IMG/VR virus record: IMGVR_UViG_2739368068_000001
Location: 19,116 to 83,115 of that record
Reading direction: 5' to 3' (one strand)
Origin: a virus
Lineage: Duplodnaviria > Caudoviricetes
Length of the DNA stretch: 64,000 bases
A model generated the notes under the pieces. It did no database searches. It saw only the letters and a list, made by a program, of their open reading frames with translations, and was not told where the DNA came from. The position numbers and the translations under genes are program-made. Of this stretch, positions 1 through 64,000 are shown piece after piece; the stretch's first letter is position 1, and every line of letters begins with the position of its first letter.

Positions 1-326
1 GCGACGCCGGGGCGGGGCGGGGCGGGGCGCTCGACCACCGGGGCGACCGGGGCGGCCGGGGCGGGGCGCTCGACCGGGGCGGCCGGGGCGGGGCGCTCGA
101 CCGGGGCGGCCGGGGCGGGGCGCTCGACCGGTGCGACCGGGGCGGGGCGGCGAGTCCGGGGAAGCCACTGCCGGAGAAACAGCCGCCCCGGGGCGGGGCG
201 CTCGACCGGGGCGGGGCGCTCGACCGGGGCGCGCTCGACCGGGGCGGGGCGCTCGGCCACCGGGGCGGCCGGGCGAAGCGGCGACACGGCCGGCTCGCGA
301 CGCGCGGGCGGGGCGAGGTTATCCAC
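1..326 (-). CDS. Pro/Ala-rich repeat protein (PVERPAP repeats), runs off the left end
   Basis: GTG at 326 after AGGAG RBS, downstream of the promoter at 381-428; reads MDNLAPPARREPAVSPLRPAAPVAERPAPVER... Confidence 0.55.
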   Translation of the reverse strand, partial: MDNLAPPARREPAVSPLRPAAPVAERPAPVERAPVERPAPVERPAPGRLFLRQWLPRTRRPAPVAPVERPAPAAPVERPAPAAPVERPAPAAPVAPVVERPAPPRPGV

Positions 327-380
327 GGTGCTTCTCTCCTTCTGGACGTCCAGGGCGCCAGCACGCCCGGGAGTGAGTAC

Positions 381-428
381 ACGCTACACCGCTGACAATC
401 TTTGGGCTACATGTTGTGTACCAGGCGG
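381..428 (-). promoter_or_regulatory. Operator-promoter (leftward)
   Basis: ATCTTTGGGCTACA-TGT-TGTG at 398; minus strand TAGCCC-17-TAGCGT. Confidence 0.7.
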
Positions 429-540
429 GCCGGGGCGGCGAGCGTGAATGGCCTTTCGGCGTGCCGAGCGAGTCACCCGGTACGGGCCCGACGGGCCGGA
501 TGGCGACCCCGCGCGCCGCCTACTGAGCGTGAGATCGGTC

Positions 541-644
541 GTTGTTGTCGTCGTTGTTGTTGTCGCGGTAGATGGGGTGCCGAATCGCCTTATGCAGGTT
601 GGATAGGGCCCGTAGGGAGTGGCAACAACAACGACAACAACAAC
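541..644. repeat. 24-bp inverted repeat built of GTT/AAC triplets, 56-bp spacer
   Basis: GTTGTTGTCGTCGTTGTTGTTGTC (541-564) vs GGCAACAACAACGACAACAACAAC (621-644), 22/24 complementary. Confidence 0.85.
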
Positions 645-737
645 CAGTTACGTGACTGTCAGTGTTGTTCGTCTGGCGCCCGGACAGCACTCCGCCCCCC
701 GACCATCGGCCGGGGGGCGAAAGTTCGGGGCGGTGAG

Positions 738-2213
738 CTACCGGCGGGCCGCCGCGTGCCCGTCGCGGTCGTCCTGCTCGGCCAGGCAGCGCGGGCAGGT
801 CACGACGGCACGGTCACTCTCTACCGGCCCGGACGGGACGTGCACCGGCAGTCCGCATGCGGTCACGCCCTCGCCGGGGTGGCGCGCGTAGTGCGTCGGC
901 TCGCCGCAGTCCGTGTCGGCGCCGTCGCCCTCGATCTGCCGCACGACATCGGCGAACGTCGCGTAACCCCGCTCCGGCACGATCGGGCCGCCGTGGCGGC
1001 GGGTGCCGCGCCAGCCGTAGCCGTCGCACTCGGCGGCCAAGCCGAGGTAGTCGCCGGCGTCGTTGTAGACGCGGATCGTCGCTGCGGCGCTGCGGCGGCT
1101 GTGGCTGAGGCGGTACCGGGTGCAGTTGTCGTCAATGCTCAGGCCCATGGCGCGGGCCAGGATGCGGCCGGCGATCGCGCCGGTCGGGTCGGACGTGGCG
1201 GAGACCTGCGACCAGGTGGGCGCGATGGTGATCGAGTGGCGCCGCTCCCAGCCGCAGCCGCTCCGCTGCTCCGCCTCCCAGGTGTACCGGCTGGCTTCGA
1301 CGTAGATCTCCCCGTCGGACCGGACGGTGATCGAGAAGGCGTAGCGGTTGCCGTTGATCGTCCGAGTCCATGACCGGGTCTGCGCGTGGCCGCGAAGCTT
1401 GAGCCAGGATCCGCCGGCAACGGTGCCCCGGGGCCCGACGGTGAACCGGACGGCCTGTGCCTGCTGGTCGGGGTGGGCCGGGGCGGCCTGCTCGACGAGC
1501 GGGGCGACCGGGGCGGGACGGTTGCGGGGACGCTGCGGGCATGCCTGGCAGAACACGCCGTAGATCGAGCGCTCGACCTTCGCCGCCGTGAGCTGAGGAC
1601 TGCCGCCCAGCGGAATCGATCGACGGCACGCCGCGTGCGGGGCGTCGGCCGGACCGGCAACCAGGTGGTACGTCAGGCTGTACGTCCCCGCCTTGCGGGC
1701 GTACATCGCCGGCGCCTGCTCGACCGGGGCGGCCTGCTCGACCGGGGCGGCCTGCTCGACCGGGGCGGCCTGCTCGACCGGGGCGGCCTGCTCGACCGGG
1801 GCGGCCTGCTCGACCGGGGCGGCCTGCTCGACCGGGGCGGCCTGCTCGACCGGGGCGGCCTGCTCGACCGGGGCGGCCTGCTCGACCGGGGCGGCCGGGG
1901 CCGGCGCCTGGCCGTCAATCTCGGCCAGCGCGGAACGACCCTCGTTGGTGATTCGCACTCGCTGGAAGCAGGGCTCCGTCCCACGCCGCCCGGCCAGAGG
2001 TCGCGCGCACGTCACAGGCTGCCCGTATTCAGCGGTTGCGCACGGCTCACACCGCGCGACCCTTTCCAGCATTCCGGACCGCACGAGCGCGTCTGCGCTG
2101 TGCGGGTGGAAGCCGCCGCCCTGGCCCGCGTGGCCGTTCGCCTCGCCGCCCTTGGCGACTACGAATCGGAGCGTGTTGACCTGTGCGGGGGACAGCTTGC
2201 GGCTGCTCGGCAT
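738..2213 (-). CDS. Mosaic early protein with (PVEQAA)10 repeat and Cys/His Zn-finger-like motifs
   Basis: 491-aa ORF directly downstream of promoter 2249-2296; motifs HAAC..CQAC and TACG..TCPRC. Confidence 0.75.
   Translation of the reverse strand: MPSSRKLSPAQVNTLRFVVAKGGEANGHAGQGGGFHPHSADALVRSGMLERVARCEPCATAEYGQPVTCARPLAGRRGTEPCFQRVRITNEGRSALAEIDGQAPAPAAPVEQAAPVEQAAPVEQAAPVEQAAPVEQAAPVEQAAPVEQAAPVEQAAPVEQAAPVEQAPAMYARKAGTYSLTYHLVAGPADAPHAACRRSIPLGGSPQLTAAKVERSIYGVFCQACPQRPRNRPAPVAPLVEQAAPAHPDQQAQAVRFTVGPRGTVAGGSWLKLRGHAQTRSWTRTINGNRYAFSITVRSDGEIYVEASRYTWEAEQRSGCGWERRHSITIAPTWSQVSATSDPTGAIAGRILARAMGLSIDDNCTRYRLSHSRRSAAATIRVYNDAGDYLGLAAECDGYGWRGTRRHGGPIVPERGYATFADVVRQIEGDGADTDCGEPTHYARHPGEGVTACGLPVHVPSGPVESDRAVVTCPRCLAEQDDRDGHAAARR
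1717..1896. repeat. Ten perfect tandem copies of 18-bp TGCTCGACCGGGGCGGCC
   Basis: Counted directly; encodes PVEQAA in the minus-strand ORF. Confidence 0.95.
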
Positions 2214-2248
2214 CGGTGCCTCCTGTGTCGTCGTTCCGTGGTGTCATC

Positions 2249-2296
2249 AGACTAGACCGATCACAATCTTTGGTCAACATGATGTTGCGCAAAGAT
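2249..2296 (-). promoter_or_regulatory. Operator-promoter (leftward)
   Basis: ATCTTTGGTCAACA-TGA-TGTTGCGCAAAGAT at 2266-2296; minus strand TTGACC-17-TAGTCT. Confidence 0.85.
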
Positions 2297-2349
2297 TCGG
2301 GGCGGGTGGAAACCCGCAGGTCCCCACCCGCCCCCCCGGGGCGAACGAT

Positions 2350-2976
2350 CTATCGGCGCCGGCGGAGCCGCTGCCGGTCCGCGTGCGCGGCCACCATCAC
2401 CGCGACCAGCACGACGACACCGGCGGCGAGCAGCGACAGCAGCGACCACTGTTGAGCCCGCGCGAGTTCGCCGGACAGCATCACGGCCGGGACGATCGCC
2501 AACGCGGCGGCGATGAACCGCCGCCGTAGCCGCCGGTCCAGGTCGCGCGGGTCGATCGGTTCCGGGACGATCGTCGGCAGGCTCTCCGGCAGCGGCCCGT
2601 ACCGGTTGACCCACCACCCGGTAAGCAGCGCGAAGTCACGCGGGTCCAGCAGGTCGACCACCAGAACCGCGAAGCCGATATCGGTAGCCGACGCAGGCAG
2701 AAGGCGCCGCACCGACCGACCCGGCCCGTCGACGCCGACCACCTGATCGTCTCCGTTGCCTCGCTCCAGTACCCGGCCCGTGCCGTAGGCGAGCGCCATT
2801 GCGTACGCGGCGACTCGCCGGTACCGGCCGGACTGTGCCCGTAGGTAGCCGGTGCGCATGACGTCGCGCTGCACCTCGTCGAGCGCGGCGGCCTGGTCGA
2901 CCAGCTCGATATAGGCGGCGAGGATCGCGGCCGGTGCCGGCGCTGGCCGGTGCTCGTCGATCCGGCGGTTACGCAT
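2350..2976 (-). CDS. Hypothetical membrane protein
   Basis: 208 aa with two hydrophobic C-terminal segments; coupled to the upstream ORF. Confidence 0.65.
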   Translation of the reverse strand: MRNRRIDEHRPAPAPAAILAAYIELVDQAAALDEVQRDVMRTGYLRAQSGRYRRVAAYAMALAYGTGRVLERGNGDDQVVGVDGPGRSVRRLLPASATDIGFAVLVVDLLDPRDFALLTGWWVNRYGPLPESLPTIVPEPIDPRDLDRRLRRRFIAAALAIVPAVMLSGELARAQQWSLLSLLAAGVVVLVAVMVAAHADRQRLRRRR

Positions 2977-3232
2977 CGCGCGGCCCCCGCCGGGCGGTGC
3001 TGCACAACGCGGCGGCGAGCGCGACCGCAGCGGCGGCCACCGTGGCGATGATCGCGGCGAGCTGGACCGTGCCGACGGTGCGGAACACGACGGCCAGGCC
3101 GACCGGGACGGGCGCGACGGCGGCGGCGGCGGATCGGAGCAAGGTCTGTCGCCAGCGGTCGGCGGGCGGGGCGGCGACCGCTACGGCGGAGGGGCGCCGG
3201 ACGAGCGTGCCCGGCGGGTTGACGGACGGCAT
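2969..3232 (-). CDS. Small membrane protein
   Basis: 87 aa, Ala/Val-rich hydrophobic stretches; downstream of promoter 3290-3337. Confidence 0.6.
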   Translation of the reverse strand: MPSVNPPGTLVRRPSAVAVAAPPADRWRQTLLRSAAAAVAPVPVGLAVVFRTVGTVQLAAIIATVAAAAVALAAALCSTARRGPRDA

Positions 3233-3289
3233 AGGGGGTGTCCCTTCTGGTATCGCCCGGGTGCCAGCACACCCGGGCAGGTTGGAACC

Positions 3290-3337
3290 AGAGTAGACAC
3301 CATGCCGTAATTGGTCTACATGTTGTTCACTTATCTA
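3290..3337 (-). promoter_or_regulatory. Operator-promoter, degenerate (leftward)
   Basis: GTAATTGGTCTACA-TGT-TGTTCAC at 3307; minus strand TAGACC-17-TACTCT. Confidence 0.6.
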
Positions 3338-4206
3338 TGTGCGGTGTTCGGTTCGGTCAGGTCGGCGGCGGTGGCCGGATCGGCGGCGTCGGCGATGCCG
3401 GTCAACCAGGGCAGCACCACCGGTGCCCGGATGGTGTGTTCGGCGCCGGCGGCGCGTAGCCGGTAGGCGCGGGCCCGGGCCGCTTCGGTCGCGTCGAGCG
3501 GGGCGAGCAGCTCGACTAGACCTCGCTCGTGTGCCAGGGCGACAGCGCGAACCCGAGTGATGCCGGCGGGCTCGGGTGGGGCGTGTGCCGGCGGGGCGAC
3601 CGGGGCGCCTTCCCGGTCGACGGCGGGCACGCTGCGGACGTCCCAGCGACGGCCGAGCCCGGCCATCATCTGATCTGCCATCTTGAGCGATAGCGAGCCA
3701 GCCCGGCCGAACCGGAGCGCCGCGGCGATCGCGCCACGGGTGCGGCCGGTTCGTTCGGCGAGCTTGACGACGCCGATCCCGGCCTGCTCCATGGCGTACC
3801 GAATCTGCATCCGGCATTGATCCTCCAGCGACGGTGTAACCAGGACTGACCGGATGTCGGCGAGCTGGTCGGCGTCGCCGGCCGGCCGGGGTTGCTCGGC
3901 GAGCTGGCGGCCGATGGTGTAGCCGTCGTGCCATGCCTGCATCCCGTCGAGTGGGTACACGCGGCGGTGGCGGGTGGTCTCGACGACGTACCCGGATCCG
4001 TCGCCGGCCTGCCCGTGGTACCGGTAGGCGCCGGCGTTGTCGTCGGCGGTCAGTGCCCGCACAAGCCGAGTTGCCGGCGGCTCGGCGGTGCCTGTCATCT
4101 GGCCACCGATGGGGTTGGCGGGGCGGTGGTGGACCGTTCGGGCGTGGGAAGCGCCGACTTGATCACGGATTGCACCCTCTCTAGCTGTCGTTCGTGGCTC
4201 GCTCAC
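3331..4206 (-). CDS. Protein with central XRE-like helix-turn-helix
   Basis: QIRYAMEQAGIGVVKLAERTGRTRGAIAAAL...LSLKMADQMMAGLG resembles an HTH_XRE domain. Confidence 0.65.
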   Translation of the reverse strand: MSEPRTTAREGAIRDQVGASHARTVHHRPANPIGGQMTGTAEPPATRLVRALTADDNAGAYRYHGQAGDGSGYVVETTRHRRVYPLDGMQAWHDGYTIGRQLAEQPRPAGDADQLADIRSVLVTPSLEDQCRMQIRYAMEQAGIGVVKLAERTGRTRGAIAAALRFGRAGSLSLKMADQMMAGLGRRWDVRSVPAVDREGAPVAPPAHAPPEPAGITRVRAVALAHERGLVELLAPLDATEAARARAYRLRAAGAEHTIRAPVVLPWLTGIADAADPATAADLTEPNTAHR

Positions 4207-4396
4207 ATTACGGCCCTGCCCTGGTCAGGACATGAATGGTGCGCCGAAACGTCGCCTACCAGCGGTAAACGATGGTCTGCGGCTTCGTGACGCGCGGTGA
4301 CTGTCGGCGGGGTGGGTGGACCGGGCGTGGCCTGGTCAAGGACGATGCGCGCAGGAAATCTGTTCACCCCCGCGCAGGTACGAAAGGACGTAGCTA

Positions 4397-5053
4397 ATGA
4401 AATTGACCATTGGCGGCCTAAAGGGTGGTATCGGTAAAACCACCTCTGCCGCCTTCATCGCCTCGGTGCTGGCCGAGGATGGGCCGACGCTCGCGATCGA
4501 CGCCGACCCGCAGTCACAATCGCTGTGGGACTGGTACAACCTCGCGACCAACGCCGGCGAGGAGATCGCGTGGCAGTGTCAGCCGTGGTCGACGAACGAC
4601 CTTGCCGACCGGGTCCGCGCCGTCGAGTCGCAATATCGACACATTGTGATCGATGTCGGCGGTGAGACGGCAAGGATGTTCCGGACGGCACTCACGGTCG
4701 CAAACGAGTTGATCATCCCGTCCAGGCCAAACAGGATCGAGATTCGGCGTCTGCCGGGCACCTTGGACGCGGCGGCCGAGGTGCAGCAGTTGACGCAGCG
4801 GCCGGTGTATCCCCGGGTCATGCTCGTGTCCGTCAACTCGGCCGCATCGGACGAGGCGGAGGTACGAAAGGCGTTCGACCAGGGGATTCCGAACGATAAC
4901 GGCGACCTGGTGCAGATTCCTTGCATGAAGGCTCACATCCGTCAGGGTGTGCTGTACTCCCGCGCGTTCGGTCATGATCCACGGCCGGAGTTCGGGGATT
5001 ACGTTGCTGCGGTCGCGGAGATCCGAGCGGACGTCGAGGAAGCGGCGGCATGA
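4397..5053 (+). CDS. parA: ParA family partition ATPase (short, type Ib-like)
   Basis: Deviant Walker [23 protein letters not shown] Walker B, LIIPSRP. Confidence 0.93.
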
Positions 5054-5937
5054 GCACTGGGAAGGCGTCGAGGTCGAAGCCGAGGCGGGCCAGCGCGGCG
5101 GACTTCACGTTTCGACAGTCAACACCGGTCTACCGCGACACTCCCCCGGGCCCCGTCGCAGACCCGGCCGCAGACCCGGGCACGGACGCCGGCACCGGCA
5201 CGGACGCCGGCACCGGCACGGACGCCGGCACCGGCACGGACGCCGGCACCGGCACGGGCACCGGCACCGGCCCGGGCACGGACGCCGGCACCGGCACCGG
5301 CACGGGCACGGACGCCGGCACCGGCACGGGCACTGGCACGGACGCCGGCACCGGCACGGGCACTGGCCCGGGCACGGGCACTGGCACGGGCACCGGCACC
5401 GGCCCGGGCACGGACGCCGGCACCGGCACGGACGCCGGCACCGGCACGGGCACTGGCACGGACGCCGGCACCGGCACGGGCACGGGCACTGGCACTGGCA
5501 CGGGCACCGGCACCGGCCCGGGCACGGACGCCGGCACCGGCACCGGCACGGGCACTGGCACGGACGCCGGCACCGGCACGGGCACAGGCACGGGCACGGG
5601 CACGGGCACGGGCACGGACGCCGGCACCGGCACGGGCACAGGCACGGGCGCGCGCCCGGGCGCGCGCGCGTATACGCGCCCGAGCCGGCGCGCGCAACGC
5701 GGCGCGCAGCCCGGCGACGGCCCGGACCCGGACGTGATCGCGGCTGCCAACCGCGACGTCGACCTAGCCGCACGCGGGTACGCCGCGATCGCCGGGAAGG
5801 TCGCAGAGCGACTCGGCGAGCTGGCCGCCGCCGTGTCGGCAGCGCGAAAAGTCGGCGTTGACGGACGGCAGCTCCACGCCGCGCTGATCATCGCGGGTGT
5901 CGACGACGCGACGATCACGGAGGTGCTCGCCGAGTAG
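5050..5937 (+). CDS. Putative ParA partner / centromere-binding protein with long Gly-Thr repeat linker
   Basis: ATGA overlap with the parA stop; basic N-terminus, (GT/DAGT)n linker, helical C-terminus. Confidence 0.65.
5178..5648. repeat. ~470-bp imperfect tandem repeat of GGCACC/GGCACG and GACGCC hexamers
   Basis: Seen directly; encodes [10 protein letters not shown]... Confidence 0.9.
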
Positions 5938-5958
5938 CCCGGCCCCGACCAACAGCAC

Positions 5959-6000
5959 GGCCCGGCTTCCCGTCGCTTGTGGCGAGTGGGAAGCCGGGCC
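5959..6000. terminator. Hairpin between convergent genes
   Basis: 13-bp perfect stem GGCCCGGCTTCCC / GGGAAGCCGGGCC. Confidence 0.7.
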
Positions 6001-6067
6001 GGGTGCTGTCTGCGCGGGGTGGGCGCGGCCGACGAAAGGAACGACCGTCAAACCCTACCATCGACCG

Positions 6068-6562
6068 TCATTGGTCAACATGCATGGCCCGCCGAAGCGC
6101 GGGCTGCCAGCGGGCGACGGCCTCCGACATGCAGCCGGGGCACAGCGGCGACCCGCCGGGGCCGAAGCGGTCCGGGTGGTAGCTCCAGCACTTCGCGCAC
6201 CGGCCGGCCTGTGTGTCCTGCCGGATCGGTGGCAGTTCGGCCCGGGGGTCGGCCCGGGCCTTGACGTCGACGTACAGGCCGGGGTTGGGGCAGGTCGTCC
6301 AGTGGACGTCGTACCGGGGCCGGTCGGCCCGGTCGCGGCCGGGCACGTACGCCCGGGCCGACCAGGTGCCGTCACGCGGGGCGCGGTCGAGCACCACCAG
6401 CCCGTCGGGGTTCCGGGCGGCGTTGACCGGGATCCGGACACCGGCGTACGACGGCACCCACCGGATCCCACCCTGGCAGCCGTACGCGTTGCAGCCCTGC
6501 ACCAGGTAGAGCGGTTCGGCGCCGACCGTGCCGGGCGGCCGGGGTACCGGGGCGGCGGTCAT
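6068..6562 (-). CDS. Cys-rich hypothetical protein (Zn-finger-like)
   Basis: CNAYGC, HWTTC, CAKC and CPGC motifs; coupled to the initiator stop. Confidence 0.65.
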   Translation of the reverse strand: MTAAPVPRPPGTVGAEPLYLVQGCNAYGCQGGIRWVPSYAGVRIPVNAARNPDGLVVLDRAPRDGTWSARAYVPGRDRADRPRYDVHWTTCPNPGLYVDVKARADPRAELPPIRQDTQAGRCAKCWSYHPDRFGPGGSPLCPGCMSEAVARWQPALRRAMHVDQ

Positions 6563-7950
6563 GACGCGGAAGCCAGGTCAGCGCCGGCCAGCTCTGCCGG
6601 CGGGGGTACGGCCGGCGCCGGGTGGGCGAGTTCGGCGACGGCCTGATTCAGCGCGGCGAGTCCCCGACGGCCGGGCTTGACGTCGCGTCGGTTGCGGCTC
6701 GCCGCTGCCCGGGCGACGGCGCGGGCGACGGCTTGCGGGTCAACGGCCCGGCCGGGAGCTTCCGGGGCGTCGGCGACGTCGGCCACGTCGGCCACGTCGG
6801 CCGCGTCGGCGGCGTCGAGCGGCGTCGCGAGTCGGGCGGCTTCGCCGTCGTCGACGGGCCGGCCGGGGACGTACGGCGGCGGGGCCGGCGGGCGAGGGCG
6901 CGGCGGCGGCGGCGGAGCGCCGAGATTGGTGATCCGATGCCGGAGGGTGCCGTACACCGTGTCGACGTCCTCCATGGATGGCGACAGCGCGTCGACCAGG
7001 TGCGCGCGGTGCCATCCGGCGTCGAGGCGTTCGACGACCAGGGCGACGAGCCGCTGTCGCAGCTTGCCGCCGACGCGTCGGGCCGGCCGAACGTGGGCGG
7101 CGGCCTGGACCTCGTCCAGGACCCGCCCCGCGATCGCCTCGGATGATTCGCCGGCCGAGTCGTCGAGGAGATCAGCGGAGTGGCTCCGTTGACCGGCCTC
7201 AGGCGTCGCTGGAGCGCCCGGCGGGGGTTCTTGAGGGGTTCCGGATGGGTCCGAGAATTCTCCCCCTCCTCCGTCCACCGTGCCGGGGTTGTCGGGTGAC
7301 TGCCGGTCGGGCCCTGGGTGGTGGTGTTTCTGATCTTCTGGTTCTTCTAAAAGCTGGTTCTTCTCTTCCTTATATAGGAGCCCTGAATCACCAAGCCCTG
7401 GTTCACCAAGCCCTGAATCACCATGCCCTGAGTGACCGGGCCCTGAAAATCCGGGCGTGGTCTGACCTGCGGTTTTCCTGGAACCTCGTCCATGCCCTGA
7501 AAATCCGGGCGTGGTCTGACCTGCGGTTTTCTTGGCTTCGCGAGGTTTCTTCGGTTGCAGTCGGTCGCGTTCCTCCGGCGGCAGCGGGTCGTGGTAGAAC
7601 CCGATTTCGTAGAAGAGTTGACCGCCGATCGACCGGCCGTCGTCGTCGAAGGTGCCGGCCGGGTAGTGGCTCTGCTCCATGGTCATGAAACCGCGCTCGC
7701 GCAGCTCACGGCGAATCGCCTCGTGCTTGTCGCGGCCGACCTCGGACAGCCACCCCTCGATCTTGTCCAGGGTGGTATCCCATGCGTCCTTACACCCGAG
7801 ACCGGCACCGAGGATGAGCCGCGAGTATCCGCTCAGTCCCGCATAGACGCCCGTGCCTCGGTGCAGGTCTTGCGACAGGATCGTGTACCGGTCTTCGAGG
7901 TTGCGCCGGTGCACACGTACGCGGACGGAACTAGGGGTTTTCCTGCCCAT
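6559..7950 (-). CDS. Phage replication initiator protein
   Basis: N-terminal helical/wHTH-like region, low-complexity middle with internal DNA repeats, helical C-domain; lambda-O-like layout. Confidence 0.75.
   Translation of the reverse strand: MGRKTPSSVRVRVHRRNLEDRYTILSQDLHRGTGVYAGLSGYSRLILGAGLGCKDAWDTTLDKIEGWLSEVGRDKHEAIRRELRERGFMTMEQSHYPAGTFDDDGRSIGGQLFYEIGFYHDPLPPEERDRLQPKKPREAKKTAGQTTPGFSGHGRGSRKTAGQTTPGFSGPGHSGHGDSGLGEPGLGDSGLLYKEEKNQLLEEPEDQKHHHPGPDRQSPDNPGTVDGGGGEFSDPSGTPQEPPPGAPATPEAGQRSHSADLLDDSAGESSEAIAGRVLDEVQAAAHVRPARRVGGKLRQRLVALVVERLDAGWHRAHLVDALSPSMEDVDTVYGTLRHRITNLGAPPPPPRPRPPAPPPYVPGRPVDDGEAARLATPLDAADAADVADVADVADAPEAPGRAVDPQAVARAVARAAASRNRRDVKPGRRGLAALNQAVAELAHPAPAVPPPAELAGADLASAS
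7325..7531. repeat. Putative origin: AT-rich patch, five tandem 15-bp iterons and two 38-bp direct repeats
   Basis: GCCCTGnn(T)CACCnn units at 7380, 7395, 7410, 7425, 7440; GCCCTGAAAATCCGGGCGTGGTCTGACCTGCGGTTTTC at 7440 and 7494. Confidence 0.7.
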
Positions 7951-8149
7951 GATGTTGTTGCCTCGCTCGCTCGGTGCGTGGCGAGCGGGCCAGGCGGTAC
8001 ACTGACCGCAGGACCCGCGCGCATAAGTGTTTGCCTCACTCGTGGTGCTGGTTTCGACGCTGCCGGCTGGTTAGCCCCGTGACCGGTCGTCGATGGTGGT
8101 CCGTATCGGCCCGTCGCGCGGGAACGCGGCGGGCCGAGGTCTTTCCCGG

Positions 8150-8374
8150 CTAGGACGCGCGGGCGAGCTGGTCGGCGTCGGGGATCCCCTCGCGGCTCGC
8201 GGCCTCCAGGATCAGCGTTCGGAGCACCGCGGCATCGGATAGCCCACGACCACGGCGGTTGAGGTACGCCGTCCACAGGTCGTGCTCGTCAGGGCTGAGA
8301 GTCGTCTTGGCCTCGTGGATTCGGCGGGGGCGGGTTGACCGCCGCGAGCGCTTCGGCCGAGGTGCTGCGTCCAT
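8150..8374 (-). CDS. Small DNA-binding protein, ribbon-helix-helix/CopG-like
   Basis: 74 aa, EAKTTLSPDEHDLWTAYL...LSDAAVLRTLILEAA strand-helix-helix pattern; upstream of the initiator. Confidence 0.55.
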   Translation of the reverse strand: MDAAPRPKRSRRSTRPRRIHEAKTTLSPDEHDLWTAYLNRRGRGLSDAAVLRTLILEAASREGIPDADQLARAS

Positions 8375-8416
8375 GGGGGTGATCCCTCCCGGGATTGATC
8401 ACGTATAACTTGGCCC

Positions 8417-8445
8417 AACTTAGCCGTTCGGTGTCCTGCTGTCGA
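8417..8445 (-). promoter_or_regulatory. Operator-free sigmaA-type promoter for RHH-rep
   Basis: Minus strand TCGACA-17-TAAGTT. Confidence 0.5.
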
Positions 8446-8726
8446 TCTTCCCGGCGTCGTCGGCGTGTCGGCTGTGCCGGTATGCTCGACCGTGCCCCGT
8501 GCGATCGTGCCGACGCTCGCCGTGGCGTGTTGGTGTGCGCTTGCTCGTTGTGCCAGTTAGCGCCCTTTACGCGGCCGGTGGTTCCCAAACCTGACCCGGT
8601 CTGCGGCACGCCTGGTGAGATCCACAGTCGCCGGAACCGGGCCCGGCCGATCGATCTGATCGGCCGGGCCCGGTGCCTTTCCGGGGTGCCTACTCGCCGC
8701 CGGCGGCGGGGAGCTGGGCCGGCTGG

Positions 8727-9830
8727 TCAGCCACGACGGCCACCCTCCGGACGCGTCTCGGTCGGCGTCGACCGGCCGGGCGCCTCGTCGGCGGCGACCA
8801 CCACGGCGTCGGCCGGCGGCGTCGCCTGGTACGCGGCCGGCGGCGGCCCGTCCGGCTCGGCGCCGGCGCGCGGTTCGACGACGGACGACACCCGGGCGGT
8901 CGCCGGGTCGAACTTCATCACGTGCGTGAGCAGCCATTCCAGGTCGAATTCCCGGCCGAAACGCTCCGGGGTGACCTCGACGGCCCGGCCGCCGCCCCGA
9001 CCGTTCGGGCCCGGCGGCTGGATCCCGCCCCCCACCCGCCGCAGGCCGGTGATCGTCGGGTGGTGGTCGACGGAGAGCCGAACCGTCGCCGTCGTCGAGT
9101 ACGGCAACATCCGTTGACACTCGATCTTGTAGATGCGGTTCTTCGTCGGCTGCCCGTTGACCATCTCGACGACGTCCTTTGCCCGGGCGGTCGCGACGAC
9201 GACGGCCGGCATCGTGACGCACCGGGTGACCAGCCGTTGATGCCGCTTGTTCGCCGGCGTCCAGTACACGGGGTGCGTGTCGGGCTCGTCGTTCGGGTCC
9301 TGCTCCAGCTTGGCCCGGTTCGCCGGCGCCGACCGGGCCCGGTTCTCGGCCCACTCGGACAGCAGCTCCCAAATCTTCGTCATGGACTCGATGATGAACA
9401 GGATCGGCTTTTCGCCGGCGTCGATCGCGGCCTGGGCCTGCTCGGCCGCATACTCGACGCATCCCCAGATCTGGTGCCACGTCCCGTCGTGCGGCAGCAC
9501 CTCGAAGTCCGGGTTCAGTGCGCCGAACTCGTCGACGTCCTCCCCGACGGCCAGGACCAGCACGCGGGAGAACATCGACGACGCGGACAGATTGAACACG
9601 GCCGTCGACTTGCCGGAGTACTCGCCGCCCTCGACGAGGATGAACGGCCAGCGGGTGCCGCCGAGCGGCTTACGCGGCACCGGCCGATACTGCGGCAGCG
9701 GATCGCGGCGGGCCAGGGCCCGGCGGGCCGGCGTCTCGCCGGCGGGCGGCTCGCTGGCCCCGTGCAGCCAGTCGTCGTCAGCGACCGGCCGGGCCTTCGC
9801 CGGGGCGGGTGCGGTTGCGGTAGAGGTCAT
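8727..9830 (-). CDS. AAA-family (Sak4-like) recombination ATPase
   Basis: Walker A GGEYSGKS, FIIESMTKIW, VVATARAK; follows YqaJ. Confidence 0.75.
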   Translation of the reverse strand: MTSTATAPAPAKARPVADDDWLHGASEPPAGETPARRALARRDPLPQYRPVPRKPLGGTRWPFILVEGGEYSGKSTAVFNLSASSMFSRVLVLAVGEDVDEFGALNPDFEVLPHDGTWHQIWGCVEYAAEQAQAAIDAGEKPILFIIESMTKIWELLSEWAENRARSAPANRAKLEQDPNDEPDTHPVYWTPANKRHQRLVTRCVTMPAVVVATARAKDVVEMVNGQPTKNRIYKIECQRMLPYSTTATVRLSVDHHPTITGLRRVGGGIQPPGPNGRGGGRAVEVTPERFGREFDLEWLLTHVMKFDPATARVSSVVEPRAGAEPDGPPPAAYQATPPADAVVVAADEAPGRSTPTETRPEGGRRG

Positions 9831-9832
9831 GA

Positions 9833-10837
9833 TCAGTCCTTCGGTGGTTTGCCGAAACGTCGGTGCTTCTGGTCTCCGTAGGGCGTCCACGCCAGCACGG
9901 GCACGCCCTGGTCGGTTGCGGTCACCGCGCCGAGCAGGCCGGCGCGGAACTCGTTTTCAATCAAGTTGATCTCTTCTTGCGGCTCCTTCGTCAGCTTGTT
10001 GATCTCCGAGATTCGGGCCTTCAACTCGGCCCGGCGGGCGGCGAGCTTCGCCGACCCGGGAATCTCGGCCGTCTTCGCGAGCTGGCCGGCCGGCCGGCTC
10101 GAAGCCTTGAGCGCCTTCGTGGTGGCGTCGGACGCGTCGACGTCCGGCGGCATCCCTTCGGCGACGTGCCACCACCACCAGCGGGCCGCCCGGGTGACGA
10201 TCCACGACAGCCGCGCCTCATGGCGGTCGACCCGCCACCAGCGAAGCCCGTCAGTGCAGCCGTCGGCGACGACGTACCAGTGCGGGCAGCCGGTCACGGC
10301 CATGCACCATTCGGCTTGGACGACGGCGTGCACGGCCGGCCCGTACTTCCAGTGCTCGCCCCAGTCGTCGGGGTCGGGCGCTTTGAACTCGACGCCGCCG
10401 CCGTCGCTGGTGAACCGGTCCGGGTTGCAGCGCATCCAACCCGGCACCGTTGAGTCGGTCACCGGGTCGTACTCGGGTACCGCCCACGTACCTGTCTTGC
10501 GCAGTGCAAGGCCGGTTTCGTCGGCGAACCACTGCGCGAGCATCAGCTCTGCGTACCGGCCCCGGGTCATCATCGGCGTCTCGTCGACCGGCGGCCGGGC
10601 GCCCGTCTTGGTCAGCCACAACCCGTACTCCGTCTCCCAGTTGACGAGTCCGAGGATCGCCGCGATGTCCGACCCGCCGATCCCGTCGAGCCGGGCATCC
10701 CGCCACCGGTCATACATCGTTCGGGCCGCGTCGGCCGGCAGGATCTCCACCGCGTCGACCGGCACAGGCCAGCCACCGTCAGCGACGGTCGCCAGCGCAG
10801 CCGGTGACGGGGTATGGTGTCCGGTCAAGAGGTTCAT
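9833..10837 (-). CDS. YqaJ-like viral recombinase exonuclease
   Basis: GIGGSDIAAILG, MRCNPDR, VEFKA, QAEWCMAVTG motifs. Confidence 0.9.
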   Translation of the reverse strand: MNLLTGHHTPSPAALATVADGGWPVPVDAVEILPADAARTMYDRWRDARLDGIGGSDIAAILGLVNWETEYGLWLTKTGARPPVDETPMMTRGRYAELMLAQWFADETGLALRKTGTWAVPEYDPVTDSTVPGWMRCNPDRFTSDGGGVEFKAPDPDDWGEHWKYGPAVHAVVQAEWCMAVTGCPHWYVVADGCTDGLRWWRVDRHEARLSWIVTRAARWWWWHVAEGMPPDVDASDATTKALKASSRPAGQLAKTAEIPGSAKLAARRAELKARISEINKLTKEPQEEINLIENEFRAGLLGAVTATDQGVPVLAWTPYGDQKHRRFGKPPKD

Positions 10838-10985
10838 TGACGTGACTCTCCGCGCTCGTCGTGGGTGTCCTGTCGGTGTTTCCTTCTGGTAGATGCGCCT
10901 CCGGTCCAAGGCACGCACCCTTCGCGGGTGCAGACGTCCAGCAACGTCGCCGCGGATACCGGGGGCGTGTCGTTTCTCAGACCGC

Positions 10986-11495
10986 CTATCCCGCGTCCGT
11001 GTCGGCCGGCTTCGGCATACGCGGGCCGAGCTTGCCCGGGCCGGGCTTCGGCCGGCCGCCGGGCGTGGGAAAGAAATCCTCGTCGGTGCGACCCCACCGG
11101 GCGAGCCAGCGGCGGACGTCACCGGCGCGATAGAGCGGCTGGTCGGACCCGCGACCGCCGGTGTCACCGGGCCGCTTGACGTCGGCGGTCGCCTCGTTCG
11201 CCGGCGGGATCATCGTCATGGGGCCCTGAGGCTGGCCGTTGAGGTAGTTGTTTCGGAGCCGGTTGTACGCGGCCCGGGACGGGTAGCCGCCAGCCTTGAT
11301 GACCTTCGCTGCGCTCCACAGCGCGTCGTCGCCGGCGAGCCGGTCGCGGCGGAGCTGGCGCGACCGTTCCGGCAGGGCGGCGACGGCTACACGGGACATG
11401 TCCGCGAGCTGCGCAAGCGACGCCTGCTGGATCCGGTCGTGCACCTCCTCCGTGCTCATGTCGCCGATCTGATCGGCGGTCAGCGTGGCTGTCAC
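10986..11495 (-). CDS. Putative DNA-binding protein with excisionase-like C-terminus
   Basis: 169 aa ending PLYRAGDVRRWLARWGR; first gene after promoter 11543-11590. Confidence 0.55.
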   Translation of the reverse strand: MTATLTADQIGDMSTEEVHDRIQQASLAQLADMSRVAVAALPERSRQLRRDRLAGDDALWSAAKVIKAGGYPSRAAYNRLRNNYLNGQPQGPMTMIPPANEATADVKRPGDTGGRGSDQPLYRAGDVRRWLARWGRTDEDFFPTPGGRPKPGPGKLGPRMPKPADTDAG

Positions 11496-11542
11496 TGGTC
11501 TACTCCTCCGGTTGTTGACGGGTGATGCCGTCGGATGCGTTC

Positions 11543-11590
11543 ACGGTAGGCAGACCACAAACTTTAGTCAACATGTTGTTGCGCATGTGT
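11543..11590 (-). promoter_or_regulatory. Operator-promoter (leftward)
   Basis: AACTTTAGTCAACA-TGT-TGTTGCGCA at 11560; minus strand TTGACT-17-TACCGT. Confidence 0.8.
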
Positions 11591-11636
11591 TGGCCGCCGA
11601 CGGAACCGGCTGTGTCCCGCCGGCGGCCCCTTGCGA

Positions 11637-11831
11637 CTACCGGGTCAGTACGGCGGCGCCGACCACCGCGCCGACAACGAGCGCGGCGAGCACGACCAGG
11701 CCGACCGCGCGGGCGAGCGCGTCGACGACCTCGCCGAGCCACTCGACCACGTCTTGCCAGAACAGGCCGACACCGAGGCCGGCGGCTGTGCCCGCGACGG
11801 CGACCGCGACCCATTCGACGGTGCCCATCAC
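11637..11831 (-). CDS. Small membrane protein
   Basis: 64 aa, two hydrophobic helices. Confidence 0.6.
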   Translation of the reverse strand: MMGTVEWVAVAVAGTAAGLGVGLFWQDVVEWLGEVVDALARAVGLVVLAALVVGAVVGAAVLTR

Positions 11832-12370
11832 CGCAGGCCCGTAGCGGTCGGGTCCAGCACCGTCACGATGACGACGACCAGGCCGCCGGGCCCGTACCGG
11901 GGGCGGGCGACCGGCTCGCCGATCGTGATGTGTTCCCCGTCCAGGTGCTCATCCGAGTCGTCGACCAGCAGCCCGTACCCGGGTGCGATCCCGGCCGGTA
12001 CGGTCCGCCGGCCGCCGCCCGGCGCCGACCGCATGATCGGCTTCGGCGGGCCGAGCCCGTCAACGACCGGCTTGGTCGTGGCCCGGTAGTTCAGCCGGTC
12101 GCGGTGCGCCCGGTCGCAGAAGTGGAGCACGATGTCGATCCGGACTCGTAGCAGCCCTTTCGGGAGTCGGGTCGGCCGGCCGCCGGGCGTCGAGGCCGGG
12201 CCGCGCCATGCCTGCGCGGCCTGGCAGGCAGCGGCCCGCCATGCCCGTTTCTGAGACCAGTGCCCGGCCTGGTTCATCGACAGGATCGGCACCCCTGGTG
12301 GAGGGATCCGCAGTTCGTATCGGGTGCCCGGCGGCGGCTGTGTCGCTGGCCGAGAGGGTGACGTACCCAT
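11828..12370 (-). CDS. RusA-like Holliday junction resolvase
   Basis: LSMN, RDRLNYRATTKPVVDGL, LLVDDSDEHL match the RusA D-x-x-N..K..D..DD pattern. Confidence 0.7.
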   Translation of the reverse strand: MGTSPSRPATQPPPGTRYELRIPPPGVPILSMNQAGHWSQKRAWRAAACQAAQAWRGPASTPGGRPTRLPKGLLRVRIDIVLHFCDRAHRDRLNYRATTKPVVDGLGPPKPIMRSAPGGGRRTVPAGIAPGYGLLVDDSDEHLDGEHITIGEPVARPRYGPGGLVVVIVTVLDPTATGLR

Positions 12371-12462
12371 GGTGACCTTTCGCAGCAGGGAAGGCTGTCC
12401 ACGTGGGGCGGCGACCGCCTACCCCGCCGGTCGGGCGGGGTAGGCGGTCGCCGCCCGATTCG

Positions 12463-12609
12463 CTACCGGGACTCCGGCCGGCGCTCGCCGGCGCGGTCCG
12501 CTGCGCGGGCCAGCTCGCTTCGCTCGAAGTCGTCCGAGAGGCGGCGAAGCTGCGCGGTCATCAGGTCGGGTACGGGCGCGTGCGGCGGCGGTGTGGGGTT
12601 GCTGTCCAT
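12463..12609 (-). CDS. Small hypothetical protein
   Basis: 48 aa, AGGAGG RBS, follows promoter 12663-12710. Confidence 0.55.
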   Translation of the reverse strand: MDSNPTPPPHAPVPDLMTAQLRRLSDDFERSELARAADRAGERRPESR

Positions 12610-12662
12610 CGGTCCTCCTGGCTGTCGCGGCCCAGCAGCCACGACGATTGATCGGAAAGTCC

Positions 12663-12710
12663 ACGCTACCCCTACCCAAATCTTTGGGCAACATGTTGTT
12701 GCTTGTTCCG
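12663..12710 (-). promoter_or_regulatory. Operator-promoter (leftward)
   Basis: ATCTTTGGGCAACA-TGT-TGTTGC at 12680; minus strand TTGCCC-17-TAGCGT. Confidence 0.8.
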
Positions 12711-12849
12711 TCGCCATTCGGCCGCCGACGGAACGCGGAACGGCGGAAGAACGGAACGGCGGAAGAACGGCGACCGGCGACGAAAGCGCGGAACAACGAA
12801 CGGGCCCCGACCGGGTGTACCGGTCGGGGCCCGTCAGGCGTCCGAAACT

Positions 12850-13548
12850 CTACTCTCGGCAGCAGGTAAGGCAGCAGTCGACGTCGCCGGACCCTCCGCA
12901 CCGGTCGCCACCGGTCGGCAACGCCACCTCTGCGCACCGGTTGTACGGCCGGTGCCCGCACTCGGCCGGCTCCGGCAGCCCGCAAAACCTGTGCCGGGCC
13001 GGGTCCGGGCACGGCTGGCCGATCATCCCCTGCCCGTACGTGTAGCACTCCGCGCACACGTCCAGGTGGCCGAGCCGGCCCGTCGACGTCACCACGGCGA
13101 TTACACCACCGCAGACGCAACGGGCGTCGGCGTCGTCGCCCAGGCCGAGCCCGGCGAGCCGCATGTGGATGGCAAGCAACCGCTGTCCCTCGCCCCGCTC
13201 GACGATCGGGCCCCACGCCGCCGCGTACGCGGCGGTCCGGAACCGGGCCAGCAGCCCGCCGGCCGTCTGCCGCCGCGCGTCGTCGAGGCGGCCGGTCAGC
13301 ATGGTCTGACCGGTCGGGATCAGCTCGATCGTCCACGTGGTGCCGTCGTCATCGTTGCGGACGTAGCGCCACAACCCGTCGGCGCTGGTCGCCTCCCAGA
13401 CCTCCGGCCGGGTGACGCCGCCGGGGTCGGTGACCGGCCGGACGTACGTGGGGCGGTTGGTGGTGGTCCCGAGCGGTGTCAACGGTCCCAGCGGGCGAGG
13501 TGCAGGCAGCCGGGCGCCGCGCGGCAGCACGGTGTACGTGGTCGTCAC
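12850..13548 (-). CDS. Cys-rich hypothetical early protein
   Basis: 232 aa with several CxC/CxxC motifs; GGAGG RBS. Confidence 0.65.
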   Translation of the reverse strand: MTTTYTVLPRGARLPAPRPLGPLTPLGTTTNRPTYVRPVTDPGGVTRPEVWEATSADGLWRYVRNDDDGTTWTIELIPTGQTMLTGRLDDARRQTAGGLLARFRTAAYAAAWGPIVERGEGQRLLAIHMRLAGLGLGDDADARCVCGGVIAVVTSTGRLGHLDVCAECYTYGQGMIGQPCPDPARHRFCGLPEPAECGHRPYNRCAEVALPTGGDRCGGSGDVDCCLTCCRE

Positions 13549-13593
13549 GGTGGTTTCCTCCTGGTCTGTCGGGCCCAGCAGCCCGACGTGATC

Positions 13594-13658
13594 AACCTAA
13601 CCCGCCCCAAATCTTTACGCAACATGTTGTTGATTAAACCCATGCCTCGGGTTAGCGT
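13594..13658. promoter_or_regulatory. Bidirectional operator-promoter
   Basis: ATCTTTACGCAACA-TGT-TGTTGATTAAACCC at 13611; left TTGCGT-17-TAGGTT, right TTGATT-17-TAGCGT. Confidence 0.85.
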
Positions 13659-13681
13659 GATGGCATCTGTTCCCGCAGAGA

Positions 13682-14704
13682 GTGAGGCAACCCTTGACCG
13701 AAACGATCATTGGCGGTGTGCGCGCGTACGGCGACGAGGCGCCACGCCCCGAGCGGTGGGCGGCAGTCATCACGATGCCTGTCGATCCGGATCCGACCGT
13801 GCCCGCGCTGGTGCGCCGCGTCGGCCCGTACAGCAACAGCGTCACCGCGCACAACGCCTGTTACCGGCTCGCCTGGCTGGCCGGCACCGCCGCGCCGGCC
13901 GGGACGACCATCGAACTCGCCTTGTACGACCCGACGCAGCCGCACCTGTCGCCCCGGCCGGCGCTGGCTACCGAGGAACTCGCCGAGGAACTGCGCCGAG
14001 AGCCGGCATCGGATGGCTTCTACAACTTCCCGTCCCTGTATCACCGGCTGCTGCTCACCCACGGGGAGTCGGCCGCCGAGGAGGCGTGGCGGGCGGTGCG
14101 CAGCTACGTCAGCGCCGAGGAGGAGGCGGCGGCGGAACGGCGGAAAAAGGCCGACAGCGAAGCGGTGCGGCTCGCCCCGTACCGGGCCGAGATCGCCCGG
14201 GCGGCGGCGGCCCGCCGTACGCTGGTCGCCGCGCCGATCCTCAACGCCGCCGCCGCCATGTTCGCCGACCTGCTCGACGTCTCCGACCGGCACGGCGCGG
14301 CCCGGGACCTCTGGCCGCGCGTGGCGAATCTGCCGATGGCCTGCCTCATGCTGGCCGAAGACGCGATCGTGGGCGGCAGCGGCCCGGACGGCGCCGACCC
14401 GGCGGCGATCCGGCTGGTAACCGAGGTGGTCGAGAGGTGCCACGCACGGGGTATCCGGGTCCGGTGGAGCGGCTCCAGCGCGTTGATCGCCCGGCCGGGT
14501 GGTGGGCATCAGCCCGGCCCGACCGGGCCCCTGGCGCTCGCGCTCGGTACGCGAGGCTGGCGGTTGAGCCTGCACGAGTCGTCGGCGGAGCCGGCCGCGA
14601 TCCTGGCGACGTACGACGAGGCGGGCGCCGCCGCCGTCGTCGACGTCCTGGCGGCCCTGCTCGCCGGAGAGGTCCCCGACCCGTTCGGCGGCCGACTCGG
14701 CTGA
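13682..14704 (+). CDS. Hypothetical early protein (start uncertain)
   Basis: 340-aa ORF with normal composition between a promoter and a terminator. Confidence 0.65.
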   Translation: MRQPLTETIIGGVRAYGDEAPRPERWAAVITMPVDPDPTVPALVRRVGPYSNSVTAHNACYRLAWLAGTAAPAGTTIELALYDPTQPHLSPRPALATEELAEELRREPASDGFYNFPSLYHRLLLTHGESAAEEAWRAVRSYVSAEEEAAAERRKKADSEAVRLAPYRAEIARAAAARRTLVAAPILNAAAAMFADLLDVSDRHGAARDLWPRVANLPMACLMLAEDAIVGGSGPDGADPAAIRLVTEVVERCHARGIRVRWSGSSALIARPGGGHQPGPTGPLALALGTRGWRLSLHESSAEPAAILATYDEAGAAAVVDVLAALLAGEVPDPFGGRLG

Positions 14705-14715
14705 GCAGCAGTCTC

Positions 14716-14748
14716 GGGGCCCCGGTCGATTCGCTCGACCGGGGCCCC
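14716..14748. terminator. Hairpin terminator
   Basis: 14-bp perfect stem GGGGCCCCGGTCGA / TCGACCGGGGCCCC. Confidence 0.75.
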
Positions 14749-14749
14749 A

Positions 14750-14797
14750 ATCTTTGGGCAACATGTTGTTGACTAAAGATGCTGTGAAGGTTAGTCT
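14750..14797 (+). promoter_or_regulatory. Operator-promoter (rightward), near-consensus copy
   Basis: ATCTTTGGGCAACA-TGT-TGTTGACTAAAGAT; TTGACT-17-TAGTCT. Confidence 0.88.
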
Positions 14798-14846
14798 GAT
14801 CTCGTTCGGGGCGACGCTGGCGCCCCAACGGACCAGGGGAGACGCC

Positions 14847-15203
14847 ATGAAGGTTGAAATGAGCGAAGCGCAGTACGACGCGATGACGGCGGTACTCAAC
14901 CGCCGGGGTAACACCGTGATCCGGTACACCGACGCGACCGTCTCCACCATGCTCGCCATGAAGCGGCGCAACTGGGTCGACCTCGTGTGGATCACGACGG
15001 ACGGAAAGCGCCGGATCCTCTCGGCCAAGGTCCGCCCGCAGGGCCTCGCCGCCTACGACCGCGAGACCGTGCGCCGCGAGGCCGAGGAGAAGCGCCGGGC
15101 CCGTCTGGCGGCGGTGCTGGCCACGACCGGCAAGCCGTCGCTGACCGCGCAGGTCGACGCGTTCTCGCTGGTCAAGACGCGCGAACTCGCAATCCCGTTC
15201 TGA
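14847..15203 (+). CDS. Hypothetical early protein
   Basis: 118 aa, GGGGAG RBS. Confidence 0.7.
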   Translation: MKVEMSEAQYDAMTAVLNRRGNTVIRYTDATVSTMLAMKRRNWVDLVWITTDGKRRILSAKVRPQGLAAYDRETVRREAEEKRRARLAAVLATTGKPSLTAQVDAFSLVKTRELAIPF

Positions 15204-15210
15204 TCGGCGA

Positions 15211-15247
15211 GACAGTGCGGCCGGGGTGACACCCCGGCCGCACTGTC
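15211..15247. terminator. Hairpin terminator
   Basis: 17-bp perfect stem GACAGTGCGGCCGGGGT / ACCCCGGCCGCACTGTC. Confidence 0.8.
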
Positions 15248-15868
15248 GTTTCTGGCCTGACCCCCGAACGGCCTACAAGCCCCGTCGGCGGGACCGGGCT
15301 AAAAGTTGGGTTAAGTTTGGCGCCGACCAGCGCGGAAGCGCCGTTCGTGGGGGGTACGCTCACGCCACGCGGCCGGGCGCCGCCGACTCCCATGGCGGCT
15401 GGACCGCCGGGCCAAGGTGGTACCGCTCGCGTTACCCGTTCGACGTCGATGTCACGTGGACCGCTGTCGTAGCCCCGGCAGCGGAGGCCGCGCGCTGGTG
15501 CGCGCGGCCTCCGGCCCCCCGGGCGATCGCGACAGCCCGTCTCGCGGCCGGTGTCGCGATCGACGGCGGCGGGGGCGAGGTTGCCGTTAGCCCCGTGCGC
15601 CTGCCCCCGCCGCCTGCCCCCTCAAACCGTCTGTGGTCGGCTCGGCCGGCTGTCCGCCCGCCGGTCGCCTGTGCGCGCCACGAACGCTAACCCGCCGGCC
15701 GGCCGGCTCGTTAGTGTCTGTCTGGTCACTACTCGATCATCCCAAACGTCGTCATATCGGCGATTGCGCATCGTCTATGACGGTCTGCGCAGGTACCGGC
15801 CCGTGCCGGCCGACACTGTTTCACCCGGATGGATCGCTGGAAGGCCCGTTGCCGCAACAACTATTTTC

Positions 15869-15916
15869 AACTTTGGTACACAACATGTTGCCTAAAGATG
15901 GGTTGGCGGTTAGGCT
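15869..15916 (+). promoter_or_regulatory. Operator-promoter (rightward)
   Basis: AACTTTGGTACACA-ACA-TGTTGCCTAAAGAT; TTGCCT-17-TAGGCT. Confidence 0.85.
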
Positions 15917-15954
15917 CAATACAACACCACGGACACGAGCAAGGGAGCAGCGAC

Positions 15955-16179
15955 ATGCAGGCGATGCAGGCGAACATCTTCGGCGAGCTGACCGACGTCA
16001 CCCCGGCCGCCCGGCCGGCGAAGCCCGTCAAGCCGGCCCGGCCCGCCGCCGAACCGCTGACCCTGTTCGCGCTCGAAGGCGACCAGTTCGCCGGCCAGAC
16101 CGTCGCACTCGGCCACGGCTGGGATATGGCGATCGCCGCCCCCGGAACCGAGGTCCGCAGCAACGTCACCGCCATCTGA
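15955..16179 (+). CDS. Small hypothetical protein
   Basis: 74 aa, AGGGAG RBS, after promoter. Confidence 0.6.
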   Translation: MQAMQANIFGELTDVTPAARPAKPVKPARPAAEPLTLFALEGDQFAGQTVALGHGWDMAIAAPGTEVRSNVTAI

Positions 16180-16327
16180 GCGGTACCAACCCACCGAGAG
16201 GAGGTGCACGCCAACAAGACGGGCGCGGCCAGCGGTCCACATCCGCCAGCCGCGCCCGCCGCCTACCAACACCCGGGACCGCCGCCGCAAACGGCATCCC
16301 GGGCCGATCGGAAGTGGAGCCCCGATC

Positions 16328-16519
16328 ATGTCCAGTTTCCCAGACCTCGCCGCACGCTGGCGGGCAGCCACCGAAGCGGCCCGCACCGGCAGCCGCGACG
16401 CCCAACGCGAAGCCGAGCAACTCGCCCGCGAGCTGCACGACTCGCCCGAGGTAGCACACGCACGGCGCGTCATCGCGAGCGCCGGCAACGGCGGCCGACC
16501 CCCGGCCGGACTGTCCTAA
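16328..16519 (+). CDS. Small hypothetical protein
   Basis: 63-aa helical ORF. Confidence 0.5.
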   Translation: MSSFPDLAARWRAATEAARTGSRDAQREAEQLARELHDSPEVAHARRVIASAGNGGRPPAGLS

Positions 16520-16641
16520 CCCGACCCGCACCACCCCGCCCCGCTGGTCACCACGCCAGCGGGGCGCACTCTTTTCGCCGTCCGGCCGCTACCGTGTGCC
16601 GCAGACACATACGAGCGCGTACCGCTGGGAAAGGGCAGACC

Positions 16642-16812
16642 ATGACCACCGACACCCCGACGGCCGGTACCCGCCGGCACGCTGCCGGCGCACTGTACCG
16701 ACCAGGCCGGGCACGCCGGCTGTCCCTGCTCGGCCACGGCCTACGCGGCGCCGCGGTGCTCCTCGCCGCTACAGCCGCACTCGTCATCGCGTGGGTACTG
16801 ACCATCCGGTGA
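16642..16812 (+). CDS. Small membrane protein
   Basis: 56 aa with C-terminal hydrophobic helix; GAAAGGG RBS. Confidence 0.5.
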   Translation: MTTDTPTAGTRRHAAGALYRPGRARRLSLLGHGLRGAAVLLAATAALVIAWVLTIR

Positions 16813-16961
16813 CAGCCGGCGACGGAGTCTGAAACGACGGAAGGATGCCCGCACCCCCCGGCGGGGAGGTACGGGCATCCGAGGCGAACAGTCCGGGGAG
16901 ACATTCGGGGTGGGGCGGACCGTCCACCACGCCACCCGCTAGGGGTCGGGCGGCGAGCTGC

Positions 16962-17348
16962 TCATTCCGTGCGGATACCGCCGCCCGGCAGCAGCACCCG
17001 TACCGCCTCGTCCGGCGCCGCGTACACCGGCCGGCCCTTGACCAGGCCGAGCGCCAGCAGCAGCCGGCCGACGCGCGGCCACCGCCGCTCGACGAGCCGG
17101 ACCAGCGTGTAATAGCCGGCGATCGCGGCACCGGTGGCGAGCACAACCAGGGTGCTCGACGCATCCTCGGGGATCACGATGTTCCAGTTCGCCGCCGCCC
17201 ACGCGATCGCGGCACCGACAGCGACCGGCACCCACGTACGGATCGTCGACTCGGCGACACCGGGCGGCAGGAACCGGGACAGCAGCCGCACGAGGAACCC
17301 GCGCGGGTCCTGCGACGGGTCAGGAGCATCTAGATACGGGTCGGACAT
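16962..17348 (-). CDS. Holin-like membrane protein
   Basis: IRTWVPVAVGAAIAW...YYTLVRLVERRWP two-TM pattern typical of actinophage holins; last gene of the late module. Confidence 0.7.
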   Translation of the reverse strand: MSDPYLDAPDPSQDPRGFLVRLLSRFLPPGVAESTIRTWVPVAVGAAIAWAAANWNIVIPEDASSTLVVLATGAAIAGYYTLVRLVERRWPRVGRLLLALGLVKGRPVYAAPDEAVRVLLPGGGIRTE

Positions 17349-17400
17349 GGGGAGACCTCCAGTCACGCGTTTCCGGCCACCAGCGCGGCGGCCAGCAGGG

Positions 17401-18003
17401 TTAGAGCACGCATCCGAGTAGCGGCAGGCACAGATCCACGCCGCCGGGTGGCGATGACGCCGGCGGCCCGGTCGGACCGGGCGGCCCGGTCGGACCCGGC
17501 CGGCCCGGTGGCCCGGGCCGACCCGCCGCCGGCGGCCGTGGCGCCGGCGGCGGCCTGGTCGTCGTCGACGAGCTGCCCGGCCGCCGCTGCGTCGGCGACG
17601 TCGACGACGGCCCACCACCGTCCGCCGGCGACGTCGACGACGGACGGGGCGCGGGTGGGGCGGTGCAGCCGTACCGGGCGCGGAGCTGCTCGACCACCGC
17701 GTCACGCGGCACCCGGTCGGCCAGCACGCACACGTCACGCCGCTGGCCGGCGTCGACCTCTGCCCGGGCGGCCCGCCGCTCCGCTAGGTCGGCCTCCAGC
17801 GCGCCGATCCGCCGCTCGGTGTGCGCGTTAGCGGCCGTCTCGGCGAGCGTGTACGCGATCCACGCACCGGCAGCAGCGCAGATCAGCGGCAGCAGCGCGT
17901 ACAGCGCCAGGATCCGCGAGAGCTGCCGTCGCGGCCGGTGGATCAAGAGTCCCGGCTCATCGGACAGCACGGGGTATGGGGTGGTGGGCGGGTCACTTGG
18001 CAC
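17401..18003 (-). CDS. Lysis-module membrane protein with coiled coil and Pro/Gly-rich tail
   Basis: N-terminal TM, coiled coil, GPPG repeats. Confidence 0.6.
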   Translation of the reverse strand: MPSDPPTTPYPVLSDEPGLLIHRPRRQLSRILALYALLPLICAAAGAWIAYTLAETAANAHTERRIGALEADLAERRAARAEVDAGQRRDVCVLADRVPRDAVVEQLRARYGCTAPPAPRPSSTSPADGGGPSSTSPTQRRPGSSSTTTRPPPAPRPPAAGRPGPPGRPGPTGPPGPTGPPASSPPGGVDLCLPLLGCVL

Positions 18004-18316
18004 GGGGTTTCTCCGGTTGCAGGTCGTCAGGGTCGAGGCCCTTACCGATGACGGCCAGGCGCAGAAGGTGGTACATCTCTCGATACCTGTCCCGCTCCGC
18101 CGTCATCGCGTCGAGCCGCGTCTCAGCGGCGGTTAGCCGCTCGTCGATCCGTCGGTCGAAATCGGCCTCTCGCTGCGCGTCGGCCGACCGGAGTACGCCA
18201 CGCGAGCCGAGCCACGCGGCGATGGCCGACGAGACCAGGGCGATGACGGCGGCGACAATCGTGGACGTTGGTATCTGCTCGCCGGCCCCCGCCGCGATCC
18301 AGTCCGCCAGCCACAC
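17993..18316 (-). CDS. Membrane protein with coiled coil (lysis module)
   Basis: One TM helix then a heptad-like region. Confidence 0.6.
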   Translation of the reverse strand: MWLADWIAAGAGEQIPTSTIVAAVIALVSSAIAAWLGSRGVLRSADAQREADFDRRIDERLTAAETRLDAMTAERDRYREMYHLLRLAVIGKGLDPDDLQPEKPRAK

Positions 18317-18367
18317 CCGATGTACCTCCTACCGGTACCGACGGCGGGCCCCCGTGGCCACGCCGCG

Positions 18368-19360
18368 TCAGGCCGGATCCGGCCCGGCCTGCACCCCGGC
18401 CGCACCGGCCGCACCGGCCGCCGCGTACATGGCCAGCTCGCGGGCGATCGCCTCGCCGATCTGGTCGGCCTGCGCCTCGGGTCCGAGGTGCTCGACAACG
18501 CTCGCGGCGAGCCCGGGCGCGATCTCGCCGAGGTGCGCCAGCAGCGCCGCCCGGGTCTGGTCACCCTGAGCCCGGATCTCGGCCATGACCGCCTCGTGAT
18601 CGCCGCCGGCGTTGACGGCGGCGAGGATCGCCGCCTGCCCGGTCCGGATCTCGCCGAGCAGCGCGGCCAGACGGCTGACCTGCTCCCATGTGTACTCGGC
18701 GAGCGCCCGCTGACTCACGTTGCCCCAACCGCCGGACTTGGCCCACGCGCCGACTCCCGCCGACTGGAACGGCTGCGCGGTCCGCAGACCGTCGACTACC
18801 TGCTCTTTACTCACACCGGGCCCCTTACTGATCATGTCGGCGACGTCGCGCCGGAAGGTGTTCATATTGAAACTGGGATCGGTTTTCACTGATGCGTGGC
18901 CGTAGCCGCCCGGCTGGTGTTCCTTGTGGCCGGCGACGCCCCACCCGGTGCGCTTCTTCAAGGCCGCGACGCCGCGCACGTAGGAGTCGTACTGCCGATC
19001 GGTCCACGGCTCGCCTAGGGCGTGCTGCGCCTCGATCCCGAGCAGGCCAGTGTTGCCGACCCCCTTGAACGGGCCGGCCCAGCCGGTACGGACGTGGTTG
19101 CACCGCCCGGCCGCGATCACGTGCCAATGACCCGTCCTAGACAGGTAGAGCTGCGCGATTGGCGGCGGTGCCGTTTGCGACCCGTTCAGCAGTACGTGGA
19201 TCTCACCGGCGTCAGTCGAGCGGATCGACCCCCGCGTCTCGTGACACATGATGCCGCGCGGCTCGAACGTCGCCGACCCGCGCGTCTTCCACCCGCTGAC
19301 CTCGTGCACGGTCAGCCCGGCGGCCCGCAGGCAGTCAGCCAGCCACGTCTGTCGGCCCAT
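18368..19360 (-). CDS. Endolysin, N-acetylmuramoyl-L-alanine amidase (Amidase_2-like)
   Basis: MCHETRG, AAGRCNH, LGIEA, GHKEH...KTDP Zn-amidase motifs. Confidence 0.88.
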   Translation of the reverse strand: MGRQTWLADCLRAAGLTVHEVSGWKTRGSATFEPRGIMCHETRGSIRSTDAGEIHVLLNGSQTAPPPIAQLYLSRTGHWHVIAAGRCNHVRTGWAGPFKGVGNTGLLGIEAQHALGEPWTDRQYDSYVRGVAALKKRTGWGVAGHKEHQPGGYGHASVKTDPSFNMNTFRRDVADMISKGPGVSKEQVVDGLRTAQPFQSAGVGAWAKSGGWGNVSQRALAEYTWEQVSRLAALLGEIRTGQAAILAAVNAGGDHEAVMAEIRAQGDQTRAALLAHLGEIAPGLAASVVEHLGPEAQADQIGEAIARELAMYAAAGAAGAAGVQAGPDPA

Positions 19361-19670
19361 CGCCGCCTCCCCCCATGATCGGTGTCGCGGTGTACCGCGA
19401 CGGGTCGCCCGGGTCCTGGACGACGTCGTACCCCTCCGGACCGGTGACCGGCCCGTACGTGATGTGCGGGGCGACCTGCGTTGACGCCTGCCAGGTAATC
19501 GGGGTGGCCAGCGCCGTCAGGGAGCCCGAGAACGTCACCGGCCGTTGCTCCGTGCCCGGTCCGGTGACCTGCACCTGCAACCCGATGACCTCATGCGGCA
19601 AATAGACAGATTTGTCGAAAACGATGAGTACGTTCACGTGCGGGTCCTGTTCCGGGATCGATACGGGCAT
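19335..19670 (-). CDS. Hypothetical protein (tail-associated)
   Basis: 111 aa beta-rich ORF between spike and endolysin. Confidence 0.55.
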   Translation of the reverse strand: MPVSIPEQDPHVNVLIVFDKSVYLPHEVIGLQVQVTGPGTEQRPVTFSGSLTALATPITWQASTQVAPHITYGPVTGPEGYDVVQDPGDPSRYTATPIMGGGGDGPTDVAG

Positions 19671-21817
19671 CAGGGAGCGACCGCCGCCCAGAACGCGAAC
19701 CCAATCGTCGCGTTGCTGCCCGGAGTGAGCGGGCTAGGCAGACTCGTCCGCCCGGTTCCGTTCGTCGCGAACCGGTAGCGGCCCGGCGTCGACAGTCCGA
19801 GGTTGGCCAGCGGCCCGGTCAGTTCGCTGCTCCGGTAGATCGTCGGCGGCGTGCTGGCGTTGAACAGGAACGCGACCCAGTACATGCCCCGGGTCAAGAC
19901 GACCTCGGTAAACGAGGTCGTCTTGACGCCGGTCGTCGTGATCACCGAGTCGACACCGACCGCCGCGAGTCGCACCCCGGCCGAGTTGTACAGGCCGACG
20001 AAGTTCTGCCCAGCGGTCACCCCGGCGGCGGCGGTGAAAACCCCCCAGTAGATGCGTGTGCACGGCGCCGCGTCGTCGGGCACGTACACCGCCGCCAGGT
20101 ACAGAGTCCCGCCGACCGTCACCCGACCGGCGCCGATCAGCGCCGGATCGCAGGTCCACGCGATCACGTCATGCGCCGCCCGTGGGGTCGGCACCCCGAC
20201 CACCGGCCCCGACAGAGCGAGCCCGGCCCGGGACTCCGACACCGGAGCGTTGAACGGGCCCGACACCAGCGTCACCGCCGAGCCCCGATGTACCAGCCCC
20301 AGCGTGCCCGTCTGCGCCCACGGCTGCACCGCAGAATGGATGTAGCCGGACGCCACGACCACATGGCCCGCGTCGGCGATGTCGACGCCACGCTCAGGGC
20401 TGAGTACTCCCGTGCCGTCGTCCTCCACCCCGGGCAGCACCGTCAGCCCGTCGACCAGCACAGGGCTTTCTCCCCACACGGTCAGCGCCGCCAGCTCGTT
20501 ACCGCCAACGCCGCCGTACAGACCGTCGCGGCGTAGCGTCACGTTCGACAGGTGGATCGGTGCGTTCCCCTCGCTGTCGATCGATATGCCGTACGTGAAG
20601 CTGCCGTCGGTTGAGCATCCCGACAGCGACAGCCCGGCGCCGCCGTACGTGCCGGTGACCTCGAAGCCGTAGCCGCCGGACCGTTCGGCGTGACACCCGA
20701 CCAGCCGCGAGCCGACCGAGTCCAGCAGGTAAAAGCCCGTGTTGTCCGGCCGGACCGCCCGACAGTTGATCAACGTCATGGCGGAGGTGCTGCCGAGGTT
20801 GAACCCGTCCATTTCGGCGTCGATGACCGTGCAGTTCGTGATGGTCCAGCGCGACGGCTGGTGCACAGAGTCGTCGATCCGCGTGTGCTGGCCGAAGTAG
20901 AACCCGTCATAGGCCGTGCCCACCACGGTGACCGAGTCGATGACGACGCCGGTCACAGAACCCCGGCCGGTGATGCCGTCGCAGTTCGCCGCCGACGCGT
21001 TGAGCGTCACGTCGACCAGCCGCGCCCCCGTGTGCTCGACGGCGTACCCGCCGATCTCCCGGTCGACGAGCGCGACCATGCCCCGCGAGTCGGATCCGTC
21101 CGAGTCGTCCCAGGAGGCCAGGGCGACGATGACGGACGGCGTCCCGTCGACGGCGGAGCCGCCGACGTGCGAGCCCCGCAGCGTGACCGACGGCGGCAAC
21201 AGCAGCGGCTCCGTGACCGCGTACCGGCCCGGCGGCAGGAACACCACCCCGCCGGCCGAACACGCGTTCAGCGCCGCCTGGATCGCTCCGGCGTCGTCGG
21301 TGACCCCGTCACCGGCGGCACCGAAAGCGCGGACGGACAGCCAGCCGAGCGCCGTCCCGGTCACCCCGCCGACCGTCAGCGGCCCCGGCATGCTCACCGC
21401 ATCGCCGAACGTTGCCGGCCCGCCGACGTCGAGCGACCCATTGACTTGCAGCGGCCCGTCGATGATCTCCTCGGACGACACCACGGCGATCGCCGTCAGC
21501 AGCACCCGGGGCCCGCCCTGCGCCGAAATCCAGAGTTCCTTGACCCAGTCAGGGCCGGCGAACCGGGGAATCTGGCCGTACGCGTCGTCGCCGGTCTCGT
21601 CGGCCGAAACAATCTCGGTGACCGGTGCGCCCGTGTCGTCGAGCAGGTCAACGATCTGCGTACCGCCGACCTTCGCCGTGTACGCCCTGATGGTGATGCC
21701 GCCGACGACGACCGCCGCCCGGCCGGTGATCTGGTTGGGCACCTCGCCGACCACCACGTTCGCGCCATGCGCGAGCGTCCAATCGGCGGGCCCTCCGCCG
21801 AACCAATACCGCGTCAC
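19670..21817 (-). CDS. Tail spike with pectate-lyase-3-like parallel beta-helix
   Basis: SVRAFGAAGDGVTDDAGAIQAALN...VFLPPGRY motif followed by beta-helix repeats. Confidence 0.85.
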   Translation of the reverse strand: MTRYWFGGGPADWTLAHGANVVVGEVPNQITGRAAVVVGGITIRAYTAKVGGTQIVDLLDDTGAPVTEIVSADETGDDAYGQIPRFAGPDWVKELWISAQGGPRVLLTAIAVVSSEEIIDGPLQVNGSLDVGGPATFGDAVSMPGPLTVGGVTGTALGWLSVRAFGAAGDGVTDDAGAIQAALNACSAGGVVFLPPGRYAVTEPLLLPPSVTLRGSHVGGSAVDGTPSVIVALASWDDSDGSDSRGMVALVDREIGGYAVEHTGARLVDVTLNASAANCDGITGRGSVTGVVIDSVTVVGTAYDGFYFGQHTRIDDSVHQPSRWTITNCTVIDAEMDGFNLGSTSAMTLINCRAVRPDNTGFYLLDSVGSRLVGCHAERSGGYGFEVTGTYGGAGLSLSGCSTDGSFTYGISIDSEGNAPIHLSNVTLRRDGLYGGVGGNELAALTVWGESPVLVDGLTVLPGVEDDGTGVLSPERGVDIADAGHVVVASGYIHSAVQPWAQTGTLGLVHRGSAVTLVSGPFNAPVSESRAGLALSGPVVGVPTPRAAHDVIAWTCDPALIGAGRVTVGGTLYLAAVYVPDDAAPCTRIYWGVFTAAAGVTAGQNFVGLYNSAGVRLAAVGVDSVITTTGVKTTSFTEVVLTRGMYWVAFLFNASTPPTIYRSSELTGPLANLGLSTPGRYRFATNGTGRTSLPSPLTPGSNATIGFAFWAAVAP

Positions 21818-21829
21818 AGATCCCCCTGG

Positions 21830-22771
21830 TCAGCCGTTGGTCGGGTACGTAATCGCGGCGAGCATCACGTGTTTTCCGTACGCAACACCGGTTGCGAAGT
21901 TCCCGTGAATGACACCGTTTGTGTGGATAGTGACGTCGCAGGTTCCGCCGCCCTGGACGACACCGACCGTCCACGTCTGTTGAGTCGGCCGGTACCCGGC
22001 CGGAATCACACCGACCTGCACCGACGAGCCGGCGGGAAGGTTGATCGTCGGGCGAGAGAACGTCAGCGTCAGGGCCGCGAAACCGTTGCGGCGATAGACC
22101 CGGTTGATGATCCCTTCCCAGTTCGTGCCGAGCGCGACGTTTGCCGGTCCGACGTCCTCCCCGATCGTCAGCCAGCGGGTACCGTCCGACACCGACACCC
22201 GTTGCGCGGTCGGCGTATCCGGGTTGACCTCGATCGCGATCAGGGCAGGCTGCGGCGGCGGCAGCGACCCGTACGGCACCACCACCGGCGGCCGGCCGGC
22301 GTACCGGGCCACCGGCTTGACGTCCGACGGCAGGATCGTCGACACGCCGCTCCCGACTCGGACCTCCGCGATCGGGATCTCCCAAATCCCGTCGCCGGCG
22401 GCCTCCGAATCCGGCTGCTGGACCGGCGTCGGCGCCGCGCCGCCCGGGCTACCGGCCCGGACCTTCATCGTGGCCGACCAGTCGGACCGATCGAGCCGCA
22501 GCACCACCAGATCGACCCGGGTAGCGCCCGAGTTCGCGCCGATCGACAGAGTCAGCCCGTTCTCGTCGGTGCGCCAGCCGTGGCCGCGCACCGCGCCGGC
22601 GACGTTCGGCCGTACCTTGACGTGCATCCCGGTCGCGTCGGCGTACACCGGCGTCGTCGACGTCGGATAGCCGTACAGCCCGTCACCGGTGAGCGTCGCC
22701 ATGAGCTGCTCAAACTGGATATCGTCGACCGCGCGCCCGGTGGCCGGTAGCGGCCAAGACGTTTCACCCAT
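21830..22771 (-). CDS. Minor tail protein
   Basis: NSGATRVDLVVLRLD...WEIPIAEVRV motif and C-terminal beta domain; position. Confidence 0.8.
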   Translation of the reverse strand: MGETSWPLPATGRAVDDIQFEQLMATLTGDGLYGYPTSTTPVYADATGMHVKVRPNVAGAVRGHGWRTDENGLTLSIGANSGATRVDLVVLRLDRSDWSATMKVRAGSPGGAAPTPVQQPDSEAAGDGIWEIPIAEVRVGSGVSTILPSDVKPVARYAGRPPVVVPYGSLPPPQPALIAIEVNPDTPTAQRVSVSDGTRWLTIGEDVGPANVALGTNWEGIINRVYRRNGFAALTLTFSRPTINLPAGSSVQVGVIPAGYRPTQQTWTVGVVQGGGTCDVTIHTNGVIHGNFATGVAYGKHVMLAAITYPTNG

Positions 22772-22774
22772 GGG

Positions 22775-23935
22775 TTAGTTCCTCTCCTGCCGGCCGAGCC
22801 GGCGCATCAGTTCGCGGACCAGCGCGACGAGCGTGGTATCGGTGGTCGGCTCGCCGGCGCCGATCGTCGGCGTCACCACCGCCCCCTCATTCGGGGTTGC
22901 CTGCACCCGGACGGCCGTGACCCGGTCGACGAGCGTCACGCCGCTGGCCAGCTCGACCGGGACCAGGTCGCCGAGTTCGTAATGGAGCCCGTACCGGACG
23001 CCGCCGGCGTCGATCGCCGTCGCGGTCAGCCCGGTCTTGGCCGCCTTGTCGGCGAGCGCCTCATCGCCGTACAGCTCCAGCCCGGCCGCGGAGTCGACCC
23101 CGGACTGGTTGACGAACATCTCCATTCGCCGGTACGGGCTGGTCGCGGCCCGCTCGACGAGCAGCCGGCCGGCGCCCTCACCCGCGCCGCCGACGATTGC
23201 GACCGTCGCGACCGGGGCGGTCGGATCCGTCGACAGGGCCCGCAGGTTCCCGCGCGACCGCCCAAACCGGGCATTGTTGCGGACCAGCGGCGCCGCGACC
23301 TCGAACAGCAGCGACCCGGCCCCGGTGTCCCGGATCCGGAACGTCAGGTCACCGCCGACAGTCGCGCAGTACCGCAGCACGTCCAGCAGCGGATCGAAGC
23401 GAGTGGTGACGTCGATGAGCCCGCCGACGCCGGCGGCCGGGCCGAGCGCCAGCTCTTGCACCCGCCGTACCGGCAGCGCGCCCGGACCGGCGTTCAGGTT
23501 GACGAGCTGCCGCATCACGGTCTCGGCGTTGATGCTCGTGACCGTGTACGCGTCGACGTCCTGGTCGGCCGCGTCCGTCGCCGGGTCCGGGTAGGTGATC
23601 CGCTCGCCGAGATAGGCGAGGTTGTCGGCAAACCCGATATTGACCATGCCCGGGCCGGCGTCCTCGCCCGGCTCGGCTGACCACCGGTACGCGCCCGGCC
23701 GCTCGATTGGTCCGGAGATCAGCACCCGCCCCGGGGCGAGTGGTGTTGGCTGCTGCACCACCTGGATCCGGTGGTTGGGCTCGGCTACTGCGGTGAGGAT
23801 GTCGCGGCGGGCCGGTAGTTGCACCACTCCGGACCCGACCGCGTTGTGCCGCAGGACGACGTCGAGACTTGTCCACGGCAGCGGGTGGGTAGCCGGCCGC
23901 AGGTCCGGCGCAGTGATCAGGACGACGTACGACAC
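22775..23935 (-). CDS. Minor tail protein (ReqiPepy6 Gp37-like)
   Basis: LRHNAVGSG, AIVGGAGEGAGR, YELGDLVPV motifs; follows Dit. Confidence 0.8.
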   Translation of the reverse strand: MSYVVLITAPDLRPATHPLPWTSLDVVLRHNAVGSGVVQLPARRDILTAVAEPNHRIQVVQQPTPLAPGRVLISGPIERPGAYRWSAEPGEDAGPGMVNIGFADNLAYLGERITYPDPATDAADQDVDAYTVTSINAETVMRQLVNLNAGPGALPVRRVQELALGPAAGVGGLIDVTTRFDPLLDVLRYCATVGGDLTFRIRDTGAGSLLFEVAAPLVRNNARFGRSRGNLRALSTDPTAPVATVAIVGGAGEGAGRLLVERAATSPYRRMEMFVNQSGVDSAAGLELYGDEALADKAAKTGLTATAIDAGGVRYGLHYELGDLVPVELASGVTLVDRVTAVRVQATPNEGAVVTPTIGAGEPTTDTTLVALVRELMRRLGRQERN

Positions 23936-23943
23936 CGGCCCCC

Positions 23944-24906
23944 CTACGCGGTCTCATAGAGGCCGTAAAACTCGGCGTACAGGCTGGTCTGGCCGGGCTC
24001 GGCGCCGGTGACGGTGAACGCGACTTGTGACGGGCCCGGGTCGAGCGGCCACAGCACCGACGTGGTCCAGTCGACGGCGCCCGCCCACGTCGAGCCGTCC
24101 GGGCCGATCACCGCCCCGGTCTCGGTCTCGATCACGATGGTCTCGCCGGCGCCAAGCGCCGCGCCGTGGTGGGCGAAGATGTCGAGCGTCCACGACTCGC
24201 CGCGCCGGTGGTTGACCGCGATGACCTCGGTCGCCGGGCCGGTGACCGTCCAGACTGGCCACGCCAGCACCCCGCCGGGGTTGACCACCACCGTGCTTCC
24301 GAGGCTCTGCGAGCTGGACACGGTCGGGAACGGGGCCAGGAACGATGACGGTTCTTCCGACGCCGACCGGATGATCGGTGTCGGGGACGGGTCGCGCCAG
24401 TACCCGTCAGGGCACCACAGGGTCAACGCGGCCAGGTCCCACCGGATCCCGGCCGCCGGCTGGCCCTCGTACCCGTCTTGGAAGAAGGCGAGGATCTCCC
24501 GAGCGGTTCCGTCCGGGCGACCGACCCGAAACCGGCCGGGCCGGCCGCTGTGAAACGTGCTTTTGAACGCGTCGGCGAGCCGCCGCCACCTGCCGAGAAA
24601 CTCGGCATGGTTACGACCTTCCACGAACAGCGGAAGGATGATCACCTTCGGTTCCGCCTGCTGGTGGTGCAGGTCGGCGCCGCCCCGAGCCCTGGGCAGT
24701 GTGACCAGGGAGATCGGGGCGGCGCCGAGCCCGGACGGGCCTGGTGATGGCGAGAACCAGCCGGCGTCGAGCCGCGTAAGGGGAATCTCCTCGTTGTACG
24801 GCGTGATCCACGACAGCGACGGATAGTCGGCCGGTACCACCGGTGGCGGCGGCGGGCCGGGCGGGATTTCCGGGATCGACAACAACGAGCCGATAGCGAC
24901 CGGCAT
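23944..24906 (-). CDS. Distal tail protein (Dit)
   Basis: Directly after the tape measure; LWCPDGYW, NPGGVLAWPVWTVTGP. Confidence 0.8.
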   Translation of the reverse strand: MPVAIGSLLSIPEIPPGPPPPPVVPADYPSLSWITPYNEEIPLTRLDAGWFSPSPGPSGLGAAPISLVTLPRARGGADLHHQQAEPKVIILPLFVEGRNHAEFLGRWRRLADAFKSTFHSGRPGRFRVGRPDGTAREILAFFQDGYEGQPAAGIRWDLAALTLWCPDGYWRDPSPTPIIRSASEEPSSFLAPFPTVSSSQSLGSTVVVNPGGVLAWPVWTVTGPATEVIAVNHRRGESWTLDIFAHHGAALGAGETIVIETETGAVIGPDGSTWAGAVDWTTSVLWPLDPGPSQVAFTVTGAEPGQTSLYAEFYGLYETA

Positions 24907-27900
24907 CTATTCCTGCCTTCCGATTCGCGACAGCATGTCGTGCTTCGCGGTGATGCCCTGTAGCTGCCGCTCGTCCAGCGTCGCCACCCGGGGATAGATG
25001 TTGTACGTCGTCGACGAGCCTGCCGACCCGCCGCCGCCGGACAGCCGGGCCTGGATCCGATCCCAGTCCGGACCGGTCAGGATCCGCTCAGGCCGGCCGG
25101 TGCCGTTGTAGGCGACCGTCAGACCCGGCAGCAACCAGCCGCCGGAGTCGTACACCGCGTGACCCATCCGGGCGAAGTCGCCGACCGGCGTGGCGTCCCG
25201 GCCGACGACCACCCCGTCACTACCCCGCGACTCGAAGCCGAGCCCGGCGAGGTTCGCTGCGGTGTGCCCCACCGACCCGCCGCCGCGCTCGCCGGCGTGC
25301 GCCCACCCGGCGGTGAGCAGTCCCCACCCCGGGCCGGGGAAGAATGGCGCCTGGTTGTGGGTGGTGAACACCCGCGAGTGCGGCGACCGGCCCCTCATCA
25401 GGTTGTAGACGGCGCCGACCATGCCGGAGCAGTCGTAGCCGCCCGGGCCGACACCGGCCCACACGTACGGTTTCCCGTCCTGCTGCCGGATCCACTGCTG
25501 GATCCCGGCCGTCCGCTCCGACACCGGCCCCTGGTAGCCACCCGAGAAGACATCGGTGACCTTCTCGCGGATCGCGTCGATCACCGTGCCGAGCGCCGAC
25601 CGGGCGAACCCGGTCACGACGTCGCGTAGCGCCCCGCCGCCGGGGATCTTCCCGATCAGGTCGACGACCTGCGACCGCACCCAGCCGATCGGGTCGGTAA
25701 GCGTGTTCCACACACTGGAGATCCGGCCGACGAACCCGCCATCGGCGAAGGCGAGCCCTTCGGAGCCGTCACCCGGCCGGCCGACCTGCGGCCCGGCTGT
25801 CCGCGTCTTGCCGATCAGCCAGTCGAAGAACGAGACACCCATCCGGGCCACGATGTGCGCCGGGATGACGTACTCCCCGTTGGACAGCCGGGCCAAGATC
25901 GAATCTGTGCGCGGCCCGCCCGGGCCGGTGACGAACCCACCAGTCGCGAACCCCTGCGGCAGCGGAATCTGTACGTTGTCGGGCTTGACCCCGAACATGC
26001 TGGCGATCTTGTTATAGGCGGCGAGCAAGCCCTGATTCAGTACCGTCTGCACGACGAACCTGACGGGAACCTTGGCGACGTCCTGCACCGCCCGCCAAGC
26101 GGTCTCGATGGCCGAGACACCACGGCGGAACGCCGGCGCCACCCAGGTTTCGATGAATCCGCCGAACGCCTCGAACACCGGCCGGATCAGGCTTTCCCAC
26201 ACGAACGACACCACCGAGGCGATGCCCCGAAACGCCGGTTCGATCGCGTTCCGCCATAGCCAGCTCGCGACGGCGCCGACCGCCCGGAACGCGATTTGCC
26301 ACAGGCCGAAGATCACTTGCACGGCGGCCCACGCAATCGAAATCGCGAGTTGGATCCCCTGAAACGCGGGGACGACGACACTCCGCCACAGCGCCATGAT
26401 CACCGGCATGACAAAGTTCGTGATCACGGCCGAGACGGCGTTGAAGACCGGCTCAGTGACGTTGGTCCACCACCACATCACGACGGCGGCAATCGCGTTG
26501 AATGCCGGCATCCAGACCTCGACCCACAGCCACGTCACCACGGCGGCGACGGCCGCGATCGCCGCGGCGATCGCGGTGAACGTCGGCATCAAGATCGTTT
26601 GCCAGAGCCAGACGGCCGCGACTCCCACGGCGTCGAGCGCCGTCGTGACGACCTGCCGGAAGCCCTCGAACCGGTTCCACGCGAACACCACGGCGGCGAC
26701 CAGGGCGACGACGCCGGCGACGATCAGCGCCAGCGGCCCGCCGGCCGCCAGGGCCAGCGCGGCACCGATCGCACCGATCCCGCCGACGATCAGCGCCAGC
26801 CACGACGGGTCGAGCGCCGCCAGCCATGACAGCGTGGCGTTGGCGATATCGAGGATGATCGCTCCGAGTGGGGCGAACACGATCCCGAGCCGGATAGCGA
26901 ACAAGATCAGGTTGCCGATCAAGGCCAGGACGTCGGGCCCGGTCTCGATCACGTAGTCGATGAAGGACTCGAAGCCCTCACTACCGGCGAGCCCGGCGGC
27001 CCACTCGGCGAAGCTGTCCGCCATGTCGGCCAGCCCGTCGCCCATCTGCTGCGACAGCGGCATGAAGGCAACCATCAGCGACGCGAACCCACGCGCCAGC
27101 CCACCGATGATGTCGCCGAAGGTCTGGAACGCCGGCCCGGCGAACCGGCCGAGCAGGTCGAAGAAGTCGACCCAGAACGGCGCGGTCAGCGCGGCCCCGG
27201 CCCGGGCGAACAGGTCACCGATCGCGGTAGACACCCGACTGACGAACAAGATCACAAGCGGGAGCACAGGTAGGAAGGCTTCGATGCCCTCCTGGACGCC
27301 GGGCAGTAGCCCGGCCTCCGCCGCCTGCCGCACAAGCCGGAACTCATCACGGAGCCCGACCAGGAACAACGCGAACTCGCGACCCGCCGGCGACAGCCCG
27401 GAAAGCGCTTCCTTCACCCGGTCGACGGCGGCGACACCGGCCGCCCCCGTCTGCTGGTGCGCCTGCGCCATCGACCGCTGAGCGTTGATCACGGCCTGCT
27501 GCGCCTGCGCGATCGAAAACGCCGCTTGCCGCTCCTGCGTCGCCTGGTTCGCCCGGGCCTCCGCAACGGCCCGCTGCGCGGCGGCGACCCGCTCGTCAGC
27601 CTCGGCGATCCGCTCCCGGGCCGCCCGTACCTGCTCCGACCCCTCGATCCCGGCCCGGTTCGCCGCCTCCTGCTCGGCGGTCAGCCGCTCCTGCCGGATC
27701 CGGAGATCCTCGACCTGCTGCACCGCCTGGTCGTAGTTGAGCTGCGCCCGCTCCCGCTCCAGATCCGTCGCCGTCGGGTCGGCGAGCACGTCGTCGAGCC
27801 GGGCCCGCGCCTCCTCCAGGTTGAGCAGCGCCCCCCGCTGCGCGAGCGCACCGTTAGCGACCGCCGACGCGAGATCCTCTTGAGCCCGGCGGGCGTCTTC

Positions 27901-29085
27901 CTGCGCCCGGGTCAGGTCCGCCCGGGCCCGGGCCGCCGCCTCCTCCGCATCGCGTAGCTGGTCGACCGCCTGCCGCACCTGCTCCGCCGACCGGCGGACC
28001 TGGTCGGCCGCGTTCGCCCGCGTGTTCGCCAACGACCTTTCGGCGGATTCGACCTGCGACGCCGCCGACGCTATCCGGGCCTGCTGGCCGGCCAGACTGG
28101 CCGCTGACCGGCCCGCCTGCCCCTGCGCCTGGTTGAGCGCTTGTACCGCCCCGAGCACGCCGGAGAACGCCAGCACGAGCACGCCGATACCGGCGACGCC
28201 GGCGATCGCGGCCGGGCCGATCGCGGCGAGGCCGGCCGCCGCCGCTGCCGCAGCCGGAACGATGACCGGTCCGATCAGCGCGGCGACGGAGAGTAGGACC
28301 TGAATCCCGCCGGCGGACGCGACCGACGCCGCACCCATCGCGGCGAGGTTCGCCATCGCACCCTGAGTATTTACATCGACGTCGATCTCAACGTCTTGTG
28401 CTCCGACAGCCCGGGCAGTGGCCGCGACCGTCGTCAGCCCGGTCTGCGCCGCCGTGGTGTCGGCGGTGACCCGCACGTTCGCGTCGGTGCGGGCCAGGGC
28501 CGCCGCCTCCCGCTGCAATCCCTGAATCTCAGTCTTGAGACGTGTGATCTGGGCACCGGCGGCGATCGCGTCGACGTGGAGCGGAATTTCCCCGCCCGCC
28601 TCCCGCACCCGCTCAACCTCGCGGGCCAGGGTGGAGAGCTGCTGCCGCAACACCTGGATACGGCCGAGCGCCTCCTCATCGGCGACGTCGATGTCTATGT
28701 TCTGGTCGCGTAGCTCGACGAGCTGGGCCCGGATCGCCGCGACCTTGCGATCCAACGCCGACGAGTCGGCGTCGATCTCGACGTCGGGCATGTTCGCGAG
28801 CGCGGCCTCAACCCGGGTACGGAGGCTACGGCCGAGCGCGGCGCCGATGTCCTGCCCGGTCCGGACGGCGGCGGCCTGCGCCGGCCGGCCGCCGGCCTGG
28901 ACGCCGTCGCGGGCGGCGCCGGTCATCTGAGTGACGACCGGCGCCGCCATCTGCCGGCCGATGTCCCGGCCCACCGCGTCGGCGGCCGGGAGCACCTGCG
29001 CCCGCAGACGCGGATAGAAATCGCGGGCGTCGGGCTCGACGTCGAGCGCGACAGCACCGGCGATCGCCACGTCGGGACTGGTCAT
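24907..29085 (-). CDS. Tape measure protein with C-terminal NlpC/P60 domain
   Basis: 1392 aa, Ala-rich coiled coil and hydrophobic repeats; KPYVWAGVGPGGYDCSG...GHTA. Confidence 0.92.
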   Translation of the reverse strand: MTSPDVAIAGAVALDVEPDARDFYPRLRAQVLPAADAVGRDIGRQMAAPVVTQMTGAARDGVQAGGRPAQAAAVRTGQDIGAALGRSLRTRVEAALANMPDVEIDADSSALDRKVAAIRAQLVELRDQNIDIDVADEEALGRIQVLRQQLSTLAREVERVREAGGEIPLHVDAIAAGAQITRLKTEIQGLQREAAALARTDANVRVTADTTAAQTGLTTVAATARAVGAQDVEIDVDVNTQGAMANLAAMGAASVASAGGIQVLLSVAALIGPVIVPAAAAAAAGLAAIGPAAIAGVAGIGVLVLAFSGVLGAVQALNQAQGQAGRSAASLAGQQARIASAASQVESAERSLANTRANAADQVRRSAEQVRQAVDQLRDAEEAAARARADLTRAQEDARRAQEDLASAVANGALAQRGALLNLEEARARLDDVLADPTATDLERERAQLNYDQAVQQVEDLRIRQERLTAEQEAANRAGIEGSEQVRAARERIAEADERVAAAQRAVAEARANQATQERQAAFSIAQAQQAVINAQRSMAQAHQQTGAAGVAAVDRVKEALSGLSPAGREFALFLVGLRDEFRLVRQAAEAGLLPGVQEGIEAFLPVLPLVILFVSRVSTAIGDLFARAGAALTAPFWVDFFDLLGRFAGPAFQTFGDIIGGLARGFASLMVAFMPLSQQMGDGLADMADSFAEWAAGLAGSEGFESFIDYVIETGPDVLALIGNLILFAIRLGIVFAPLGAIILDIANATLSWLAALDPSWLALIVGGIGAIGAALALAAGGPLALIVAGVVALVAAVVFAWNRFEGFRQVVTTALDAVGVAAVWLWQTILMPTFTAIAAAIAAVAAVVTWLWVEVWMPAFNAIAAVVMWWWTNVTEPVFNAVSAVITNFVMPVIMALWRSVVVPAFQGIQLAISIAWAAVQVIFGLWQIAFRAVGAVASWLWRNAIEPAFRGIASVVSFVWESLIRPVFEAFGGFIETWVAPAFRRGVSAIETAWRAVQDVAKVPVRFVVQTVLNQGLLAAYNKIASMFGVKPDNVQIPLPQGFATGGFVTGPGGPRTDSILARLSNGEYVIPAHIVARMGVSFFDWLIGKTRTAGPQVGRPGDGSEGLAFADGGFVGRISSVWNTLTDPIGWVRSQVVDLIGKIPGGGALRDVVTGFARSALGTVIDAIREKVTDVFSGGYQGPVSERTAGIQQWIRQQDGKPYVWAGVGPGGYDCSGMVGAVYNLMRGRSPHSRVFTTHNQAPFFPGPGWGLLTAGWAHAGERGGGSVGHTAANLAGLGFESRGSDGVVVGRDATPVGDFARMGHAVYDSGGWLLPGLTVAYNGTGRPERILTGPDWDRIQARLSGGGGSAGSSTTYNIYPRVATLDERQLQGITAKHDMLSRIGRQE

Positions 29086-29120
29086 AGTGCCTTCTCCCCC
29101 GAGTGGCGTTGTGGAGTTGT

Positions 29121-29615
29121 TCAGCGCTGCTGTTTCGCCTGGCGGCGGCGGGCCTCACGTTCGGCCCGCTCGGCCTCCAGATCGGCGACGACCGGGGCGG
29201 ACACCTCGGCCTCTATCTCGGCGATGTCGCCGGCCCCGAGCACCCCGGGCCGACGCCACCGCGCCGGCTCTTTCGGGCTCCCACCGGCGGCCTTCCCGAC
29301 CACATAGATCAACTGGTCGAGCCGCTCGCCGATCTCGGCGAGCATCTCGTGAGTGCGGGAGTGTGGCCCCCACCCCCGCACCGGCGCCGCTTCCATCGCG
29401 GCGGCGAGGGTGCGGGGGTCGATCTCGTCGCGCTGCGCCGTCTTCGTCCGCGACTCCGGCGGTAGCTGCTCGATCAGGTTCAGCAGCCGCCGGTGGGTGA
29501 GCCAGCCCGGGCCGCCGCCGGGCAGGTACAGGTCTCGGACGTCGATCTGCCGGTCGGCTAGGTCCGCTTCGACCTGCGGGCCATATCTCTGTAGGAGCGC
29601 ATCGACCGCCCGGAT
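29121..29615 (-). CDS. Tail assembly chaperone -1 frameshift extension (gpT-like)
   Basis: Open frame IRAVDALLQRYGPQVEADL... reached by a -1 slip at GGGAAAA. Confidence 0.75.
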   Translation of the reverse strand: MRAVDALLQRYGPQVEADLADRQIDVRDLYLPGGGPGWLTHRRLLNLIEQLPPESRTKTAQRDEIDPRTLAAAMEAAPVRGWGPHSRTHEMLAEIGERLDQLIYVVGKAAGGSPKEPARWRRPGVLGAGDIAEIEAEVSAPVVADLEAERAEREARRRQAKQQR

Positions 29616-30247
29616 TTTCCCTGGTCCTGCCCGGTGACCCGCCGGTACTCGTTGAACATGTCGTTCACGTTGCCCATGGTCGGGGCGAGCCGTACCCAGA
29701 CCTCGTCATAGTCCGGCTCGACCAGGCACCCTTGCGCCCACGACTCGTAGTCGCCGACCCGAAGATCCGCGTTCGCGTCGGTGGGCCAGTCACGCGGATC
29801 CAAGATGTGGACCACGTCGGTGCCGTTCTTCCCGGTCAGCCGTACCGCGACCGCGCCATCGGGAAGCACCCGCTCCGGCGGCACGTCCTCGATCGGATGC
29901 GGCTCGCCGACGTACCCCGCACCGTCCCAGTACCGTCGGATGGTCGGATCGGCCGGGTCGGGGTACCAGCCGGGCGGCGGGCCGGCCAGGCTCACCGGGG
30001 ACGGCTGGACGAGCTGCTGCCGCTGGCCGGCTTCGGCCTGGACGTCGTCGACCCACTCGCCGTCGTCGCCGTCGTCGCCGGCGTCGGCCTGGGCGTCGTC
30101 GCCGGCCGGCGGCGGCGGGGCGGCGAGCCGGTCGGCCTGCTGCGCGGCGGCGGTCTGCTGGTAGATGTCCGGCGGCACCTCCCGGTACCGGACGGGGCCC
30201 GGTTCGGTGTCGACGGGCTGGCCGTGGGCGGGCACGGGCACAGTCAT
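29558..30247 (-). CDS. Tail assembly chaperone (gpG-like) with DUF2510-like insert
   Basis: Between tail tube and TMP; contains PPPGWYPDPADPTIRRYWDG. Confidence 0.75.
   Translation of the reverse strand: MTVPVPAHGQPVDTEPGPVRYREVPPDIYQQTAAAQQADRLAAPPPPAGDDAQADAGDDGDDGEWVDDVQAEAGQRQQLVQPSPVSLAGPPPGWYPDPADPTIRRYWDGAGYVGEPHPIEDVPPERVLPDGAVAVRLTGKNGTDVVHILDPRDWPTDANADLRVGDYESWAQGCLVEPDYDEVWVRLAPTMGNVNDMFNEYRRVTGQDQGKSGRSMRSYRDMARRSKRT
29615..29621 (-). promoter_or_regulatory. -1 programmed frameshift heptamer G-GGA-AAA
   Basis: X XXY YYZ heptamer in the correct phase (Gln-Gly-Lys) near the chaperone 3' end. Confidence 0.8.
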
Positions 30248-30280
30248 GGTTGGTTCCTTCCTAGGTTGGGGTTACGGGTC

Positions 30281-30889
30281 TTACGGGCCTTCCGGGTCTT
30301 CCGGGTCGGCGAGCGCGGCCAGGACGTAATGCCAGGTGATAGCCACGTTGTCGGAGCCGGGGTAGGCGGTCAGGGTGACGCCGTACGTGACCGGATCCGA
30401 CTTCTTGATCGCGAACTCGCGGCGGCCGGTGACTTCCATCTGCGGGACCACGGCCCGGATCCGGTTCGGTCCGTCCACCAGGTCGAAAACCCCGCTGATG
30501 ATCTCGACTCGTGGCTCACCTTCGTCGATGGAGAATGCGCCGGTCGCGTCCGGCTCGATCGAGCCGAGCGGCAGCCGGTGGTATACCTCCAGCGGCGTCG
30601 GCCCGGACTCCAGAAAGACGATCTCGAATGTGACTTCGGACGACGTCACGAGCTTGCGTACCGGCGAGTTCGACCCGAACGCGTTGATCGTCGCGGTGGC
30701 CTCGTCGACGGCCTTTTTCAGACCGTCCTCGGAGCACCAGCCGGCGTCGGCGAAGGCGGCATCGAGGTTGGAGCCGGTGCCGGTCGCGGCGGTCGGCAGC
30801 GTCGTCCCGGTCGGGGCGAACATCGCCAGCGCGGATCCGCCGGAGCCGCCGCCCTTCACACCGGCCAAGATCAAATCACGGTTGCCCAC
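30281..30889 (-). CDS. Major tail (tube) protein
   Basis: GWCSEDG, FEIVFLE, YGVTLTAYP; position. Confidence 0.85.
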   Translation of the reverse strand: MGNRDLILAGVKGGGSGGSALAMFAPTGTTLPTAATGTGSNLDAAFADAGWCSEDGLKKAVDEATATINAFGSNSPVRKLVTSSEVTFEIVFLESGPTPLEVYHRLPLGSIEPDATGAFSIDEGEPRVEIISGVFDLVDGPNRIRAVVPQMEVTGRREFAIKKSDPVTYGVTLTAYPGSDNVAITWHYVLAALADPEDPEGP

Positions 30890-30985
30890 GGTTGCGGGAT
30901 CCTTCCTACGGGTACGGCAAAGGGCCCCAACCGGACTGGTTGAGGCCCTGGGGAACGGGTCACGCGGGGCGGGCGCGCTACCGAC

Positions 30986-31462
30986 CTAGTGAGACTTGAT
31001 GACGAGTTGATAGGCGGCACCGATCCGCCGCACCGTCGGATTGACGTCGTACGGGCGCGGCGACGGCCGAGAGAACGTCGACACCTCCGACACCGTGGCG
31101 TCAGCGGTCGACCAGCCAGGCAGCCGGAACAGCAACGCGGCCCGGATCAGCCGGGCGAAGTCCTGCGCGCCTTCGCGGTCCGGGTTCCCGTCCGCGTCGC
31201 CCGGCCAGTACAGGTCAACGTCGATGTTCACCTGGTCCTGTGCCGGGTTCCTCTCAGTGCCACCGAATCCCTCGACGTGCACGAACGGCCGGCGGCTGTC
31301 GAGCAGGGCTTGCAGCTCGTCGGCCTGCGGCAGCTCGTTCGCGACCAGTAGATCGGCGATCCCGGCGAACGACCCGGCCAGCCAGTCGATCAACAGCGCT
31401 TCGGCGTCGGCGTACCGCAGAGCGGCCAACTCGTCGACGTCGAGCGGCGGCACCGTCGCCAC
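30986..31462 (-). CDS. Tail terminator / minor tail protein
   Basis: ADAEALLIDWL...GGT...IDVDLY; position before the tail tube. Confidence 0.7.
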   Translation of the reverse strand: MATVPPLDVDELAALRYADAEALLIDWLAGSFAGIADLLVANELPQADELQALLDSRRPFVHVEGFGGTERNPAQDQVNIDVDLYWPGDADGNPDREGAQDFARLIRAALLFRLPGWSTADATVSEVSTFSRPSPRPYDVNPTVRRIGAAYQLVIKSH

Positions 31463-31470
31463 GGCCGGCC

Positions 31471-31851
31471 CTACGGGGCGAGCGTGTCGTCGCCGGGCGG
31501 GGTGTACGGGCCAAGCGGCGTGTTCGGCGGCATGATCTTGACTCGGTTCTCCCGCGCCAGCTCTCGCGCCTGCCGCGACGGCATGTCGACCACCGTCCCG
31601 ACCAACTCCGGCTCGGCCGGGTTGAACAGCCACAGCGCCCGGACGTAGCCCGGCGGCGGCGGCGAGACGCTCTGCGCCCCGACGTCGCCGGCCTGCTCGA
31701 CGGCGGCCTGCCGACCTGCCGGCTCGGCCTGCTTCTGGACGCTCTGCGCCCCGACGTCGCCGGCCTGCTCGACGGCGGCCTGCCGACCTGCCGGCTCGGC
31801 CTGCTTCTGCTGCTTATCGGCCACTCTGGGCCCCCTTCTCTCCATGATCAC
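31471..31851 (-). CDS. Small virion-module protein with 24-aa duplication
   Basis: 72-bp tandem duplication at 31666-31809. Confidence 0.55.
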   Translation of the reverse strand: MIMERRGPRVADKQQKQAEPAGRQAAVEQAGDVGAQSVQKQAEPAGRQAAVEQAGDVGAQSVSPPPPGYVRALWLFNPAEPELVGTVVDMPSRQARELARENRVKIMPPNTPLGPYTPPGDDTLAP

Positions 31852-32192
31852 CTGTTGAGCGCGTCAGCGACCCGGCCAAGAATCCGCTGACGTTTGATCT
31901 CCCTCGCGGCGCCGGTCCGCTTGTCGATCCACCGGCGGCCGAACTCCAGCGCGACGGCATAGGGATAGCCGGCCTCACTGGTCGCGTCGTTGATCAGCCG
32001 CGCGTACGCACGACCGTTACGGACACCGGCGACGACCCGAAACCGCCGTTTGTAGTTCCCGGTCCGCTCCGGAGCGATGACCAGCGCGTACGCGTGTCCC
32101 TGCTCCATCCGGTCGCGGAGCGCCTGCACCATCGGCGGCGCCGACAACGCCACGTCAAGCCCGGACTGATAGGCGACGAGCCGGGACGGCAT
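31848..32192 (-). CDS. Neck protein (HK97 gp10-like)
   Basis: PERTGNYKRRF...YAVALEFG...ILGRVADAL. Confidence 0.7.
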   Translation of the reverse strand: MPSRLVAYQSGLDVALSAPPMVQALRDRMEQGHAYALVIAPERTGNYKRRFRVVAGVRNGRAYARLINDATSEAGYPYAVALEFGRRWIDKRTGAAREIKRQRILGRVADALNR

Positions 32193-32854
32193 CAGCCGGC
32201 GACCCTGTGCGCGATGACCCGCACCCCACCTTCGGCGCCGGTCATCGGATCCCGCTCGGCCTTCGGCCGCCCGTCGACCTCGTACGTCAGTCCCCGGACC
32301 TGTAGCCGGTCCAGCGCGGTGACCTCCGTACCGGGCGGCAACATGACCTCGATCGAGTCGGTGATGGTCGACCCGCCCGACTCGGCCCGCTCGTCGCTGG
32401 ACAGGACCCGCACCGCAGCTCCGCCTACCTCGACCGACTCGGTCCGGTACCGGGTGTTGTTGTACCGGTCCGTCCCGTCCGGGATCCGGTGCAGGATCAC
32501 GACCAGTTCACCGCCGAGTGGGGCCCCGTACGACGGGGCGGGGACGGCTAGACCGATCTCGGTGTGGTCCGGTGTCGGTAGCCCGCCGCTGGTGTGCTTC
32601 GCGACGGCCTGGGCGAACCCCTTGCGCCCGTCGGGCAGCGTGATCAGCGACCCCTCGGGGCAGTGCACGCTGAGCTGCGTCACGATCGTGACGGTCACGT
32701 ACCGGCCGGTCCCGGCCTGCGTCCGGCCGCCTGACAGCTTCTCGGCGATCGCGCACCGCACCCCGGGCACCGGCGGCCCGTAGACGCCCCACACGCCCGC
32801 GTACGGCTCGATCGTGATCCGGTGGCGCAGCAGGAACGACGGTATGCGGCCCAT
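32192..32854 (-). CDS. Head closure protein, apparently two closure-like domains
   Basis: 220 aa; HRITIEPY...GSLITLPDGR followed by DRYNN...DRLQVRGLTYEVDGRP. Confidence 0.65.
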   Translation of the reverse strand: MGRIPSFLLRHRITIEPYAGVWGVYGPPVPGVRCAIAEKLSGGRTQAGTGRYVTVTIVTQLSVHCPEGSLITLPDGRKGFAQAVAKHTSGGLPTPDHTEIGLAVPAPSYGAPLGGELVVILHRIPDGTDRYNNTRYRTESVEVGGAAVRVLSSDERAESGGSTITDSIEVMLPPGTEVTALDRLQVRGLTYEVDGRPKAERDPMTGAEGGVRVIAHRVAG

Positions 32855-33252
32855 CAGTGGTAGGGCCCCATCCCGAGCAGACCGGCGTCACGAAGGTGCC
32901 GCCGCGCCTGGTGGCCCCACCGGTCCGGCTCCGAGCCCTTGTTACCGGAGCTACGCCAGCCGAGCGAGACACCGGCGATGCTCGCCGACTGCAACATACG
33001 GGCGCCGTCGGTGCCGGTCTCCTCCCACCAGCCGACGACGGCGCACGTCGCGAGCGCGAGCGCCCGTTGCACCTTGGATTCGGTCGGCATTCCGTCGTCG
33101 TCGACGTCGTACACCGCGCATTCGAGCAGGTCATCGACGGCGGCGGACGCGTCGGCCAGGAGGCGGGGTATCTCGGACTCGTCGGCGACGTCGACGGGGT
33201 AGGCGGCGAGATCCTCGGCTGTCGCGTACGTGTGCCGGGTGTACGGCGGCAT
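32854..33252 (-). CDS. Head-to-tail adaptor
   Basis: YATAEDL...LLADAS...ALATCAVVGWW...SASIAGVSL. Confidence 0.75.
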   Translation of the reverse strand: MPPYTRHTYATAEDLAAYPVDVADESEIPRLLADASAAVDDLLECAVYDVDDDGMPTESKVQRALALATCAVVGWWEETGTDGARMLQSASIAGVSLGWRSSGNKGSEPDRWGHQARRHLRDAGLLGMGPYH

Positions 33253-33355
33253 CCATGCCCCCTTTCGAGTGACCAGAACTCGAGTTCTGGGTGGGTGAGG
33301 TGGGGCCGGCCGGCCCCCCGCCGGGTCCAGCCGACCCCACGCCATACCGCCCCGG

Positions 33356-33748
33356 TCAGGCCGGGGCGTTGTACTCGACGTCGACTTGGATCGACACGTA
33401 CGTCGGCGTACCCGAGACGGCGGCGAGTTCCAACGTCAGCGACCCGCCGGCGGCGATCGCCGTGTTCTGGAGCGTCGTGCTGCTCGCCCACGACGCGTTA
33501 CCGGCCGGCAGGTCGCTAGCCAGCACGTCACCGCCGGCCGTGGCCGCGTTGACTGACGCCGTCGTGCCGCCGGCCCGGTAGCCACGGACCGCGGTGACGG
33601 TCGCCGCCCGGGGTGCCCGCCACACCACGAACGAGCCGGCGGCCGTCGGGCCGGGCAGCGTCAGGTTGACCGTGTGAGTGCGGTACGGGGCGCCTGGCAC
33701 CTCGCCGGCCTGCCCGTCGAACGTGTGGACCTTGTATCCGGATCCCAT
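33356..33748 (-). CDS. Putative capsid decoration / virion protein
   Basis: 130 aa beta-rich, downstream of the capsid gene. Confidence 0.55.
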   Translation of the reverse strand: MGSGYKVHTFDGQAGEVPGAPYRTHTVNLTLPGPTAAGSFVVWRAPRAATVTAVRGYRAGGTTASVNAATAGGDVLASDLPAGNASWASSTTLQNTAIAAGGSLTLELAAVSGTPTYVSIQVDVEYNAPA

Positions 33749-33759
33749 GTCGTGCCCCC

Positions 33760-34596
33760 TCAGCTACCCGAGCCCGCGCGGCGGCCGGTGGTCTTCCGCC
33801 CGGCCGCCTTGCCCGGCTTCGTCTGCCCGTCCTGTTCGCTGCTGGCGGCCGGGGCCGGGCTGCTCTTGTCGTCCTGCCCGTCCGCGCCGTCCTGCTCGCC
33901 GCTGGCCGGGTTTCCGGCGTCGCCCTGCCCGCTGTCCTGCTCCCGGCTGTCGCCGCCGCTCTGCGTGCCGCTGGTGCCCTTCTGCGGGTCGCCCTGGTCC
34001 TGGCCGCCGTCGGAGTCGTCGGCGTCGCCCTGGTCCTGCTCGGCCGGCGTCGGCTCGGCCGGGTCCTGCGGCGGCGTCCGCCCCTCCCGGATCGCGGCGA
34101 GCTGCTCCGGACTGCCCGCTACCCGGTTCGGGTCGAGCACCCCGCGCGGGTCCGGGTGCTGCGCCTCGTACGCGGCGACCGCCGCCAGCTCCGCATCCGT
34201 GCGCGGGTGGATCTTCGGATCGTCGCCGATCTGGATGTCGCGCACGCCGTGGCGGGACAGGACCCCGACCCCGCCGTTTTCGCCGGCGAGCCGCATCCGC
34301 TCGTTGACCACGAATCCGGCCGGTGACTCGGTCGACGTCGCCGCCACGCCGGCGGCCCGTGCCGCTTCCTCGCCGGATACCTCGGTGCGGCGTGCGTGGA
34401 TCCGCGCGGACGCCTCGACGGCCTCCTGTGCGGCCCGCGCCTGCCGGGCCTGGTCGATCATGTGCGGCGGCACCTGGTCGACCTCGACACGGACGAAGTT
34501 CGGCCGGGCTTCCAGGTCCGGCGACGGACCCGACAAGACGTACAGCTCTCCGGTGTTGCTGTTGCGATACGCGGCGAACCCGCTGGTATCGGTCAT
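33760..34596 (-). CDS. Capsid-associated protein with low-complexity acidic tail
   Basis: Follows the major capsid gene; N-terminus AYRNSNTGELYVLSGPSPDLEARPNF. Confidence 0.6.
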   Translation of the reverse strand: MTDTSGFAAYRNSNTGELYVLSGPSPDLEARPNFVRVEVDQVPPHMIDQARQARAAQEAVEASARIHARRTEVSGEEAARAAGVAATSTESPAGFVVNERMRLAGENGGVGVLSRHGVRDIQIGDDPKIHPRTDAELAAVAAYEAQHPDPRGVLDPNRVAGSPEQLAAIREGRTPPQDPAEPTPAEQDQGDADDSDGGQDQGDPQKGTSGTQSGGDSREQDSGQGDAGNPASGEQDGADGQDDKSSPAPAASSEQDGQTKPGKAAGRKTTGRRAGSGS

Positions 34597-34682
34597 GATC
34601 GCTCCCTGATCTCGATCTTGGGGGTGGGGGTGGGACAGGACCGCGCGGCCAACCCGACCGGCTGGCCGCGCGGTGGTCGGGA

Positions 34683-35588
34683 TCAGGAACCGAGCGGGCC
34701 CCGGATCAGTACGGCGCGGTTCGCGTCGAGCGTCTTGCAGCCGTACAGCACGTCGATCGACACGACATCCTGCTTCTTGTCCATGTCGTACCCGTAGATC
34801 ACCCGCAGGCCGTACCCCTTGTAGGACGCGATCGCGGCGTTCGACGCGCCACGCGGCAGCGCCAGGGGCCGCACCGCGAGCGCGAACGCGGTCCGGTGGA
34901 ACGCCACCCCGACCTCGGTGGTCGGAATCCCCGTGCCCGGCGTCGGGATCGTGATGTTATTCGTCTCGTACGGGTCGAACCCGTACAGGCGACGGCCGAG
35001 CGACGCCTCTTGCAACCCCTGGGTGTCGCCCCGGGCGTCGGCCCGGCTGAGCAGGTCATTCTTGAGCCACTCCGCGGCCATCGTGGGGCCGACGACGGCG
35101 TACCGCTGCGACGGCGGAACGGACTGCTTCGTCAGTTCCCGGCCGGCGGCGACCATCGCCCGGGGGTCGTTCCACAACTCGCCGGAGGTGGTGCCGACGG
35201 TCGTCACGATGTCGGACCGCAGCGCCAGCAGGTCGCGATCGATCTTCTGCGAGATCGCTTCCATCGCCGGCGCGAGAAGCCGCTCAGAAAAGTCGGTGAT
35301 CTTGAGCGTGAGATCTTCCGACGTCACCGCGAAAGAAACGTCGGCGAAGTGGTTGAGCGTCATCGGGATACCGGACTCGGTCGCGTCCTGGACCGTGATT
35401 CCGGCCGCCCGGTTGTACTCGTGCGCGACGAACCTCGCCGGCTTCCGGATCGTGATCGTGTCACCGACCGCGCCCGCAAAGGTGTCTTCGTAGTCGCGGT
35501 GCACGAGCGACGCCATGATGGTCGTCTCGTACAGGTTCGCCAGCGCAGCCTGAGCGATGACGTCAGGCGTGAGCAGGGTGTTTGCCAT
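34683..35588 (-). CDS. Major capsid protein (P22 coat-like)
   Basis: MANTLLTPDVIAQAAL..GDTITIRKP..IDVLYGCKTLD. Confidence 0.9.
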   Translation of the reverse strand: MANTLLTPDVIAQAALANLYETTIMASLVHRDYEDTFAGAVGDTITIRKPARFVAHEYNRAAGITVQDATESGIPMTLNHFADVSFAVTSEDLTLKITDFSERLLAPAMEAISQKIDRDLLALRSDIVTTVGTTSGELWNDPRAMVAAGRELTKQSVPPSQRYAVVGPTMAAEWLKNDLLSRADARGDTQGLQEASLGRRLYGFDPYETNNITIPTPGTGIPTTEVGVAFHRTAFALAVRPLALPRGASNAAIASYKGYGLRVIYGYDMDKKQDVVSIDVLYGCKTLDANRAVLIRGPLGS

Positions 35589-35608
35589 GGTTGATTGCTC
35601 CTGGGCGG

Positions 35609-36544
35609 TCAGCCCGGGCTGTCACTGCGTCGCTTGCGAAACTCAGCCCGGAAATCGTCGACGGTTGACGGTTCGGTGCTTTCCGCGCTGCTCCCGGCTG
35701 CGAAGTCGCCACCACTCGGGACCGGCGGCAGCACCGGGGGCGCCTGGCCCGCCGGCTGTTCCGCCTTGAAGTACGAATCGGTCTCGACAGCCGTCCCGAT
35801 GGCTGCCGCGACCTTGGCCGCGAAATCCGGCGCGCTCGGGTCGAGCGAGTCGATTCCGCGCATGAATTGACGGCTGTCCGTCAGCCGTTTCGGATTCGCG
35901 CCGTGCTCCGACGCGTTCTGCCAAATCGCCAACTCCCGGGCCATCGCGACCCGGTCGGCGGTCTGGCTCGTGAGTTGATCCGTCAGGATCCGAATCTGTT
36001 CCTCCGGCGCCGGGCCGCTCTCGCCGTCGGTGTCGTCCGGCACGTCCGGCATGAGCCCGGTCGCCTTGAGCAGCGACGCGACCCACTCCTGTCGCTGCTC
36101 CTCGAACCGCTGCGCGGCCCGCTCCTCGGCCGTCTTGGCCTCGACGCGACGGTCTCCGTTCTCGGTCCGCAACTGCTTGATGTAGTCGCGGATCTCGGCC
36201 GGGAACTCGTCGAGCGACCGCTCTGCCGGTGGCTTCGTGCCCCCGGCCGGCTGCGCGCCCGGTGGCGGCGTCACCGGTGCCTGGTTCGGTGCTGGCTCCT
36301 GAAAGAACGGCTGGAACACGCCGTCACCGGTGCCGGCCGGCGCGGATCCGGCCGCCCCGCCATCACCGCCGCCGCCGGTGCCGCTGGTGCCGCCGTCGCC
36401 GCCGGTGCCGCCGCCCGCGTCGCCGGCGGCCGGAGCCGGGGCGGCCGGGGCGGCCGGGGCGGAGTCGAGCGGCGGCGTCGCGAGCGGACACAGGTACGAG
36501 GCGACCGTGAGCCGGAGCAGCCGGGGACGCGTCAAGGTCTTCAT
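35609..36544 (-). CDS. Capsid scaffolding protein
   Basis: Low-complexity N-terminus, IKQLRTENGDRR coiled coil, ANPKRLTDSRQF; directly before the capsid gene. Confidence 0.8.
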   Translation of the reverse strand: MKTLTRPRLLRLTVASYLCPLATPPLDSAPAAPAAPAPAAGDAGGGTGGDGGTSGTGGGGDGGAAGSAPAGTGDGVFQPFFQEPAPNQAPVTPPPGAQPAGGTKPPAERSLDEFPAEIRDYIKQLRTENGDRRVEAKTAEERAAQRFEEQRQEWVASLLKATGLMPDVPDDTDGESGPAPEEQIRILTDQLTSQTADRVAMARELAIWQNASEHGANPKRLTDSRQFMRGIDSLDPSAPDFAAKVAAAIGTAVETDSYFKAEQPAGQAPPVLPPVPSGGDFAAGSSAESTEPSTVDDFRAEFRKRRSDSPG

Positions 36545-36739
36545 GTGGAGTGCCCTCCCGGGGCGGATGGGCCGCGGCTCCCGGCCGGCGGCGTGCGGAT
36601 ACGACACAGCCCCGACCGGCCCGAATCGGGCCCGTCAGGGCTGTGTGTGCTCTTCCAGGGGTCGCAGGCCGGTGACCTGCGGATATAAGTGACCTACCGG
36701 CCCGGAACCGGCCGTGACCGGCCGGGCCGCTCTACCCGG

Positions 36740-36970
36740 CTACTCGTCGACGTCGACCAGCTCGTCGAAATCGGTCTCCGGTGGCCGCCAATGGTGGTAG
36801 CCGCGTACCCACGCCGACGCGCGTAACCGCTCGGCCGGGTCACTGCTGGCCGGGTCGTACGGGCACGCCGTCAGCGGCAGTTGCCGGCGGGCGGCGTACC
36901 CGCCGGCGAGCCGGGCCGCTTCGGCCGTCAACGCGGCCGGCCTGGCCGGACCGGTCGGACCGATCGTCAT
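36740..36970 (-). CDS. Small Rmf/CrpP-fold-like protein
   Basis: AGGYAARRQLPLTACPY...RASAWVRGY resembles the RMF G..A...CPY...W..G pattern; 4-nt overlap with the upstream gene. Confidence 0.6.
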   Translation of the reverse strand: MTIGPTGPARPAALTAEAARLAGGYAARRQLPLTACPYDPASSDPAERLRASAWVRGYHHWRPPETDFDELVDVDE

Positions 36971-39378
36971 ACGAAGTCCCTTCCGGCCCCGGCGGCCAAC
37001 CGTTCGTTACGAGCCCGACGGGCGCCGCCGGTGAGCTGCGCCTTGAACTCGGTGTAGGTCATGCGCGGGTGAGTCTCCCACCAGCGCAACAACTCCTCCG
37101 ACGCGTACCGGCGTACCCGGTTGATCCCGCCGGAGAACAGGGCCCGGGGGTCGAACGCCTGAGCCCGGCCAGCAGGGGAGAGCAGGTGCCCCCGCGTCGC
37201 TGTCTCCGCCTCCAGGTATTGCAGGCTGACCCACTCGTCGTACTGGCGCCGGATCGCCGCGTCGGACAGCCGCCGGCCGCCGCTGCCGGCGGCGGCCTGC
37301 TCACGCTGCAACGTCTCGATGTCGAGATCATGCACCTCGGCGTACGCGTCCAGGTAGTCGCGGCCCTGGGCGAGCAGTTCGTTTAGCCGCTTGTCCTGCT
37401 CGGGAGTCGACTCCCGCCACTGCGTCGCGTGTTTCTTCTGGCGCGACGTCGTCCGGTCCGGCGGCCCGTACCGTTTATGGTCGTCCGGGTCGACGCCGTC
37501 CTCTTTCGCGAGCTGCCGAAACTCGGCGATCAGCGCGGGCGTCTTCAACGCGTCGGGGCGCTTGTCACCCCGGGACGCCGCGCCGGCCTCTCGCTGCAAG
37601 GTGGAATCCTCAATCTCGTCGGTGTAGGAGACGCCGTAGGCTCGCAGCATCGCCCGATAGACCCGGCGGGCGCTGGCCCGGTCCCCGTTCTCTGCGTCCT
37701 TTCGCGCCTGTTCCAGGATGATCGCCCACGCCTGGGCAGGCTTAGCGACGTCCGCAGGCGGTAGGGGACGCCGCATCGGCCCGACCGACGGGTCATCCTC
37801 CGGCCCTCGTGCAATCGTTGACGGTGTCGGACCAAGGTCGGCGAATTCGCCAAGGTGGCGATACCACGCCAGATAAAGGGCGACCCGCTCAACCAGCGCC
37901 CGGGGATCGGCTTTCTCCGCTGCCCGAATCGCCTTCTCGTCGGCGTCGGCTGGTAACCCGAGGACCCGGCGCCGGGACTCGTCGAGCCGGCCGCGCATCT
38001 CTCCGTCTCGGGCCCCCGTCGGCCGGGCGGTGTAGAGCAGCAGCGTGTCAAACCACTCCATCGGGTTCCGCACCCGGACGGGCCCGCCCGGACCGGCGTT
38101 GCGGCGTGCCTCTCGGTCCGCTGCTATCGCGTTGCGGCGGTCCAGTTCGCCGCGCAACTGCGCCAGCCGCGTCGTCCGGTATTCCTCCTCATCCGGCGCA
38201 AGGTCGCGCTCCTCGACGGTCCGGATCGCGGCCGGGAGTTCGTCGTCGGCCAGGTCCCGCGCGGGTATGAACAGGGCCCGTCGGAGCCGCGCCTGTTCCG
38301 TTGCCCGGGCTTCCTCGGCCTCTCGGGCGGCCCGCCGGCGCTCAATCTCGTAGTTGACGTCTTTGGCCTCCTGGTCGCGCTCCCGCTGCGCCTGCGCGTA
38401 TCCCTCCGGCCCCAACTCCCGGTAAAGCTGGCTCGGAAGGCTGCGATGCACGTACAAATTCGCGAATCGTGAATTCAGCTCGCGGTCGGTCAAATCCCGG
38501 AACCGGCGTTCACTCTGGGCGTCGCGGGCTTCCTTCTCACGACGGGCGTGCTCCGCGTACGCCTCCTCCTCCTCCTCCGCCGCCGCCCGCGCCGCCGCCT
38601 CGGCCGCCGCCCGCGCCCGGGCCTCTTCGGCCTCGGCGACCGCCCGCGCCTGCCGCTCGGCCTCCTCCCTCTCGGCCCGCTCGGCGGCCTCCCGGTCGCG
38701 GCGTTCCCACTCGACGTAGATCCGTTCCATCGCGGCCTCGTCGCCGAGCGTGGACGCCGCGTCAAGTCGCCGCTCCATGTCGGCGTCGTCGGTGGTCTCG
38801 TCGAACGGCCGATCGATGATCGCCCGTAGCCGCGCGTTCTGCGCGGCCCGTTCGGCGTCGCGGCGCCCCAGCTCGCCATCGAGTCGCATCAAGGCCGGCT
38901 CGTCGAGGTTGTTCATCCGCGACACGTCGGAGAACAGGGCCAACAGGTCGTCATCGCTGACCCCGGTCAGGTCGGCCGGGATCCGGGCGAGCACCGCGGC
39001 ATCGTCGCGGCGACCCAGCTCGTCGGCGAGCCGGGCTAACGTCCGCTCGTCGACGGGGCCCGGCCGGTTCGTGACCTCCGATATCAGGGCTTGCACCCGC
39101 TCGTCGGACAGGCCGGTCAAGTCGTCAGGTACCCGGGGCGACTCGACCTGCGAGGCGACCACCCGCACCGGGTGTTCCCGGCGTTGCGCCGGCGTCGACG
39201 CCTCGGGGCGTACGTCGCGGCCGTCACGGCGCGCGGTCGATACCTGTACCTCCGCCATCCGGCTGACCCGGGAGCGCCGGTTGTGCCGGGCCGCGATTCC
39301 GTGCATCGCCCCCCGACACGCACAGGTACAGATCTCGTCGGTGGCTTCTGCGCATATCTTGCTGTGTTCCTCGGCCAC
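36967..39378 (-). CDS. Shared-leader head-module protein C (803 aa, helical repeats)
   Basis: Leader HSKICAEATDEICTCACRGAMHGI; DLxxLSD..ELxRRD repeats; C-terminal ASEELLRWW domain. Confidence 0.75.
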   Translation of the reverse strand: MAEEHSKICAEATDEICTCACRGAMHGIAARHNRRSRVSRMAEVQVSTARRDGRDVRPEASTPAQRREHPVRVVASQVESPRVPDDLTGLSDERVQALISEVTNRPGPVDERTLARLADELGRRDDAAVLARIPADLTGVSDDDLLALFSDVSRMNNLDEPALMRLDGELGRRDAERAAQNARLRAIIDRPFDETTDDADMERRLDAASTLGDEAAMERIYVEWERRDREAAERAEREEAERQARAVAEAEEARARAAAEAAARAAAEEEEEAYAEHARREKEARDAQSERRFRDLTDRELNSRFANLYVHRSLPSQLYRELGPEGYAQAQRERDQEAKDVNYEIERRRAAREAEEARATEQARLRRALFIPARDLADDELPAAIRTVEERDLAPDEEEYRTTRLAQLRGELDRRNAIAADREARRNAGPGGPVRVRNPMEWFDTLLLYTARPTGARDGEMRGRLDESRRRVLGLPADADEKAIRAAEKADPRALVERVALYLAWYRHLGEFADLGPTPSTIARGPEDDPSVGPMRRPLPPADVAKPAQAWAIILEQARKDAENGDRASARRVYRAMLRAYGVSYTDEIEDSTLQREAGAASRGDKRPDALKTPALIAEFRQLAKEDGVDPDDHKRYGPPDRTTSRQKKHATQWRESTPEQDKRLNELLAQGRDYLDAYAEVHDLDIETLQREQAAAGSGGRRLSDAAIRRQYDEWVSLQYLEAETATRGHLLSPAGRAQAFDPRALFSGGINRVRRYASEELLRWWETHPRMTYTEFKAQLTGGARRARNERLAAGAGRDFV

Positions 39379-39384
39379 CGCCCG

Positions 39385-40755
39385 TTACCCCCCCGTTGTG
39401 CGATGCCGACGCCCGACGGGCGTCGGCATGATCGCGGCCTTACCTGTCAGGTCCGCGAGGACCGTCATCTGCGAGCCTCCAAGCCCGTCCGGGTATTCCG
39501 AGAGCTGGACTGATATCCGCCGGTCGAGGACCCGGCCACGGCGGCGGAGACTGACTTTCGATACGCCCTGGACGTAGCCGGTACCGCGCGTCGGTACCCC
39601 GTGCTGGTTGATGCCGCTGACGCGTACGTACATGCCCGGCGTCAGGTTGGTGACAGCTACCCGCTCCGGCTTCGGTAGACCCCCCGGCGGGGGTTTCCAG
39701 ACCGTCACCGTCCGGTACCCGTAGGCCACTCCGGACACTGACGGCACGTTGGTGTCGACGCGGATCCAGCCGCCGGCGGCGAGTTGCTCGGGAGACACGG
39801 TGGACGACACACGGCCGATCAGGCGGCCCTGGTTGTCCGTGACTCGGCCGTCGGCGTCGACGTCGCCCCACCGGAACCCGAACGCGTCGTGCGTTATGTT
39901 TTCCCGGGCCTCCCGGGGTATCCCGCTCCCCTCCAGCCGCTTCGGGATCATGATCGATCCATTGGCGATGGCGCGGGCGACATCGGGATGCGTGTCGGGC
40001 ACCGCCGCCCGCTCGGTCGCCTGCCGTGCGTCGTCCCGCTGCCCGATGTCGTCGAGCAGGGCCCGCCGCCGCGTCTCGCTCCGGAGAGCACGTAGCCGGC
40101 GAGCGATGTCCGGCACCGTGTCACGGCTCTCCAGCCCCGTCAGCCCCAGCGCGCCGACCTCCGCCGACGTGATGTCTCCCAGTTCTGGGTAGCGCGTCCG
40201 CAGCAGCGCCGCGAGGGAGTGATTCCCGGTCAGGTTGTCGTACTGCGCCTGCGTCTCGTCGACGAGCTGGCGGGCCCATCCGGCGCGGCTGTCGCCATCG
40301 GCCTGCCGGAGTGCCCGCATCAGCTCCACCGCGCCGTTACGGGCCCCGTTCCGGTCGCCCTGCTCCAGCGCGGCGGCCCAACGCCGGGCAGCGGCCTTCG
40401 TACCGGTCGGGAACCGCTCTGCGATCATGGCCCGCAACCGGGCTGCGCCTTCCGCCGGCAGCCGTGGCGCCGGGTCGTCGACAACGGCCGGCGTCTCCGC
40501 CGGCTGCTGCCCTCCGGTGCTGGCCTTCCGCTGCTCGGTCTTCGTGCCGCCGCCCGGCGGCCGGCCGGTGCTGGCCCGCTCGACCCGGTGGTACCGCTTC
40601 CCGTCGCGGTTGACGGCCGTGACCCTGACGTCGTCCATGTTTCGGATCCGGCCGCCCTTGGTTCGGATCCCGTGCATCGTGCCGCCACAGTCGCAGTAGC
40701 AGTCGCCACCGTCTGCCTCTGCGCACTCGCGGCTGTGCGCTCCCTTGTCGGCCAC
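39385..40755 (-). CDS. Shared-leader head-module protein B (456 aa)
   Basis: Leader HSRECAEADGGDCYCDCGGTMHGI; GAGGAGG RBS. Confidence 0.75.
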   Translation of the reverse strand: MADKGAHSRECAEADGGDCYCDCGGTMHGIRTKGGRIRNMDDVRVTAVNRDGKRYHRVERASTGRPPGGGTKTEQRKASTGGQQPAETPAVVDDPAPRLPAEGAARLRAMIAERFPTGTKAAARRWAAALEQGDRNGARNGAVELMRALRQADGDSRAGWARQLVDETQAQYDNLTGNHSLAALLRTRYPELGDITSAEVGALGLTGLESRDTVPDIARRLRALRSETRRRALLDDIGQRDDARQATERAAVPDTHPDVARAIANGSIMIPKRLEGSGIPREARENITHDAFGFRWGDVDADGRVTDNQGRLIGRVSSTVSPEQLAAGGWIRVDTNVPSVSGVAYGYRTVTVWKPPPGGLPKPERVAVTNLTPGMYVRVSGINQHGVPTRGTGYVQGVSKVSLRRRGRVLDRRISVQLSEYPDGLGGSQMTVLADLTGKAAIMPTPVGRRHRTTGG

Positions 40756-40842
40756 CGCCGGCCTCCTCGTGCTGTTGTCGGCGCACGCGGAACAGCCGCC
40801 CCGCGCGGTGCGGGACGGCTGTTCGTGTGGTGGTACGGGCGC

Positions 40843-41124
40843 CTAGTGGACGACGGCCGCCCCGGCGGCGACCGGTGGTACCGGGACCGGCGGCGGGGTG
40901 CCGGTCACGGTCAGCGGGCCGGGGATCAGGTGCCGGCCGGCGAGGTACAGCCACGTCTGGTCGTTGCTGCCCGTCGCGTCGTACTGCGGGCCGAGCGGTG
41001 TCATCGGTGCGGGGACCTGGTCGACGAGCCAGCCGGTAACCTCGGCGCCGGTCGTGGTGTCGGCATCCCACCGGCCGCCCCGGAAATCGAGCCAACGACC
41101 GTCGCTGCCCTCAATTCGCCACAT
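40843..41124 (-). CDS. Small protein, putative immunity partner of protein A
   Basis: 93 aa; ATG lies 14 nt inside the end of the upstream HExxH gene. Confidence 0.6.
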   Translation of the reverse strand: MWRIEGSDGRWLDFRGGRWDADTTTGAEVTGWLVDQVPAPMTPLGPQYDATGSNDQTWLYLAGRHLIPGPLTVTGTPPPVPVPPVAAGAAVVH

Positions 41125-42751
41125 GAGACGAATTGTATCCGAGTGTGAGTAGAGCGCCGATAACAAACTGCTGCAAATCATCGGATCGGTCGAAATCGCG
41201 ACGACGTGACCAGAGATCTTGCATGCCTACCTGGAATAGCTCCCACGGCACGTCGGCCGGATGGTCGGGTTTCCACCGTTCGTACGTCTTACCTGCGTAC
41301 GCGTTTGCCCATGTGTCCCTGAACCCGACTTCACGGTCTCCACTGTAAATCGGCGTCTGTCGTTCCAGTGTGACGCCGTCAGGGGCGGTCGACCTGCGAC
41401 GAACCATTGTGAATTCAAGGTGCGTCAGACCAGGAATCGTCGCTTCCATCCGGTGCCCGAGTTCGTGCACGGTCACATCCCGCGCGTACCCGTCCGCGCC
41501 GGCGCCGTGCGCGCCGGCGTACCAACCGCCGACCCCCTGCGCCGGTACCCCCATCGTGTCGATCCCGGCGGAGTAGAACGCCCGTTCGGAGGCCACCAAC
41601 CGCAACGGCCGCCGCGCGGCGGCCTGTAGCCACTCCGACGGGTAGAACTGTTCGGCGTCGGCCAGCGTGACCAGCGCGGTGACACGTGCCCCGGTAGTCG
41701 GGACTCCGTCGACGTCCGTGATCCGCGACGCCTCTTCGTCCGTGGCCAGGGTTGCGCGGTGCCCCGGCCCGCCGAACGTCCGCGCAGACCCGAGCAACGC
41801 GGCCAAAATCTCCTGTTCCCGGCGTAGCGGAGCGAGTTTCGCTGCCTTCCACCGCTGGTGAGCGGCCGTCACATCAGGATGATCGGCCGGCAGCGTCTCC
41901 GACAGCCGCGACCAGGTGGCCCACGACTCCTCGTCGGCACGGCGGAGTCGCTGCCACTCAGGGTCGTTGTGCCATACCTTCCGCGCTTCGTCGAGGACCA
42001 GGCGGCCGACGTCGAGGACCGCATCGAGGTGCCGCTCATACTCTTCTGGCGGCAGCCGCACCGACAGTCCCGACGCGTCGTCACGACCGGTCCGGTAGTG
42101 GTAGCTGGTCCGGTCGGCGGCCCGTTCCTCCTCCGTCCGCAGATAGTTACGGTTGTTCCTCAACGCCTCTTCGAGCGCTTCTATCCGCTGCTCGTACGGG
42201 CCGACCGACTGGGCAAACCAGCGTTCCCGGTCGGCCTTGCGAAGCCGCTGCCCCCGCCACTCGGCCTTGAACGCGGCGGCGGCCTGATCCCGGCGGGCCC
42301 GCTCGGCCGCGATCGCCGTCTCCAGCTCGGCGATCGCGGCGCGCAGCTCGGCGGCCCGCGCGACCGCCCGCCGGTCGACCCGCAGCGGCGCATCCCATTC
42401 GCCGCTAGTCTTCGGCAGGCCGGCCCGGACGCGGGCGATCGTTTCCCGCACCCCGTCCGGCAGCGTCGGCGCTTCCGGCGTCGTCGACCGGCTGACGGTC
42501 ACCGAGGGTGCCCGGCGAAGCGCCTGCCGCCGCTCGGTCAGGGTGCCGCCGCCGGGCGGTAGCCCGTCGTCCCGGCGGACTCGCCACCGCCGGCGGGTAC
42601 CGGTTCCGATCGCGATGATCTGTACGTCCGCCATGCGGCGGAGCCGGCCGGACAGGTGTCGAATGCCGTGCATGGTGCCCTTGCACTGGCAGTGACACAC
42701 CCCGCCATCGGCGTTGGCGCACTCCTCGCTGTGCGGTCCGGCATCGGCCAC
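41111..42751 (-). CDS. Shared-leader head-module protein A with C-terminal HExxH metallopeptidase
   Basis: Leader HSEECANADGGVCHCQCKGTMHGI; VTVHELGHRME...YAGKTY...WELFQVGM. Confidence 0.78.
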   Translation of the reverse strand: MADAGPHSEECANADGGVCHCQCKGTMHGIRHLSGRLRRMADVQIIAIGTGTRRRWRVRRDDGLPPGGGTLTERRQALRRAPSVTVSRSTTPEAPTLPDGVRETIARVRAGLPKTSGEWDAPLRVDRRAVARAAELRAAIAELETAIAAERARRDQAAAAFKAEWRGQRLRKADRERWFAQSVGPYEQRIEALEEALRNNRNYLRTEEERAADRTSYHYRTGRDDASGLSVRLPPEEYERHLDAVLDVGRLVLDEARKVWHNDPEWQRLRRADEESWATWSRLSETLPADHPDVTAAHQRWKAAKLAPLRREQEILAALLGSARTFGGPGHRATLATDEEASRITDVDGVPTTGARVTALVTLADAEQFYPSEWLQAAARRPLRLVASERAFYSAGIDTMGVPAQGVGGWYAGAHGAGADGYARDVTVHELGHRMEATIPGLTHLEFTMVRRRSTAPDGVTLERQTPIYSGDREVGFRDTWANAYAGKTYERWKPDHPADVPWELFQVGMQDLWSRRRDFDRSDDLQQFVIGALLTLGYNSSHVAN

Positions 42752-42766
42752 GTCCACCGCCCCCTG

Positions 42767-43924
42767 TCATGATCGGCTCGCCGGGACGGCGGCCGGTGGA
42801 ATGTGTCCGGCGCCGATCTCCTCTCGGTACCGGAGCCGGGTCAACTGGTGCTCGTCGACGTGCCGCACGATCGCGGCCGTCCACTCGGCGACCCGGGCCG
42901 CCGCCGCCCGCCGGCCCTGCTCGGTCAGCGCCGAGACTTCGCGCTCCCGCCAGTGCCGTATGTGGCGCTCGATCTCTCGCTGCCGGGTCCGGGCCGCCTC
43001 GCCGGCCGGGTCCGCGGTCCGGCCGGTCCGGAGCAGGATCGACACCCCGGGCAGGTAGCGGCGGATCGTGTGCCGGCATCGCGGGTGCAGCAGCCCAGCG
43101 GCGGTCGCCTCGTCGAGCGTGGCCACGACGTTGACGGGCACCAGGGCGCCGGTACGGGCGTGCGGTGCCATCTGCTGGCCGGTGGGGCCCCACAGCGCGA
43201 GAATCCGATGCTCGTAGGGGCGGCAGCGCCAGCATTCGCCGGGCTGGTCGTCGACGGACACGAGCCGGATCCCGGCGGCGGTGATCTCGTCGGCCTGGCC
43301 AAGCACGGTCGCGCGGTGTACGGCGGTCTGCGCGGCCATCTCGACGTACGTGTGGAGGCGCCAGCGGCGGCCGGCGGTGTCGGTGTAGCCGGTGACGCCC
43401 CGGTCGACCAGCTCGGCCCATGCGGCCTGGGCGGCCTCGCGTTGGGTGGTGGCGCCGGTCAGCCTGCGGGCCGCCGCGTTGGTGATCGCCCGCCGGTACG
43501 CGGTGTCGACCTGCGGCAGGATCGCCGCGTGCAGCGGCCGGAGTTCGCTGACCATGGCGTCGGCAAGGGCTTGGATTGCTTGCGCGGCGCGGCGTTCGGC
43601 CTGCCCGGCGGGGCGGGGCGCGGTGCGGTCGGTGAGGTGCTCGGCGAGGTCCGCGACGGCGTCAGCGCGGCCGGCGCGGTAGCCGGCGGCGATCGCTGCC
43701 CGGGCCCGGGCGGCGCCGGCGGCGGCGAGCTGCGCGGCGATCGCCGTGGTGGCGCGGTGTAGCGCGCCGATGCTTTCCAGTCGGCGGGCCTGCCAGTCGG
43801 TGCGGTCGAGTCCGACAGCGAGTCGGGCCCGGATCGTTTGCAGGAGCGCCGTTTCACCTTCGCGGTAGACGTGGGCGACGGCGGCGGCGAGCTGGTCGAC
43901 GCGGCGTGGGTCGACCGCCACCAC
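42767..43924 (-). CDS. Phage minor capsid protein (MuF-related, minor capsid 2 family)
   Basis: RRWRLHTYVEMAAQT, ECWRCRPYE, GLLHPRCRH, REIERHIRHWR. Confidence 0.85.
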   Translation of the reverse strand: MVAVDPRRVDQLAAAVAHVYREGETALLQTIRARLAVGLDRTDWQARRLESIGALHRATTAIAAQLAAAGAARARAAIAAGYRAGRADAVADLAEHLTDRTAPRPAGQAERRAAQAIQALADAMVSELRPLHAAILPQVDTAYRRAITNAAARRLTGATTQREAAQAAWAELVDRGVTGYTDTAGRRWRLHTYVEMAAQTAVHRATVLGQADEITAAGIRLVSVDDQPGECWRCRPYEHRILALWGPTGQQMAPHARTGALVPVNVVATLDEATAAGLLHPRCRHTIRRYLPGVSILLRTGRTADPAGEAARTRQREIERHIRHWREREVSALTEQGRRAAAARVAEWTAAIVRHVDEHQLTRLRYREEIGAGHIPPAAVPASRS

Positions 43925-43933
43925 AACCCCCTA

Positions 43934-43981
43934 AACTTTGGTAAACATGATGTTGACTAAAGATGTTTGGGCGGCTAGTTT
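43934..43981 (+). promoter_or_regulatory. Operator-promoter (rightward) inside the late module
   Basis: AACTTTGGTAAACA-TGA-TGTTGACTAAAGAT; TTGACT-17-TAGTTT. Confidence 0.88.
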
Positions 43982-44030
43982 GATCTCTGGTCGGGTTGCT
44001 GGATCCGACCCCCGAACCGGAGGAACCCCG

Positions 44031-45056
44031 ATGCCGCACACCGCCCCGGCCGCACCCGCCGCCCGCGCCACCTGGAAGAACCACGGCCGCCCGGCCGCCG
44101 GCTTCTACTTCGGCAACGGCGCTGCCCCGGTCGGCTCAGGCCGGCTGGTGACGGTGCGGGCGGTCGGCTCCGTCGAGATCTTCGACGCGACCACCGGCGA
44201 GCGGATCGCCGAGCACAGCACCCGGGCGATGTGGTGGTACGCCCCGGCCGCCGAGATCACCGGCGGGGACCTGGACCGCGCCCGGGTCGGCGCCGCGCAC
44301 ACCGAAGCGCGGCACATCGCCGAGTATCGGCGGATCACCAGCGACCGCACCGACCCGACCGACTCCCTGCTGTACCTCTCCCTCGTCGCCGACCAGCACC
44401 AGGCCGCGCAGCGTGGACACGGCGCGCTGGCGCTCGCGCTCGCCGAGCGAGTCGCCGCGCTCCGGCCGGCGCACGAGGCCGACGAGGCCGAGCGGGCCCG
44501 GGCGCTGGCCGAGCAGCGGGCCCGGGTCATCGCCACGCGGGCCGCTGAGGCCGGGCCGGACGAGGTTGTGATCGTGCCGTGCGGCGGGAAGAAGCTCGAC
44601 GAGGCGGCGCCGGCCGGGGAGATCTACACCGGCAGCTACCACGCCGCGTGCCGGCGGGCCGCCGCCGCCCGGGGCGGCCGGCTGTTCATCCTCTCCGCCC
44701 TCCACGGGCTGCTCGACCCCGCCACGGTGATCGAGCCGTACGACCTGCGGATGGGTCAGCCCGGAAGCGTCACCCCGCGCCAGGTGCGCGACCAGGCCGG
44801 CGCGCTCGGCATCCTCGGCGCCCGGGTGACCGTGCTAGCCGGACGCGCGTACGCGGACGTCGTCCGGGCGGTCTGGCCGGACGCCGCTCGGCCGCTGCAC
44901 GGGTCGCGCGGCATGTTCGAGCAGATGCGGATGCTCGCCGAGATCGCCGCCATGCCCCGGCCGCAGCCGCGCCGCCGGCCGGCACCGGCACCACGGCGGC
45001 GGCCCCGCCGGCCGGTACCGGTCATCGCCGGACAGCTCGCCCTGTTCGCCGCCTGA
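44031..45056 (+). CDS. Protein with C-terminal DUF6884/YaaA-like domain
   Basis: IVPCGGKK...AGEIYTG...FILSALHGLL...IEPYDLRM; GGAGG RBS. Confidence 0.7.
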   Translation: MPHTAPAAPAARATWKNHGRPAAGFYFGNGAAPVGSGRLVTVRAVGSVEIFDATTGERIAEHSTRAMWWYAPAAEITGGDLDRARVGAAHTEARHIAEYRRITSDRTDPTDSLLYLSLVADQHQAAQRGHGALALALAERVAALRPAHEADEAERARALAEQRARVIATRAAEAGPDEVVIVPCGGKKLDEAAPAGEIYTGSYHAACRRAAAARGGRLFILSALHGLLDPATVIEPYDLRMGQPGSVTPRQVRDQAGALGILGARVTVLAGRAYADVVRAVWPDAARPLHGSRGMFEQMRMLAEIAAMPRPQPRRRPAPAPRRRPRRPVPVIAGQLALFAA

Positions 45057-45068
45057 CCTCGGGAGAGT

Positions 45069-45099
45069 TGTTGGTCAAAGATCGGTGTAGGGATAGTTT
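45069..45099 (+). promoter_or_regulatory. Operator half-site promoter (rightward)
   Basis: TGTTGGTCAAAGAT; TTGGTC-17-TAGTTT. Confidence 0.7.
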
Positions 45100-45150
45100 G
45101 GGTACCGGTCGTGCTGTGCTGGACGGCGCGACGGACCAGGAGACACCCTC

Positions 45151-45807
45151 ATGACAACACCCGAACCCCGGCCGGTGAACCTCGACACGCGTCAACGTCG
45201 CATCCTCGCCGAAATCGCCGCAGCCGGCCGGCACGGCGTCTACCGACGGCAGTGGCACGGCGGCACGATCGGCGCGCTGCTCCGCCTGCACGTCATCGAA
45301 GAGGTACCCGGGGCACCCGACTACGTACGACTACGGGCCGGCGTCGCCATCCCGGCCGACCCGACGGGAAGTGAGACCCGCCAGCCAACCGGGCCGATCA
45401 CCCCCGAGGACGTGCACAACATGTGGGAGCGCCTCGGCCTACGGCCGGTGTCGCTACGCGAGGCGCAGCGGATCGCCGACCGGATCAACACCGAAGCGGC
45501 GGCCCGCCCGTACGTGTCGGCGACCACCGCCGCCCGGACGGCCGCGCACGCGTACTGTGCCGCCGCCGTCATCGACGGCCGCCCCGTCGTCGACTACCGC
45601 CGCGACCGGGACTGCGACCGGCCGCACGATCCGACGACAGCCGCCGGGTACGTGGTCCGGGAGACCACCGACGGGCAGGCCACCGCGTACGACCTCGCCG
45701 TGATCAGCGCTTCTGCCGATGCGGCGGCGATCGTCCGGCGGCTGGCCAGTGAGGGGCGTACCGTCCACGTCGACACCCTGTACCGGTGCGGCTGCCGCGC
45801 CGTGTGA
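45151..45807 (+). CDS. Hypothetical early protein
   Basis: 218 aa, AGGAG RBS. Confidence 0.65.
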   Translation: MTTPEPRPVNLDTRQRRILAEIAAAGRHGVYRRQWHGGTIGALLRLHVIEEVPGAPDYVRLRAGVAIPADPTGSETRQPTGPITPEDVHNMWERLGLRPVSLREAQRIADRINTEAAARPYVSATTAARTAAHAYCAAAVIDGRPVVDYRRDRDCDRPHDPTTAAGYVVRETTDGQATAYDLAVISASADAAAIVRRLASEGRTVHVDTLYRCGCRAV

Positions 45808-45815
45808 GCGGGTGA

Positions 45816-45847
45816 AGGGCCCGGCCGTCGTCCGGCGGCCGGGCCCT
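45816..45847. terminator. Hairpin terminator
   Basis: 12-bp perfect stem AGGGCCCGGCCG / CGGCCGGGCCCT. Confidence 0.7.
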
Positions 45848-45931
45848 GTCGTACCCCCGCAGGTACGGCTTGTTGACCAACCATGTGGGTTGGTCGAGTC
45901 TGGATACTCCCACAGATCCGTGTCGGAGAGG

Positions 45932-47557
45932 TCACCCCGTGCGTTGCTCCCCGTCGTCTTCCGGCTCGGGAGCGTCGACAGGTTCGGTCGGCTGGCTGGC
46001 CGCCGCCGTCCCCGGCTCGGCGACCGGGGCGGCCCCGGCTTCCTCTTTGATCTTGATGACTTCGGCTTTCACCTGCTTGTCGTCCCAATCCGGGTTAAGC
46101 CTCCGTACCCGGGTTTCGATGCTGGCCGACTCCGCCGCCTTGATCATTTGCAGGCTGCGGGCGACGTCCTCGGTGTTGTCCGGTAGCCCGTCCGGCCAGT
46201 CGAGCACCGGCCGGATCGCCGTGACCCCGTCCGGCCGGAACTTCGCCGCGTCGATCTGCAACGCCGCGTACGCCAGCCGGGCCAGCGGCCCCGTGTAGTA
46301 GTTGATCTTCTTTCGGCGGGTCGACACCGAACGGCCAATCTGCGCGTTGACCTCGGTCGCCGTCGCGGCCACCTGGTCATCCTCGCCGAACGTCCGACCC
46401 GAGTAGCCGGCCGTCCTGACCGTCGTCAGCAGCAGCTCGCGACACGTCCGCGAGTGCTCCTCCACCCGGATCGCGAACTGCACGACGGTCAACTTCATGG
46501 CGCCTTCGCCGCTGTCGAGCGCCTCGACCTGCTCGTACACCTCGCGTTCCGGATCGAACACGCCGCCCTGGCCACGCCCCCGGGATTGGATGTAGGACCG
46601 GGGCACCACCAGGCGGCCCTTACCGATCCGCAGGTCGCGCATCCATGACGTCCACGCCTCGTCGAACGCGTCCATCATCGGCTCAGCGCCGGCGTAGTCG
46701 GACCGTCCCAGCGGCGACCCGCGCAACGTCCGGTGCGGGCGCATGTTCGGCACGTACTCGATGCTCAGCCCGTCGGCCCCGGTGTCGACCGTCTCCCGGT
46801 CGCCGGGGTCGACCAGCAACGCGAATGGTGCGGTCGCCGGGTGGTCCTCCAGCCGCATCCGCTGGCCGAGCTTGTTCTCATCGCTCGACCGGTAGACGCC
46901 GTGCAGGATCCGCCCACGCTCGTGCCGCTCCAGGTGCCGCCAGTGCCGCCCGTCGATCCGGTCCAGGTCCCGCCACAGGGTGACGGCTACCAGCCGGCCA
47001 GAACGGAACTCAGGGGCGGCGCAGTCAGGCGGCACCACGTCGAACAGCGGCACCTCGGCGACCGTCGGATCCCACATGACCCGGTGGTAGACGCCGCCGT
47101 ACGCGGCGGCGATCTCCGCCCCTTCCATCCAGGTCGCCTGTGCGTTGCTCTCGATAAGGATCTCATCGAGCCGCGCCTGTGTCTTAGGGCCACCAGCAGC
47201 GCCGGCGTCCTTGGGGATCCCGAACGTCGGCGGCTCCCCGAACAGCAGATCCGATGACGTGGTGGCGATGTCGCCGGCAAGCGGGATGTGCAGCTTGTGG
47301 CCGCGAGTCTGCCCGGTCGACGGGGGAGCGCCCCAGAACATGCGTTGGATGCCACGCGCGATCGCGGAACTAAACCGAGCGCCGCCGGCCGGGTTCCCGG
47401 CCGGGACGTCAGCACCGGCGATCGCCGGCATGTCCTCGTACACCTTCGCGAGTTCCTCCGGCTCGCCGGAGTACCAGGCACCCCACCGTCGGTAGAGCTG
47501 CCGCGCCTTGCGCGTCGACGGCGGCGGCCACTCCTCATTAGCGTTAGGCAGCGGCAC
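45932..47557 (-). CDS. Portal protein
   Basis: 541 aa; WYSGEPEEL, KLHIPLAGDIATTSSDLLFGEPP, LGRSDY, ASIETRVRRLNPDW. Confidence 0.9.
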   Translation of the reverse strand: MPLPNANEEWPPPSTRKARQLYRRWGAWYSGEPEELAKVYEDMPAIAGADVPAGNPAGGARFSSAIARGIQRMFWGAPPSTGQTRGHKLHIPLAGDIATTSSDLLFGEPPTFGIPKDAGAAGGPKTQARLDEILIESNAQATWMEGAEIAAAYGGVYHRVMWDPTVAEVPLFDVVPPDCAAPEFRSGRLVAVTLWRDLDRIDGRHWRHLERHERGRILHGVYRSSDENKLGQRMRLEDHPATAPFALLVDPGDRETVDTGADGLSIEYVPNMRPHRTLRGSPLGRSDYAGAEPMMDAFDEAWTSWMRDLRIGKGRLVVPRSYIQSRGRGQGGVFDPEREVYEQVEALDSGEGAMKLTVVQFAIRVEEHSRTCRELLLTTVRTAGYSGRTFGEDDQVAATATEVNAQIGRSVSTRRKKINYYTGPLARLAYAALQIDAAKFRPDGVTAIRPVLDWPDGLPDNTEDVARSLQMIKAAESASIETRVRRLNPDWDDKQVKAEVIKIKEEAGAAPVAEPGTAAASQPTEPVDAPEPEDDGEQRTG

Positions 47558-47584
47558 CGGTGGCCCCTCTCGTCGTGGTCACCG

Positions 47585-47863
47585 TCATCCGCGCCGTTCG
47601 CCGGGCGCCTGCCCGGGCCGGGCCCCGGTCGCGAGCCGGTGCAGGTTCGCGCACCAGCCGTCGAGCATCCGCGCGGGCACCTTGCCCCGGTAGAACTTCC
47701 GGCACCGGTCGAAATCTCCGGACTGTCCCCAATGGAAGATCTTCCCGCCTTCGGCAGGGTTGATCGCCCACGCGCGGAGCCGAGCCAACCCGGCCGCTTC
47801 CTTCGGTGTCTTCGCGGCCACGACGGGCCTCCCTTCGCTGGTCGTACGCTGGCCGGATGACAC
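47585..47863 (-). CDS. Small Cys/His protein seen as a domain of actinophage head proteins
   Basis: WGQSGDFDRC...GWCANLHRLATGARPG. Confidence 0.6.
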   Translation of the reverse strand: MSSGQRTTSEGRPVVAAKTPKEAAGLARLRAWAINPAEGGKIFHWGQSGDFDRCRKFYRGKVPARMLDGWCANLHRLATGARPGQAPGERRG

Positions 47864-48465
47864 GGCACGATGACGGCGCGATCGCCCTGGCCCTGCACCG
47901 CGAGCAGCTCCGCCGGATCATCCTGATCGGCTTCCAACGCGACGTTGACGAGTGGCGCCGCGAGCGGCGAGCGCTCGCCGATCCCCGGATCCGCGTCGAC
48001 GTCGTCACCGCGACCGACGGCCGCGACCTTGACCGGCTGCGCGGGATCGACGTCCGCGCGGCCGGCCTGGTCGTCCTCACCGGCCGCCCGGGCGGCAGCG
48101 TCGCCGACACCGTCGAAGCGCGGCACGCGGTCGCCTCGCTCCGCTCCGCCGGCGCTCGGATGCTGCCGCCGACGTGGCCGGAACCGACCCGGTACGTCGT
48201 CTACCGGGCCGCGTCCGGGGTGGCGGCGGTCGACCTGCCGCCCCTCCTGGTCGGCCAGTGGGCTGCACGTCCTGACGCCGGCGGGGAACCGGACGCCCCG
48301 CGCGAGGTCATCAGCCAGCCAACCGGCCGCCACGAGCGGCACCCGACCCGCGACGACTGGGCAGAGGTGTACGAGGTGCGTCCCCGGCCGGCGCCGACGT
48401 CACCGCGGCGACCTCCGGCGGGCGACACCGCCGGCGGCGGACACGAGGCGATGTCGGCGTGGTGA
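47857..48465 (+). CDS. Hypothetical protein
   Basis: 202-aa ORF from ATG 47857. Confidence 0.55.
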   Translation: MTRHDDGAIALALHREQLRRIILIGFQRDVDEWRRERRALADPRIRVDVVTATDGRDLDRLRGIDVRAAGLVVLTGRPGGSVADTVEARHAVASLRSAGARMLPPTWPEPTRYVVYRAASGVAAVDLPPLLVGQWAARPDAGGEPDAPREVISQPTGRHERHPTRDDWAEVYEVRPRPAPTSPRRPPAGDTAGGGHEAMSAW

Positions 48466-48800
48466 TCACGGTTCACGACCGGCTGCCGGTCGACACGATC
48501 AACGGCCGCTCGCCTGAGTGGTTCGGCGATGCCTGGTACCGGTTCGTTGGCGGCCCGGTCGACGGACACCGGCTGCCGGTCCGGTTCCGAGACGGCGCCG
48601 CGCCGCCGTCTGCCTGGGTGAGGCTGCCGCCGGCCCGCCGGGAGTCGTCGACGTATCCGGGCATGTCGATAACGGTCAAGGCGGCGGAGCAGTACGCGTA
48701 CTACGCGACGTTGGCGCCGATCCCGACAGTCGGGCCGCTGGAGTTGGTGTACGTCTATGACCGGCGGTACCCCAACCGGCTGCCGATCCTGGTCCGCTGA
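48459..48800 (+). CDS. Hypothetical protein
   Basis: 113 aa, coupled to upstream ORF; YRFVGGPVDG motif. Confidence 0.55.
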   Translation: MVITVHDRLPVDTINGRSPEWFGDAWYRFVGGPVDGHRLPVRFRDGAAPPSAWVRLPPARRESSTYPGMSITVKAAEQYAYYATLAPIPTVGPLELVYVYDRRYPNRLPILVR

Positions 48801-48804
48801 CAGC

Positions 48805-48840
48805 GGCGACGGGCCCCGCACTGGTACGGGGCCCGTCGCC
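48805..48840. terminator. Hairpin between convergent genes
   Basis: 14-bp perfect stem GGCGACGGGCCCCG / CGGGGCCCGTCGCC. Confidence 0.75.
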
Positions 48841-48854
48841 ATGAACAGGACCGG

Positions 48855-49430
48855 TCAGCCGCCGGCGATGACGCCCCGAGCCCGTAGGGCAGCCAACAGG
48901 GCGTTGTGGTCGGCCAGCAGCGCGGCGACGTCGGCGGCGACGCTATCGGCGACGGCCGCCGCCGAGCCGGTCATCAGCCCGCCGTGGCTGTGGTTGCCGG
49001 CCGCCGCCTGGGTCGCGCCAGTGCCCAACGTTCGTACCGATGCTGTACCGGCCGCCTGGTCCGCAGTCAGCCCGCCGTGGCTGTGGTTGCCGGCCGCCGC
49101 CGCCGTGGCCGCCGTGCCGAGCGTTCGTAGGCTCCCGGTGCCGGCGGCGGCGTTGACGGCCATCGGGTCGCTACCGCCGGGCTGGTGCGCGGTGGCATGC
49201 GGGCCGGGCTTCTCCTGCTCTAGCCGATCCTGGTAGGACTGCGCCACAAGCGCGGCGGTTAGCTCCCGCTGCTCCCGGTCAGCCTCCCAGAGGTTGATAG
49301 CCGCGATCGCTTCCGGGCTGGTCTGGTCGGGCTCCAGCATCCAGTTAGGGCGGGCCGCCAGGTCTGGCCGGGGGTCGTCGAACGCGTATACGCGGTCGTC
49401 GTCGATGTCGCGGTACAGGTAGTAGGCCAC
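48855..49430 (-). CDS. Head fibre / decoration-like protein
   Basis: Two RTLGTxATxAAAGNHSH repeats; C-terminal DHNALLAALRARGVI helix; GAGGAG RBS. Confidence 0.65.
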   Translation of the reverse strand: MAYYLYRDIDDDRVYAFDDPRPDLAARPNWMLEPDQTSPEAIAAINLWEADREQRELTAALVAQSYQDRLEQEKPGPHATAHQPGGSDPMAVNAAAGTGSLRTLGTAATAAAAGNHSHGGLTADQAAGTASVRTLGTGATQAAAGNHSHGGLMTGSAAAVADSVAADVAALLADHNALLAALRARGVIAGG

Positions 49431-49651
49431 GCGGCGTGCCTCCTCGGGTTGCGGGCTCAGTACGTCGACGAGCGGCTATCGTGGCGGGTGGCAGACGCAC
49501 GCCTGCCCGCTTCCGAGTCCCGGCGCCTACGCCGCCCAGGGGCGACGAGGACAAGGGTCAACGACTCGCGTGCCGTCGCTCTCCGGATCTGTCTGGTCGA
49601 CCTGACACCGCCGGCTGAGTGCGTAGGACCCGGCCGGAAAGGACATCGGGC

Positions 49652-50224
49652 ATGACCAGGAACAAGGCGCGTAAGCAGGCCGCCCGGACGCGGGCCGCTG
49701 CCACCGGGGAGAGCTACACCGCCGCCGCCCGGGCGGTCGCCGACCCGGCCGGGCCGCCGCCGTTCTTCAAGGCGGCGGGTGGCGGGGTGGCGTGGGCCGA
49801 CCTGATGCGGCGGCTCGACGAAGCAGAGAGCCGTCTCAGAGACCCGGACCCGTACCGGCGGGCGGCGGCGTTCTCCGCCCGGGCTCGGGTCTATGACCAG
49901 TTGTACGCGCAGACGACGAGTCATCCGGTGTTCGCCGCGGCATGCCTCCGCTCGGCGATGCTCGACGAAGAGTCTGCCGCCGCGATCCGTTTTGAGCACG
50001 GGATCCCGACGGTCTTTCCCCAAACCGAAGTACAACGGCTGCGGCTGCGCCGGTGTGAGACGTGCGGCCGGCCGTGGGGAGCGCAGACCGAGGATGCCTG
50101 CGGCGACTGCCCGCGTTTGCTGTTCGGGCCGACGCCGACAACCGCCGACGAGGCCGCGAGCATGGCGCCGCCGGTGCCCGTGGTCGCCGCGCAGCTCGCC
50201 GACGCGGATCCGGTCGACGACTAG
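49652..50224 (+). CDS. Hypothetical protein
   Basis: MTRNKARKQAARTRAAATGESYTAAAR N-domain; CxxC...CxxC C-terminus. Confidence 0.65.
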   Translation: MTRNKARKQAARTRAAATGESYTAAARAVADPAGPPPFFKAAGGGVAWADLMRRLDEAESRLRDPDPYRRAAAFSARARVYDQLYAQTTSHPVFAAACLRSAMLDEESAAAIRFEHGIPTVFPQTEVQRLRLRRCETCGRPWGAQTEDACGDCPRLLFGPTPTTADEAASMAPPVPVVAAQLADADPVDD

Positions 50225-50278
50225 CCGGCGCCCGGACGCGGCTGGTAGCCGTACTGCCTCACTGCCGATACCCCGGTT

Positions 50279-50575
50279 CTACCCTCGGCCCCGACTGCCG
50301 GACTGGTCGGGGCCGAACCCTATCCGGACGTCCCTGCCCGAGGGGTCGGCGAGCACCGCGTTTTCCAGGTGCGGGGGCCCGGCTGCGAACCCGGCCGGGA
50401 TCTGGCGGGCGTACGCGGCGGTGCGGTCGAACAGGTCGGCGGCGGCGGCTGTCACCTCGCCCAGCTCGGCGACCGCCTCGACGGAGATGGAGTGCCCGGC
50501 AACGGTGATGTCGGCCCGGCACCGGTGCAGTCGACGCGCTGGCGCCGCCGTCTCCTCCTGGTCGTCGTCGTTCAC
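50279..50575 (-). CDS. Hypothetical protein
   Basis: 98 aa, coupled to the upstream ORF. Confidence 0.5.
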   Translation of the reverse strand: MNDDDQEETAAPARRLHRCRADITVAGHSISVEAVAELGEVTAAAADLFDRTAAYARQIPAGFAAGPPHLENAVLADPSGRDVRIGFGPDQSGSRGRG

Positions 50576-50883
50576 CGGCCGCCGCTTCGGCGGATGTGGA
50601 CGGTCGCGCCGCGCGCGCGCATCGCGGCGATCGTCCGGTCATCGGGCGGCACGACGAGCGGCACCGTCCGGTCCTCAGCCATGAGACCGGCCTTGTCGTC
50701 GGTCCGCTCGATGTTCTCGACGTCCCATCCCCGGGGCCCCGACCAGCGATACGAGGTGTACGTGAGGCTGCCGTCTTCGATGGTGATCGTCGGGTTTTCC
50801 GGCAGCCACTCGTCTACGCCGTTGCGGGCGAGCCAGTCATAGGCGATCCGGTGACAGGGTTTCAGGGTGGCAGGGCGGCGCAT
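50572..50883 (-). CDS. Hypothetical protein
   Basis: 103 aa from ATG 50883. Confidence 0.55.
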   Translation of the reverse strand: MRRPATLKPCHRIAYDWLARNGVDEWLPENPTITIEDGSLTYTSYRWSGPRGWDVENIERTDDKAGLMAEDRTVPLVVPPDDRTIAAMRARGATVHIRRSGGR

Positions 50884-51261
50884 GGCGGGGTGCTCCGATC
50901 CACGTTGGAGGAATGGGCCGCCCGCGCGGCGCCGGACCGTGCGGGCGGGTGGTGCTTTCAGGTGCGGGCCGCGATTACCCAACGCTCGCGCCGCCCCGGG
51001 AACGGGGGGCGGCGGCCGGCGGCGTAACCCCGGAACCGTCCATGCCCGGCAAAGCGTGGACGGGCGCGGCCCTAATGGGAGTCGATCATCGGCGGCGTAG
51101 ATCGGCGCCGGTGACGTTTCGGAGGATGCGGCGACGGTCCGAAATGGCAGACCTAACCGGTGGGGCCGATACACATGGTGCGGGCATCGGCGACAGTCAG
51201 TATCTTGGCGTGGCGACCGGTCGCGAGTTCCTCTTATACCTCCTCGGGAAATGGAGTCTCG

Positions 51262-51903
51262 GTGACCAGAAGATCACGTTATCCGGCTGTCGTCAGGGCA
51301 GCCGCCAGACGAGTCATGACGGCCGGAATGCTGGCCGCAGCAATGGTCGTCACTCTGTTGCAGGTCGTTTCCCCGGCGCACGCGTCGAACTGGGGTTCGA
51401 TATGCGAGGTAGGCCCGCCGGCAGGCTGTGTCAGCCTCGCGAACAACAATCAGCACGTCCTCAACTGGGAGGGCGACGAAGACATACCCGGCATGCAGGC
51501 GGCGCACGGGTGGGCCCGTGACAACGTCTACAACCCGACCGACCTGCACGCCTACACCAACGCCGCCGACTCGCTCCCTGACGTGCGGGTCTGGGATGAG
51601 CCGTACGGCAACAACGGCGCGGTCGGCTGGGTCGACTGCCCGAGCAACAACACCGGCACCGGCGGCAGCCATCCGAACCGGTGGTGTCGTGGCCAAATCC
51701 TGCGGTACAACTCCTCATACACCACGACGCAGCTCTACACCGAAGCGCTTCGCCGACGCGTCGCATGCCACGAGATCGGCCACACGGCCGGGGTGAACCA
51801 CGAAACGAATGCCCTTGACACGTGCATGAATCCCGCGTGGATCGTGCCGACACAAACCAACCTGAACAACCACGACCGGTCTCACATCAACAGCTATTAC
51901 TAG
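51262..51903 (+). CDS. Secreted metzincin (matrixin-like) zinc metallopeptidase
   Basis: Signal peptide ending AHA; HEIGHTAGVNH (HExxHxxGxxH) plus Met-turn TCMNP. Confidence 0.82.
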   Translation: MTRRSRYPAVVRAAARRVMTAGMLAAAMVVTLLQVVSPAHASNWGSICEVGPPAGCVSLANNNQHVLNWEGDEDIPGMQAAHGWARDNVYNPTDLHAYTNAADSLPDVRVWDEPYGNNGAVGWVDCPSNNTGTGGSHPNRWCRGQILRYNSSYTTTQLYTEALRRRVACHEIGHTAGVNHETNALDTCMNPAWIVPTQTNLNNHDRSHINSYY

Positions 51904-51986
51904 GCGCCGCCCGGAACTACCGGGAGGATCGTCGCGTCGAACATCCAGATCCAGCGCCTATCGACCAGAGAAGAGAGCACCAGGAA

Positions 51987-52769
51987 ATGAGACCATTACA
52001 CATTCGTCGTTGTATCGTGCTGGCGGTGAGCGCCGTACTGGCCGCCGTGCCCATTGCCGGCTGTGCCACCGATCCCGGTCCCACGCCGGCCGCTGGCGCG
52101 GCGGCAGGATCAACCGTCGAGATCGCCAACGTCGACCGGCCCGACCCGGACGCGGCCGAGTTCTTCCACCGGTTCCACATGGGCGGTCTCCTGGAGCCGG
52201 AGCCCTGCGGGTCGATCGCGGCCGGCGCGGCGGCGGCGAGCGCGGTCATGATCGGCCGCGTCGAGCGGATCGAGCAGACCCGGACGTACCAAGGCGAGAT
52301 AGCCGACGACCGGCTGTCGTATGTCGGGGTGGTGCTCCGCCCGGTGCTGGTTCTCGCCGGCGAGGTGCCCGACCAGTTCGCGTCGGCGTTGACGGTCGAG
52401 TTCATGACCGGCAGCGACCCGGACGCGTTCGACCGGCTCCGGAAGGCGCTGCCCGTCGGGCACGAGGGTCTGTGGTTCCTGCGGAAGAAGAGTGACCCGA
52501 TCCCCGGCCGGGGACAGCCGCAGTTCCACCCCGACGAAGCCGACTATTACCGGGTGATGTCGTCGCAAGGGCTGTTCGTACAGGGTGCGGGTGGTGTCGT
52601 CACGCCGCTGGCCGAGGATCGGCCCGGCGACATGGCCGCAGAGGGTCGCAGCTATCAGCGGGTGTCGGCCCTGGTCGACGCTGTGCGAGACCTCGAACGC
52701 GCCCGCGTCAAGTCCGGGCAGCCGGGCCCCGCCTGTTACGTTTCGGCGGATCCGACGGCCGGCCGGTAG
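51987..52769 (+). CDS. Lipoprotein
   Basis: Basic n-region, hydrophobic core, lipobox IAGC. Confidence 0.75.
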   Translation: MRPLHIRRCIVLAVSAVLAAVPIAGCATDPGPTPAAGAAAGSTVEIANVDRPDPDAAEFFHRFHMGGLLEPEPCGSIAAGAAAASAVMIGRVERIEQTRTYQGEIADDRLSYVGVVLRPVLVLAGEVPDQFASALTVEFMTGSDPDAFDRLRKALPVGHEGLWFLRKKSDPIPGRGQPQFHPDEADYYRVMSSQGLFVQGAGGVVTPLAEDRPGDMAAEGRSYQRVSALVDAVRDLERARVKSGQPGPACYVSADPTAGR

Positions 52770-52901
52770 GACAGACCTCGACGCCGGGTCGGTCGATCGA
52801 GCAGCAGCAGGCGCCGGCCTGACGCTGCCGGCCGGTACCGTGGTCGACAGCAAGGGGGAACGTCAAGGGCCGGTCATGGTGGTGACCGGCCCTTGACATG
52901 T

Positions 52902-53366
52902 TCACCCCTCGACGTCGACCGCGGCGCCCTGGTCCCCGCCGGCGAGCGCCCCGAGCGGTAGCGGGCAGCGTGCCAGCCACACCCGCAGATCCGCGAGCTG
53001 CTCCCGGTACGTCTGCCCGTGCGCCGGCTCGTCGGTGGCGGGGTGGCCGATCTCGTCGACGATTGCCTGTGCCTGCGACTCGGCGGCGGCCCGCAGCTCC
53101 GGCGTGATCGGACCGCTGGCCACCTGGTCGAGAGTCCGTCGTACGGTGCCAAGGATCCGCCGTTCGTAGGCCAGCGCGTCGCGCTGGCCCGCGAGGTCGT
53201 CGATCAGGTGCAGCGCCCGATCCACCGTCGACTCGGCCGCCGACTGGTCGCCGGCGGCGAGCGTGCGGTGGCGCTCGTCGACACCTTCACGAAGCCGGCC
53301 GAGTTCGCGGGTGACGCGGGTCAGGGCTTGTACGGCCGTCTCGTCGCGGCGCCGGACGTCCGTCAT
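52902..53366 (-). CDS. Hypothetical coiled-coil protein
   Basis: 154 aa helical ORF. Confidence 0.55.
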   Translation of the reverse strand: MTDVRRRDETAVQALTRVTRELGRLREGVDERHRTLAAGDQSAAESTVDRALHLIDDLAGQRDALAYERRILGTVRRTLDQVASGPITPELRAAAESQAQAIVDEIGHPATDEPAHGQTYREQLADLRVWLARCPLPLGALAGGDQGAAVDVEG

Positions 53367-53674
53367 GCCCGTACCGGGCCCTGATCGGGCCGGACGTGCC
53401 GCCAACACACGTACTGTTCGGCGTGGCCACAGGCGGCGGTCATCAGCGGCCCGTACCGGCACTGCACCGACTCGGGCGCATCGGGGCCGCCGAACTGGAG
53501 CACCGCGTACACCTCTTCGCCGGCGAGCAGCGGCTCACGGCAGCTCGGAACGGCGCACGGGTCGCCGACCATCGTGGTGTGCGAATGGCCCGGCTCAAGG
53601 CAGTCCCATGGGACCGACGACGCCCAGGCGTCGAGTAACGCGTACGTCTTCGTGTAGGTACGGGTCAGGGTCAC
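53363..53674 (-). CDS. Cys-rich hypothetical protein
   Basis: 103 aa; CAVPSC, YVCWRHV. Confidence 0.55.
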   Translation of the reverse strand: MTLTRTYTKTYALLDAWASSVPWDCLEPGHSHTTMVGDPCAVPSCREPLLAGEEVYAVLQFGGPDAPESVQCRYGPLMTAACGHAEQYVCWRHVRPDQGPVRA

Positions 53675-53695
53675 GGGTCCTCCCGGTTCAGTTGC

Positions 53696-54064
53696 TCACG
53701 TCTGGCCGGGTTCGTACGTGGTGTCCACCGTCCAGGCCACCACTTCCCACGGAGAGCTGTCGCTCTGTTTGTTGAGGTGGTCGGCGCGACGCTGCGCGGC
53801 GGCCTCGTTGGTCCAGAGCCCGTCGATCTCGGCCGGCTCGTAGTTGCTGAACACCACCGCCCACACCTCGGCGCCGGCGTCGGCGTCGGCGAGGATCTCG
53901 GCGCAGACCGCCACCATGAGAGATCGATTCGGCTCTGGTACGTCGTCCCACGGCACGGCGGACGCCTCACGGGTTCGGTAGGCGTACGCCGGGGCCAGTC
54001 GTTCGTATGTCTCGTGGAACTTCTGTGCGAGCGCTTCGGCTGGGGCCCGGTGGTCGTCGGACAT
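53696..54064 (-). CDS. Hypothetical protein
   Basis: LAQKFHETYERLAP...WDDVPEPNRSLM; GAAGG RBS. Confidence 0.65.
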   Translation of the reverse strand: MSDDHRAPAEALAQKFHETYERLAPAYAYRTREASAVPWDDVPEPNRSLMVAVCAEILADADAGAEVWAVVFSNYEPAEIDGLWTNEAAAQRRADHLNKQSDSSPWEVVAWTVDTTYEPGQT

Positions 54065-54141
54065 TACACCTTCCGTTCATGATCGACATGCCGTCGATAA
54101 TGAAGGTTATCGACGATTTTCCAGATAGTGCACACCCGGGC

Positions 54142-54189
54142 TTCTTTCGTGCACATGATGTTGCTCAAAGATGCTGCCGCGCATAGTGT
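54142..54189 (+). promoter_or_regulatory. Operator-promoter (rightward) heading the right early operon
   Basis: TTCTTTCGTGCACA-TGA-TGTTGCTCAAAGAT; TTGCTC-17-TAGTGT. Confidence 0.85.
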
Positions 54190-54226
54190 GAAGCCACACA
54201 ACGAGCAAGCGCGAGAGCGAGGCACC

Positions 54227-54514
54227 ATGACCACCACCGCCGAGCCGGCGACCACCGCCGACCCGACCGACCCGACCGACGTGGTGTACTGCGCGCCGCT
54301 GGCCGGGTACCCCGGGGCGTACCGGGTCCGCGCCGTCGACGCCGAGCCGTTCGGCCCGGCCGAGGGCGTCATGCAGCAGACCGGCACCGGCTGGTCGGTG
54401 ATGTGGGGCGCCGCGTCGTACGGGTTCGCCCAGAACCGCGAGATCCCCGGCGGGCTGCTCGACATCGTCGCCGCCGCCCGGGCCGCCGTCGACATCATCG
54501 GGGCCGGCCAGTGA
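54227..54514 (+). CDS. Hypothetical early protein
   Basis: 95 aa, first ORF after the promoter. Confidence 0.6.
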   Translation: MTTTAEPATTADPTDPTDVVYCAPLAGYPGAYRVRAVDAEPFGPAEGVMQQTGTGWSVMWGAASYGFAQNREIPGGLLDIVAAARAAVDIIGAGQ

Positions 54515-54795
54515 CCCGCACCGTGTACGAAACCGCGACCCTGATCATCGACAACTTCGACACCCGACTCCGACTCACCACGGGTCCGTGGAAGCCGGGT
54601 AAGCCGCACCAGCGGATCAACGTTCTCGGCGAGCCTGGCACCTGGTGGGAGCGCGCCGCCGGCGGACCGGTGCCCTACTTCCGGGCCGCCGCTGACGCCG
54701 AGTTGGCCCGGTTCGGTTACCGCCGGGCCGGCAACTGGGTGGACGACTCCGGCTGGTGGGGGCACGTCGCCCCGATCGTCCCGATCGGACAGTGA
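54511..54795 (+). CDS. Hypothetical early protein
   Basis: GTGA-coupled, 94 aa. Confidence 0.55.
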   Translation: MTRTVYETATLIIDNFDTRLRLTTGPWKPGKPHQRINVLGEPGTWWERAAGGPVPYFRAAADAELARFGYRRAGNWVDDSGWWGHVAPIVPIGQ

Positions 54796-54981
54796 ACACC
54801 GCGCCGGCGCCGCCATCGATGGCGGCGCCGGCCCGACCCGACCGCACCCGATCGCGCCGTGGCGCGCGACCGTCGCCCTGTACGCCCGGAACCTGTCGGC
54901 GGCCAGGGCCGCGATCACGCACCACGTCGCCGGCGTCGACGCCGACGAAGGCACCCACCGAGAAGAGGGGAAAAAGCACCA

Positions 54982-55635
54982 GTGAGCACCGACACGAGCA
55001 CCAGCACCGCACCGACGTTCGACCCGACCCGGCTCAACCCCACCGCGCTGGCCGAGGCGGTCGGCCGGTACGGCGACCTGCGGCACCGGGCGGCGTTGGA
55101 GGGCGAGATGGGCAGCCACGCCGAAACGGAACGAATCGAGGCACAGGCCGCCGCCCTGTACGGCCAGATCCGGGCCCTGCTCGGCGACACGATGACCGTC
55201 ACGATCCGCCACCGCGCCGCCGAAGCGCCGTGGGGCGTCGGCCTGACCAGTCCCGCCGTGCGCAAGGTGACGATCTCCGCCTACTGCTGGCAGTGCGGCG
55301 AGCGTCGCGGCGAACCGCGCGGCCGGAACCAGTGCGACGACGGCGCGTACTACTGGACGCAGGTATGGGACAACCCGTGCCGGCACGTCGACAACTACGC
55401 GACCGCCGCCCGGGAGGCCGCCGCGCTCGCCGCCGGCCGGGTCTTCACCAACGAGCCGGAGCCGCCGCCCGTCGTCGACGCGAACGGCGACCCGGTCACC
55501 GTCCCCGAGAGCGTCACGGTGACCGAGGAGATCCGGGCGTTCTTCGCCGGTCGCGTGCCGGCCAAGGGCTGCAAGCACTACATGGCCCAGAGCGAGGCCC
55601 GGGCCGGTTTCAAGACGTGCGAGCGGTGCCGGTGA
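54982..55635 (+). CDS. Zn-finger-containing hypothetical protein
   Basis: VTISAYCWQCG...WDNPCRHVDNY and CKH...CERC motifs. Confidence 0.65.
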   Translation: MSTDTSTSTAPTFDPTRLNPTALAEAVGRYGDLRHRAALEGEMGSHAETERIEAQAAALYGQIRALLGDTMTVTIRHRAAEAPWGVGLTSPAVRKVTISAYCWQCGERRGEPRGRNQCDDGAYYWTQVWDNPCRHVDNYATAAREAAALAAGRVFTNEPEPPPVVDANGDPVTVPESVTVTEEIRAFFAGRVPAKGCKHYMAQSEARAGFKTCERCR

Positions 55636-55718
55636 CCGACCGGACCGCGACGAGCCCCGCCGGCGACGCCGGCGGGGCTCCACCCGTCCCCAACCCCACT
55701 ACAGGAGAGAATCGCCCG

Positions 55719-56081
55719 ATGACGCCAGAAGGAACCACCGACAGCCCGACCGCCGTAGCTGGCCCGTCGATCGAGCAGGTCGACGGCAACCCGATCCGCG
55801 ACAACGGCCCGTACGAGTCGGCCGAGCAGGCCCGCGCCCAGGTCGACGCCGCCCTGTACGGCATCCCCGACAAGTCCCAGTACACCGGCCTGGTCCTGCT
55901 CGAAGCGCTCGCCGTGACGCGCGTACAGCACAGCGACTACGAGCACCAGCAGATCAGCGAGATCGCGCACCGGCTCCCGCCGGAGTTGGTGCAGGTGATC
56001 GCCGGATGGATCATGCGCGCGGCGATCGGCGACGTCCGTGCCACGCCGGCCGCCGACACGGACGGGGGCACCGATGGCTGA
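55719..56081 (+). CDS. Hypothetical protein
   Basis: 120 aa, AGGAG RBS. Confidence 0.6.
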   Translation: MTPEGTTDSPTAVAGPSIEQVDGNPIRDNGPYESAEQARAQVDAALYGIPDKSQYTGLVLLEALAVTRVQHSDYEHQQISEIAHRLPPELVQVIAGWIMRAAIGDVRATPAADTDGGTDG

Positions 56082-56556
56082 CGTCGACGAGCTGATACTG
56101 ACGCAGGACGGCACCAACCCGCACGCCTGGACCGTCGAAGCCGCCCCCGAGCACCCGCACGGGCCGGCCGTGGCAACGATCGAGCTGCGGCCCGTCGGCT
56201 GGAGGATCGGCTTTCGGTTCGACCCGCGCGACCGTCGCCCGACCCACCGGGCGACGCTGCCGGCCGCGACCGACGCGGGGACCGTGTGCGGGTACGCCGT
56301 CGAGCTGGCCGCCGCCGCCGACCTGGATCCCGGCTACGCCGGGTTGCTCGCCACCGCGATGGCCGCTCACCCGGCCCTGGTCGACGTCGTCCGGGCGCAC
56401 GCCCCGTACCGCGACCCGGTGCACGGGATGGTCTGCCGGGGTGACGAGCCCGACGAGCCGACCGACGGTGACGCCGTGTCGTGGCCGTGCCGTACCGCCG
56501 TGGTGCTCGCTACCTCGCTCCGCGTCGGGCTGATCCTGCGGCGGGCCGCCGCGTGA
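56074..56556 (+). CDS. Hypothetical protein
   Basis: 160 aa; HAP...CRG...WPCRT. Confidence 0.6.
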   Translation: MADVDELILTQDGTNPHAWTVEAAPEHPHGPAVATIELRPVGWRIGFRFDPRDRRPTHRATLPAATDAGTVCGYAVELAAAADLDPGYAGLLATAMAAHPALVDVVRAHAPYRDPVHGMVCRGDEPDEPTDGDAVSWPCRTAVVLATSLRVGLILRRAAA

Positions 56557-56927
56557 CCGGGCCGGTGGTGGTGCGGCTCGAAACCAACGCACGCCGGACG
56601 GGGATGACGGTCGAGATCCCCCGGGCCGAGTGGGACAAGATGACGCGCGGGCAGCGGGCCGCGCGTCTCGACGAGTTGGCGAGCCGGCTCGTCGCGGACG
56701 CGGGCGGGTACGGCTGGCACATCGACGACCCCGACGATCTGGACGCCGTCGGGTCGCCGCCGCGCCCGGTCGACGCCGACGCGGTGCTTGCCCTGGTGGA
56801 GCAGTACGGAGACCAGCGGGCCGGCATGGTCCGCGCTGTCATGGGGGGTGACACGGCCAACGGAAATGCGTGTGCGGACCGAGCCGTTGCCTTGTACGCC
56901 GAGATCCGGAAGGCGGTCGGCCGGTGA
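56553..56927 (+). CDS. Hypothetical protein
   Basis: GTGA-coupled, 124 aa. Confidence 0.55.
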   Translation: MTGPVVVRLETNARRTGMTVEIPRAEWDKMTRGQRAARLDELASRLVADAGGYGWHIDDPDDLDAVGSPPRPVDADAVLALVEQYGDQRAGMVRAVMGGDTANGNACADRAVALYAEIRKAVGR

Positions 56928-57355
56928 AGGCCCGGGTGAAGCCGAGCCTCCGGGACGTGTTCGCGGCGTCCAAGCGGATCGGCGCCCGGTTTGCCGACCA
57001 GGCGCACATCAGCTCAAGGTTGGCAGTCACATTGATCGAGGACGCGGTGAAGGACACCTATCCCGATACCCCGTTCCGAGGTGAGGGTCGGCCGGTGCCG
57101 ACGGTCGACGACTGTCTCGACGGACTGACCACCGTCCAGGATGCCCGGGAAGAGATCGACGTCGTGGAACTGCGGATGATGCACCACGCGCGGTACCGGC
57201 TCGGCGCGTCGTGGCAGCGGATCGGTACGGCGCTCGGCTACCCGGCCGCGACGGCGGCGACGGCGGCGGCGGCCCGGTACAGGAAGCTACGCACCGAGAA
57301 TCCAGGCACGAAGCTTGACCCGGGCACTAACCAGGAAGGACACGACCAGCAGTGA
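56924..57355 (+). CDS. Putative HTH DNA-binding protein
   Basis: LGASWQRIGTALGYP helix-turn-helix pattern. Confidence 0.6.
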   Translation: MKARVKPSLRDVFAASKRIGARFADQAHISSRLAVTLIEDAVKDTYPDTPFRGEGRPVPTVDDCLDGLTTVQDAREEIDVVELRMMHHARYRLGASWQRIGTALGYPAATAATAAAARYRKLRTENPGTKLDPGTNQEGHDQQ

Positions 57356-58092
57356 CCACCGACAGCATCCCCCGCCGGCAGTGGTATCGGGTCGTCGACC
57401 GGGAGAACCAGGGATGGCACCCGGTCGGCACCGTCGAGGGGCCGCCCCTGTACGCCGCTGACTACGGGTTCAAGCGCGGACTGCCGAATCGGTCGCTCGA
57501 CGACGTGGAACGGATCCGGGGGCCGATCCGGCCGGTGCTGCCGATCACCGCCGAGGATTCGGCGCTGATCGTCGAGACGTTCGACCGGATCCGCCGGAAG
57601 TCGATCACGACCCTGGCGGCAGCCATCGAACAGGTGTACTACGACGTGCGGGAGTCTGCCGGCGGGCTCGCCGCCCCGGGCTCGTTCGACTACGCCGTAC
57701 GGACCCTGCTCGCCGGCCGCGAGGGCAGTTGGGAGTCGGAGCTACTCAAAGAGGTCATGTACTTCGGTAACAGCCTCAACTTGGCCAAGTCGACGCGTGG
57801 CGCCGAGTCGATCGAGGCCCGGCGGGCGGCCGGGCCGAGTCGGCGCGTCGACGTCGACGGCCGCCGGGTCCTGGCCGACATGCTGACCCGGTGGGTGTCC
57901 GACCCGAATCGGTACACGGAACTCGCCGAGACGCTCGCCGGCGAGGTGTCGGAGTACTGCGACGAGCACGGCGGCTGGTCGGCGGTCGCTGACCAGTGGC
58001 TACAGCCGGGCGGGCTGGCCGTGGAAGACTTCCGGCCCTGCTACCGGCTGTTCTACTCGAAGTCGGCCCACTACAACCCGGACGTAGCATGA
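57352..58092 (+). CDS. Hypothetical protein
   Basis: 246 aa, coupled ORF. Confidence 0.65.
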   Translation: MTTDSIPRRQWYRVVDRENQGWHPVGTVEGPPLYAADYGFKRGLPNRSLDDVERIRGPIRPVLPITAEDSALIVETFDRIRRKSITTLAAAIEQVYYDVRESAGGLAAPGSFDYAVRTLLAGREGSWESELLKEVMYFGNSLNLAKSTRGAESIEARRAAGPSRRVDVDGRRVLADMLTRWVSDPNRYTELAETLAGEVSEYCDEHGGWSAVADQWLQPGGLAVEDFRPCYRLFYSKSAHYNPDVA

Positions 58093-58580
58093 CCAGCGCG
58101 GCGGAGGGCACCGGCCGGCCGCCGGTGAACGCGGGCCGGCTCGACGACGTGCCGGGGTTGCGCGACGTGCTGGCCAGCATCCGGGCCGAGCAAGGCGCGC
58201 TGGCGGAAGCGGCCTACATGCTCGGTGTCGTCCGTGCCGCGATCTTCCTGGAAGACGGGCCGGCTGAGGAACGGCTCGCCCGGGCCCGCCGTCTGTTCGA
58301 GGCGCACATGGCGGCCGGGCTCGCCGACGAGCACGGCGCGTTCAGCCTGTGTCAGGTCGACCAGTGCGGGCGTTGCTCGGAGGCGATGCGGGCGGTCGAC
58401 CTGGAGTGGACGGCCGGCCTCAGCGCCCAGGGCGTCGACCTGCACCCGGTCGCCGACATGACGCCGGCGGAACGGGCCGAGCACGACAAGGCGCAGGAGG
58501 CGGCCGACATGGCGGCCGAGCACCTCGCGGCGGCCGGCGGCCCGGATCCGGACTACGGCCGGGACCTGGACGATGACTGA
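58089..58580 (+). CDS. Hypothetical protein
   Basis: 163 aa, coupled ORF. Confidence 0.55.
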   Translation: MTSAAEGTGRPPVNAGRLDDVPGLRDVLASIRAEQGALAEAAYMLGVVRAAIFLEDGPAEERLARARRLFEAHMAAGLADEHGAFSLCQVDQCGRCSEAMRAVDLEWTAGLSAQGVDLHPVADMTPAERAEHDKAQEAADMAAEHLAAAGGPDPDYGRDLDDD

Positions 58581-58896
58581 CGTCGCCCCCGCACCCGGCC
58601 GGATCGCGATGGTGCTCGACGCGAGCGGGTTGGAAACGGCGGACGTTGCTCGCGCGTGCGCCGTGCCAGAGTCGACGGTGGCCGAGTGGCGGGTCGGGGT
58701 CCGCCAGCCGACATCAGGCCAGTTGGAAGCGGTCGCCCGGCTCGCCGGAGTGACCACCGAGTTTCTACAGTGGCCCGATCCCGACCCACCGGCGTTGATC
58801 TTCGTGTGTCGGCGCGGCCGGGGGTGCGAGATCATCGACACCCGGCCGGCGGAGGTCGAGCAGCTATCGCTGTTCGGGCCGGGGGTGGCGTTGTGA
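58573..58896 (+). CDS. XRE-family HTH protein
   Basis: GLETADVARACAVPESTVAEWRVGVRQPTSGQLEAVARLAGV. Confidence 0.75.
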   Translation: MTDVAPAPGRIAMVLDASGLETADVARACAVPESTVAEWRVGVRQPTSGQLEAVARLAGVTTEFLQWPDPDPPALIFVCRRGRGCEIIDTRPAEVEQLSLFGPGVAL

Positions 58897-59933
58897 CCGT
58901 CGCCCCGCTCGCCGGCGAGCTGCTGCCCGCCGCCGGCGGCGGCCTGGCGGTCGCCGACGAGATCCGGGCGGCGCTCGTCGACGTCGCCGGCGACGCCCGG
59001 ATTCGGCGGCTGGTCGCTGACTGGCTGTTCGCTGTCGCCCGGGACTCCCGGCACACCCGGGCGGCGTACGTCGGCGACATCCGGCTGTGGCTCGACTTCT
59101 GCGACCGGGCCGGTATCGACCCGTTGCAGGCCCGGAAGGCGCACACTGACGCGTGGATCGCCTACTTGCAAGGCACGCCGTCGCCGCGGACCGGGCGGCG
59201 GCCGAAGCCGGCGACGGTGGCGCGGCGGGTCGCGACGGTCGCGAGTTGGTACACGTACCTGCTCGATGAGGACCACGTCGCGGCGGTGCCGGTCCGGAAG
59301 CAGGGCCGGCCGCAGGCGCCCAGGGAGTCGCCGACGGTCGGCCTGTCCCGCGACGAGGTGACCGCGCTGCTGCGGCGGCTGCGGATCGAGTCGGTGCGTG
59401 ACCGGGCGGTCGTGCGGGCCCTGGTCTACCAGGGGTTGCGGGCCGACGAGCTGGCCGGGCTCGACGTCGGCGACGTCCGCTGGCAAACCGGCCGGGTCAC
59501 GTGGACGGTGCGCGGCAAGGGCGGCCGGGAGCGGACAACCGCGCTGTACGCGCCGGTCGTCGAGGCGGTCGACGAGCTGCTGTGCGAGCGGGCGGCGGCG
59601 GCCGGCGTCGACGCGGGCGACCTGCCGCAGGATGCGCCGCTGTTCGAGCGGGTCGGCGGCGGCCGGTACACGGATGGGCAGCTTGCGCGGATCGTTCGGC
59701 GGGTGGCCCGGGCGGCCGGGGTCCGGTCGTGGGCGGACCTGTCGCCGCACTCGCTCCGGCACACGTGCGTAACGATGCTGCTCGACGCGGGGGCGCCGGT
59801 CGCCGACGTCGCCGACCTGGTGGGGCATCTGTCGCTGGAGACGACCCAGCGGTACGACCGGGCGCGGGGGTCGCTGGCCCGGTCGGCGCGGACGGTGCAC
59901 GCGCTCGGAGCGTGGATCGACCCCGACGGCTAG
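58893..59933 (+). CDS. Tyrosine recombinase (XerC/integrase family)
   Basis: GLRADEL (R), VRGKGG (K), PHSLRH (HxxR), VGH (H), TQRYD (Y); SAM-like N-domain. Confidence 0.93.
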   Translation: MTVAPLAGELLPAAGGGLAVADEIRAALVDVAGDARIRRLVADWLFAVARDSRHTRAAYVGDIRLWLDFCDRAGIDPLQARKAHTDAWIAYLQGTPSPRTGRRPKPATVARRVATVASWYTYLLDEDHVAAVPVRKQGRPQAPRESPTVGLSRDEVTALLRRLRIESVRDRAVVRALVYQGLRADELAGLDVGDVRWQTGRVTWTVRGKGGRERTTALYAPVVEAVDELLCERAAAAGVDAGDLPQDAPLFERVGGGRYTDGQLARIVRRVARAAGVRSWADLSPHSLRHTCVTMLLDAGAPVADVADLVGHLSLETTQRYDRARGSLARSARTVHALGAWIDPDG

Positions 59934-60154
59934 TCGGGGTGGTGTTCAGCGGGCCGGCTCGGGGTTGTCCTCGGTGCCGGCCCGTGCTGTTGCCCTGTAC
60001 GGTCATCGGCGTGGACGAGCGGCAGCGGTACGCGATCGCGCATCCGGTGACGGACCCGATGACGATGCTGCGGGATCCCCGGCTGTACCGGTGGCGGCGA
60101 CACGCCCGGGGCTACCTGATCCGGTCTGCCGTCACGGTCGATCGTTGAGCCCGG

Positions 60155-60433
60155 TTGAATGATGGGCTGCCGGTCTGGCACGCCTCCGTTTCACTCTGGT
60201 CGGCCGACCGTGGCCGCATGCTCGACATGTCCGGGCCCGCCGAGCGGGAAGCGGTGCGGCTTCTCGCCGGCGTCGGTGGCGACACCGAGTGGTGGTTGTG
60301 GTCGGCCGGGATGATCGGGCATCTGCGGGTGCCGCTGCTGGCCGACGAGGCCGACCAGGTGGTGCCAGAGTTGGTGATCGCGGACGCCGGCGACAGTGGT
60401 CCGCGTCGGCCGCGTACCCGGCTGGCCCGGTAG
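60155..60433 (+). CDS. Hypothetical protein
   Basis: 92 aa; VWHASVS...LAGVG...HLRVPL. Confidence 0.55.
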   Translation: MNDGLPVWHASVSLWSADRGRMLDMSGPAEREAVRLLAGVGGDTEWWLWSAGMIGHLRVPLLADEADQVVPELVIADAGDSGPRRPRTRLAR

Positions 60434-60507
60434 GGTGAACGCTCGCCGGGCCGGGGCTGCGACCGCCCGCAGCACCTCGCAGCCCTGCCCGGTCCAGCGT
60501 CGGAGGT

Positions 60508-60882
60508 TCAGACGGGGCGGGCCAGGGACCGGCACCCAACGATCGTGCCTTCCGGGTTTCGGATCTCCTTGTACGGCACGAGCAGGTCGCCGCGTTCCGG
60601 GGCCATCGCGAGCGCCAGAGCGAGTGACACGACGTACCAGACCTCACGGTCGCGGCTGTCTCGGGGCCCGGCGTACGGCGGTAGCCCGACGGTCCGGGTG
60701 TACTCGACGTGCTCGACCGTCACGCCGTCGACGAACCCGGTTCCGACCTGAATCTCTCCGATGCGTGCCACCGTGCCGGATGGCTCGATGACCGTCGTCG
60801 GCTGGTGGTCGCCGACGGTGATCCGGTCGGGGACGTCCCAGCCGTAAAGCCGGATCGGATGGGGGGTCAGGTTGACGATCAT
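60508..60882 (-). CDS. Small 'NLTPH' family viral protein
   Basis: MIVNLTPH...YVVS...RGDLLVP...RNPEGTIVGC. Confidence 0.7.
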   Translation of the reverse strand: MIVNLTPHPIRLYGWDVPDRITVGDHQPTTVIEPSGTVARIGEIQVGTGFVDGVTVEHVEYTRTVGLPPYAGPRDSRDREVWYVVSLALALAMAPERGDLLVPYKEIRNPEGTIVGCRSLARPV

Positions 60883-61346
60883 GGGGGCCCTTCTGCGGCG
60901 GTGATGGCGAGCTGCTCCGGTGGTGGCCAGTACGGGGCGACGAACGCGTACGCCTCGTGCGCGTCGGTGAGTCCGGCCCGGGACGGGTGCGGATCCCAGA
61001 CGGTGCGCAGGTCGCGAGCGTCGGCGACGACGACGTGCGGCACACGCCGTGGTGACGGGCCGCGTAGCAGGACCAGGCCGCCGACGTCGGACGGGTCGGC
61101 GAGCGCGTACCGAATGCTGCCGGCGACGACCGGGACGACAGCCCAGTCGGAGTCGTCGGCGCGGGCCCACCGGCGCATCGCGTCCCACCATCGGCGGCCG
61201 TGCATGGCGAAGTGCGGCACCGATTCGTACGGGCGGTCGAGCAGGGACGCGACGGCGGCTCGGAGGCAGTCGCCGGGTACGCCGTGGCGGTCTGCGCCGT
61301 CGCCGCGTCGGGGGCATGCGGTGATTCGTTGCGTGACGGGTCTCAT
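60879..61346 (-). CDS. Hypothetical protein, possible papain/C39-like fold
   Basis: GDCLRAAVASLL...VPHF...HVVV...WDPHP. Confidence 0.6.
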   Translation of the reverse strand: MRPVTQRITACPRRGDGADRHGVPGDCLRAAVASLLDRPYESVPHFAMHGRRWWDAMRRWARADDSDWAVVPVVAGSIRYALADPSDVGGLVLLRGPSPRRVPHVVVADARDLRTVWDPHPSRAGLTDAHEAYAFVAPYWPPPEQLAITAAEGPP

Positions 61347-61478
61347 CGGCACAGCACCAGAGGTAAGCCCTTTCCCGTGGTGTCGGCGGTTACGCGTGCG
61401 ATGATCCGGTAACCTGCCGATCACCCATCGCCCCCGCTGAATCTGAAAAAATCGTCACGTTAGGCGTCCCTCCCCCGC

Positions 61479-62066
61479 ATGACTGCCGCGATCGACACCC
61501 GACTCATTGACCGCGCCGCCGCCTGCGACCCAGCCGCCGTCGCCGACCTACTCGCCCGGCTACGGCCCGACGTCGTCCGGTACTGCCGGGCCAGACTCGG
61601 CCAGCACGACAGCAGTTGGCAGAACGCCGACGACGTGGCGCAAGAGGTATGCCTCGCACTGCTGTCCGCGCTGCCTCGCTACCGGGCGGACGGCGGCGAG
61701 CCGTTCGGGGCGTGGGTGTACGCGATCGCGAAAGCCAAGATCGCCGACGCGTGGCGGGCCGCCGGACGTGACTCCCGGCTCGTCGCCGCTAGCAGCCTGG
61801 CTGATGCGCCAGACCAGCGCCCCGGGCCGGAACAGGAGACGCTGCGGGCCGAGACTGTGACCCGGCTCGGTCGGCTTCTGGCCAAGCTTCCACCGGTCCA
61901 ACGCGAGATCATCGTTTTGCGGATCGCGGTCGGGTTGTCGGCCGAGCAGGTCGGCCGGGCGTTGGGGATGACGGCGCCGGCGGTGCGGGTGGCGCAGTCG
62001 CGCGCGCTCGGTCGACTCCGTACGCTGGCCGTGGCGGGTAACTCCCTAGACGGGACGGCGGGATGA
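61479..62066 (+). CDS. ECF sigma factor, SigD/ShbA-like
   Basis: VVRYCRARLG, ADDVAQEVCLALLSALPRY, AWVYAIAKAKIAD, REIIVLRIAVGLSAEQ..VRVAQSRAL. Confidence 0.9.
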   Translation: MTAAIDTRLIDRAAACDPAAVADLLARLRPDVVRYCRARLGQHDSSWQNADDVAQEVCLALLSALPRYRADGGEPFGAWVYAIAKAKIADAWRAAGRDSRLVAASSLADAPDQRPGPEQETLRAETVTRLGRLLAKLPPVQREIIVLRIAVGLSAEQVGRALGMTAPAVRVAQSRALGRLRTLAVAGNSLDGTAG

Positions 62067-62854
62067 CAGGGCCGATGGACCCGATTGACGGGTCTCATGT
62101 GGACCTGAGCACGATCACCGATGATGAGCGGCTACTCGACCGGCTGGCCGGTGGCGGTTCCCCGCCGGCCGGTGACGAGCTGGCCGCGATGCTCGCCGAG
62201 TTCCGCGACGCCGTCCGTGACGTCGACGAGCCGGCACCGCTCGTCGACGTCGTGCCGGCGCCCCGGTGGCCGAGGTGGCGGCATCACCTCGCGATGGCGT
62301 GCACGCTCGGCATGGTCGTGGCCGGAACGACGGTGACCGTAGCCGATGGCGGGCCGGAAAGCCCGCTCTGGCCGTTCACCCGCGTAGTCTCCACCACCAG
62401 CGACGAGATCAGCGACGCTGAGACCGCGATCACGGCGGCCCGGGCCGCGATCGCGGCCGGCCGGTACGACGAGGCGACACGGCACCTCGACCAGGCGGTG
62501 CAGCACATCGAGCGGGTACGTGATCCGGACGTCGCCCGGCGGCTGCTGGTCGACGTCGACGCGGTGCGGCGGACGCTACCCCGGGTGCAGCGGACAACGC
62601 CGCTGACCCGGCCACCGGACGATCCCGACGGGGTGCGGCCGTCGGCTAGCCCGCCGGCTACTCCGCCGACGCCGACGCCGACGCTTCAGCCGTCTCGGCC
62701 GCTGTCGGAGCCGTCGGGTACGACGAGCAGCCCGGGCAGTGTCCGCCCTACCCTGCTGCCGGACCTGCCGCTGCCGGACCTGTCGGACCTGCTGCCGCTG
62801 CCTGATGGGCTCGACGTGCCGCTACTGCCCGGCCTGTCCGTCCGGGGCCGGTAG
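62063..62854 (+). CDS. Membrane anti-sigma factor, RsdA-like
   Basis: ATGA-coupled; DDERLLDRL...DELAAMLAEFR N-domain, TM helix, PESPLWP, Pro-rich tail. Confidence 0.8.
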   Translation: MTGPMDPIDGSHVDLSTITDDERLLDRLAGGGSPPAGDELAAMLAEFRDAVRDVDEPAPLVDVVPAPRWPRWRHHLAMACTLGMVVAGTTVTVADGGPESPLWPFTRVVSTTSDEISDAETAITAARAAIAAGRYDEATRHLDQAVQHIERVRDPDVARRLLVDVDAVRRTLPRVQRTTPLTRPPDDPDGVRPSASPPATPPTPTPTLQPSRPLSEPSGTTSSPGSVRPTLLPDLPLPDLSDLLPLPDGLDVPLLPGLSVRGR

Positions 62855-63256
62855 CCGAACGAGCCGGGCACGCCAGCGGACGACGTCGGCGAGGAGAGTC
62901 CCGCCGGCGACGGCGGTTACGACCAGCACCACGGCGGCGGCGACCGCGAGCCACCACGGCCCGCCGTCGAACACCGCCCACAGGCCGGCGGCGGCGTACA
63001 CGATGCCGGGCAGGCCGAGCAGCGCCACGGCGTACCGGGCGAGTCGAGCCGGCCGGGTCGCGTCGAGCATGGCGGCGGCTTGGTCCGCGGCGATGTACGG
63101 TGCGGCGGCGGTGACAGCGACACCGGCCGCGAGGGGCGGTGACAGCGTCGTCACCACCCCGCCCTCTATCCATAGCCGGTGCTGGTTCAGGGCCCGCTCG
63201 GCGGCGGTATAGCCGGCGTCTGGCGGTCCGAGGTTCACGGGTGCGGCCAGTGCCAC
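62822..63256 (-). CDS. Membrane protein
   Basis: 144 aa, three hydrophobic segments. Confidence 0.55.
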   Translation of the reverse strand: MALAAPVNLGPPDAGYTAAERALNQHRLWIEGGVVTTLSPPLAAGVAVTAAAPYIAADQAAAMLDATRPARLARYAVALLGLPGIVYAAAGLWAVFDGGPWWLAVAAAVVLVVTAVAGGTLLADVVRWRARLVRLPAPDGQAGQ

Positions 63257-63678
63257 GTACCGGGCGCCCGGTCGGCGGAGTACGGAACGCTGTTGAAGAA
63301 CATGCCGGACGGGTTGAAGACGACCAGCGAGGCGGGTTGCCGCGCTCCCGCTTCCGTGATCTTGGCGGCTCGGCAGGTTGACGGGTACTCACCCGCCGGG
63401 GTGCCGTACGCGACATAGTGGACGTCGGCGCCGATGTACGGGTCTGGATTGTGCGCGGCGACGGCGGGCGTGGGCCGGGCGGTGTACTGGTCGCGGAACT
63501 CGGCCGCGCGGGCCTGCCAGTCGGGGTGCTGCTGGGACCAGTCGCCGCCGCTGACGTTGGCGATGAGTACCCACGCCTGGTCGAGCAGGTCGCCCGGGCT
63601 GGTCGGCGGCATCTGGAAACGGGTCGTGTCGTGCGGATCGGCGACCCGGGCCGCGTCGACGTCGGGGGTTTCGGACAT
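63235..63678 (-). CDS. Hypothetical phage protein
   Basis: DVHYVAYGTP..CRAAKITE..LVVFNPSG..GTWHWP. Confidence 0.65.
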   Translation of the reverse strand: MSETPDVDAARVADPHDTTRFQMPPTSPGDLLDQAWVLIANVSGGDWSQQHPDWQARAAEFRDQYTARPTPAVAAHNPDPYIGADVHYVAYGTPAGEYPSTCRAAKITEAGARQPASLVVFNPSGMFFNSVPYSADRAPGTWHWPHP

Positions 63679-63745
63679 GGCGGGTGTCCTTCCTGGTGCG
63701 GGGGTGGTGGCGGCTGGCCCCGGGGAGTTGTCGGGGCCAGCCGGG

Positions 63746-63964
63746 TCAGTTGTCCGCCGGTGGTGCCAGCGGGGCGTTACGGGCGATGTCGAGCGCCAGG
63801 TGGCGCCACTCGGCGGCGACCACGACGAGCGCGCCGCAGATCTCCGGCGCCTCCACGATGGCCGCAGCCTTGTGCAGGGTCGCGACGGCCTGCCGTACGC
63901 AGTACCGGGCGTCGACGTGCGCCGGCTCGGCGGCCGGGGCGGTCTGGTCGGTTGCGCTGCTCAC
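63746..63964 (-). CDS. Small hypothetical protein
   Basis: 72-aa helical ORF. Confidence 0.5.
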   Translation of the reverse strand: MSSATDQTAPAAEPAHVDARYCVRQAVATLHKAAAIVEAPEICGALVVVAAEWRHLALDIARNAPLAPPADN

Positions 63965-64000
63965 GCCGCAAGATCGAACATGTAGGGCCTCCAGGCCGAC

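Follow-up and report, generated by a model that had tools for sequence, protein, structure and literature searches.

In temperate phages, metallopeptidase and ADP-ribosyltransferase (ART) domains are found among the MuF polymorphic toxins, in which the MuF chain itself ends in the toxin (Jamet et al. 2017, PMC5576092). MuF-fused effectors have also been described together with the polyvalent proteins, which combine many domains per chain, include zincin metallopeptidases (MPTases) such as DdrB-ParB and the MuF-linked MPTases, and bring effectors in with the invading DNA (Iyer et al. 2017, PMC5512222). In the MuF-domain X proteins (Anaya gp11, followed by gp12; P0084 and P0089-P0092 from metagenomes), MuF and a second domain, termed domain X here, are encoded by one gene. 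In T4 (internal proteins and Alt) and P1 (DarB), unrelated head-interior proteins have an N-terminal element in common, a targeting peptide of 10-30 residues that carries no metal ligands; for DarB, the first 30 residues are enough to bring a reporter into capsids (PMC9024508).

We analysed a stretch of 64,000 nucleotides (the window) from an uncultured high-GC phage in which three genes, A, B and C, begin with a common Cys/His leader. The locus resembles those of MuF toxins in its place in the head module by the portal, in its metallopeptidase/ART repertoire and in the small gene after the protease (PMC5576092), but MuF is separate here and each body has a Cys4His2 leader of its own; A, B and C had no match to PF06152 or PF04233, so that MuF is not part of the same chain. 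Variable C-terminal domains of toxin class are present in A (zincin) and in leader relatives (PF03496 ART, PF07737 ATLF-like), and C is not of a toxin type. With the polyvalent proteins (PMC5512222) the locus shares the zincin MPTase class and effectors that would enter with the invading DNA, whereas each of A, B and C has one recognisable body, tied to the others by the leader only. The domain X of C and the Rmf/CrpP-fold gene behind it are homologous to the C-terminal end of the MuF-domain X proteins and to the gene downstream of them, in the same portal-to-coat order, but the single gene of those loci corresponds here to two, MuF (385 aa) and leader-linker-X (803 aa), between which A, A' and B have been inserted. 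As in T4 and P1, the sharing is N-terminal only, and an ART, which T4 carries as Alt, occurs among the leader relatives; unlike the T4 and P1 signals, the leader is a folded Cys/His domain of ~75 residues with no sequence similarity to them. The T4 signal is removed by the prohead protease; this phage has no recognisable prohead protease, and Pfam and PHROG searches of its head module found no such family.

The locus and its common leader

Several descriptive points of the first-pass annotation were confirmed. A, B and C are co-oriented on the minus strand between the standalone MuF-like and the scaffold-like genes, all three start with GTG-GCC-GA, translation gives the proposed lengths (Table 1), and the peptide strings listed for the leaders were correct. 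The start of A is the GTG at 42751, and a further GTG upstream at 42757 is likewise open. Small overlapping ORFs do follow A and C: the ATG of A' at 41124 overlaps the stop of A, and C and the 76-aa ORF share ATGA. A consensus scan of the locus found no promoter-like site, and its sole terminator-like site lies inside B on the opposite (+) strand. Among the sequencing runs searched, the stretch was present only in its probable source sample, and no RNA run was listed with it.

Table 1. Features of the head module in window coordinates
Feature	Position	Strand	Basis
Portal protein, 541 aa	45932..47557	-	phrog_533 E 4e-98; PF05133 SPP1_portal
Standalone MuF-like minor capsid protein, 385 aa	42767..43924	-	PF06152 Phage_min_cap2 E 2e-54
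Gene A, 546 aa: leader, long helical hairpin, zincin-like metallopeptidase (as modelled)	41111..42751	-	
Leader of A, type I	42523..42751	-	alignments; AF2 pLDDT
HELGH motif of A, residues 429-433	41453..41467	-	kept as HE[LM]GH in 5/5 retrieved A-type relatives
Small gene A', 93 aa counted from conserved ATG	40843..41124	-	coupled to A
Gene B, 456 aa: type I leader, orphan body	39385..40755	-	
Gene C, 803 aa: type II leader, long acidic/coiled linker, domain X	36967..39378	-	
Domain X of C, residues ~665-803, ending in GRDFV	36970..37386	-	alignment
Rmf/CrpP-fold small protein, 76 aa	36740..36970	-	NF041887 E 5e-12
Scaffold-like protein, 332 aa	35609..36607	-	phrog_8952 E 1e-26; weak phrog_233 scaffolding match
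Major capsid protein, P22-coat-like, 301 aa	34683..35588	-	PF11651 E 4e-37; phrog_283 E 2e-68

The leaders align across ~75 residues (identity 59% for A/B and 45% for A/C), in agreement with the proposal of a common N-terminus, and the leader of B is closest to A-type leaders (58-63%). The type I leader of A consists of a Cys4His2 knuckle, a beta-hairpin, GLPPGGGT and a helix, and in the AF2 model of A (pLDDT 78, pTM 0.71) it forms a small independent domain with a pLDDT of about 80 over residues 11-80. H7, C11, A14, C19, C21, C23, G25, H28 and G29 are invariant in an alignment of 37 sequences, and the knuckle is probably one zinc site. A degenerate DNA pattern for H-x3-C-x2-A-x4-C-x-C-x-C-x-G-x2-H-G has three sites in the window, exactly the leaders of A, B and C, where none was expected (0 matches in 100 shuffles). 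Because the leader DNA differs at many synonymous positions among the three genes, the similarity reflects old paralogy under selection and not recent conversion. The leader has no named family, as had been supposed: no model in Pfam, PHROG or NCBIfam covers it.

Distribution of the leader and of its motif

The leader is rare, with 50 clusters recovered by a profile search of 1.84 billion representatives. For all matches below about 1e-5 the match begins in the first few residues, and in the high-GC set the leader is N-terminal without exception. At least eight body types stand behind it, among them two zincin proteases and an ADP-ribosyltransferase; in metagenomes it precedes two kinds of HExxH protease, an ADP-ribosyltransferase (PF03496) and further bodies. 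The ART body matches ADPrib_exo_Tox (E 2e-27), and ATLF-like HEFGH bodies (PF07737) occur among the leader relatives. Phmmer searches against PDB sequences gave just weak ATLF-like/PPEP matches for P0010 and nothing meaningful for P0039; an ART assignment of P0038 and P0039, made on likeness by eye, was rejected for want of a family or structure match. No leader was found in cultured phages, a point against the loading role proposed below: a tblastn search of 50,697 GenBank phages with A, and with the leader alone, gave no match.

The bare Cys/His motif is not exclusive to head modules. It also stands at the N-terminus of a chromosomal family of ~260-310 aa in Actinomadura, Spirillospora, Streptosporangium, Microbacterium and others, whose genes have non-phage neighbours; it occurs in proteins of 41-164 aa of low-GC phages, and in some proteins it is internal or C-terminal. 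Because the knuckle is found on proteins outside the head, the knuckle itself cannot be purely a capsid address. This distribution, which takes in ~280-aa chromosomal proteins and very small phage proteins not encoded in head modules, speaks for a generic, widely reused zinc knuckle with a basic tract, whose nucleic acid target would be the phage genome or host DNA/RNA; the head proteins may then ride on the packaged DNA or act on nucleic acid only after delivery. The leaders are basic, with a pI of 9.0-9.9 and 13-16 Lys+Arg per 70-79 residues, and the MuF protein of SPP1, gp7, is reported to bind DNA as well as the portal, which we count on the same side. We nevertheless consider this explanation rather unlikely: a search for a known DNA-binding zinc finger resembling the leader found none, and nucleic acid binding does not explain that the leader occurs at just those loci where the covalent link to MuF is absent.

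Bodies of A, B and C and their companions

As modelled, the body of A is a zincin-like metallopeptidase, with an HExxH motif (HELGH) and a zincin fold indicated by Atlas matches. The Atlas structure of residues 330-548 gave a TM of 0.64-0.73 to the C-terminal domains of Phage_Mu_F and DdrB-ParB proteins and of 0.57 to Peptidase_Mx1. The whole A model gave coiled-coil or weak matches only against PDB and BFVD (Foldseek) and in a VIA-wide search, and phmmer searches of PDB sequences with A, B and C found nothing. GC3 falls to 0.60-0.65 in the protease domain, against 0.8-0.9 elsewhere, which suggests that this domain is an acquired cassette. A' is present, with conserved sequence, after every A-type gene in the relatives L001, L002 and L003, and has no family match in Pfam, PHROG, NCBIfam or PADLOC.

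The body of B had no homologue in a search of 5.8 billion proteins, no match in Pfam, PHROG, NCBIfam or PADLOC and no likeness to other leader bodies; its Atlas model is poor, and no comparable small gene lies downstream of it.

For C, the first-pass annotation had to be revised. C had been taken for a variable effector, but residues 640-791 match phrog_12049 and phrog_1752, and in tblastn it matched the C-terminal ends of MuF-like proteins from 339 phage records. C thus represents the conserved second half of MuF-type head proteins (domain X, cf. mycobacteriophage Anaya gp11). Domain X is all-alpha in the P0018 model (pLDDT >90), and that model had no match above Z 5 among solved structures. 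The small ORF after C is a conserved Rmf/CrpP-fold phage protein that passes the curated cutoff of NF041887 (45.2 bits vs 40). Such an ORF follows domain X also in L001-L003, L020, L077, L078, Anaya (gp12) and the Microcystis phage Mwe-JY05, and because fused forms of domain X have it as well, an immunity gene is the wrong reading of it.

That several leader bodies are toxin-type enzymes invites the proposal that the leader is a pro-domain or metal-dependent cap, which would silence a protease or ART in the producing cell up to the moment when the leader is removed or unfolds. The conserved GLPPGGGT..ER at the end of the leader is a possible processing site, and zincin proteases have been proposed to process polyvalent proteins (PMC5512222). 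We regard a pro-domain as improbable: the leader is also found on domain X, a core head component that does not resemble an enzymatic toxin, leader-X persists where the A-type protease is absent, and in the A model a long helical hairpin lies between the leader and the catalytic domain.

Split and fused MuF loci

The MuF-like protein of the window stands alone, as had been claimed, and consists of the MuF N-terminal domain only, which matches PF06152 over its full length (185 bits, profile positions 2-366/366). It is 42-48% identical to fused proteins, namely the MuF-X fusions P0084 and P0089-P0092 and the MuF-ART fusion P0094. In six split loci a leader gene stands immediately after MuF, whereas no leader motif was found near fused MuF genes (L077-L079 and Anaya; 8-21 kb flanks). 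The bodies behind the leader are of kinds known as MuF fusions: HELGH zincins, ATLF-like HEFGH, ADPrib_exo_Tox and domain X. Some loci depart from this pattern and count against a split MuF system with a docking leader. In L010 two leader copies lie on either side of the portal, 8 kb apart; on the L014/L016 contig one copy is 12.7 kb from the other; and L007 has a leader gene without a PF06152 gene nearby, so that some leader genes are not adjacent to MuF. L021 has a standalone MuF without a leader gene, and in Mwe-JY05 domain X is on a protein without MuF and without leader.

The prediction that leader genes beside MuF would vary in number and exchange their bodies was also borne out, with one in L020, two in L001 and L002, and three in the window and L003. 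L020 and L016 lack the A-type protease and yet have leader-X; a role of A as an essential head-maturation protease was therefore rejected. A MuF-A fusion by stop-codon read-through was likewise rejected, because the two genes share a reading frame, with 15 nt between them, in the window and in L002 but not in L001 or L020.

The tandem, co-oriented arrangement of the genes, together with the proximity of the B leader to A-type leaders, would also fit ordinary paralogy, in which one head gene was duplicated in tandem and the N-terminus, without any address role, was slowest to evolve. The bodies of A, B and C are unrelated, as first noted (no cross-match by BLASTP at 1e-5), and because leader bodies come from separate recognisable families (zincin, ATLF-like, ADPrib_exo_Tox, all-alpha domain X), they cannot be diverged copies of one body. 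The syntenic middle genes of the window (B) and of L003 have leaders that are 51% identical and bodies that are unrelated, which makes simple duplication very improbable.

From the leader family, its N-terminal placement, its varied bodies and the split-versus-fused pattern, all of which are directly established, we infer a split MuF system that has A, B and C as its head-internal proteins and the leader as the non-covalent link, at a probability of about 0.5. MuF is a protein of its own here, and every former or added C-terminal body has its own ~75-residue leader. The leader would most likely dock the protein non-covalently on the MuF/portal complex or at another site inside the procapsid; the docked body would become part of the head and then exit with the DNA. 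C and the Rmf-like gene would form the conserved core, and A (zincin protease) with A' and the orphan B would be accessory cassettes between MuF and C. Judging from sequence, it is plausible that the leader replaces covalent MuF fusion as the way of loading proteins into the particle. We hold as improbable a bolder version, in which the leader acts as a zinc-dependent, portable dock that attaches plug-in cargo to MuF/portal, effectors recombine behind a resident leader, and the Actinomadura-type ~280-aa chromosomal proteins use or sabotage the address.

Domain X is an unnamed all-alpha domain that is widespread in MuF-type proteins of actinobacteriophages, and the leader would define an unnamed Cys4His2 domain family. 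A folded metal-binding leader in place of a covalent link would, if true, add a third route by which cargo enters capsids to the known fusions and short targeting peptides, and would let the head module gain or swap effectors while the essential structural gene stays untouched. If the leader suffices, it may serve as a tag with which phage particles made in laboratory hosts are loaded with heterologous proteins.

Head module and shared leader

The window (bases 19116-83115, G+C ~71%) belongs to an 83-kb IMG/VR virus record with a completeness rating of 96%. On the minus strand, the head module reads portal, MuF (a standalone minor capsid protein), A, the small gene A', B, C, a 76-aa gene, a scaffold-like gene and a P22-type coat gene. 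A, B and C (546, 456 and 803 aa) all start with GTG-GCC-GA and share an N-terminal Cys/His leader of ~75 residues, past which no similarity among them is detectable, confirming the common leader and unrelated bodies described in the first-pass annotation. The leader of A is 59% identical to that of B and 45% to that of C. Because the leader DNA of the three genes shows many synonymous differences, we regard this similarity as old and selected rather than as recent conversion. A degenerate DNA pattern for H-x3-C-x2-A-x4-C-x-C-x-C-x-G-x2-H-G matched three sites in the window and none in 100 shuffles.

Features of the window and of related loci (L0xx)
Feature	Coordinates	Strand	Remark
Portal	45932-47557	-	head module
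Standalone MuF-like Phage_min_cap2 protein, 385 aa	42767-43924	-	head module
Scaffold-like gene	35609-36607	-	head module
P22-type coat gene, 301 aa	34683-35588	-	head module
Antisense gene with DUF6884 domain	43938-45056	+	PF21818 E 1e-20; PADLOC candidate PDC-M57A E 1e-13
Second antisense gene	45151-45807	+	with the preceding gene, between portal and MuF genes
451-aa open frame	46987-48342	-	overlaps portal start; GC2 0.72, GC3 0.74
Hairpin after A'	40756-40842	-	GC-rich, without T-tract
Hairpin after Rmf-like gene	36608-36739	-	GC-rich, without T-tract
DNA methyltransferase gene	L011:2-412		phrog_498, E 5e-42
Leader protein P0038	L011:405-1229		overlaps methyltransferase end
193-aa gene	L002:15091-15672		after Rmf-like gene
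Proteins with knuckle at or near C-terminus	L008:7731-8072, L012:1908-2477		
~260-310-aa family, examples	L054:3986-4828, L029:901-1830, L026:6006-6878		among L023-L068

In relatives, the slot between portal and MuF holds DUF6884 genes (L002, L020) or a T4-type RNA ligase gene (L016), which suggests a hot spot of moron insertion. The 451-aa frame has no family match and is probably not a gene, which would place the terminase elsewhere. The coat protein aligns with only positions 1-217 of the 423 in the P22 coat profile, about the first half, and its size of 301 aa recurs in L002 and L020. The two hairpins, one closing the A/A' unit and the other the C/small-gene unit, were not among the sites reported by a consensus terminator scan.

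The leader family and its bodies

A profile built from ten leaders, searched in 1.84 billion cluster representatives, retrieved 50 clusters, of which 19 fell below 1e-10. Within the high-GC set every match begins between residues 1 and 7, and H7, C11, A14, C19, C21, C23, G25, H28 and G29 are invariant across 37 aligned leader sequences. Pfam, PHROG and NCBIfam have no model for the leader, and it was absent from the GenBank phages searched. Type I leaders, which bear GLPPGGGT..ER, head A, B and the majority of the enzyme bodies; C-type proteins carry type II. Behind the leader stand at least eight unrelated body groups, including A-type HELGH zincins, ATLF-like HEFGH zincins (PF07737), ADP-ribosyltransferases (PF03496, E 2e-27), domain X proteins, a group with an RYGWYEV.KVN element at its end and several unassigned groups. 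A 118-aa gene lies downstream of the ADP-ribosyltransferase-type relative. The RYGWYEV element, (K)F V(R/K)T(R/Q)YGWYEV.KVN..SVKV.AAPGMDD, is an unnamed small domain, C-terminal in the otherwise different leader proteins P0013, P0022 and P0024 and internal in P0031. In L011, the leader protein, which has an unassigned body, directly follows a DNA methyltransferase gene, a pair that recalls packaged DarB-type methylases.

The HELGH of A (residues 429-433) lies in a C-terminal zincin-type domain. For residues 330-548, the ESM Atlas model is similar to the C-terminal domains found in Phage_Mu_F proteins (TM 0.69) and in a DdrB-ParB polyvalent-type protein (0.64), and to Peptidase_Mx1 (0.57). The AF2 model (pLDDT 78, pTM 0.71) has three parts: the leader as a small folded unit (residues 11-80, pLDDT ~80), a long stretch of helical hairpin predicted with very high confidence (99-323) and the protease domain, across which GC3 falls to 0.60-0.65. 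A' (93 aa) is conserved and present after every A-type gene in relatives, with no family match; the body of B is an orphan without homologue or family match.

Domain X in split and fused loci

Domain X, the last ~140 residues of C, ending in GRDFV, matches phrog_12049 and phrog_1752, and tblastn detected it in 339 phage records, mainly of mycobacteriophages, where it ends proteins labelled 'MuF-like minor capsid'. Modelled in a short C-type relative, it is all-alpha (pLDDT >90) and has no match among solved structures. The 76-aa gene encodes an Rmf/CrpP-fold phage protein (NF041887, score above its cutoff), and genes of this type also follow domain X in mycobacteriophage Anaya (gp12), in Microcystis phage Mwe-JY05 and in all metagenomic relatives. 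Because domain X and its Rmf/CrpP-type companion recur in split and fused forms alike, C and the 76-aa gene form a conserved core pair and not a toxin with its immunity gene. The additional 193-aa gene, of unassigned family, occurs in one relative only.

Leader genes come right after the standalone MuF genes that are 60-71% identical to that of the window. L020 has a single one, of C-type; L001 and L002 have two, an A-type gene with A' and then a C-type gene; L003 and the window have three. L016 has a C-type gene after MuF and a second leader gene 12.7 kb off. Between the window and L003, the leaders of the middle genes are 51% identical and the bodies unrelated, the body swap anticipated earlier. 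The covalent MuF-X fusions (P0084, P0089-P0092) and the MuF-ART fusion (P0094) are 42-48% identical to the window MuF, and the leader motif is absent from their contigs, from Anaya and from a standalone MuF locus without domain X. Because split loci carry the leader and fused loci do not, it tracks the separation of X or effector from MuF in this sample, and its N-terminal position is that of the former MuF junction. Counting against the docking role proposed below, some leader genes (L010, L014, L007) do not adjoin MuF, and Mwe-JY05 has domain X with neither MuF nor leader.

Knuckle and proposed role of the leader

When 185,579 species genomes were scanned with a DNA pattern for the ~25-residue Cys4His2 knuckle within the leader, 55 matches came up, of which only that in L028 was a C-type protein. 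Most belong to a ~260-310-aa family of Actinomadura, Spirillospora, Streptosporangium, Nonomuraea, Microbacterium, Kocuria and others, in which an H-C-C-C-C-H knuckle at the start precedes a conserved body with HFWC and LAVLMCP..H.AV..C. This family has no Pfam, NCBIfam or PADLOC match, and its genes have chromosomal-looking neighbours and a GC3 below that of their surroundings. Low-GC phages encode 41-164-aa proteins with little beyond the knuckle (P0041-P0057), the 868-aa P0040 contains it twice internally, and the copies in L008 and L012 sit at the C-terminal end or close to it. Given this spread, the knuckle is a general module; the full ~75-residue leader alone is specific to head-module proteins. 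Because the knuckle also occurs on non-head proteins, the alternative that it recognises nucleic acid, or some other ligand shared by these proteins, retains some probability.

The earlier proposal that the leader addresses effectors to the procapsid stands in part: the split loci and swapped bodies argue for a cargo address, whereas C and its small gene have been re-assigned to a conserved core. N-terminal targeting signals send proteins into the head in T4. In the most economical reading of the sequences, to which we give a probability of about one half, the leader would stand in for the covalent bond to MuF and dock its protein on the MuF/portal complex or another site in the procapsid interior; the docked body would be built into the head and then leave with the DNA. 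Such packaging and exit have been proposed for MuF-fused effectors (PMC5512222, PMC5576092), and demonstrated for an N-terminal targeting signal in P1 DarB (PMC9024508). Compared with MuF-linked, head-delivered effectors, the system described here would be a new variant, built on the Cys4His2 leader domain and domain X, both of which are unnamed domains.
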